A stretch of DNA of 29,658 bases from Halobacteriaceae archaeon (lineage in GTDB: Archaea; Halobacteriota; Halobacteria; Halobacteriales; Halobacteriaceae). Positions 1 to 29,658 of the stretch are shown in pieces. Below the pieces are notes generated by a model that saw only the letters and a list, made by a program, of their open reading frames with translations, searched no databases and was not told the DNA's origin. Location of the stretch: the NCBI GenBank assembly GCA_042216675.1, contig JBDGTS010000057.1:1-29658 (forward strand), written 5' to 3'. Each line of letters opens with the position of its first letter. Positions within the stretch are counted from its first letter, which is position 1. Made by a program: the position numbers and the translations under genes.

Positions 1-1501
1 TCCGGAGGAGCGTGTAGAACGCCCACGTCCGGATGATGTCGTGGCCCTGCGGGCGGAGCTGGACCGGTTCGAACTCCTCCTCGGGCCACCCGGCGACGTG
101 CATCGCGGAGATGGAGGAGTCCATCCACGTGTCCATCACGTCGGTTTCTGGCTCCCACTCCGCGGCGCCACACTCGGGACAGGCTGTCTCGGGCGTCTCG
201 TCGGTGGGTTCGACGGGCAGGTCCTCGACGTCGGCGACGTGCGTGTGTCCGCAGTCCGCGCAGTACCAGACGGGGAACGGCGTCGCGAAGACGCGTTGCC
301 GGGAGATGACCCAGTCCCACTCCATCCCCTCGGTCCAGTCTTCGAGGCGGTCGTACATGTGCTCGGGAATCCACTCGACGTCCTGCGCTCTGTCGAGGAC
401 CGCCTCGCCGTCGACCTCCACGAACCACTGCTCTTTCGAGAGAATCTCGATGGGCGTGTCACACCGCCAGCAGGCCCCGACGGACTGCTCGGTGGGTTCC
501 GTCTCGACGAGATGCCCCTCCTCGTCGAGAGTCTCGGCGATGGCCGTCTTCGCCTTGTCGATGGAGAGACCCTCGTAGGGACCGGCGTTCTCGTTGAGGT
601 GGCCGTCCTCGGTGAACACGGCGCGCAGGTCGAGGTCGTACTCCGCCCACCAGTCCACGTCCTGCTTGTCGCCGAAGGTACAGATCATCACCGCGCCCGT
701 CCCGAAGTCGGGGTCGACTTCCTCGTCCGCGATGAGTTCGACTTCCTGCCCGAAGATGGGGACTTCGAAGGTGTCGCCCACGCGGTCCGCGAAGCGTTCG
801 TCCTCGGGGTCGACGGCCATCGAGACGCACGCCGCGAGCAGTTCGGGCCGCGTCGTCGCGATGTCGATGTCGTCGTTGCCGACGCCCTCGAAGGTGAGGT
901 AGTAGAGGGTGCCCTCCTGTTCGATGGGTTCGACTTCGGCGTCCGCGATGGCGGTCTGACAGCGGGGACACCAGTTGACGGGGTGTTCGTCGCGGTACAC
1001 CCGGTCGTCCTCGGCCATCTCGACGAAGGAGCGCTGGGTCTTGCCCCAGTACTCGGGGTCCATCGTGCGGAACTCCTGGGTCCAGTCCTGCGAGAAGCCC
1101 AGTCGCTCCATCGTCTCCTTCATCTGGTCTATCATCCCCTCCGTGTGCTCGATGCACATCTGCCGGAACTCGTCGCGGGGGACGTCGGTGCGGTGGATGC
1201 CCTCGTTCTCCTCGACTTTCACCTCGGTCGGGAGGCCGTGGCAGTCCCAGCCCTGCGGGAACGACACGTCGCGGCCCTGCAGGCGCTGATACCGGGCGAT
1301 GAAGTCCATGTAACACCACCCCAGCGCGTTCCCGATGTGGAGGTTGCCCGTCGGGTACGGCGGCGGTGTGTCGATGACGTAGTCCGTCGCGCCGGTGTCG
1401 CTGTACTCGTACACGTCGCTGTCGCCCCACTCTGCGCGCCAGCGCTCTTCGGCGGTGGCGGGGTCGTAGGAGTCGGGAAACTCGGGGTTGTTCTCAGACA
1501 T
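1..1501 (-). CDS. valS: Valine--tRNA ligase (5' part; runs off the window start)
   Basis: Manual minus-strand translation from ATG at 1501: [21 protein letters not shown]...[20 protein letters not shown]...[15 protein letters not shown]...[14 protein letters not shown]...WVISRQR...[10 protein letters not shown]...[13 protein letters not shown]. Class Ia HIGH-type motif (HIGN) and ValRS signatures. Absent from the ORF track because there is no stop in the window. Confidence 0.96.
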
Positions 1502-1574
1502 ATGTCTCACGGTCGGTTGGACCGACGAGGAAGGCGTGGGGCTGTCGGTCGGCTACCGACGTACTACCGACAGC
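1502..1574 (-). promoter_or_regulatory. Attenuator-like alternative RNA helices in the valS 5' leader
   Basis: Seg1 GCUGUCGGU (1574-1566) pairs with seg2 ACCGACAGC (1549-1541). Seg2 GACCGAC (1550-1544) pairs with seg3 GUCGGUC (1526-1520). Seg3 GUCGGU pairs with seg4 ACCGAC (1517-1512), next to the valS start. Confidence 0.65.
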
Positions 1575-1585
1575 ATCACGCTCAT
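1553..1585 (-). CDS. Putative valS leader peptide MSVMLSVVRR (10 aa)
   Basis: ATG AGC GTG ATG CTG TCG GTA GTA CGT CGG TAG; 3 Val codons including tandem GTA GTA. TATA-like TTTAAG (1615-1610) lies 25 nt upstream of this ATG. The stop is 51 nt before the valS ATG. Confidence 0.7.
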   Translation of the reverse strand: MSVMLSVVRR

Positions 1586-1712
1586 GTCCGGGTGAAGCGG
1601 CCCGCTTCGCTTAAACCTTCCCGTCCGACGCGCCGTGCGACGTTTTTACACGCCAAAAATTATTTTCCGTTTGCATAACTTTAAGTGGGTGGCAGACGAA
1701 CAGTGGAGTGTA

Positions 1713-2246
1713 ATGAGCACCCAGAAGACCGTTCTGAAGGAGGCTGGCACAGTCGGCGAGAACCCCGTGCGACTCGACGAGGAGAAGGCCGAACAGGTCA
1801 TCGACGCGCTGAACACCGACCTCGCGGACGCGTACACGCTGTACCATCAGGTCCAGAAGCACCACTGGAACGTCGAGGGCGCGGAGTTCCGTGACCTGCA
1901 CCTGTTCCTCGGCGACCTGTCGGGAGAACTCGAAGAGGCCGCGGACGCACTGGCCGAACGCGCGCAGGCCCTCGGTGGCGTGCCCCACGCCAGTATGGCA
2001 ACACTCTCCGAGAACGCCACGCTCGACCCCGAGGACGAGGACGTGTACGATATCCGCACGTCCCTCGAACACGACCTCGACATGCTCGGGGACGTCATCG
2101 AGAGCTACCGCGACCACATCGAACTCACCGAGGGCCTCGGCGACCACGCCACGGCGCAGATGCTCCGTGAGCAGTTAGTGGAACTCGAGGAGTTCGCGCA
2201 CGAGATCGAGCACTACCTCGAAGACGACACGCTGGTGCAGGCCTAA
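1713..2246 (+). CDS. dpsA: Dps-family ferritin-like DNA protection protein DpsA
   Basis: MSTQKTVLKEAGTV...LYHQVQKHHWNVEGAEFRDLHLFL...DALAERAQALGGVP (Dps ferroxidase motifs). TTTAAG at 1680-1685 fits a start at ATG 1713 rather than 1635. Confidence 0.95.
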   Translation: MSTQKTVLKEAGTVGENPVRLDEEKAEQVIDALNTDLADAYTLYHQVQKHHWNVEGAEFRDLHLFLGDLSGELEEAADALAERAQALGGVPHASMATLSENATLDPEDEDVYDIRTSLEHDLDMLGDVIESYRDHIELTEGLGDHATAQMLREQLVELEEFAHEIEHYLEDDTLVQA

Positions 2247-2389
2247 GGCGTCGGCTCGACGGTCAGGTCGCTGGCGATCCAGCCGTCGGAGTTGCCGTCC
2301 TCCACGAAGACAGTTCTGCCGGGGCACGATTCGCAGGCGGCCACGCTCGGCCGCTCGGGCTTCTCCTGCGACGCGGTGTCTGCGTCCAT
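2243..2389 (-). CDS. Small 48-aa haloarchaeal protein with CxxC (MDADTASQEKPERPSVAACESCPGRTVFVEDGNSDGWIASDLTVEPTP)
   Basis: Below the ORF-track cut-off. Acidic with GC3-rich codons. The TVFxEDGNSDGWIAxD motif resembles a recurrent haloarchaeal small-protein family (from memory). TATA-like TTTTAT at 2419-2414. Its stop overlaps the dpsA stop. Confidence 0.8.
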   Translation of the reverse strand: MDADTASQEKPERPSVAACESCPGRTVFVEDGNSDGWIASDLTVEPTP

Positions 2390-2397
2390 CGACTGCG

Positions 2398-2413
2398 TTT
2401 AGGGACACCTAAA
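2398..2413. promoter_or_regulatory. DtxR/Idr-type metal (iron) box TTTAGG-GACA-CCTAAA
   Basis: Perfect 6-4-6 palindrome between the TATA and ATG of the 48-aa ORF; the same motif recurs upstream of the iron-uptake genes. Confidence 0.8.
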
Positions 2414-2429
2414 ATAAAAGTGGTCCGGT

Positions 2430-2445
2430 TTTCGGCTCGCCTAAA
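2430..2445. promoter_or_regulatory. DtxR/Idr-type box TTTCGG-CTCG-CCTAAA
   Basis: 11/12 match to the palindrome, just upstream of the TATA-like TTTTAG (2457-2462) of the flavoprotein gene. Confidence 0.7.
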
Positions 2446-2485
2446 ATCCGGTGGGCTTTTAGCCGTTACCCCGCTCGTGTTCGGC

Positions 2486-3322
2486 ATGGCAGACGCCGAG
2501 GGGCGCGAGGTGGCCGTCGTCGGCGGCGGGCCGGCGGGGGCCGCGACGGCCGTCTTCACCGCCCGGGCCGGCCTCGACACGGCCGTCTTCGACCGGGGGC
2601 GCTCCTCACTCCGGCAGTGCGCCCACCTCGAGAACTACCCGGGCTTCCCCGCCGGCATCGACGTGGAGACGTTCTACGACCTGCTTCACGACCACCTCGA
2701 AACCGCCGGCGCCGACCTCCTCGCCGAGATGGTCACAGGCGTCGAACGCGCCGACGGGGGTTTTCGCGTCGAGACTGGTGAGGGCCGAGTCGTCCACGCC
2801 CGCCGGGTCGTCGCGGCCACCCGCTACGACGGCGAGTATCTCCGCGGCCTCGACGACGAGGACGCGATGTTCGTCGAGAGCGACGGCGAGTCGTACTTCG
2901 ACCGCTCCTACGCCGACCCGGACGGCACGACGCCCGTCGAGGGCCTCTACGTCGCCTCGCCCGCGGACCCGACGAGCCAGCAAGCCATCATGGCCGCCGG
3001 GCGGGGGGCCCGCGTCGGCCGCGTCGTGGCCGGTGACGCGCGGCGCGAGGCGGGCTACCCCGACCCGTTCGCGGAACGCGTGGACTGGCTCCGCCGCGAG
3101 AGCGCCCGCGGCGGCGACGAGCGAGCGCACTGGCGGGAGTACTGGGACGAGAACGCGCCCGACGACGCCGACGAGGCCCTCCGCGAGGCGGAAATCGAGG
3201 ACCGCCTCGACCGCTACGTCACCGACGCGGACATCGAGCGCCGCCGGCGCGCCGCCCACGAGCGGATTCTGGACCACCTCGACAACGACCTGATTCGGGC
3301 GTACCTCGACGAACGGGTTTAG
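2486..3322 (+). CDS. Thioredoxin-reductase-like FAD-dependent oxidoreductase
   Basis: VAVVGGGPAG Rossmann motif, LENYPGFP motif, and TPVEGLYVA...QAIMAAGRGA second FAD segment, followed by an acidic C-terminal extension. ATG 2486 chosen from TATA spacing. Confidence 0.85.
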   Translation: MADAEGREVAVVGGGPAGAATAVFTARAGLDTAVFDRGRSSLRQCAHLENYPGFPAGIDVETFYDLLHDHLETAGADLLAEMVTGVERADGGFRVETGEGRVVHARRVVAATRYDGEYLRGLDDEDAMFVESDGESYFDRSYADPDGTTPVEGLYVASPADPTSQQAIMAAGRGARVGRVVAGDARREAGYPDPFAERVDWLRRESARGGDERAHWREYWDENAPDDADEALREAEIEDRLDRYVTDADIERRRRAAHERILDHLDNDLIRAYLDERV

Positions 3323-3333
3323 GTCTGCCCAAA
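3318..3333. promoter_or_regulatory. DtxR/Idr-type box TTTAGG-TCTG-CCCAAA
   Basis: 11/12 match, overlapping the stop of the upstream gene and lying upstream of the TATA (TTTTTAT, ~3345-3351) of the SBP gene. Confidence 0.7.
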
Positions 3334-3353
3334 AATCGGAGGCCTTTTTATTC

Positions 3354-3369
3354 TTTAGGCTGGCCTAAA
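3354..3369. promoter_or_regulatory. DtxR/Idr-type box TTTAGG-CTGG-CCTAAA
   Basis: Perfect palindrome between the TATA and ATG 3375, a repressor position. Confidence 0.85.
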
Positions 3370-3374
3370 CTACT

Positions 3375-4463
3375 ATGCGACGACGCGACTTCATGGCCGC
3401 AGGCGGTGCCGCACTGACAGCAGGACTCGCGGGCTGTTCCAGCCTCAGCGGCGGGAGCAGCGGCGGCGACGTGACCCACACCGTGTCGATGGAGCCGGTG
3501 GGCGAAGTCGGACTCACGGGCGTCCCCGAGACGGTGGCGACGTACTTCCCGAGTTACGCCGAGATGGCGGTGGCGCTCGGCCACGGCGACGCCGTGGCGT
3601 CCGTCGGCGTGAAGTCCCGCTACCACACCGACGTGTACGACGAACTCGACGGCGTCTCGCTCGACAAGTCGGCGCTGACGCCCCTCTGGGACGGCGGCAT
3701 CGACACCGAGGTGTTCCACAACATCGACGCCGACCTCCACCTCATCGACCCCAACTGGCTCACGAACAACTTCAAGGGCATCGCGCAGTCCGACGTCGAG
3801 AGCCTCACCGACCGCGTCGCGCCGTTCCTCGGCAACACCATCTTCCGCCGCACTGACGACTGGCACGACTACCGCTACTACACGCTCTACGAGGCCTTCG
3901 AGAAGGTGGCGAAGGTGTTCCAAGAGCAGGACCGCTACGACGAGTTCGCCACCTTCCACGACGAGACGGTTTCGGCGGTACAGGACTCGCTCCCCGAGGA
4001 GCGACCGAGCGCCGCCCTCGTCTTCGAGTACAGCGACGAACCGACCGACTTCTCCCCCTCGCGCATCAGCGACGGCGGCACGAACAAGAAGCAGTTCCGG
4101 GACCTCGGCGTCATGGACGCCTTCGAAGGCACCGACATCGAAGGCATCTCCACGTCCCAGCGCGCCACCATCGGCTACGAGTCGCTCCTCGACGTCGACC
4201 CGGACGTCCTCCTCATTCGCGGGCACGAGGGCAAGACCCGCGAGGAGTTCGTGAACGGTCCCGTCGCCTTCATGAAGAACCACGACGTGGCGAGCCAACT
4301 CACCGCCGTCGAGAACGACGACGTGTACCGCGGCGGCCCCGTCTACGGCGGCCCGATTCAGCACCTGTTCCTGCTGGAGCGCTTCGGGTCGCTTCTGTTC
4401 CCCGACGCCGTCTCCGAACCGGTCTTCGACCGCGCCGAACTCGCGAGCATCATCACGGGCTGA
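3375..4463 (+). CDS. Iron-siderophore/Fe(III) ABC transporter substrate-binding Tat lipoprotein
   Basis: MRRRDFM twin-Arg signal plus LAGC lipobox; YESLLDVDPDVLL and LTAVENDDVY motifs of FhuD/FepB-type SBPs; followed by a FecCD permease and ATPase. Confidence 0.9.
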   Translation: MRRRDFMAAGGAALTAGLAGCSSLSGGSSGGDVTHTVSMEPVGEVGLTGVPETVATYFPSYAEMAVALGHGDAVASVGVKSRYHTDVYDELDGVSLDKSALTPLWDGGIDTEVFHNIDADLHLIDPNWLTNNFKGIAQSDVESLTDRVAPFLGNTIFRRTDDWHDYRYYTLYEAFEKVAKVFQEQDRYDEFATFHDETVSAVQDSLPEERPSAALVFEYSDEPTDFSPSRISDGGTNKKQFRDLGVMDAFEGTDIEGISTSQRATIGYESLLDVDPDVLLIRGHEGKTREEFVNGPVAFMKNHDVASQLTAVENDDVYRGGPVYGGPIQHLFLLERFGSLLFPDAVSEPVFDRAELASIITG

Positions 4464-4487
4464 CCGGGACCACAATTCCTTTATCTC

Positions 4488-4503
4488 TTTAGGGCGACCT
4501 AAA
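4488..4503. promoter_or_regulatory. DtxR/Idr-type box TTTAGG-GCGA-CCTAAA (internal promoter of the permease)
   Basis: Perfect palindrome downstream of TTTATC (~4480-4485) and 8 nt before ATG 4512. Confidence 0.85.
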
Positions 4504-4511
4504 CACCGTAC

Positions 4512-5645
4512 ATGGCCGGAGACGTCGACGGCGGACTCTCGAAGCGGTCGAGGAGGGTCCGCGACGACCCGCTCGTCGGCGTAATTCTCGGCGGCCTCGC
4601 GCTCACCTTCGTCGCCGGTCTCGTCCAGATCCGGTTCGGGGCGTACGAGATGCCCCTCGGCACCATCGTCGCCGCCCTCACCGACCGCGCGGTGTGGCTC
4701 GACCCGAAGGTGATGGCGACGCTGGTGGTGAACGACGACGCTCTCGCGCGATGGCTCGGCGTCTACGCCGACACCAGTCACCTCTCGGATCCGACGTTCG
4801 TGGTGTGGACGATGCGGCTTCCCCGCGTCCTCGTCGGCGTCCTCGTCGGCGCGAACCTCGCCGTCGCTGGCGCCGTGTTTCAGGCCATCACGCGCAACGA
4901 ACTCGCCAGCCCCTACGTGTTGGGAATCTCCTCGGGTGCGGGCCTCGCCGTCCTCATCGTCCTCACGATTGCCCCCGCCGCCGTGGGCCTCCTGCCTATC
5001 GCGGCGTCGCTGGGCGGCGCGGCGGCGTTCGTCCTCGTCTACGCCATCGCGTGGCGCGGCGGGACGAGTCCGGTGCGCCTCGTCCTCGCCGGCGTCGTCG
5101 TCGCGACGGTGGGGCAGTCCCTCCAGACGGGCCTGTTCTACCTCCTCGACAACAAGGCGGCCGTCTCGCGCGCCATCGAGTGGACCACCGGGTCGCTCAC
5201 CGGCGTCGGCTGGACGCAGTTCCACGTCGCCGTCCTCCCCACACTCGTCGTCCTCCCCCTGCTCGTCGTCTTCTCGCGGCAACTCGACGTGCTGATGCTG
5301 GGCGAACGCACCGCGAGTTCGCTCGGGATGCCCGTCGAGTACGTCCGCTTCGGCGTCGCGGCGCTGGCAATCGTCGCCACCGCCGCCGCCGTCGCCGTCG
5401 CGGGCCTCGTGAGTTTCGTCGGCCTCATCGTCCCGCACGTCGTCCGCACCGTCCTCGGTGGCTCGGACCAGCGCCGCCTGCTACTTGGCTGTCTGGCCGC
5501 CGGTCCCGCCCTCGTCGTCGCCGCGGACGTGATTGCGCGCCTCGCGCTCTCGCCCCTCCAACTGCCGGTGGGCATCGTCACCGGCCTCCTCGGCGGCCCG
5601 TACTTCCTGTATCTGCTCCGCCGCGCCGACCCGCTGACAACGTGA
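4512..5645 (+). CDS. FecCD/BtuC-family iron chelate ABC permease
   Basis: RLPRVLVGVLVGANLAVAGAVFQAITRNELASPYVLGISSGAG; LGERTASSLG; FVGLIVPH; LPVGIVTGLLGGPYFLYLL. Confidence 0.95.
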   Translation: MAGDVDGGLSKRSRRVRDDPLVGVILGGLALTFVAGLVQIRFGAYEMPLGTIVAALTDRAVWLDPKVMATLVVNDDALARWLGVYADTSHLSDPTFVVWTMRLPRVLVGVLVGANLAVAGAVFQAITRNELASPYVLGISSGAGLAVLIVLTIAPAAVGLLPIAASLGGAAAFVLVYAIAWRGGTSPVRLVLAGVVVATVGQSLQTGLFYLLDNKAAVSRAIEWTTGSLTGVGWTQFHVAVLPTLVVLPLLVVFSRQLDVLMLGERTASSLGMPVEYVRFGVAALAIVATAAAVAVAGLVSFVGLIVPHVVRTVLGGSDQRRLLLGCLAAGPALVVAADVIARLALSPLQLPVGIVTGLLGGPYFLYLLRRADPLTT

Positions 5646-5647
5646 CC

Positions 5648-6493
5648 ATGAGCGAACACGCACCCCAATCACGACGGACCGAGACAGAACCCGGCGACGC
5701 GCCCGACGACGCCGCCGTTCTCGCCACCGACATCGAACTCGGCTACGCAGGCGTCGAAGAACCGGTCGTGGACTGCGACACCGTCGTCGTCCCCGAGGGC
5801 GAGGTGACGGCACTCGTCGGCCCCAACGGCTCCGGCAAGTCGACGCTCCTGAAAGGACTCTCCCGCGACCTCACGCCCGACGAGGGCGAAGTCCTCCTCG
5901 ACGGCCGCGCCGTGCAGGAGTACGGCACCAAGGAGTACGCGCGCCGCCTCGGCGTCCTCTCCCAGCAGAACGAGTCCCCCGGCGACACGACGGTGGAGCG
6001 ACTCGTCGCCCACGGGCGCTACCCGCATCGGGGCGCCTTCGAGGGGATGAGCGAGGCCGACCACGAGGCCGTCGAGCGAGCGATGGAGCGGGCCGGCGTC
6101 GTCGACTTGCGCGACGAGCAGGTGGGCAACCTCAGCGGCGGCCAGAAGCAGTTGGCCTTCATCGCGATGGTCCTCGCACAGGAGACGGACGTCCTCTTGC
6201 TCGACGAACCGACGACGTACCTCGACTTGCACCACCAACTCCGCGTGATGGAGGTCGTTCGGGACCTCAACGAGTCCGCGAACGTCACCGTCTGCATCGT
6301 CCTCCACGACATCACGCAGGCCGCGCGCTACGCCGACTACCTCGTCGCCCTCGACGACGGCGAAATCTACGACTGGGGGCCGCCCGAGGACGTGGTGACC
6401 GAGCAACTGCTCGCCGACGTGTTCGAGGTGGACGCCGTCGTGGAGTACGACAGCGAACCCCGCATCGTCCCGCGCCGGGCGCGCACCGACTGA
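5648..6493 (+). CDS. Iron chelate ABC transporter ATP-binding protein (FhuC/FecE type)
   Basis: GPNGSGKST Walker A, LSGGQKQ signature, LLLDEPTTYLDLHHQ. True start is ATG 5648, inside track ORF 4694..6493. Confidence 0.95.
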   Translation: MSEHAPQSRRTETEPGDAPDDAAVLATDIELGYAGVEEPVVDCDTVVVPEGEVTALVGPNGSGKSTLLKGLSRDLTPDEGEVLLDGRAVQEYGTKEYARRLGVLSQQNESPGDTTVERLVAHGRYPHRGAFEGMSEADHEAVERAMERAGVVDLRDEQVGNLSGGQKQLAFIAMVLAQETDVLLLDEPTTYLDLHHQLRVMEVVRDLNESANVTVCIVLHDITQAARYADYLVALDDGEIYDWGPPEDVVTEQLLADVFEVDAVVEYDSEPRIVPRRARTD

Positions 6494-6535
6494 CGGACCG
6501 CAACCACTACCTGCCGTCCCCGCCCAGCGGTGAGC

Positions 6536-7429
6536 ATGCATCTCGGCGTCATCGGACTCGGGCGGATGGGACAGATCGTCGCCGGCCGCGCACTCGACGC
6601 GGGCCACGACGTCACCGTCTTCGACCTCGACCCGGAAGCCGTCGCCACGGCCGCCGACCGCGGCGCGGACCCGGCGGAGTCGGTCGAAGACCTCGCGGCG
6701 CGACTCGGCGAGGACCGCCGCATCTGGCTGATGGTCCCCGCGGGCGACGCCGTGGACGCCACGCTCGACGAACTCGACGGCCACGTCGGCCCCGACGACG
6801 TCATCGTGGACGGCGGCAACTCCCACTTCGAGGACTCCGTGCGCCGCGCGGAGGACTGCGACGCGGCCTACCTCGACTGTGGCACCTCCGGCGGCCCCGC
6901 GAGCGCCGAGGCCGGGTTCTCGTTGATGGTCGGCGGCCCCGAGTGGGCCTACGAGGCGATGGAGCCGGTCTTCGACGCCGTCGCCACCGGCCCGGCGGGC
7001 CACGACCGGATGGGGCCGGTCGGCTCCGGCCACTACGTCAAGATGGTTCACAACGGCGTCGAGTACGCGCTGATGCAGGCCTACGGGGAGGGCTTCGAGT
7101 TGCTCCACGAGGGCCGCTACGACCTCGACTTGGAGGCCGTCGCCCGGACGTGGAACAACGGCGCCGTCATCCGGTCGTGGCTCCTCGAACTCTGCGAGGA
7201 GGCGTTCCGCGAGGAGGGGTCTGACCTCGGCGACGTGGCGGACCGGGTCGAGGGCGGGTCGACGGGCACGTGGACCGTGCAGGAGGCCCTCGAACAGGAG
7301 GTGGCGCTCCCCCTCATCTATCAAGCCCTCGCCGAGCGCTTCGCGTCCCGTGACGAGCGCTTCTCCCGGCGTCTCGCGAACCGCCTGCGCTACGGCTTCG
7401 GCCGGCACGAGGTCCCGCGGACGGAGTAG
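6536..7429 (+). CDS. gnd: 6-phosphogluconate dehydrogenase, short decarboxylating type
   Basis: GVIGLGRMG; WLMVPAG; VDGGNSHF; DCGTSGG; GSGHYVKMVHNGVEYALMQAYGEG; LRYGFGRH. Confidence 0.93.
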   Translation: MHLGVIGLGRMGQIVAGRALDAGHDVTVFDLDPEAVATAADRGADPAESVEDLAARLGEDRRIWLMVPAGDAVDATLDELDGHVGPDDVIVDGGNSHFEDSVRRAEDCDAAYLDCGTSGGPASAEAGFSLMVGGPEWAYEAMEPVFDAVATGPAGHDRMGPVGSGHYVKMVHNGVEYALMQAYGEGFELLHEGRYDLDLEAVARTWNNGAVIRSWLLELCEEAFREEGSDLGDVADRVEGGSTGTWTVQEALEQEVALPLIYQALAERFASRDERFSRRLANRLRYGFGRHEVPRTE

Positions 7430-7536
7430 CGGGCGGGCCAGTGACGGCGCGTTAGCGCCGATTTTGCTCCAGCTTTTTGCGCCGCTTCGGCGCAAAAAGG
7501 TGGTCGGTCGACACGAGGTCCCGCGGACGGAGTAGC
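7406..7536. repeat. 25-bp direct repeat of the gnd 3' end flanking an 81-bp hairpin insert
   Basis: CACGAGGTCCCGCGGACGGAGTAGC at 7406-7430 and 7512-7536. The insert has CGGCGC-GTTA-GCGCCG (7445-7460) and CTTTTTGCGCCG-CTT-CGGCGCAAAAAG (7473-7499). Confidence 0.9.
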
Positions 7537-8369
7537 TACGGCCGGCTCACTTCGTGGTCGGCCAACCGTTCGACCGTGTTCTCGTCCGCGCCCGCCGTCC
7601 GCTCGATGCCGTCGTACACAGCGCCGGCGACGGGACTCAGCACTGGGTCCACGACCCGACGGTCCGTCCCGTCGAACCGGCGGCCCAGTTCGGCGCGCAC
7701 GTAGTCGCTCCGCAGGACACTCCCGACCGGTGTGATAGCGACTGGTGGAGCGAGGTAGCCCGCGACACAGCGGATACCCGTCTCCATCTCGTCGACGGCG
7801 TCGTCACAGAGCGCCCGCGCCGTCGGGTCCCCGTCTGCCGCCGCGGCCGTGACGAGCGGTGCCGCCGAGTCGAGCGCGTTTCCGGACTCCGTCGTCGAGA
7901 AGCGCGCGCCGTCGCGGACCGCGCTTCGCAACGCCGCGAGCGAGTCGCAGCCCCAGCGGTCGAGCAGTCTGTCGCCCAGCGGCCAATCCGCCGGCACCTC
8001 GCCGGCGAGCATCGCGTGGAGCGCTCGCTGTGTGACGTGGCGCGCGGCGGTGCGGGCGTAGTGGCCACAGTCGTAGTTTCTGACCTGCTCGCCGTCGGCC
8101 GTGCGCCCGAGGACGATGGAGCCGGTGCCGGCGAGGGCGACGACGCCGGGGTCGCCGGTCAGCGCCGCCACGTCGGCGGGGACCCGGCCCGCGTCGTCGA
8201 AGGCCGTCCGGACGCCGCCCCGGAGGTTCGCGCACGCCGCTCGGGGGTCGTTGTGTTCCGTGCTCGCGCCGCCCCGCTCGGCGGCGCCGAGAATCCGCCC
8301 GTCGAGGGCCGCCACGGCGACGCGCGTGTGTGTTCCGCCGCCGTCCAGACCGACGACCACGTCGCGCAT
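7536..8369 (-). pseudogene. BadF/BadG/BcrA/BcrD (N-acetylglucosamine kinase-like) ATPase, apparently with an in-frame internal deletion
   Basis: MRDVVVGLDGGGTHTR phosphate-1 motif and ALAGTGS phosphate-2 motif are present, but the intervening GxAG...NDA segment is missing (…PADVAAL|TGDPGVVALAGTGS). The ORF is still open. Confidence 0.6.
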
Positions 8370-8464
8370 CGAGCGTTCGGTCACCGGCGGGTGGCATAAA
8401 TCCACCCTCGACCCGGCGCCCAATCAAAATGCTGTTAATCCCCCTCTCCGTACGCCCACTCATA

Positions 8465-9040
8465 ATGGTCGACGCACTCGGGTTGGGGCTCGGCGTCACG
8501 ATCACGCTCGCCGTCGTCGCGCTCCACTTCGTCAAGGGGACCGAGAAGCCCGCCCCCGAGGACATCGCAAGCGAAGTCCTCGAACGGCGCGCCGAGACGG
8601 TGCCGGAGACGGACTTCCCGGAACCGATGAACCGCTCTATCGGCGGTGGCGGCGGCGCAGTCGCCGTCGGCGGCGGCGCCGAGGGCGAACTCGGCGAGGA
8701 GGAAGAGGGCGAGGAAGAGGGCTTCGACCCCTCCGCAATCCCCGAGGACGAGGTCGAGTACTACGAAATCGAGTACGAGAAGCAAGGCGAGTCCATCGAA
8801 GTCGCCACCAACGAGACGCTCCTCGAAGCGGGCGAGGAGGAGGGCTGGGACCTCCCCTACGCCTGCCGCGAGGGCCAGTGTCTCTCCTGTGCCGGCAACG
8901 TCTCCGGCGACGCGAACGAACTCGTCCGCCACAGCAACAACGAGGTGCTCTCCGAAGACGAGATGGGCAAGGGCTACTGCCTGACCTGCGTGGCCTACCC
9001 GACGGACTCCTTCACGCTGGAGACTGACGAGGCGCCCTGA
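8465..9040 (+). CDS. N-terminally membrane-anchored 2Fe-2S ferredoxin
   Basis: Hydrophobic N-terminus, Gly/Glu-rich linker, then LPYACREGQCLSC...GYCLTC plant-type [2Fe-2S] motif. Confidence 0.9.
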   Translation: MVDALGLGLGVTITLAVVALHFVKGTEKPAPEDIASEVLERRAETVPETDFPEPMNRSIGGGGGAVAVGGGAEGELGEEEEGEEEGFDPSAIPEDEVEYYEIEYEKQGESIEVATNETLLEAGEEEGWDLPYACREGQCLSCAGNVSGDANELVRHSNNEVLSEDEMGKGYCLTCVAYPTDSFTLETDEAP

Positions 9041-9093
9041 CAGCCGCGTCAGTTTCAACACGTTCTTCATAGCCCCCGCCGTCCGGCGGGATA

Positions 9094-10506
9094 GTGCCCG
9101 ACCCCGCGAGCGTCGAGAGCAACATCACCGAGGGCGACCTCGTGCGCCCGTTGCTCGAACTCGCGTGGCCGATGGTGGTCATCCAACTGCTGCAGGTGGC
9201 GTACAACGTCGCCGACACGCTGTGGTTGGGCCGCTACTCCGCGGACGCCGTCGGCGCGTTGAGCCTCGCCTTTCCGCTCATTTTCTTTCTCATCTCCGTC
9301 GGCGGCGGCTTCACGACGGCGGGGTCGATTCTCGTCGCGCAGTTCACCGGCGCCGAGAGCGGCGAGTCCGCGGGGAAGGCCGCCGGCCAGACGATCGTCT
9401 TCGTGGGGGCGCTGGCGACGACGCTCGGCGTTCTCGGTTTCTTCGTCACCGGCGGGATGCTCGACCTGTTCCCCGCGAGCGCCGACACCGCCGCGCAGGT
9501 CATCCCGCTTGCGGGCGACTACATGCGCATCTTCTTCCTCGGCATGCCGTTCCTGCTGGGCTTCTTCGTGTTCTCGGCGCTGATGCGTGGCTACGGCGAC
9601 ACGCGGACGCCGATGCGCGTGATGGCGCTCAGCGTCGCCATCAACGTCGTCATCGACCCCCTGCTCATCTTCGGCGTCGGCCCGATTCCGGAACTCGGTA
9701 TCGAGGGTGCGGCCGTCGCGACGGTGTTCTCGCGCGGCGTGGCGACGATCATCGGCATGTACCTGATATTCGGGGCCCGCGTCGGCCCGGCCGTCGAGCG
9801 CTCGCACCTCGTCCCCGACCTCTCGTTCATCTGGAAAATCGTCCGCGTCGGCGTCCCGAGCGCCCTCGAACAGTCCACGAGCGCGCTGGCGATGATTTCG
9901 CTGACGGCGATGGTGACGACGTTCGCGCCCTCCGTCGTCGCGGCGTACGGCCTCGGCAACCGCTTGGTGTCCGTCATCTTCCTCCCGGCGATGGGGCTGG
10001 GCCGCGCGACGAACACGATGGTCGGCCAGAACCTCGGCGCCGGCAAGACGGCGCGCGCGGAGCGTGCGGTGTGGCTCGCGGCCAAGACGGCGGCGGGCGT
10101 CCTCCTCCTCGCGGGTGTCGTCGCGGCGGCGTTTCCGCGCCCAATCGTCGGCGTGTTCATGACCACCGGGACCGAGCAGGCGGCCGCGACCATCACCTAC
10201 GGGGCCGAGTATCTCCGCATCCGCACCGTCGAGTTCGTGTTCATCGGCGTGTTTCAGGTGTTGCTGGGCGCCTACCGCGGCGCCGGGAGCACGAAGACGG
10301 CGCTCGTCTTCTCGATGCTGGCGCTCTGGATCGGGCGGGTCCCGACGGTGTACTACCTCGCCTTCGTCGCGAACCTCGGGCCGCAGGGCGTCTGGTATGG
10401 GATGGCGCTCGGGAACATCGTCGGCGCGGCGGGCGCGGCGCTGTACTTCACCCGCGGCACGTGGAAGCGGACGGTCATCGACTCGGAACCCGACCCGGCG
10501 GACTGA
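9094..10506 (+). CDS. MATE family efflux transporter
   Basis: About 12 hydrophobic helices; LAWPMVVIQLLQVAYNVADTLWLG; RGYGDTRTPM; ELGIEGAAVAT; VGQNLGAG. Confidence 0.95.
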   Translation: MPDPASVESNITEGDLVRPLLELAWPMVVIQLLQVAYNVADTLWLGRYSADAVGALSLAFPLIFFLISVGGGFTTAGSILVAQFTGAESGESAGKAAGQTIVFVGALATTLGVLGFFVTGGMLDLFPASADTAAQVIPLAGDYMRIFFLGMPFLLGFFVFSALMRGYGDTRTPMRVMALSVAINVVIDPLLIFGVGPIPELGIEGAAVATVFSRGVATIIGMYLIFGARVGPAVERSHLVPDLSFIWKIVRVGVPSALEQSTSALAMISLTAMVTTFAPSVVAAYGLGNRLVSVIFLPAMGLGRATNTMVGQNLGAGKTARAERAVWLAAKTAAGVLLLAGVVAAAFPRPIVGVFMTTGTEQAAATITYGAEYLRIRTVEFVFIGVFQVLLGAYRGAGSTKTALVFSMLALWIGRVPTVYYLAFVANLGPQGVWYGMALGNIVGAAGAALYFTRGTWKRTVIDSEPDPAD

Positions 10507-10552
10507 GCCGGTTCACAATCGTTAAACGGTCGCTCGCGCTACGAACGAACGA

Positions 10553-10625
10553 GGGCGCGTAGCTCAGTGGACAGAGTGCTTGGTTCCGGACCAAGATGTC
10601 GAGGGTTCAAATCCCTTCGCGCCCG
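10553..10625 (+). tRNA. tRNA-Arg (anticodon CCG)
   Basis: Acceptor stem GGGCGCG/CGCGCCC plus discriminator G; D arm GCTC-AGTGGACA-GAGT; anticodon arm CTTGG-TTCCGGA-CCAAG (CCG at 10586-10588); T arm GAGGG-TTCAAAT-CCCTT. No encoded CCA. TTAAA promoter element at ~10522. Confidence 0.96.
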
Positions 10626-10828
10626 TGCAAGGAGGCCGCGATAGCGGCCGACTGAACCGGCACGAAGGGTCTGAAGCAGGGAGCGGCTTCGCCGCGACCG
10701 TGGTTCAAATCCCTTCGCGCCCGTGAGTTCTGCCGAACGGAGTGAGGCGAACGAGCGGCGCGAGGATTTCTGAACCAGACGAGACGAGCGAAGCGAGTCT
10801 CGGCACGGTTCAAATCCCTTCGCGCCCG
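10604..10828 (+). repeat. Three copies of the tRNA 3' end (GGTTCAAATCCCTTCGCGCCCG) separated by hairpin-rich spacers
   Basis: Copies at 10604-10625 (in the tRNA), 10702-10723 and 10807-10828; periods of 98 and 105 bp. Confidence 0.92.
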
Positions 10829-10863
10829 CTCACACCGCATACGGGACCTTCAGGCGCCGCCCC

Positions 10864-11499
10864 TCAGGATATCGAGAGCGTCCCGTCGTACACCCGGTCA
10901 CCGTTCAGGTTGATGTCCACGTCGTAAGTGCCACTCGACGACGGGTTCTGGACCGCCTCGTACACGAGGACGAGTTGGTCGTCCGCGTTCAAGTCGTGGT
11001 TGCCGGAGAGTTCCACGACGAGTTTGCTCCCGCTGTTCTGCGCCTCGAAGTCCGCCGGTTCCACGTCGGCCATCGCGTCCTCGTCGAGACGGCCGTCGCC
11101 GTCGGTGTCGATGCCGATAGCGACCAGATGCGTCAGGTCGTCGCCCGCCGCGGTGTCGCTCACGTCGGTGTGGCCCCCGCGGTAGTCCACCGTCACCTGA
11201 TTCAGCGAGTTGCCGACGGCGTTGCCGGTGACGTTCAGCGTCACCACGTGCCGGGTCGTCGCGCCGGCGGCGTCGTCGACGGCGGTTATGTTGTCGCCGT
11301 AGGAATAAGGGGTGGCGGCCTCGGCGGACACCGGGTCGTCTTCGACCGCTCGGTCGAACGGGCCGGCGGACAGTTCGTGTCCGAAGCCGACGAAGCCGAT
11401 CGAGACGACTCCGACCAAGAGGACGAGGATGCCCAACAAGAGGGCGATGCCGACGACCGGGCTGACCGCCCGATCGTGGCCACCCGGCACCGTATTCAC
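10864..11499 (-). CDS. Archaeal type IV pilin-like protein (class III signal peptide)
   Basis: DRA|VSPVVGIALLLGILVLLVGVVSIGF is a PibD-type cleavage site plus hydrophobic helix; acidic beta-rich C-terminal domain with a DTDGDG loop. Confidence 0.8.
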   Translation of the reverse strand: MNTVPGGHDRAVSPVVGIALLLGILVLLVGVVSIGFVGFGHELSAGPFDRAVEDDPVSAEAATPYSYGDNITAVDDAAGATTRHVVTLNVTGNAVGNSLNQVTVDYRGGHTDVSDTAAGDDLTHLVAIGIDTDGDGRLDEDAMADVEPADFEAQNSGSKLVVELSGNHDLNADDQLVLVYEAVQNPSSSGTYDVDINLNGDRVYDGTLSIS

Positions 11500-11627
11500 G
11501 TGTCCACGATGCGGGCGCCGCGTGAAAGAATTTGATGATCGTCTCCGATCCGTGGTGGCACACCGCGTGGGAGACGTTCCGGGACGCGTCGGCGCCCCGC
11601 TCGTTCACTCGTCGCCCCGTTCTCGGC

Positions 11628-12965
11628 TCAGTCTCCGAGGTCCGCGAGGTCGTCGTTGATGTCGTCGCCCGAACTCTCGCCGGGGAGGATGTCGCCGAGT
11701 GCCGCGCCGAAGGAGGCGACGGTCCAGACGACGCTGACCCGAGCGAGCGCATCCACGGGGTCCTGCCAGCCGTCCACCCGGCCCCACATCGTCATCATCG
11801 CCGCCGCGGTGAGGAAGGAGACGACGGCGATGCCGACGAGTCGGCGAGGGACGACGCCGAAAATCGGGCGCGTCACCTGCACGTCCTGCGGGCCGGCCCA
11901 GTAGACGAGCGAGAGGATCATCAGCAGGACGAAGATGGCGTTCGCGATGAAGAAGACGGGGAAGAGGCCGACCTGAAACGAGAGGAAGTACTCGGCCACG
12001 TCGAAGACGCCGTCCTCGACGAGAAACGGGATGGCGAAGAAGATGCTTCCGACGAACCCCTCCGCGATGTCGCGGCCCGTGTACTTCCGGATACGGTCGC
12101 CGAAGGCGTCGTCGAGGGCCGCCTCGATGGCCTTCTCGCGGATGCGCTGGACCTCCCGCTGGGCCGCGCCCGCGCCGACGGCGGCCGCCAAGTCGTCGAA
12201 CTCCGCGTGAATCTCCTCCACGAGTTCGCCGTCGCTCAGTCGCGCTACCTCGTCGGGCGGGCTGACCGGTTCGCCCGCGTCGCCGACGGCGTCCGGCAGT
12301 CGCTCGCGCCCGGCGTCCGTGACGGGCGAGGTGTCGTCGTCCGAGACGATGTCACCGAGTGCGGCGCCCAGCGACCCCACGGTCCAGATGACGTTGATGC
12401 GCGCGATGGCCTCCGCCGGCGCCCGCCACCCGTCGACGCGGCCCCAGACGGTCATCAACAGCGTCGCGACGACGAAGGAGACGCCGAGTACCATGAGCAC
12501 GCGGACCGGGACGACGCCGAACAGCACGTGCGTGTCGTCCTTGTTCCGGCCGGTCCACTCCAGCAGCGCGTAGGTCATGAACACGACGAACGCGGTGTTC
12601 GCCAGCAGGAAGACCGGAATCCCGCCGACGGCGGCGCTGAACAGGTACGCCCCGATGTCGAAGACGCCGCCCTCCACGAGGAGCGGCGAGGCGAAGATGA
12701 CGCTTCCGACGAACGCCTCGGCGGCGTCGCTCGCCTGCAGTTGGCGCACGTCCGAGTCGATGAGCGCCCGCTCGTGGGCCTCCGCCAGCAACGCCTTGAC
12801 GTCGGACACCTCCGCGTGCGTCTCGGCGTCGGATCCGCCCGCCGTGAGATCCGTCAGGTCGGCGAACAGGTCCTCGACGGAAGCCGTGACGCCGTCGCCA
12901 CTCTCCCCCGCCGGCACGTCGTCGCCGTCCGCGGGCGGCGCGTCGGGCATCGTGTTCCGGACCAT
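11628..12965 (-). CDS. Membrane protein with two tandem DUF2391-like domains
   Basis: Internal duplication: DAAEAFVGSVIFASPLLVEGGVFD...WGRVDGW...GSLGAALGDI vs DIAEGFVGSIFFAIPFLVEDGVFD...WGRVDGW...ASFGAALGDI. Start uncertain (12965 or 12950). Confidence 0.7.
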   Translation of the reverse strand: MVRNTMPDAPPADGDDVPAGESGDGVTASVEDLFADLTDLTAGGSDAETHAEVSDVKALLAEAHERALIDSDVRQLQASDAAEAFVGSVIFASPLLVEGGVFDIGAYLFSAAVGGIPVFLLANTAFVVFMTYALLEWTGRNKDDTHVLFGVVPVRVLMVLGVSFVVATLLMTVWGRVDGWRAPAEAIARINVIWTVGSLGAALGDIVSDDDTSPVTDAGRERLPDAVGDAGEPVSPPDEVARLSDGELVEEIHAEFDDLAAAVGAGAAQREVQRIREKAIEAALDDAFGDRIRKYTGRDIAEGFVGSIFFAIPFLVEDGVFDVAEYFLSFQVGLFPVFFIANAIFVLLMILSLVYWAGPQDVQVTRPIFGVVPRRLVGIAVVSFLTAAAMMTMWGRVDGWQDPVDALARVSVVWTVASFGAALGDILPGESSGDDINDDLADLGD

Positions 12966-13043
12966 TACACCCGCCCAGTGAAATACGTGGCCCCCGCCCC
13001 GATATCGGCGGTCCGACGCCGGATGCGGCCGCTCACGGCCCAC

Positions 13044-14876
13044 TCAGTTCGCCGTCCTGAGGTCGGCGACCACGTCGGCGAGGTGCGTTCCGATGTACCC
13101 CCAGTCGTCGAAGTCGTTCTCGGAGTTCGTGCCGTCCGAGTACCTGTAGCCCTCCTGCACGCCGTTGTAGTTCATCACGCTCGGATACTGGTCGTAGGGA
13201 ATCTCCGTCGAGTCGACCCCGCGGAAGACCTTGTTGGTGACCCCGAGCACGTGTCCCAGTTCGTGCATGAATACGCGGCCGTCGTGGAGGGTCCGATCCG
13301 TCTGGTCCATGACGAAGAAGTGTCCCTCCCCGACGGACGCGACGCCGACTGCCTCGCCCCCTTCGCGCGGGATCTCCCCCGTCGTCATGACGGCGTAGAA
13401 GTAGCCGTCGCCCGCGTGATCGAAGTAGCGCTCACGATACTCGTAGATATCGTTGAGGGCCCCGTCGCTCGTCCTGTTGAAATACACCGGGTCCGCGCTC
13501 GGCACCTCCTCGTTGACCAGGACGTGGAGGTCGATTCCGTCTCGCCCGTTCGGGTTCGTCACCGGTGCGTCAGCGAAGGCGCTCTCGAGGGCGTCCACCT
13601 CTCCCGGTTTGAGTGTCGTCCCCGACATGAAGTCGACCTCGACGTAGATGTCTTTTTGGAGCGGATCCGCCGCCGGGAGGGTCGTCGCTCCGACCTCGGC
13701 GCCGTCGTCGAGGCCGTCGTCGTCGGTGTCGGCGGTGGTGGGATCGGTGTCGCGTTGCTTCACCTCGGTCTCGTCGTCGAGGCCGTCGCCGTCAGTGTCG
13801 GCGGTGGTGGGGTCGGTGTCGTATTGGGTCGCTTCTGGCTCGTCGTCGAGGCCGTCGTCGTCGGTGTCGGCGACGGTCGGGTCGGTACCGTGGGTAGTGA
13901 CCTCGAGGCCGTCGCCGAGGCCGTCGCCATCCGTGTCCGCGGCGGTGGCCTTCGTCCCGTGGTCGTCGATTTCCGCCCTGTCGGTGAGGCCGTCGCCGTC
14001 GGTGTCGGCGGCGGTGGGGTCGGTGTCGAACTCGTTGGTCTCGGCGCCGTCGTCGAGGCCGTCACCGTCGGTGTCCGCAACAGTCGCGTCGGTGATATCG
14101 ATCGCGACTTCGCCCTTGTCCCCGATGCCGTCGCCGTCCGTGTCCGCGGCGACGGGACTCGTCCCGTGGTCGTTCACTTCCGCCTTGTCCGTGAGGCCGT
14201 CGTCGTCGGTGTCCGCGGCGTCGGGATCGCTCTCGAAGTCGTTCACCTCGGGCCCGTCGCGTAGCCCGTCGCCGTCGGTGTCCGCGGCCGTCGGGTCGGC
14301 GCCCGCCACCTCCGTCTCGGCGCCGTCGTCGAGGCCGTCGCCGTCGGTGTCGGCGACGGTCGGGTCGGTGCCGTATTGCCTCCCTTCGGCCCTGTCGGTG
14401 AGGCCGTCGCCGTCGGTGTCAGCGGTGGTGGGGTCGGTGTTGTGTTGCTCCACTTCGGCCCTATCACCGAGGCCGTCGCCGTCGGTGTCGGCGGTGGTGG
14501 GGTTCGTGCCGTGCGTATTGACCTCCGCCCCGTCGTCGAGGCCGTCGCCGTCGGTGTCGGCGGCGGTGGCCTTCGTTTCGTAGTCGTCGATTTCCGCCCC
14601 GTCGTCGAGGCTGTCGCCGTCGGTGTCGGCGGCGGTGGGGTCGGTGCCGTGAGCGTTGACCTCTGTGTCGTCCGCGAGGCCGTCACCGTCCGCGTCGGCC
14701 CGCGTGGTCACCGTGGCCGTCTCCGTGACCGCCGACGGAGTCGCTCCTCCACCGGTCGTCGCGGTCGGTGTCGTCCCGGTTCCGGACCTCGTGACGGCCA
14801 CTTCGCCACACCCTGCGCTCATCACCAGTGCGCCGAGTAGAACCGTCGAGAGGACGATCCGCCGCGACTCGCGCGT
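13044..14876 (-). CDS. Surface lipoprotein with 15 Ca-binding DTDGDGLxDxxE repeats and a C-terminal zinc metalloprotease domain
   Basis: Signal peptide RESRRIVLSTVLLGALVMSAGC, Thr-rich linker, 23-aa repeats, then HELGHVLG zinc motif and YPSVMNY Met-turn. The first canonical start is GTG 14825; the signal peptide implies a start at ACG 14876. Confidence 0.8.
   Translation of the reverse strand, partial: TRESRRIVLSTVLLGALVMSAGCGEVAVTRSGTGTTPTATTGGGATPSAVTETATVTTRADADGDGLADDTEVNAHGTDPTAADTDGDSLDDGAEIDDYETKATAADTDGDGLDDGAEVNTHGTNPTTADTDGDGLGDRAEVEQHNTDPTTADTDGDGLTDRAEGRQYGTDPTVADTDGDGLDDGAETEVAGADPTAADTDGDGLRDGPEVNDFESDPDAADTDDDGLTDKAEVNDHGTSPVAADTDGDGIGDKGEVAIDITDATVADTDGDGLDDGAETNEFDTDPTAADTDGDGLTDRAEIDDHGTKATAADTDGDGLGDGLEVTTHGTDPTVADTDDDGLDDEPEATQYDTDPTTADTDGDGLDDETEVKQRDTDPTTADTDDDGLDDGAEVGATTLPAADPLQKDIYVEVDFMSGTTLKPGEVDALESAFADAPVTNPNGRDGIDLHVLVNEEVPSADPVYFNRTSDGALNDIYEYRERYFDHAGDGYFYAVMTTGEIPREGGEAVGVASVGEGHFFVMDQTDRTLHDGRVFMHELGHVLGVTNKVFRGVDSTEIPYDQYPSVMNYNGVQEGYRYSDGTNSENDFDDWGYIGTHLADVVADLRTAN
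13662..14696 (-). repeat. Intragenic tandem 69-bp (23-aa) repeat, 15 copies (TSP3-like Ca-binding)
   Basis: Consensus DTDGDGLxDxAExxxxxTDPTxA, counted in the translation; the last copy is degenerate. Confidence 0.9.
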
Positions 14877-14977
14877 ACGGCTCCAACAGTCTGTCCGGAC
14901 TTAATTATAACGGGGCAGACATCCCTCCGCGTCCGCGGTCACGGCGCGACCGCCGCCCTATGCGTCGCGGGGGCAAT

Positions 14978-15292
14978 TTACGCGTCTCGCTCGCGGACCC
15001 ACTCCACCAGCGGTTCGAGCCTGCGGCACAGCGACTCGCCGTCGTCGGTGAGCGAGTACTCGACGCGAGGCGGAATCTCGTCGTACTGCGTCCGGTCGAG
15101 GAGGCCCGCGTCTTCCAGTTCGCCGAGGCGCGCCGAGAGCGTCGAACTGCTCGCGCCGTCGAGCGCCGTCGCTATCTCGCCGTGGCGCGCCGTCCCCAGC
15201 GCACCGACGGCACAGACGACCTGTATCGCGTACCGGCGGCTGAGCAGTTCCAGCACGCCGCCCGCGGGGCAGTAGCAGTCGGTGTCGGCCAT
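14978..15292 (-). CDS. HxlR-family winged-helix transcriptional regulator with an N-terminal CxC
   Basis: MADTDCYCPAGGVLELLSRRY...SSSTLSARLGELEDAGLLDRTQYDEIPPRVEYSLT. Alternative GTG start at 15310. Confidence 0.88.
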   Translation of the reverse strand: MADTDCYCPAGGVLELLSRRYAIQVVCAVGALGTARHGEIATALDGASSSTLSARLGELEDAGLLDRTQYDEIPPRVEYSLTDDGESLCRRLEPLVEWVRERDA

Positions 15293-15371
15293 GGCTTCGA
15301 CTGTTCGCACCTGCTCCTACACTTCGGACTTGACAGTTTAATAAATTCGGGTTCCAAAGCCAAAGCGGAAC

Positions 15372-15728
15372 ATGACTGAACCGTCCGATTCCGACGACCA
15401 GCCGATTGCGTGCACGCTCGATGGCGAGGAGATGGCCGACCGCGAGGTGTGGATCGAAGACGCCCTCGCGCCCCACCTCTGCGGCGTCGACGAACGGGAC
15501 GACGGCTACGCGTTCGTGTTCGAGCGGACACCCGCGGCGTACGAAGCGGTGACCGAACTCGCGTGGCGGGAGGCCGACTGCTGTGCGTGGGCCACTATCG
15601 CCGTCGAACTGCCGCCAGCCGGCGAGGAAATCCGGTGGCGAATCACCTCCGACCGAGCGGACGGCGCCGCGTTCCTCGACGACGCCCTCGTGGCCGCGGC
15701 CGAGCGAATCGACGGCCTCGCCCACTGA
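15372..15728 (+). CDS. Small Cys-motif protein (IACTL...E-x-x-CC), putative metal/metalloid-binding
   Basis: PIACTL and READCCAW motifs; divergent from the HxlR gene around a shared TTTAATAAA element (15337-15345). Confidence 0.75.
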   Translation: MTEPSDSDDQPIACTLDGEEMADREVWIEDALAPHLCGVDERDDGYAFVFERTPAAYEAVTELAWREADCCAWATIAVELPPAGEEIRWRITSDRADGAAFLDDALVAAAERIDGLAH

Positions 15729-15768
15729 CGGCCGGGCGTTATTACTGGCCGCCCGCCGAAGCCGGGGT

Positions 15769-16977
15769 ATGAGCCGCGAGGAGGTCGAAATCGAGTACGA
15801 ACCCCGGAGCGTGAAGGCGGTGCTGACGGAGATGAAAAACACCGCCGAACTCCTCATCGACCTCTCGTACTCGGCGGTGCTGTTCGAGCGACGGGACCTC
15901 GCCGAGGAGGTCCTCGAACTCGAATCGGAGATGGACCGCCTCCAGATTCACGCCCGGATGGCCCTGCTGATGGCCGCGCGGAACCCCGACGACGCGGAGT
16001 CGCTGGCGCCCGTCCTCGGCATCGTCAGCGCCACCGCGAAGATCTCCGACGCCGCGGGTGACGTGGCGAAAGTCGTCTTGGAGGAGATGGGCCTCCCCGA
16101 CGAAATCAAACACGCCCTTCCGGAGGCCGTCGAGACCCTCGTCCGCGCCGAGGTGTGCTCCGCATCTACCTACGCGGGGCAGACGCTGGGCGACGCGAAC
16201 CTCGAAACCGAAACCGGGGTCCGCGTCATCGCGATTCGGCGCGGGGGCGACTGGCTCCTCAATCCCGACCGGGACACCCGCGTCGAGGCCGGCGACACCC
16301 TGCTCTGCCGGGGTCCCGAACGCGGCCTCGTGGACGTGTACGAGGGCCTGACCGGCGAAGCGTACGACCCACCGGAACCGGGAGCCGAGGTGAGCGGCGA
16401 CTTCGACCGCGCGGCGGAGACGCTCGTGTTGATGAAGGACGTGAGCGAACTCGGCGTCGACCTCGCGTACGGTGCGCTTCTCTTCGACAACGACGACCTC
16501 GCCGCCGAGGTGCTGGAACTCGAAGTCGAGATGGACGCCCTGCAGGCCCGCTTCGAGGCGTGGCTGTTGGAGGCGGCCGCCGACGTGCCCGACCCCGTCT
16601 CCCTGCGCGGCCTCCTCCACATCGCCTCCTCCACCGAGGTCATCAGCGACGCGGCGGTGGAAATCAGCGAGGGCGTCCTCCGGGGCGTCAGCACCCATCC
16701 CGTCGTCGTCGAGGCCGTCGAGGAGTCAGACGAGGTCATCGTGCGCGTCTCCGTGGCGCCCGACAGCGCCCTCGCGGGGGAGACGATCGGCGACGTGGCC
16801 GTGCGCTCGGAGACGGGAATGCAAATCGTCGCTGTGCGCCGCGGCGACGGCGACGCCACCGACCGGAGGGACTGGGAACTGTCGCCCGGCGCCGAGACGA
16901 CGCTCCACGCCGGGGACGTGTTGATCGCGAAGGGCACCGCCGCGGGCGCCGACCGCCTGCGCGAGTTGGCGACCTGA
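15769..16977 (+). CDS. PhoU-like + TrkA-C (RCK-C) tandem domain protein
   Basis: Two repeats of MKxxxELxxDLxYxAxLF (PhoU-like), each followed by ETGxxxxAxRRG (TrkA-C). ATG at 15769. Confidence 0.85.
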   Translation: MSREEVEIEYEPRSVKAVLTEMKNTAELLIDLSYSAVLFERRDLAEEVLELESEMDRLQIHARMALLMAARNPDDAESLAPVLGIVSATAKISDAAGDVAKVVLEEMGLPDEIKHALPEAVETLVRAEVCSASTYAGQTLGDANLETETGVRVIAIRRGGDWLLNPDRDTRVEAGDTLLCRGPERGLVDVYEGLTGEAYDPPEPGAEVSGDFDRAAETLVLMKDVSELGVDLAYGALLFDNDDLAAEVLELEVEMDALQARFEAWLLEAAADVPDPVSLRGLLHIASSTEVISDAAVEISEGVLRGVSTHPVVVEAVEESDEVIVRVSVAPDSALAGETIGDVAVRSETGMQIVAVRRGDGDATDRRDWELSPGAETTLHAGDVLIAKGTAAGADRLRELAT

Positions 16978-16978
16978 G

Positions 16979-17536
16979 ATGGCGGACCCGTGGACCGTCC
17001 GGTCGATAACCCGGGCGCTGTTGCCCGTCCTGCTCGTCCTGACGGCCGTCGAAATCGGCGGCGGGTTCGTCCTCGGGTCGTACGAGGCGACCCTGCTCCG
17101 CTACCCGTCGCTTTTGGTCCTCGTGCCGGTCACCATCGGGATGGCGGGGAACCTCGGGAGCATCCTCGCCGCGCGCCTCTCGACGGCGTTCCACCTCGGG
17201 ACGCTCTCTTTCGCTCCCACCGACGAGGCTCTCGCCGGGAACGCCGCGGCGACGGTGGCGCTGGCGGCGACGGTGTTTCCGCTCCTCGGCGCGGGGGCGT
17301 GGCTGGTGACGCGGGCGCTCGGGTCCACGCGCCTCGGCCTCGCGACGGTGGCCGTCGTCGCCCTCCTCAGCGGTCTCTGTCTCGCCGTCGTCGCCATCGT
17401 CGTCACCGTCTGTGCCGCCTACGGCGCCTACCGCTTCGAACTCGACCCCGACGACGTGGTGATTCCGGTCGTCACGAACGTCTCCGACGTACTCGGTATC
17501 GTCGTCCTGTTCGCCGTCGTGGAGGTGGTGGTGTAG
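16979..17536 (+). CDS. MgtE/SLC41-type divalent cation transporter membrane subunit
   Basis: GMAGNLGSILAARLSTAFHLG; LDPDDVVIPVVTNVSDVLG. Confidence 0.88.
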   Translation: MADPWTVRSITRALLPVLLVLTAVEIGGGFVLGSYEATLLRYPSLLVLVPVTIGMAGNLGSILAARLSTAFHLGTLSFAPTDEALAGNAAATVALAATVFPLLGAGAWLVTRALGSTRLGLATVAVVALLSGLCLAVVAIVVTVCAAYGAYRFELDPDDVVIPVVTNVSDVLGIVVLFAVVEVVV

Positions 17537-18109
17537 ATGCGCTCGATACCCGACGTAGCCGAGACGGCGTACCGCGGCGCCCTGCCGACCCTGCTGGTGA
17601 GCGGCGTCGGCGGCCTCGTCGCGGGCGTCATCCTCGGCGGGATGGACGCGGAACTCCGTTCCGTCCGCGGTCTGTTGGTGATGGTGCCGGCGTTTCTCGC
17701 CATCCGCGGGAGCGTCTACGGGTCGCTCGGGTCGCGCCTGTCGAGCGCGCTCCATCAGGGCCTCATCGACCCCGTCTTCGAGGCGGACGAGCGACTCGTC
17801 GCGGCCGTCGTCGCCGCGTTCGGCAACGGCTTGCTGGCGAGCGTCGTCGCGGCCGTCCTCGCCTACGGCGTGCTGGTGGGCCTCGCGCGCCCCGTCGCGC
17901 CGCTCTGGGCCCTTCTCGCCGTCGCGCTCGTCGGCGGCGTCCTCACGGGCGTCGCGCTCTCCGTGGTCATCGTCGCAGTCGTCTTCTACGGCTACCGCTG
18001 GGGTCTCGACCCGGACGACTTGGTGGGGCCGGCGATGACCACGGCGGGCGACGTGTTCGGGATGGCCTCGCTGTACGTCGCCGCGCGCTTCGTCGCTCTC
18101 GCCCTGTGA
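17537..18109 (+). CDS. MgtE/SLC41-type divalent cation transporter membrane subunit (second paralogue)
   Basis: AIRGSVYGSLGSRLSSALHQG; GLDPDDLVGPAMTTAGDVFG. Confidence 0.88.
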   Translation: MRSIPDVAETAYRGALPTLLVSGVGGLVAGVILGGMDAELRSVRGLLVMVPAFLAIRGSVYGSLGSRLSSALHQGLIDPVFEADERLVAAVVAAFGNGLLASVVAAVLAYGVLVGLARPVAPLWALLAVALVGGVLTGVALSVVIVAVVFYGYRWGLDPDDLVGPAMTTAGDVFGMASLYVAARFVALAL

Positions 18110-18147
18110 GGGGAAACGTTATGACAGGCCGATGAGAGTAGCGGACG

Positions 18148-20061
18148 ATGGACGAACGCGAACTCCGCCGTCGCGCGGTCCTCGCCGGCATCACCGGCGG
18201 TGCGACCCTCCTCGCCGGCTGTTCCGGCGGCGGCGACGGTTCGAACGCGACGGACGGCACGGCGACGGGCGCCACGGACGACCGCACGCGACAGATGCCG
18301 GCGCTGGACCGAGGACTCGTCGCCGTCGACACCGACGACGGCGTGTACGTCCGCTGGCGCCTCTTCGCCACCGAACCCGCCGACCGAGGCTTCAATCTCT
18401 ACCGGGACGGCGACCGCGTGAACGACGACCCGATCACCGACACCACGAACTTCCTCGACGCCGCAGGCACGGCCGACGCCACCTACGAGGTGCGTCCCGT
18501 CGTCGACGGGAGCGAGGGCGACCCCTCCAAATCCGTCGCCGTGTGGGACCAGCCCTATCTCGAAATCCCGCTCCAGAAACCCGGGCCGGTCGAGGGGCCG
18601 AACGGCGGGACCGTCACCTACCACGCCAACGACGCCAGCGTCGGCGACCTGACCGGGAACGGCCGACTGGACCTCGTGCTCCAGTGGTCGCCGTCGAACG
18701 CCAAGGACAACTCACGAACGGGGAAGACGAACCAGACGATTCTCGACGCGTACACGCTCGACGGCGACCACCTCTGGCGCGTGGAGTTGGGCATCAACGT
18801 CCGCGCCGGCGCCCACTACACGCAGTTCCTCGTCTACGACTTCGACGGCGACGGGAAAGCGGAACTCGCCTGTCGCACCGCCGACGGCACCACCGACGGC
18901 GAGGGGACGGTCATCGGCGACCCCAACGCCGACCACCGGAACGAGGAGGGCTTCGTCCTCACCGGCCCGGAGTTCCTGACCGTCTTCGACGGCGAGACGG
19001 GCGCGGCCCTCGACACCGTGGACTACCGGCCGGCCCGCGGCGACATCTGTGACTGGGGGGACTGCTGGGGCAACCGCGGGGACCGCTTCCTCGCGGGCGT
19101 CGCGTACCTCGACGGCGAACGCCCGAGCATCGTCAACGGCCGCGGCTACTACGAGAAGACGATGCTCTCGGCCTTCGACTTCCGCGACGGGAGCATCGAC
19201 CACCGCTGGACCTTCGACAGCGACGACGGCAACGAGGACTACGCCGGGCAGGGCAACCACCAACTCGCCGTCGCGGACGTGGACGACGACGGCAAGGACG
19301 AAATCGTCTACGGCGCGATGGCCATCGACCACGACGGCACGGGTCTCTACTCGACTGGCTGGGGCCACGGCGACGCCATGCACGTCGGCGACCTCGACCC
19401 CGACCGGGAGGGACTGGAGGTGTTCCAGATTCACGAGGCCCGGGGACCGTGGAACGCGACGTTCCGCGACGCGGAGACGGGGGACCTCATCTGGGGGTCC
19501 GGCAAAGAGGGCGACACCGGCCGCGGCATGGCGGCGAACGTGGACCCCAACCACCGCGGCGTCGAGTGCTGGGCGTCCGGCGAACCGACCCACACCGCCG
19601 ACGGCGAGCGCCTGTACCGCGAGATTCCGTCGGCCAACTCCGCCATCTGGTGGACCGGCGACCTGACGCGGCAACTCCTCGACCACGACTGGCAGGGCGA
19701 GGGCGTCGGCATCGGTCTCATTCTCGACTGGCAGGCCGACGCCAAGCAGATGGACGTCCTCGAGCGCTTCTCCGGCACTCGCTCGAACAACTGGACGAAG
19801 GGGAACCCTTGCCTGTCGGGTGACGTCCTCGGGGACTGGCGCGAGGAGGTCATCTGGCGCACGCCCGACAGCGAGGCCCTGCGCCTGTTCGTGACGACTC
19901 ACGAGACGGAGCATCGGCTCTACACGCTGTTGCACGACCCGCAGTACAGACTCGCGCTGGCGTGGCAGAACGTCGCCTACAACCAGCCGCCCCACCCGAG
20001 TTTCTACGTCGGGAGCGACATGGACGCGCCACCGACCCCCGACATCGAACTGCTCGACTGA
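18148..20061 (+). CDS. Rhamnogalacturonan lyase, polysaccharide lyase family 11 (YesW/YesX-like), Tat lipoprotein
   Basis: RRRAVL...LAGC signal; LDRGLVAV; YHANDASVGDL; LGINVRAGAHYTQFLVYDFDGDGKAE; GQGNHQL; GHGDAMH; NNWTKGNPCLSGDVLGDWREEVI; YRLALAWQNVAYNQPPH. Confidence 0.92.
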   Translation: MDERELRRRAVLAGITGGATLLAGCSGGGDGSNATDGTATGATDDRTRQMPALDRGLVAVDTDDGVYVRWRLFATEPADRGFNLYRDGDRVNDDPITDTTNFLDAAGTADATYEVRPVVDGSEGDPSKSVAVWDQPYLEIPLQKPGPVEGPNGGTVTYHANDASVGDLTGNGRLDLVLQWSPSNAKDNSRTGKTNQTILDAYTLDGDHLWRVELGINVRAGAHYTQFLVYDFDGDGKAELACRTADGTTDGEGTVIGDPNADHRNEEGFVLTGPEFLTVFDGETGAALDTVDYRPARGDICDWGDCWGNRGDRFLAGVAYLDGERPSIVNGRGYYEKTMLSAFDFRDGSIDHRWTFDSDDGNEDYAGQGNHQLAVADVDDDGKDEIVYGAMAIDHDGTGLYSTGWGHGDAMHVGDLDPDREGLEVFQIHEARGPWNATFRDAETGDLIWGSGKEGDTGRGMAANVDPNHRGVECWASGEPTHTADGERLYREIPSANSAIWWTGDLTRQLLDHDWQGEGVGIGLILDWQADAKQMDVLERFSGTRSNNWTKGNPCLSGDVLGDWREEVIWRTPDSEALRLFVTTHETEHRLYTLLHDPQYRLALAWQNVAYNQPPHPSFYVGSDMDAPPTPDIELLD

Positions 20062-20062
20062 G

Positions 20063-20230
20063 TCACTTCATGTCGTCGAGGCGGTCCACCAGCGCCTCGG
20101 TGGAGTCGCCGGCCTCGACTTCGACGTCGCCGTCGTGTTCGTCCTCGTGGACGTTGATGGCTTCGACGTTCTCCTCGTCGTCGTCTCGGGGCTGTTCCTG
20201 TTCGGACTCGTCGTAGCTGCCGAATCCCAT
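20063..20230 (-). CDS. Small acidic haloarchaeal protein, 55 aa (DUF5786-like)
   Basis: MGFGSYDESEQEQPRDDDEENVEAINVHEDEHDGDVEVEAGDSTEALVDRLDDMK; below the ORF-track cut-off. MGFGSYDESEQ is an N-terminus I recognise from haloarchaea. Confidence 0.85.
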   Translation of the reverse strand: MGFGSYDESEQEQPRDDDEENVEAINVHEDEHDGDVEVEAGDSTEALVDRLDDMK

Positions 20231-20358
20231 ACACTCTCGTGGGCGTCCCCGCTAATGAGTGGTTCGACCCGACGCTCGTATGCGACACCGCCGCACGCGG
20301 CGTGCGTTTCGACGCGCGCACCAGAATTCCTTTCGCGGTGCCGCCCCTCAGACCAACC

Positions 20359-20945
20359 ATGAACGACTGCGGAGGCGAGGGCGGCGCGCCGACTGGCGGC
20401 CGGCGGCGCTTCCTCGCGGCCTTCGGGACGGGACTCGTGGCACTCGCTGGCTGTGCCGGGGGTGGCGGCGACGGCGACGCGCCGGCCCCGATCACACTGA
20501 CGACGGACCACGCGTGCGACGTGTGTGGGATGATCATCCCGAACCATCCCGGACCGAGCGCCGAAATCTACTACGCCGACCACGACCCCGCGGGCCACGA
20601 CAACCCGCGCGCTTCGACAGCACGTGGGAGGCCTTCCAGTTCGACTTCGGTCGGTCGGACTGGGAGCGCACCGCATTCTACGTCACGGACTACGCCGCCG
20701 TGGACTACGAGGTGCGGACGGACGAGGGCCAGCGCCTCATCTCGACTCACCCCGCGGCCGAGGCGTTCGTCGAGGCCGACTCGGTCACCTTCGTCGCCGG
20801 GTCCGAGGTGGTCGGGGCGATGGGCAAGGACCTGATCGGATTCTCGGACGCCGAGGCCGCCGCCTCCTTTCGGGACCAGTACGGCGGGAGCCTCGTGACC
20901 CTCGACGAGGTGACGCGGGAACTCATCGCGTCGCTGGGGATGTAG
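20359..20945 (+). pseudogene. nosL: NosL-family copper chaperone lipoprotein, split by a single-base frameshift
   Basis: First frame: RRRFL...LAGC...CDVCGMII...GHDNP. It continues in another frame as ARFDSTWEAF...YVTDY...GAMGKDLIGFSD. One base is missing at AACCCGCGCGC (~20604-20607). Confidence 0.8.
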
Positions 20946-22868
20946 ATGCTGGCGCGCGGAGTCATCGCCGTCGCCGCGGGGTTGCTACTCGTCGCGTCGG
21001 TGTCACTCGCTGTCCCGGCCGGCGTGGGCGGCACCGAACCGGTCCGGAACGACGAGATGCTCACGCTCGGGTTGACCGAGACGTCGTCACAGCGGATTCA
21101 GGCCGCGGACCTCGCGCTCCCGCGGGTGCAGGTGTACTACTCGGGCTACGAGTACGTCGTCCGGTTCCACAGCGTCGCGTCGTTCGTCACCGAGCAGCGA
21201 CGCACCGGCCACGACCGGCAGTTCGGGAGCGCCATCGCGGTGTTCGTTACCGACTTCACCGGGACGGGTGTGAACGTCACCGACGACGGGTATCTGTCGA
21301 CGGCCCGAGCGCCCGGCTACGTCCGGGCCGACGACGCGTCTCTCGTCGTCGGCAGCGAGGCCCGCCTGCCCGGGACCGACGGGCCGGTCGCGGTCCCCTT
21401 CGGTTCGCGGGGCGCCGCCGCGGCCTTCGCGGACGCCCACGGCGGGACCGTCCTCCCGTGGGTGAGGGGGGTCGCCGCGCTCGACCCGGTGCGTCCGCTC
21501 TCCACGCCCCGGTTCGAGGACAAAATCGACCGGCGGACGGCGTGGGCCGACCGGACCGTCGCCGCGGCCCGGACGCTCCGCGACCGCCCCGTCAGCGTCG
21601 TGGTCGGCGAGGACGCCCCGACGCTCGCGGCCGCCGTCGCGGCCGCGCCGCCGAACACGACGGTGCATCTCCCGCCGGGGACGTACGACGCGGACCGCCT
21701 CGTCGTGGACAAACCCGTCACCATCGACGGCGTCGGCACCGCATCCCGCATCCACGGGGACGGTAACGGAACGGTGGTGGTGGCCAACGCCAGCCGGGTG
21801 GGGGTCACGGACCTCCGCATCGACGGCGTGGGGTCGGTCGGAAGCCGCGGCCGAGCGGCGGCGAACGCGACGCCGACCGACGACGGCTGGTCTCGGAGCG
21901 TCGAACTCGCCTACGGACGCGGCGACGCGGCCCTCCGTCTCGTCGGCGCGAACGCCTCGCTGGTCAGCGGCGTCACCATCGACACGCCCTCGAACGGCAT
22001 CATCGCTCTTGGGAGCCGGGGCGCGACGGTTCGAAACCTCACGCTGAACGGCACGACCGACCTCGAGGACGGATTCATGGGCGTCGTCGCGATGTACGAA
22101 CCGATGGTCGTCGAGGACAGCCGGTTCCGGGGCGGCCTCGACGCCGTGTACACGCACCGCGCCCACGGCATCGTGATCCGGGACAACCGCATGTCCGGCG
22201 GGCGGTACGGCGTCCACGAGATGTACACCTCAGACGTCCTCGTCTCGAACAACACCGTTCGCGACGAGTACATCGGCATCATCCTGATGACGCGCCCGAG
22301 TGGCAACCTCGTCGTGGGCAACGACGTGCGCGACTCCCGGGTCGGCCTCTCGACGGCGGGGACGGACTCCTACTTCGCCCGCAACGTCCTCGCCGCCAAC
22401 CAGCGCGGTATCGACCTGTTGGGCTATCGCTCGCTCTACCGCGCGAACACCGTCGTCGGCAACGGCGTCGGGATGCGAGGCGCGTCGGGACTCCCGACGA
22501 ACCTCGTGACCGCCAACGACGTGGTGGCGAACGGTCGACCCGCCGCGGTCGACCTCGGGGCGCTCAGGGTCTGGACGGTTCGCGGTGCAGGCAACTACTG
22601 GGGGCCGCTCCCGAGTACCGACGGCGACGCAGATGGCTACTACGACCGCGCGTTCCGGCCCACTGCGCCCGTCGACGGGCGTGTCCACGACGTGGTCGGT
22701 GCGTGGACGCTCGCCGCGTCGCCCGCGATGACGGCCGTCCGCGGCGTGCAGTCGGCGGTCCCGGGACTCCGCTCGGGCGGCGTCGTCGACGCAGCGCCAC
22801 GGGTCGGTCCCACTCGCCCGGCCGTCCTCGCCCGCGTGCGGGCGAACGTGTCGGAGGTGTCAGCGTGA
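20946..22868 (+). CDS. nosD: NosD-family beta-helix protein with an N-terminal NosL-like domain
   Basis: PPGTY...IHGDGNGTVV; GGRYGVHEMYTSD; parallel beta-helix N-repeats; GNYWG. The N-terminal VFVTDF...VPFGSRGAAAAFADAHGGTV region resembles NosL. Confidence 0.8.
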   Translation: MLARGVIAVAAGLLLVASVSLAVPAGVGGTEPVRNDEMLTLGLTETSSQRIQAADLALPRVQVYYSGYEYVVRFHSVASFVTEQRRTGHDRQFGSAIAVFVTDFTGTGVNVTDDGYLSTARAPGYVRADDASLVVGSEARLPGTDGPVAVPFGSRGAAAAFADAHGGTVLPWVRGVAALDPVRPLSTPRFEDKIDRRTAWADRTVAAARTLRDRPVSVVVGEDAPTLAAAVAAAPPNTTVHLPPGTYDADRLVVDKPVTIDGVGTASRIHGDGNGTVVVANASRVGVTDLRIDGVGSVGSRGRAAANATPTDDGWSRSVELAYGRGDAALRLVGANASLVSGVTIDTPSNGIIALGSRGATVRNLTLNGTTDLEDGFMGVVAMYEPMVVEDSRFRGGLDAVYTHRAHGIVIRDNRMSGGRYGVHEMYTSDVLVSNNTVRDEYIGIILMTRPSGNLVVGNDVRDSRVGLSTAGTDSYFARNVLAANQRGIDLLGYRSLYRANTVVGNGVGMRGASGLPTNLVTANDVVANGRPAAVDLGALRVWTVRGAGNYWGPLPSTDGDADGYYDRAFRPTAPVDGRVHDVVGAWTLAASPAMTAVRGVQSAVPGLRSGGVVDAAPRVGPTRPAVLARVRANVSEVSA

Positions 22869-23584
22869 GCGACCCTCGACTCGCCGTGGACGGACTCGGG
22901 TTCGGGTTCGGTGACGTGCGCATCCTCGACGACGCGACGTTCTCACTCGACGCGGGGACGGTGACGGCGGTGGTCGGACCGAACGGGTCGGGTAAGACGA
23001 CCGTTCTCGAACTGCTCGCGGGGCTTCGCCGCCCGGACACCGGGACCGTCGAGCGACCGACGGGTGACGGACGAGACGTGGCGTACCTGCCGCAGTCGCC
23101 CGCGTTCCGTCCGTGGTTCACCGTCGCCGAGACGATTCGATTCTACGAAGCGCTCTCGGGCGTGGACGGCTCGGCGGCGGACGCCCTCTCCGAAGTCGGC
23201 CTCGACGACGTGGCCGGCCGTCGCGTCGACGCTCTCTCCGGGGGCATGACGCGACTGCTGGGCATCGCGCAGGCACTCGTCGGTGACCCGCCCGCAGTGT
23301 TGCTGGACGAACCGACGAGCGGTCTCGACCCGGACGTGACCGACCGGATCTTCGGCGCCACGGCCACCCTCGCCGACGAGGGTCGCGTGGTCGTCGTGGC
23401 GAGCCACGACGTGGCCGCCGTCGAGGAGTGGGCCGACCGCGTCCTCCTCGTGGCTGGGGGCGCGGTCGTCGCCGACGACACGCCCGCGGGCCTGCTCGAC
23501 CGGACCGACGCCGACACGCTCCGGCGGGCCTTCTCGGCACTCGTCAGAACGGAGCGCACCGTTCCGGCGGGAGGTGAGGCCTGA
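22865..23584 (+). CDS. nosF: ABC transporter ATP-binding protein (NosF-like)
   Basis: GPNGSGKTT, LSGGM, LLDEPTSGLDP; GTG start overlaps the nosD stop (GTGA). Confidence 0.85.
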   Translation: MSDPRLAVDGLGFGFGDVRILDDATFSLDAGTVTAVVGPNGSGKTTVLELLAGLRRPDTGTVERPTGDGRDVAYLPQSPAFRPWFTVAETIRFYEALSGVDGSAADALSEVGLDDVAGRRVDALSGGMTRLLGIAQALVGDPPAVLLDEPTSGLDPDVTDRIFGATATLADEGRVVVVASHDVAAVEEWADRVLLVAGGAVVADDTPAGLLDRTDADTLRRAFSALVRTERTVPAGGEA

Positions 23585-24402
23585 TGGCGCGGCGCCCGCT
23601 GTGGGTCATCGTCGACCGCGAACTGCGCACGCTCGCCCGCAATCGGACGCTCCTACTCGTCGCGGTGGCGTTTTTCGCCGTCGTGGTCGGTCTCGGCGGC
23701 GCTTCGATGGGGTCCCCGGGTGGCTACGTCTCGCTCACACTCGACCTCCTGACGCCGGTCGAGGTGCTGGTTCCGACCGTGGCCTTCGCGGTCACGTACC
23801 AGTCGATTCGGGGCGACGCCGTTCGCGGGGAACTCGACGTGATCCGAACGCACCCGGTGTCGCGCACGACGTACGTGGTCGGCGTCTTCCTCGGTCGGGC
23901 CGCGGCGCTCCTCGTGTTGGTGTTCGTCTCGCTGACCGTCGCGGGCGTGCTGGCGGCGTCGGGCGCGAATCAGCCCTCGGCGTACTTCGCCACTCACTCC
24001 GCCGGCGACACCCCGGTCGTGTACGCCCGCTTCGTGGCCCTCTCGGGACTGTATCTCCTCGTCGTCACCGCGATTTCGCTGGCCGTCTCCGCGGCCGCCC
24101 GGAGTCGGCGAGAGGCGCTTGCTCTCGCGGTCGGACTCCTCATTCTCCTCGCGGTCGGCTTGGATCTGGCCGTGGTGACGCTCCTCACCGCGGACGCGGT
24201 GACCGGGACGGCGCTCGGAACGGTCCTCGGTTTCAGCCCCGCGAGCGCGTTCCGAGGACTCGTCTTCGCCGCCGCGGTCGAACCCGCGCTCGCGACCCCG
24301 CCACCGGTCCCCACCGCCGCCGTGCCCGCGAGCGTGCTGGGGCTGGCGTCGTGGCTCGCCGGCGCACTCGGGGTCGCCGTCGTCGCCGTCTGGCGTTCGT
24401 GA
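23584..24402 (+). CDS. nosY: ABC-2 type permease (NosY-like)
   Basis: RELRTLARNR, RGELDVIRTHPVSRTTYVVGVFLGR, about 6 TM helices; ATG overlaps the nosF stop. Confidence 0.8.
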   Translation: MARRPLWVIVDRELRTLARNRTLLLVAVAFFAVVVGLGGASMGSPGGYVSLTLDLLTPVEVLVPTVAFAVTYQSIRGDAVRGELDVIRTHPVSRTTYVVGVFLGRAAALLVLVFVSLTVAGVLAASGANQPSAYFATHSAGDTPVVYARFVALSGLYLLVVTAISLAVSAAARSRREALALAVGLLILLAVGLDLAVVTLLTADAVTGTALGTVLGFSPASAFRGLVFAAAVEPALATPPPVPTAAVPASVLGLASWLAGALGVAVVAVWRS

Positions 24403-24428
24403 CGGTCTCGCGTTCGCTTCGCCCGTCG

Positions 24429-25487
24429 TCAGTCCAGCAGGGCGTCGAGGGCCGCCCGCTCCGCCAGCAGGTCCGCCATCCGCTCGACGGCGGCCGCAGT
24501 CCGGGTCCGCCCGGACGCGAGCGTCTCCTCCACCCGGTCGATGGTGGCGCGGGTGTCCGACTGCACCGACAGCACAGGCACCCCGGCCTCCTCCGCCCGC
24601 CCGAGGACGGCGCCCGGCGGGCGCAGGCCGCCAGTCAGCACCAGTGCCTCGATACCCCCGGCCTCCAGCGCCGCGGCGTGAATCTCGGGCCGGTCCCCTC
24701 CGGCGACGAGGACGGCCTCGCGGGTCCGCCGGAACTGGTCGAGCGCCGAGTCCGCGCTCATCGCGGCGACGACGAACCGCTCGACGTGTGCGTCGGTGGG
24801 CACGTCCTCGGAGGTGAGCAGGTCCGCGCCGAGTTCGTCCGCGAGGTCCGCCACGCTCGCGCCCGCCAGCGACTGGTCACGGGGCAGTTCCCCGACGACG
24901 GGCACGTCGCGGCCGCGGAGGAACGGCACCACGCTCTCCTGCAGTTCGTCGAGGGCGGCGTCTCGGACGCCGTTGAACAGGACGCCCGCGAGCCGGTCGT
25001 ACCCCTCCGCGGCGGCCAGTGCGGGGTCAACGTCCTCACCCGCGGCGTACGGCGCGACGACGAGCGCTCGGGCGTCGAGCAACGCCGCTACGTCCCGGTC
25101 GGTGAGGTCCACGACGCTCCCGAGCGTCTGGGACCCGCTTCCCTCCACGACGACGAGGTCCGCGTCCGCCGACAGGGCGTCGAAGCAGTCCGCGATTCGC
25201 TCCTGGAGTGCGTCGGGGTCCTCCCGGCCGCGCAGGGCGTCCTGCACGAACGTGGGCGAGTAGACGACTGGCTCCATCTCGTGCATCGCGGCGTCGAGAC
25301 CGAGCAGTTCCCGCGCAAGCATCGGGTCTTCGTCTCTGGTCTTCCCCGTCGCGGAGCGCAGTCGGGTCCCCTTCGGTTTCATGTAGGCGACCGTCTGCCC
25401 CCGGTCCTGTGCGTGTCGGGCCAGCGCCAGTCCAATCGCCGTCTTGCCGATGCCGTCTTCCGTCGAGGTGACGAGTAGCGTGTTCAT
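24429..25487 (-). CDS. Phosphotransacetylase-N/BioD-like P-loop + DRTGG domain protein
   Basis: LLVTSTEDGIGKTA, YMKPKG, VVVEG, GGDRPEI, LVLTGG; coupled to the acetate-CoA ligase gene by a 4-nt overlap. Confidence 0.88.
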   Translation of the reverse strand: MNTLLVTSTEDGIGKTAIGLALARHAQDRGQTVAYMKPKGTRLRSATGKTRDEDPMLARELLGLDAAMHEMEPVVYSPTFVQDALRGREDPDALQERIADCFDALSADADLVVVEGSGSQTLGSVVDLTDRDVAALLDARALVVAPYAAGEDVDPALAAAEGYDRLAGVLFNGVRDAALDELQESVVPFLRGRDVPVVGELPRDQSLAGASVADLADELGADLLTSEDVPTDAHVERFVVAAMSADSALDQFRRTREAVLVAGGDRPEIHAAALEAGGIEALVLTGGLRPPGAVLGRAEEAGVPVLSVQSDTRATIDRVEETLASGRTRTAAAVERMADLLAERAALDALLD

Positions 25488-27595
25488 TCTTCGAGGGCCT
25501 CCTGTTCGACCGTGAGTCGCAAGTCGAGTGCCAGCACGCCGTCCGCAGTGGCGAGCAGCGGGTTCACGTCCAGTTCCGCGATGGCGGGGAAGTCGGTGAC
25601 CAGTTGCGAGAGGCGCTGAATCGCCTCCACCACGGCGTCCTCGTCCACCGGGTCCCGGCCGCGGGCGCCCCGCAACAGCGGTGCCGAGTCGAGTTCGTCG
25701 AGCATCGCCCGCGTCTCGCCTTCGCTCGCCGGGGCCACGCGAACCGCGGTGTCCTCGAACACCTCGACGAAGACGCCGCCGAGGCCGAAGAGGAGCAACG
25801 GGCCGAACTGCGGGTCGCGGTTCGCCCCCAGAATCGTCTCGACGCCGGCGTCGGTATCCACCATCTCCTGTACCTGCACCCCGAGCACGGTGGCGTCGGA
25901 CTGGTAGTTGCGGGCCCGAGTCACCAGCGACTCGTACACGTCGGCCGCGTCCGCGGGCGCGACACCGACCTCGACGCCGCCGATGTCGGACTTGTGGAGG
26001 ATGTCCGGACTGACGATTTTCATCACCACCTCGTCGCCGACGTCGTGCGCGGCGCGTTCGGCGTCGTCGGCGCTCTCGACGACTTCGCCCTCGGGCGTCG
26101 GGATTCCGTAGGCGTCCAGCAGGGCCATCGCCTCGACGCCGAGACGGTTCGACTCGCGGCGCGCCGTCCGGTGGAGAATCTCGCGCGCCCGCTCCCGGTC
26201 CACGTCGAACTCGGCCGGCGGTTCGTACTCCCGTTCACGGACGGCGGCGTACTTCCGGAGGACGTCGAGGCTCCCGACGGCGCGGGCCGGGTCGAAGTAC
26301 GTCGGGATGCCCGCCGTCGAGAGGGTGGCTTCGGCGCTCGCCGTGTCCTCGCCGCCCATCAGCGACGCCGCGACGGGCAGGCCGGTGTCCTCGTGGACCG
26401 AGACCACGCGTTCGGCGAGGGCGTCGAAGTCGAGGACCGCCGTCGGGCAGGCGACGACGACGGCCGCGGACACGGCGTCGTCGGCGAGCGCCGTCTCCAG
26501 CGCCGTCTCGAAGCGCTCGGCGGGCGCGTCGCCGATGACGTCGACGGGGTTGTAGCGATTCGCGTTCTCCGGCAGGGCATCGCCGAGGGCCGCCACGGTG
26601 TCGTCCCCGAACGACGCGAGTTCGAGGCCCGAGTCGCCGACGGCGTCCGTCGCCATGACGCCCGGGCCGCCCGCGTTCGTCACGATGGCCACTCGCCCGT
26701 CCGCGGGGAGCGGTTGCCCGTCGAGGATGCGGGCGGCGTCGAACAGCGACTGCACGGACTCCGCGCGGACGACGCCCGCTTGTTCGAGGCCGGCCTCGTA
26801 GGCGCGTTCGCTCCCGGCGAGCGCCCCCGTGTGGGACGCCGCGGCCGACGCGCCGGCCGCCGTGCGCCCGGACTTGACGGCGACGATGGGCGTCTCCGCC
26901 GTCACCTCGCGCGCCGTCTCGATGAACGCCTGCCCGTCGCTCACGTCTTCGAGGTAGGCCAGAATCACGTCCGTCTCGGGGTCAGCACCCCACGCGGCCG
27001 CGAAGTCGCGTTCGTCGAGGACGGCCTTGTTGCCAAGCGACACGATGTCCTTGAATCCCACGTCGCGGTCCGCCGCCCAGTCGAGGACGGCGGTGACGAA
27101 CGCGCCCGACTGGCTCATGAACGAGACGCTGCCGGGGGCTGCCATTCGCGGGCCGAACGTCGCGTTGAGGCCCGCGGGCGTGCTCATCACCCCGAGGCTG
27201 TTCGGCCCCACGAGGTCGAGGTCGTACTCGTCGGCTACCGCCCGCAGGTCCCGTTCGCGGGCGGCGCCCTCCGCGCCCGATTCGCCGAAGCCAGCGGTGA
27301 TGACGACGACGCTCTCCACGCCCGACTCGCCCACGTCCCGAACAGCGTCGACGACGGCGCCGGGCGGCACGACGACGACGGCGAGGTCCACCGGGTCGGG
27401 AACCTCGCTCACGGCGTCGTGACACGGCTCTCCCAGCACCGTCTCGCGGTTCGGGTTCACCGCCACGACGTCGCCACCGAAGTCCGCTCGGAGGTTGTCC
27501 AGAATCGCCCGGCCGACGGAGCCGGGTTTCTCGCTAGCGCCGACGACGGCGACTCGGTCTGGCGCGAACAACGACGACAGCCGTTCTCCCGTCAC
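25484..27595 (-). CDS. acdAB: Acetate--CoA ligase (ADP-forming), fused alpha/beta
   Basis: LFAPDRVAVVGAS, GPNSLG, SQSGA, SHTGALAG (phospho-His), TNAGGPG, NPVD, HKSDIGGV ATP-grasp, ELDVNPL. Confidence 0.93.
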   Translation of the reverse strand: MTGERLSSLFAPDRVAVVGASEKPGSVGRAILDNLRADFGGDVVAVNPNRETVLGEPCHDAVSEVPDPVDLAVVVVPPGAVVDAVRDVGESGVESVVVITAGFGESGAEGAARERDLRAVADEYDLDLVGPNSLGVMSTPAGLNATFGPRMAAPGSVSFMSQSGAFVTAVLDWAADRDVGFKDIVSLGNKAVLDERDFAAAWGADPETDVILAYLEDVSDGQAFIETAREVTAETPIVAVKSGRTAAGASAAASHTGALAGSERAYEAGLEQAGVVRAESVQSLFDAARILDGQPLPADGRVAIVTNAGGPGVMATDAVGDSGLELASFGDDTVAALGDALPENANRYNPVDVIGDAPAERFETALETALADDAVSAAVVVACPTAVLDFDALAERVVSVHEDTGLPVAASLMGGEDTASAEATLSTAGIPTYFDPARAVGSLDVLRKYAAVREREYEPPAEFDVDRERAREILHRTARRESNRLGVEAMALLDAYGIPTPEGEVVESADDAERAAHDVGDEVVMKIVSPDILHKSDIGGVEVGVAPADAADVYESLVTRARNYQSDATVLGVQVQEMVDTDAGVETILGANRDPQFGPLLLFGLGGVFVEVFEDTAVRVAPASEGETRAMLDELDSAPLLRGARGRDPVDEDAVVEAIQRLSQLVTDFPAIAELDVNPLLATADGVLALDLRLTVEQEALEE

Positions 27596-27709
27596 AGTCG
27601 GCGTTCGGCCGGTCGGGATTTATACGTCCGGCCTGTTCTCGCGGGACGAGAGTCGTCCGTGATTGGCCGGTTACGGACCTCTATGTGGCGTCGCGCCCTC
27701 CGCCCCCGC

Positions 27710-28105
27710 ATGCACGTCGAGATCGAGACCACCGACCGCGTGGACGTGGTGGACGTGACCGACCGCGTGGCCGCGGCCGTCCCCGACGACTGCGCGGCCG
27801 GGACGTGCCACGTCTTCGTCCGCCACACGACGGCGGGCCTCGTGGTGCAGGAACGGGAGTCCCGCCTGCTGGCCGATCTGACGGACCGCCTCGCGGACCT
27901 CGTGCCGGCGTCGGACGGCTACCGTCACGACGAACTCGACGGCAACGCCGACGCGCACCTGCGGGCGGCGCTGTTGGGGCCCTCGGTGACGGTGCCGGTC
28001 CGCGACGGGTCGCTCGCCCTCGGGACGTGGCAGTCGCTCCTGTTGGTGGAGTGTGACGGCCCCCGGACGCGCGAGGTGGCCGTGACGGTGACGCCGGCCG
28101 ACTAG
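27710..28105 (+). CDS. yjbQ: YjbQ/UPF0047 family (secondary thiamine-phosphate synthase-like)
   Basis: HTTAGL, YRHD..DGNADAHL, LGTWQS..E.DGPRTR; it is the C-terminal end of track ORF 25604..28105, true ATG at 27710. Confidence 0.9.
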   Translation: MHVEIETTDRVDVVDVTDRVAAAVPDDCAAGTCHVFVRHTTAGLVVQERESRLLADLTDRLADLVPASDGYRHDELDGNADAHLRAALLGPSVTVPVRDGSLALGTWQSLLLVECDGPRTREVAVTVTPAD

Positions 28106-28569
28106 AGGTTCTCGCCCTGATACGACCCGTCGTAGGTGTCCGCGTGGTCCGCCGCCGCGAGGACCAGTTGCGCGATGCGGGCGTCTCGCTCGATGGTGAT
28201 TTCGTGGTACACTTCCAGCAGACCCTCGCCTTTCCCCTCGTAGCCGGCGTCCCAGACGGCCGTGTCGAGCATACAGCCGTTGCGGAGGAGCGACGACCGC
28301 GGGTAGAGGAAGCCGACGTGGCCCTCGGGAATCCGTATTGTCTCGCCGTACCGCACGACGTAGCCGCCGGCGGAGAGCGTGTACGTCGGCGGGTCGCCGC
28401 TCGGCGACAGTTCCTCGCGGGCGCCGATTTCCGTTCCCTCGCGGCCGATGTGGCCCGCGTCCGTCTGCTCGAACACGGCGTCGAGGGTCAGGTCGACCCC
28501 GTTGGGTTGGACCTGCTCCGGCGCCGTCGGCGCGACGTGGTCCGCGACGTACCGACCCGATTCGTACAT
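28102..28569 (-). CDS. Trimeric dUTPase / dCTP deaminase family protein
   Basis: QVQPNGVDLTL, PRSSLLR, WDAGYEG, RIAQL, YDGSYQ. Confidence 0.9.
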   Translation of the reverse strand: MYESGRYVADHVAPTAPEQVQPNGVDLTLDAVFEQTDAGHIGREGTEIGAREELSPSGDPPTYTLSAGGYVVRYGETIRIPEGHVGFLYPRSSLLRNGCMLDTAVWDAGYEGKGEGLLEVYHEITIERDARIAQLVLAAADHADTYDGSYQGENL

Positions 28570-28723
28570 GTGCGGTCGGGCGTCGCGGCGCGGTATAAAC
28601 GTCCCGCCACGCCCCCGTCACGGCGGCGTTTTTCGTGCGAAATTTGCCGGATGGCGGCGTAATCCTCTGGTAAGCGGACACACGCGGGATTTATAGGTAT
28701 CCGTGCGCCACCCCTAGCTAGCC

Positions 28724-29658
28724 ATGGGACAGACGCTCACCGAGAAAATCCTCGACGAACATCTCGTCGAGGGGGAGCTCGAACCCGGCGAGGAGATCGG
28801 CATCGAGATCGACCAGGTGCTGACACAGGACACGACGGGCACGATGGTCTGGCTGCAGTTCGAGGCCCTCGACCTCGAAGAGGTCCAGACCGAACTCGCG
28901 GCCCAGTACTGTGACCACCAGACCTACCAGTTCGACTTCAAGAACACCGACGACCACCGCTTCCTCCGCTCCGCGGCGGGCAAGTACGGCGCGCACTTCT
29001 CGCGCCCCGGCAACGGTATCTGCCACCAGGTCCACAAGGAGCACTTCGCGGCGCCCGGCAAGACGATGCTCGGGTCCGACTCCCACACGCCGACGCCCGG
29101 CGGCCTCGGCGAACTCGCAATCGGGTCCGGCGGCCTCGACGTCGCCGTCGCGATGGGTGGCGGCGCCTACTACGTCGAGATGCCCGAAGTCGTCAACGTC
29201 CGCCTCGAAGGGGAACTCCCCGAGTGGGCGACGGCGAAGGACGTCATCCTCGAATTGCTCCGTCGCCTCTCCGTGAAGGGCGGCGTCGGCAAGGTCCTCG
29301 AGTACACCGGTCCCGGCGTGGAGACGCTCACCGTCCCCGAGCGGACGACCATCACCAACATGGGCACGGAACTCGGCGCCACGTCCTCTATCTTCCCGAC
29401 GGACGAGCAGACCGAGGACTTCCTCTCGCGACTCGGCCGCGAGGACGAGTACGTCGAAATCGGTCCCGACGAGGACGCCGAGTACGCCGACGAGGTCGTC
29501 GTCGACCTCTCGGACCTCGAACCCCTCATCGCGAAGCCCTCGATGCCCGACGAAGTCGTCCCGGTCCGCGAAGTCGCGGGCGAGGACGTCGAACAGGTCA
29601 TCGTCGGCTCCTGTACCAACGGCGCCTACGAGGACATCCTCCCCGCCGCGAAGATGCT
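28724..29658 (+). CDS. acn: Aconitate hydratase (5' part; runs off the window end)
   Basis: MGQTLTEKIL...QDTTGTM...YCDH...PGNGICHQVH...GSDSHT...TNMGTELGA...IVGSCTNG. TTTATA at 28690-28695. Confidence 0.93.
   Translation, partial: MGQTLTEKILDEHLVEGELEPGEEIGIEIDQVLTQDTTGTMVWLQFEALDLEEVQTELAAQYCDHQTYQFDFKNTDDHRFLRSAAGKYGAHFSRPGNGICHQVHKEHFAAPGKTMLGSDSHTPTPGGLGELAIGSGGLDVAVAMGGGAYYVEMPEVVNVRLEGELPEWATAKDVILELLRRLSVKGGVGKVLEYTGPGVETLTVPERTTITNMGTELGATSSIFPTDEQTEDFLSRLGREDEYVEIGPDEDAEYADEVVVDLSDLEPLIAKPSMPDEVVPVREVAGEDVEQVIVGSCTNGAYEDILPAAKM

Follow-up and report, generated by a model that had tools for sequence, protein, structure and literature searches.

A conserved valine-codon uORF as a candidate leaderless, ribosome-mediated attenuator of valS in Halobacteria

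The valS locus described here bears on how archaeal aminoacyl-tRNA synthetase (aaRS) genes sense their own product: why is the only evident promoter followed by a ten-codon, valine-rich open reading frame and not by the synthetase gene itself? Ribosome-mediated attenuation is a textbook bacterial mechanism, we know of no characterised archaeal counterpart, and to our knowledge T-boxes do not occur in archaea. An initial annotation of the window, by which the whole stretch of 29,658 nt analysed here is meant, proposed that a leaderless upstream ORF (uORF) governs valS by ribosome pausing at valine codons, through a four-segment set of alternative helices.

All coordinates given in that annotation for the valS leader were verified on the minus strand of the window sequence (Table 1). 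The TATA element was confirmed to lie ahead of the uORF and not of valS, its centre about 27 nt 5' of the uORF ATG, which is the geometry expected of a leaderless transcript, and the uORF was recovered exactly, with its ATG at 1585-1583, its TAG at 1555-1553 and the peptide as proposed. The valS ATG occupies 1501-1499, and the downstream gene was identified as ValRS by a match to NF009687 (728 bits for the 500-aa fragment). The rarity of GTA was likewise borne out at genome scale: across 889 long ORFs of the source genome it accounts for 3.5% of Val codons, and CGT, the codon that follows the pair in the uORF, for 8.2% of Arg codons.

Table 1. Features of the valS leader and their coordinates in the window
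Feature	Coordinates	Strand	Basis
BRE/TATA promoter (GACGGGAAGG TTTAAG)	1610..1625	-	Window sequence; TTTAAG at 1615-1610
Leaderless uORF, ATG AGC GTG ATG CTG TCG GTA GTA CGT CGG TAG (MSVMLSVVRR*)	1553..1585	-	Sequence; conserved frame and stop
Two rare Val codons in tandem, GTA GTA, where the ribosome is proposed to pause (sensor)	1562..1567	-	Codon rarity and conservation
Helix 1:2, 5' arm inside the uORF (GCGUG 1581-1577 and GCUGUCGGU 1574-1566)	1566..1581	-	MFE structures
Helix 1:2, 3' arm (ACCGACAGC 1549-1541 and CACGC 1538-1534)	1534..1549	-	MFE structures
Pyrimidine motif CTTCCTCG, directly after helix 1:2	1526..1533	-	Degenerate counterpart of the conserved T-stretch
Hairpin 3:4 (CUCGUCGGU-CCA-ACCGACCGUGAG)	1506..1529	-	MFE; window-specific
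valS (valine--tRNA ligase), 5' 1500 nt, running past the window edge	2..1501	-	Profile match

Comparison of orthologous leaders, on which the proposal depended, bore out a conserved Val-codon uORF. One ending in GTA GTA CGT(x)stop was found 5' of valS in 28/30 relatives, 27 with an ATG start and one (L024) with GTG, and the same type of uORF preceded valS at 49 of 79 named loci and in 18/18 Halobacterium genomes, and at none of 20 loci with non-Halobacteria titles. Lineage groups, 30 in all, were set by hand from the uORF peptides; of the 76 parsed leaders, 58 were left once near-identical ones and L066, which contains N, had been removed. A1 took in 22 of the 30 loci; alignment A4 took 53 of 56 references, leaving out L039 and, for their truncated promoters, L055 and L076, after L005 and L025 had been excluded for their long uORFs. 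Among the 30 lineage representatives, 44 ATGs within 45 nt 5' of GTAGTA were in frame with it and 4 were out of frame, an in-frame stop followed within three codons in 26 (0/30 and 2/30 for the other two frames), and all three stop codons were used (TAG 11, TAA 11, TGA 8). The in-frame ATG stands at a variable distance from GTAGTA, in multiples of 3, and the TATA-to-ATG spacing is fixed across the 53 leaders of A4. The peptide, of 7-19 sense codons, is variable except for V-V-R.

These features also bear on whether the element acts untranslated, with the 9-mer GTAGTACGT serving as a DNA operator at +19..+27 or as a T-box-like RNA specifier that binds tRNA-Val. The 9-mer is indeed conserved at the nucleotide level, CGT following GTA GTA in 50/58 leaders, and GUA can pair with the anticodon of tRNA-Val(UAC). 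However, such a signal would leave unexplained the in-frame ATG, the closely following stop, the use of all three stop codons and the synonymous Arg variants CGA/CGC/CGG; the 9-mer is not a dyad, and Rfam 15, T-box included, gave no match to the window leader at E up to 10 and none to 15 valS loci at E up to 0.1, unrelated weak matches apart. We therefore regard an untranslated signal as very unlikely.

A promoter-plus-uORF model (R1) returned one strong match (at least 34 bits) in each of 30 of the 151 Halobacteria genomes searched, the next-best matches reaching at most 22.7 bits and covering the promoter part only; the cut between strong and weak was chosen after this gap had been seen. All 30 strong matches lie directly 5' of valS on the same strand. 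The same model did not find the element in two large families, sampled with 63 and 35 genomes, which we take to include Haloferax and its relatives; absence from Haloferax-type families would explain why omics studies of model organisms did not flag the uORF. At the level of sequence, then, it is established that the uORF is conserved together with its reading frame, stop and rare-codon pair, and that the element is linked exclusively to valS.

GTA GTA is present in all 76 parsed uORFs, a set selected for holding GTAGTA, and the remaining Val codons of the 58 non-redundant uORFs are GTG (26), GTC (20), GTT (5) and GTA (1). The tandem codons specify the amino acid of the downstream gene, as control codons would. 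A tRNA-Val(tac) gene was found on contig C47 of the source genome, and tRNA-Val(UAC) is expected to be the reader of GUA and, because GUA is rare, a minor isoacceptor. Within this 2.15-Mb genome, in which GTAGTA occurs at 553 sites on both strands, the valS uORF is the sole mini-ORF with tandem GTA, and no uORF of its type was found at the genes for IleRS, LeuRS, a third class I enzyme or two TyrRS/TrpRS-family matches. A crude scan of the same genome for tandem rare codons yielded 35 candidate starts, among which inspection linked codons and cognate gene at valS only; a wider attenuator family was sought here and not found. One of the mini-ORFs, MLLW, stands 5' of an 82-aa ORF with no evident link to leucine. 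The pheS gene is absent from the source genome, which is 80% complete, and the one leuA-like locus found gave no Rfam match and no Leu-rich uORF.

A leaderless uORF that is translated but acts constitutively, without sensing valine, might set a fixed low level of valS or the timing of RNA folding, with the rare codons as a generic slow-down and the link to valine incidental. The structure-based tests of a switch described below are weak or neutral, as this would have it, short 5' RNAs occur likewise at a neighbouring divergent promoter in the RNA library considered next, and uORF-like ORFs are listed in long Haloferax 5' UTRs without known sensing (PMC4983044 Table 2). Against it, the pair always combines the cognate amino acid with a rare synonymous codon across many genera, the other Val codons of the uORFs being common ones, and neither the other aaRS genes checked nor, on inspection, the scan candidates other than that of valS offer anything comparable. 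A constitutive uORF is accordingly judged unlikely.

RNA evidence was obtained for the valS locus L139, whose genome was identified as Halobacterium salinarum and whose uORF encodes MRVGSTVVRV*. In small-RNA run X16 the contig stops at the A of the uORF start codon (position 1693) with the 5' adapter attached, and the X9 contig ends at 1690, with zero coverage farther upstream. An RNA 5' end therefore lies on the uORF AUG, with the same promoter geometry as in the window, in agreement with the proposed transcript start at the uORF and not downstream of it. Among the 84 reads of run X21, depth falls from 41 to 13 over the leader, compared with 2-6 within valS itself; in this single low-depth raw-read run, 27 reads stop at the last T of a conserved T-stretch, and 12 end 0-8 nt before the valS AUG. 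Leader RNAs of 41 nt and of ~50-70 nt, with discrete 3' ends, were seen in this one species. With 84 reads from one run of unspecified library type, these 3' ends may instead reflect cleavage by nucleases or generic TSS-associated RNAs, reportedly common in this organism (PMC4169567); short 5' RNAs are also seen at the neighbouring divergent promoter of L139 in the same library.

The excess of leader RNA over the valS body in X21 and its discrete ends would also suit an independent small gene or RNA, in which adjacency to valS is secondary and the product acting in trans is either the leader RNAs or the peptide of 10 residues. However, the X9 and X16 contigs run from the leader into valS, the peptide has no conservation beyond V-V-R and varies in length from 7 to 19 sense codons, and the element always lies immediately 5' of valS on the same strand (30/30), which together make an independent product highly improbable.

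The T-stretch at which the X21 reads end is a conserved feature 3' of the uORF in relatives, with the forms TTTCTCG and TTTTCG; k-mer enrichment in the 30 lineage representatives gave TTCTC in 15 (1.4 expected), TTTCTC in 8 (0.3) and AGCGAC in 11 (0.8). Archaeal termination needs a T stretch only, and in Haloferax terminators are marked by a T stretch that ends at C (PMC7237163). The conserved T-stretch is a candidate terminator or pause site. The initial annotation had stated that no U-tract follows the window hairpin, which is literally true of CTTCCTCG, a poor T-stretch, and missed that this site matches the conserved T-stretch of relatives. Covariation of a terminator hairpin beside the motif did not exceed that of its control (p=0.058 and p=0.043, respectively; the cognate test left out L048, which is without a T motif), a uORF-anchored domain closes within 2 nt of the motif in 27/57 leaders where 18.9 are expected, and a prefix-fold statistic that places the end of structure within 10 nt of the motif in 56/57 is uninformative because its z is -0.43.

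The T-stretch begins at a median of ~33 nt past the first GUA, with a range of 15-73 nt and about 20 nt in Halobacterium. At L139 its end lies only 22 nt past the first GUA, and by our own estimate, from footprint sizes in bacteria, the polymerase would be at the T-stretch before the first ribosome has GUA in its A site. On this spacing and estimate, a simple model in which the stall controls termination fails in that species. The distances bear equally on a response of the opposite sign, in which a fast ribosome would push a polymerase paused at the T-stretch so that plentiful Val-tRNA raises valS and a stall leads to termination. At the median spacing, a ribosome at the end of the uORF would, by the same kind of footprint estimate, abut a polymerase at the motif, and RNAs ending at the T-stretch do exist at L139; however, a spacing that varies from 15 to 73 nt, and that is too short in Halobacterium, speaks against such contact, feed-forward control would be unusual for an aaRS on bacterial precedents, and in the window the hairpin ahead of the motif would have its 5' arm covered by a stalled ribosome, an arrangement that favours the reverse sign. 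The opposite sign is therefore thought quite unlikely.

The window leader folds with an MFE of -46 kcal/mol (z = -5.2; z = -4.75 over 87 nt). Of the four segments proposed, seg1 (GCTGTCGGT, 1574-1566) pairs with seg2 (ACCGACAGC) in a helix lengthened by GCGUG:CACGC, and the MFE structure consists of this helix 1:2 together with the hairpin CTCGTCGGT-CCA-ACCGACCGTGAG, which stops 4 nt short of the valS ATG. The 7-bp 2:3 pairing, possible on paper, is absent from the MFE structure even when the footprint of a stalled ribosome is forced single-stranded; such masking opens the valS start region of the window by 3.4 kcal/mol. Helices 1:2 and 3:4 are thus predicted to form, and 2:3 was not favoured. 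As a general scheme the 1:2/2:3/3:4 switch was not upheld: pairings 2:3 and 3:4 are peculiar to the window, no conserved hairpin 3:4 being seen in the leaders of relatives, and masking over -12..+12 of the valS start gained a mean of +0.1 kcal/mol in 58 leaders (more than +1 in 14, less than -1 in 14). Over -30..+5 the gain was 1.9 kcal/mol, and the stall window ranked only at percentile 0.41 among all masks.

Pairing of the 5' half of the uORF was better with the leader that follows it than with leaders taken from other lineages (mean percentile 0.31, p=4e-4; below 0.5 in 22 of 30 lineage groups), and in 36/58 leaders the best duplex has a 3' strand that stops 7-20 nt short of the valS AUG. 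On reading the leaders, no obvious SD was seen before valS. Other measures were weak or null. Leader stability compared with chance gave a mean MFE z of -0.62, with z < -2 in 7/58 only, and exact 6-mer complements were found in 15/58 leaders, not significantly above the permutation mean of 11.5. The initial annotation had proposed a test for covariation in the leader helices, and none emerged: with 45 leaders aligned by MAFFT, RNAalifold returned no pairs and hence no consensus helix (from 47 with 45-80-nt spacers, L005 and L025 being omitted), a result attributable to the alignment not being structure-aware, and for 17 distinct Halobacterium leaders it returned an invariant 5' hairpin only, with zero covariation or compensatory change.

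Taken together, the valS element is best explained as a ribosome-mediated attenuator on a leaderless uORF that senses Val-tRNA(UAC), to which we assign a probability of about 0.65. The idea of a translated leaderless Val uORF governing valS by pausing is strongly supported by comparison as far as the conserved uORF, frame, stop and GTA GTA are concerned; that the uORF is translated, that the ribosome pauses there and that the pause depends on Val-tRNA are inferences, as are the direction of the valS response and the step at which output is set. Transcription would start at or next to the uORF AUG, ribosomes would engage the leaderless 5' end directly, and six codons on they would meet two GUA codons, for which tRNA-Val(UAC) is the expected reader. 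A shortage of this tRNA in its charged form, whether ValRS activity or valine is low, would make the ribosome dwell on GUA-GUA and cover the 5' half of the uORF. Left uncovered, this half would form, in the window, a hairpin that closes right before the pyrimidine/T motif and, in most other lineages, a long-range helix whose end lies ~10 nt from the valS AUG on its 5' side. With this pairing blocked, valS expression would rise, because fewer polymerases terminate prematurely or pause at the T-stretch, because initiation at the AUG becomes easier, or for both reasons.

If true, charging of tRNA-Val(UAC) would be fed back on the very synthetase that charges it, transcription-translation coupling would serve gene-specific regulation in Archaea, and the T-stretch checkpoint would couple transcription to the first ribosome. 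We put at about even odds that this is the first leader-peptide attenuator described in Archaea, in which a uORF of 7-19 codons reads tRNA-Val(UAC) charging and a T-stretch checkpoint is combined with a ribosome-sensitive helix by an SD-less start; it also looks like the first archaeal ribosome-sensed attenuator of an aaRS. A literature search found no valS uORF or attenuator in archaea, and the terms 'Halobacteria', 'uORF' and 'valS' are all absent from the main text of Weinberg 2017; the supplements of that paper, and the TSS and small-ORF supplements of Haloferax and Halobacterium papers, may bear on novelty. The element is a sharply defined test case, at about 85-270 nt, with two sensor codons that can be recoded synonymously and with Halobacterium as a tractable host, and it bears on the initiation of leadered SD-less archaeal mRNAs, on the influence of ribosomes on T-stretch termination and on the purpose of rare codons.

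In the classical attenuators of the E. coli pheST (pheM leader), trp, leu and ilv operons, a leader ORF with cognate codons reads the supply of charged tRNA via the position of the ribosome; pheST is itself an aaRS operon, and the rare CUA codons of the leu leader parallel the rare GUA codons of the valS uORF. Those leader ORFs are SD-led, with 4-7 control codons, a 1:2/2:3/3:4 helix set and an intrinsic terminator of hairpin and U-run, whereas the valS uORF is leaderless and has two control codons, and no conserved antiterminator/terminator pair was found. At ermC and cat/cmlA, the start of the downstream gene becomes accessible when a ribosome pausing in the leader ORF disrupts a helix; that pause depends on drug and nascent peptide and not on tRNA supply. 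The four-segment scheme first proposed for the window has this ermC layout, and footprint masking opens the start in the window, in contrast to the valS leader family as a whole. T-box riboswitches, the untranslated bacterial aaRS leaders that bind tRNA directly and sense charging of the cognate tRNA, are alike in purpose; the valS leader differs in its conserved ATG, frame and stop and in having no T-box match, and its conserved reading frame argues for translation.

Within Halobacteria, a short ORF has been proposed upstream of leuA in the 'leuA-Halobacteria' Rfam motif; a literature search on this motif found nothing. Haloferax trpS (HVO_A0127) and pheS (HVO_2948) carry small ORFs in long 5' UTRs (PMC4983044 Table 2), which resemble the valS uORF in being short and upstream of halobacterial aaRS genes and differ in having 23-26 residues, UTRs of 150-250 nt and, in the entries of that source, no stated codon bias or mechanism. 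Also close in layout are the leaderless polycysteine short-ORF attenuators described for mycobacteria, in which a stalled ribosome blocks a structure that sequesters the downstream start (Canestrari et al., bioRxiv 10.1101/834739), and which share with the valS uORF a leaderless short ORF as first cistron and consecutive relevant codons. That system, as described there, is bacterial, sequesters an SD-type site and serves cysteine metabolic genes, whereas the valS element is archaeal, has no obvious SD, uses two rare synonymous sensor codons, targets an aaRS and is accompanied by a conserved T-stretch.

The valS fragment in the window (500 residues) was identified by an NCBIfam search, with valine--tRNA ligase NF009687 as the best match (728 bits), and is separated by an intergenic region of 211 nt from a divergent ferritin-like gene. 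The initial annotation had placed a promoter and a leaderless upstream open reading frame (uORF) before valS and had proposed a translational attenuator in which four leader segments exchange helices 1:2, 2:3 and 3:4; its coordinates were all correct on the minus strand. The TATA element is centred ~27 nt from the uORF ATG, as would be expected if the transcript began on this ATG, and a spacer of 51 nt follows between the uORF and valS. In the genome of the window (G000), which has a G+C content of 68.8% and carries a tRNA-Val(tac) gene, GTA represents 3.5% of the Val codons and CGT 8.2% of the Arg codons of 889 long ORFs, and the valS uORF is the sole mini-ORF with tandem GTA among 553 GTAGTA sites. 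The upstream regions of IleRS, LeuRS, a third class I enzyme and two TyrRS/TrpRS-family matches in this genome are plain and of the leaderless type. The ferritin-like gene, with a TTTAAG box of its own (1679-1686, plus strand) ~30 nt before the ATG, probably gives a leaderless transcript; the two promoters are separated by an A/T-rich stretch (~1640-1667).

Features of the window and of L139, the valS locus of Halobacterium salinarum G023
Locus	Feature	Position	Strand	Basis or remark
Window	valS, class I synthetase	ATG 1501-1499, continues past window edge	minus	NCBIfam search
Window	ferritin-like gene	1713-2246	plus	divergent from valS
Window	valS promoter, GACGGGAAGG TTTAAG	TATA 1615-1610	minus	sequence
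Window	uORF ATG AGC GTG ATG CTG TCG GTA GTA CGT CGG TAG	1585-1553	minus	sequence
Window	weaker counterpart of T-stretch, CTTCCTCG	1533-1526	minus	directly 3' of helix 1:2
L139	TATA	1723-1718
L139	uORF MRVGSTVVRV-stop	1693-1661
L139	T-stretch	T's 1655-1653, then C 1652
L139	valS ATG	1593

Thirty valS loci were obtained from 40 relatives sharing the family and order of the window. An ATG-started uORF of conserved form, ending in GTA GTA CGT (x) stop with a BRE/TATA ~25 nt before its start, was found 45-200 nt 5' of valS in 27 of them, and a further relative locus (L024) carries a GTG-started copy; the Val-codon uORF described in the initial annotation is thus present in 28/30 relative loci, and also in 49/79 named loci (the truncated L091 excluded). 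The named genera bearing it include Halorientalis, Halococcus, Natronomonas, Salinibaculum, Halomarina, Halorussus, Haladaptatus, Halocatena, Halarchaeum, Salarchaeum, Halodesulfurarchaeum and Halobacterium (genus g6, 18/18 genomes). Decayed versions are present in three more haloarchaeal loci (GGA GTA in L034, a single GTA in L067, GTA ATA in L056), valS of Halorutilales and other basal lineages is leaderless with its own TATA, and none of 20 loci titled as non-Halobacteria (Methanosarcinales, Methanoperedens, Mnemosynella, Methanonatronarchaeales and similar) has the uORF. In some copies (L121 of G014, L024 of G038, and L056) GTG is apparently the start at the TATA-spaced position, and these would be leaderless GTG starts.

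A sequence-only model of promoter plus uORF, built from 53 leaders and run on 151 genomes sampled evenly across the class, gave one match of at least 34 bits per genome in 30 genomes, in every case directly 5' of valS on the same strand; all remaining matches scored at most 22.7 bits and were confined to its promoter half. Strong matches were obtained in 13/13 genomes of family f1 as well as the window's own genome, 4/4 of f7, 2/2 of f17, 1/1 of f18 and 9/27 of f2, and in none of f6 (63 genomes), f13 (35), f8 (3) or f12 (2). A divergent type of ValRS is found in several haloarchaeal families, families f6, f13 and f8 of the class being concerned, and the canonical uORF is missing from most of these. 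Eight 'same order' genomes (G025-G029, G031, G036, G039; loci L112-L119) encode such a ValRS, ~45-50% identical to that of the window and with the motif DTPPPTVSG in place of its counterpart; six have no such uORF within ~450-500 nt upstream and two have variants (..AAVVRA-stop in G027; ..PPVVGAH-stop, then TTTCTC, in G025), which suggests that valS may have been replaced with the leader partly retained, or that the leader may be of independent origin.

Frame tests used 30 representatives, one per lineage, the lineages having been delimited manually by their uORF peptides. In the 45 nt 5' of GTAGTA, 44 ATG triplets are in frame and 4 out of frame, and the first in-frame stop falls within three codons of the second GTA in 26/30 and within six in 29/30, against 0/30 and 2/30 with a stop within three codons in the other two frames. 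All stop codons are used (TAG 11, TAA 11, TGA 8), the length ranges from 7 to 19 sense codons (median 10), and the peptide is variable except for V-V-R, the preceding residue being Ser, Ala, Pro, Leu or Val, and Thr in H. salinarum. Across 58 leaders the Arg codon after the GTA pair is CGT in 50, with CGA, CGC and CGG as variants, and the other Val codons of the same uORFs are mostly the common GTG (26) and GTC (20), with GTT 5 and GTA 1. By this pattern of frame, stop and codon usage, what selection maintains is the reading frame together with two specific rare cognate codons, and the peptide is not its target. Neither a DNA operator nor an untranslated RNA motif accounts for the frame and stop pattern.

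Spacer motifs were counted in the same manner (one representative per lineage, 30 in total) against shuffles. A T-stretch ending in C is enriched (TTCTC 15/30, 1.4 expected; TTTCTC 8, 0.3 expected; TTCTCG 9, 0.4 expected) and begins 0-61 nt past the uORF stop (median ~17 nt), and CAGCGACGAC-like words are enriched close to valS (AGCGAC 11/30, 0.8 expected). Intergenic terminators of Haloferax are described in PMC7237163 as a T stretch with termination at C, T5C stopping 95% of transcripts in a reporter.

RNA ends were examined at L139, whose genome was assigned to H. salinarum by its gas-vesicle region, which matches public plasmids of this species at 100% identity. The stretch occurs in 20 RNA runs from six studies, and four of these runs were analysed. 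One contig of the small-RNA run X16 stops at 1693 and carries the 5' adapter there, so that an RNA 5' end falls exactly on the A of the uORF start, a contig of run X9 ends at 1690, and neither run covers 1717-1850; the 5' end supports a leaderless uORF. In X21, a shallow raw-read run of unknown library type, 84 reads were placed on L139 (81 with adapter), with a sense depth of 41, 24, 21 and 13 along the leader and 2-6 within the valS gene itself; the last T of the motif (1653) is the endpoint of 27 reads, giving a 41-nt RNA, 12 reads end at 1601, 1597 or 1593, and 4 at 1581. These 3' ends are compatible with transcripts that terminated early or were processed at the conserved motif; nuclease cleavage at an A/U-rich spot is possible. 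The leader RNAs could also be generic short TSS-associated RNAs, which are reported to be common in H. salinarum (PMC4169567) and of which the neighbouring divergent promoter also yields one in X16. Situated on the opposite strand ~185 nt upstream of where the uORF begins, this 65-nt plus-strand RNA (L139 1879-1943, both adapters) has the appearance of a short TSS-associated RNA, so the valS leader is not alone in giving rise to them.

The uORF 5' half pairs directly past the stop in MFE folds of the window, L003, L012 and L016, and elsewhere with a segment near valS; the 3' strand of the best duplex ends 7-20 nt 5' of the valS AUG in 36/58 leaders, most often at 9-12 nt. A uORF 5' half pairs more stably with its cognate spacer than with spacers of other lineages (mean percentile 0.31, 22/30 groups below 0.5, Wilcoxon p=4e-4; p=0.0015 for the last 40 nt of the spacer alone). 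Examples of co-varying pairs are GGCUGAC/GUCAGCC in leaders with the uORF MRLTASVVR (including those of Halorussus), GCCUGAUG/CAUCAG in Halorientalis, GAUGGUG/CACCAU in Haladaptatus and GCGUCG/CGACG(A)C in Halobacterium and kin. RNAalifold on the sequence alignment of the leaders found no structure, and an exact-complement test was not significant. A hairpin closing beside the T-stretch is modestly enriched (27/57 vs 18.9 expected) and was unsupported in the cognate test (p=0.058 vs 0.043 for the control). In the Halobacterium loci L122-L139, the 5'-terminal AUGCGCGUC can pair within leader nt 1-31 with G.UACGUGUGU (second GUA, CGU and next codon) in 15/17 distinct leaders, the other two carrying AUGAGCGUC; this hairpin ends ~7-10 nt before the T-stretch and so resembles an intrinsic terminator containing the start codon, without covariation evidence because the sequence is invariant.

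The window leader folds at -46 kcal/mol (z = -5.2; -4.75 in a second computation) and contains both helix 1:2, lengthened by GCGUG:CACGC, and hairpin 3:4. It is with L018 an extreme among the 58 leaders, whose stability does not as a rule exceed chance (mean z -0.62, 7/58 below -2). The proposed capture of segment 3 by segment 2 on stalling was not reproduced, the MFE structure retaining hairpin 3:4 with the ribosome footprint masked, so that such capture would be at best a kinetic effect. Opening of the valS start by a stall held for the window (its cost falling by 3.4 kcal/mol) but not across the 58 leaders (mean just 0.1): with the footprint forced single-stranded and GUA in the A site, accessibility at -12..+12 rose in 14/58 and fell in 14/58. 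At -30..+5 the mean gain was 1.9 kcal/mol, but the advantage of the stall window over masks placed elsewhere was only slight (percentile 0.41, p=0.03).

The valS leader is most economically read as a ribosome-mediated attenuator. Ribosomes would load on the 5'-terminal AUG of the uORF and, whenever charged tRNA-Val(UAC) ran short, would pause on GUA-GUA, and the paused ribosome would cover the uORF 5' half and prevent its pairing with the downstream partner. In the window, uORF and partner form a 17-pair domain (transcript nt 5-52) abutting the pyrimidine motif, a layout resembling a terminator, and a second hairpin lies 4 nt 5' of the valS AUG; elsewhere, for most lineages, the partner is found ~10 nt 5' of the SD-less valS AUG with the T-stretch within the loop. 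The T-stretch is likely a pause or partial terminator coupling polymerase to the first ribosome. In L139 it ends just 22 nt past the first GUA, and from footprint sizes the first ribosome is estimated not yet to have GUA in its A site when polymerase is there; as this spacing is too short, the valine-dependent decision would be taken later, at the uORF:downstream helix. We infer the sign of the response (low charging giving more ValRS) and the output step; a feed-forward variant is possible, as is a uORF without sensing.

A uORF motif in Halobacteria, 'leuA-Halobacteria', has reportedly been proposed. In G000 a TATA-spaced mini-ORF, MVSMSGEHFIRP-stop, precedes a LeuA_dimer-containing gene (leuA- or cimA-like; C3:24184, L144) and overlaps, out of frame, its possible GTG start; the mini-ORF shows no richness in Leu, and L144 has no Rfam match. 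A crude scan of this genome gave other TATA-spaced mini-ORFs (C43:14542 and C5:13314, both plus strand); MSQRFTRTGGQPCA-stop lies just 5' of an aspartokinase-like N-terminus (KFGGTSLG), and MLLW-stop, with tandem rare CTA CTA, lies 5' of an 82-aa ORF. For valS, Rfam 15 contains no family matching the window leader (E up to 10) or 15 other loci (E up to 0.1), and no description of the element was found in the literature covered. uORFs are mentioned only generically in Haloferax papers, and a table of PMC4983044 gives small ORFs for Haloferax trpS and pheS, whose 5' UTRs are long, without a mechanism. The valS element would be an apparently undescribed variant of leader-peptide attenuation, with a mechanism proposed from sequence. 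Its logic is that of the bacterial leader-peptide attenuators, which include a synthetase case (pheST) and, in the leu leader, the use of rare CUA codons. Of the systems described, the nearest relative is the set of leaderless polycysteine short ORFs of mycobacteria (10.1101/834739), on which stalled ribosomes block structures sequestering the next start; unlike these, the valS element has an archaeal host, just two rare cognate codons, a synthetase as target, an SD-less start and a T-stretch.
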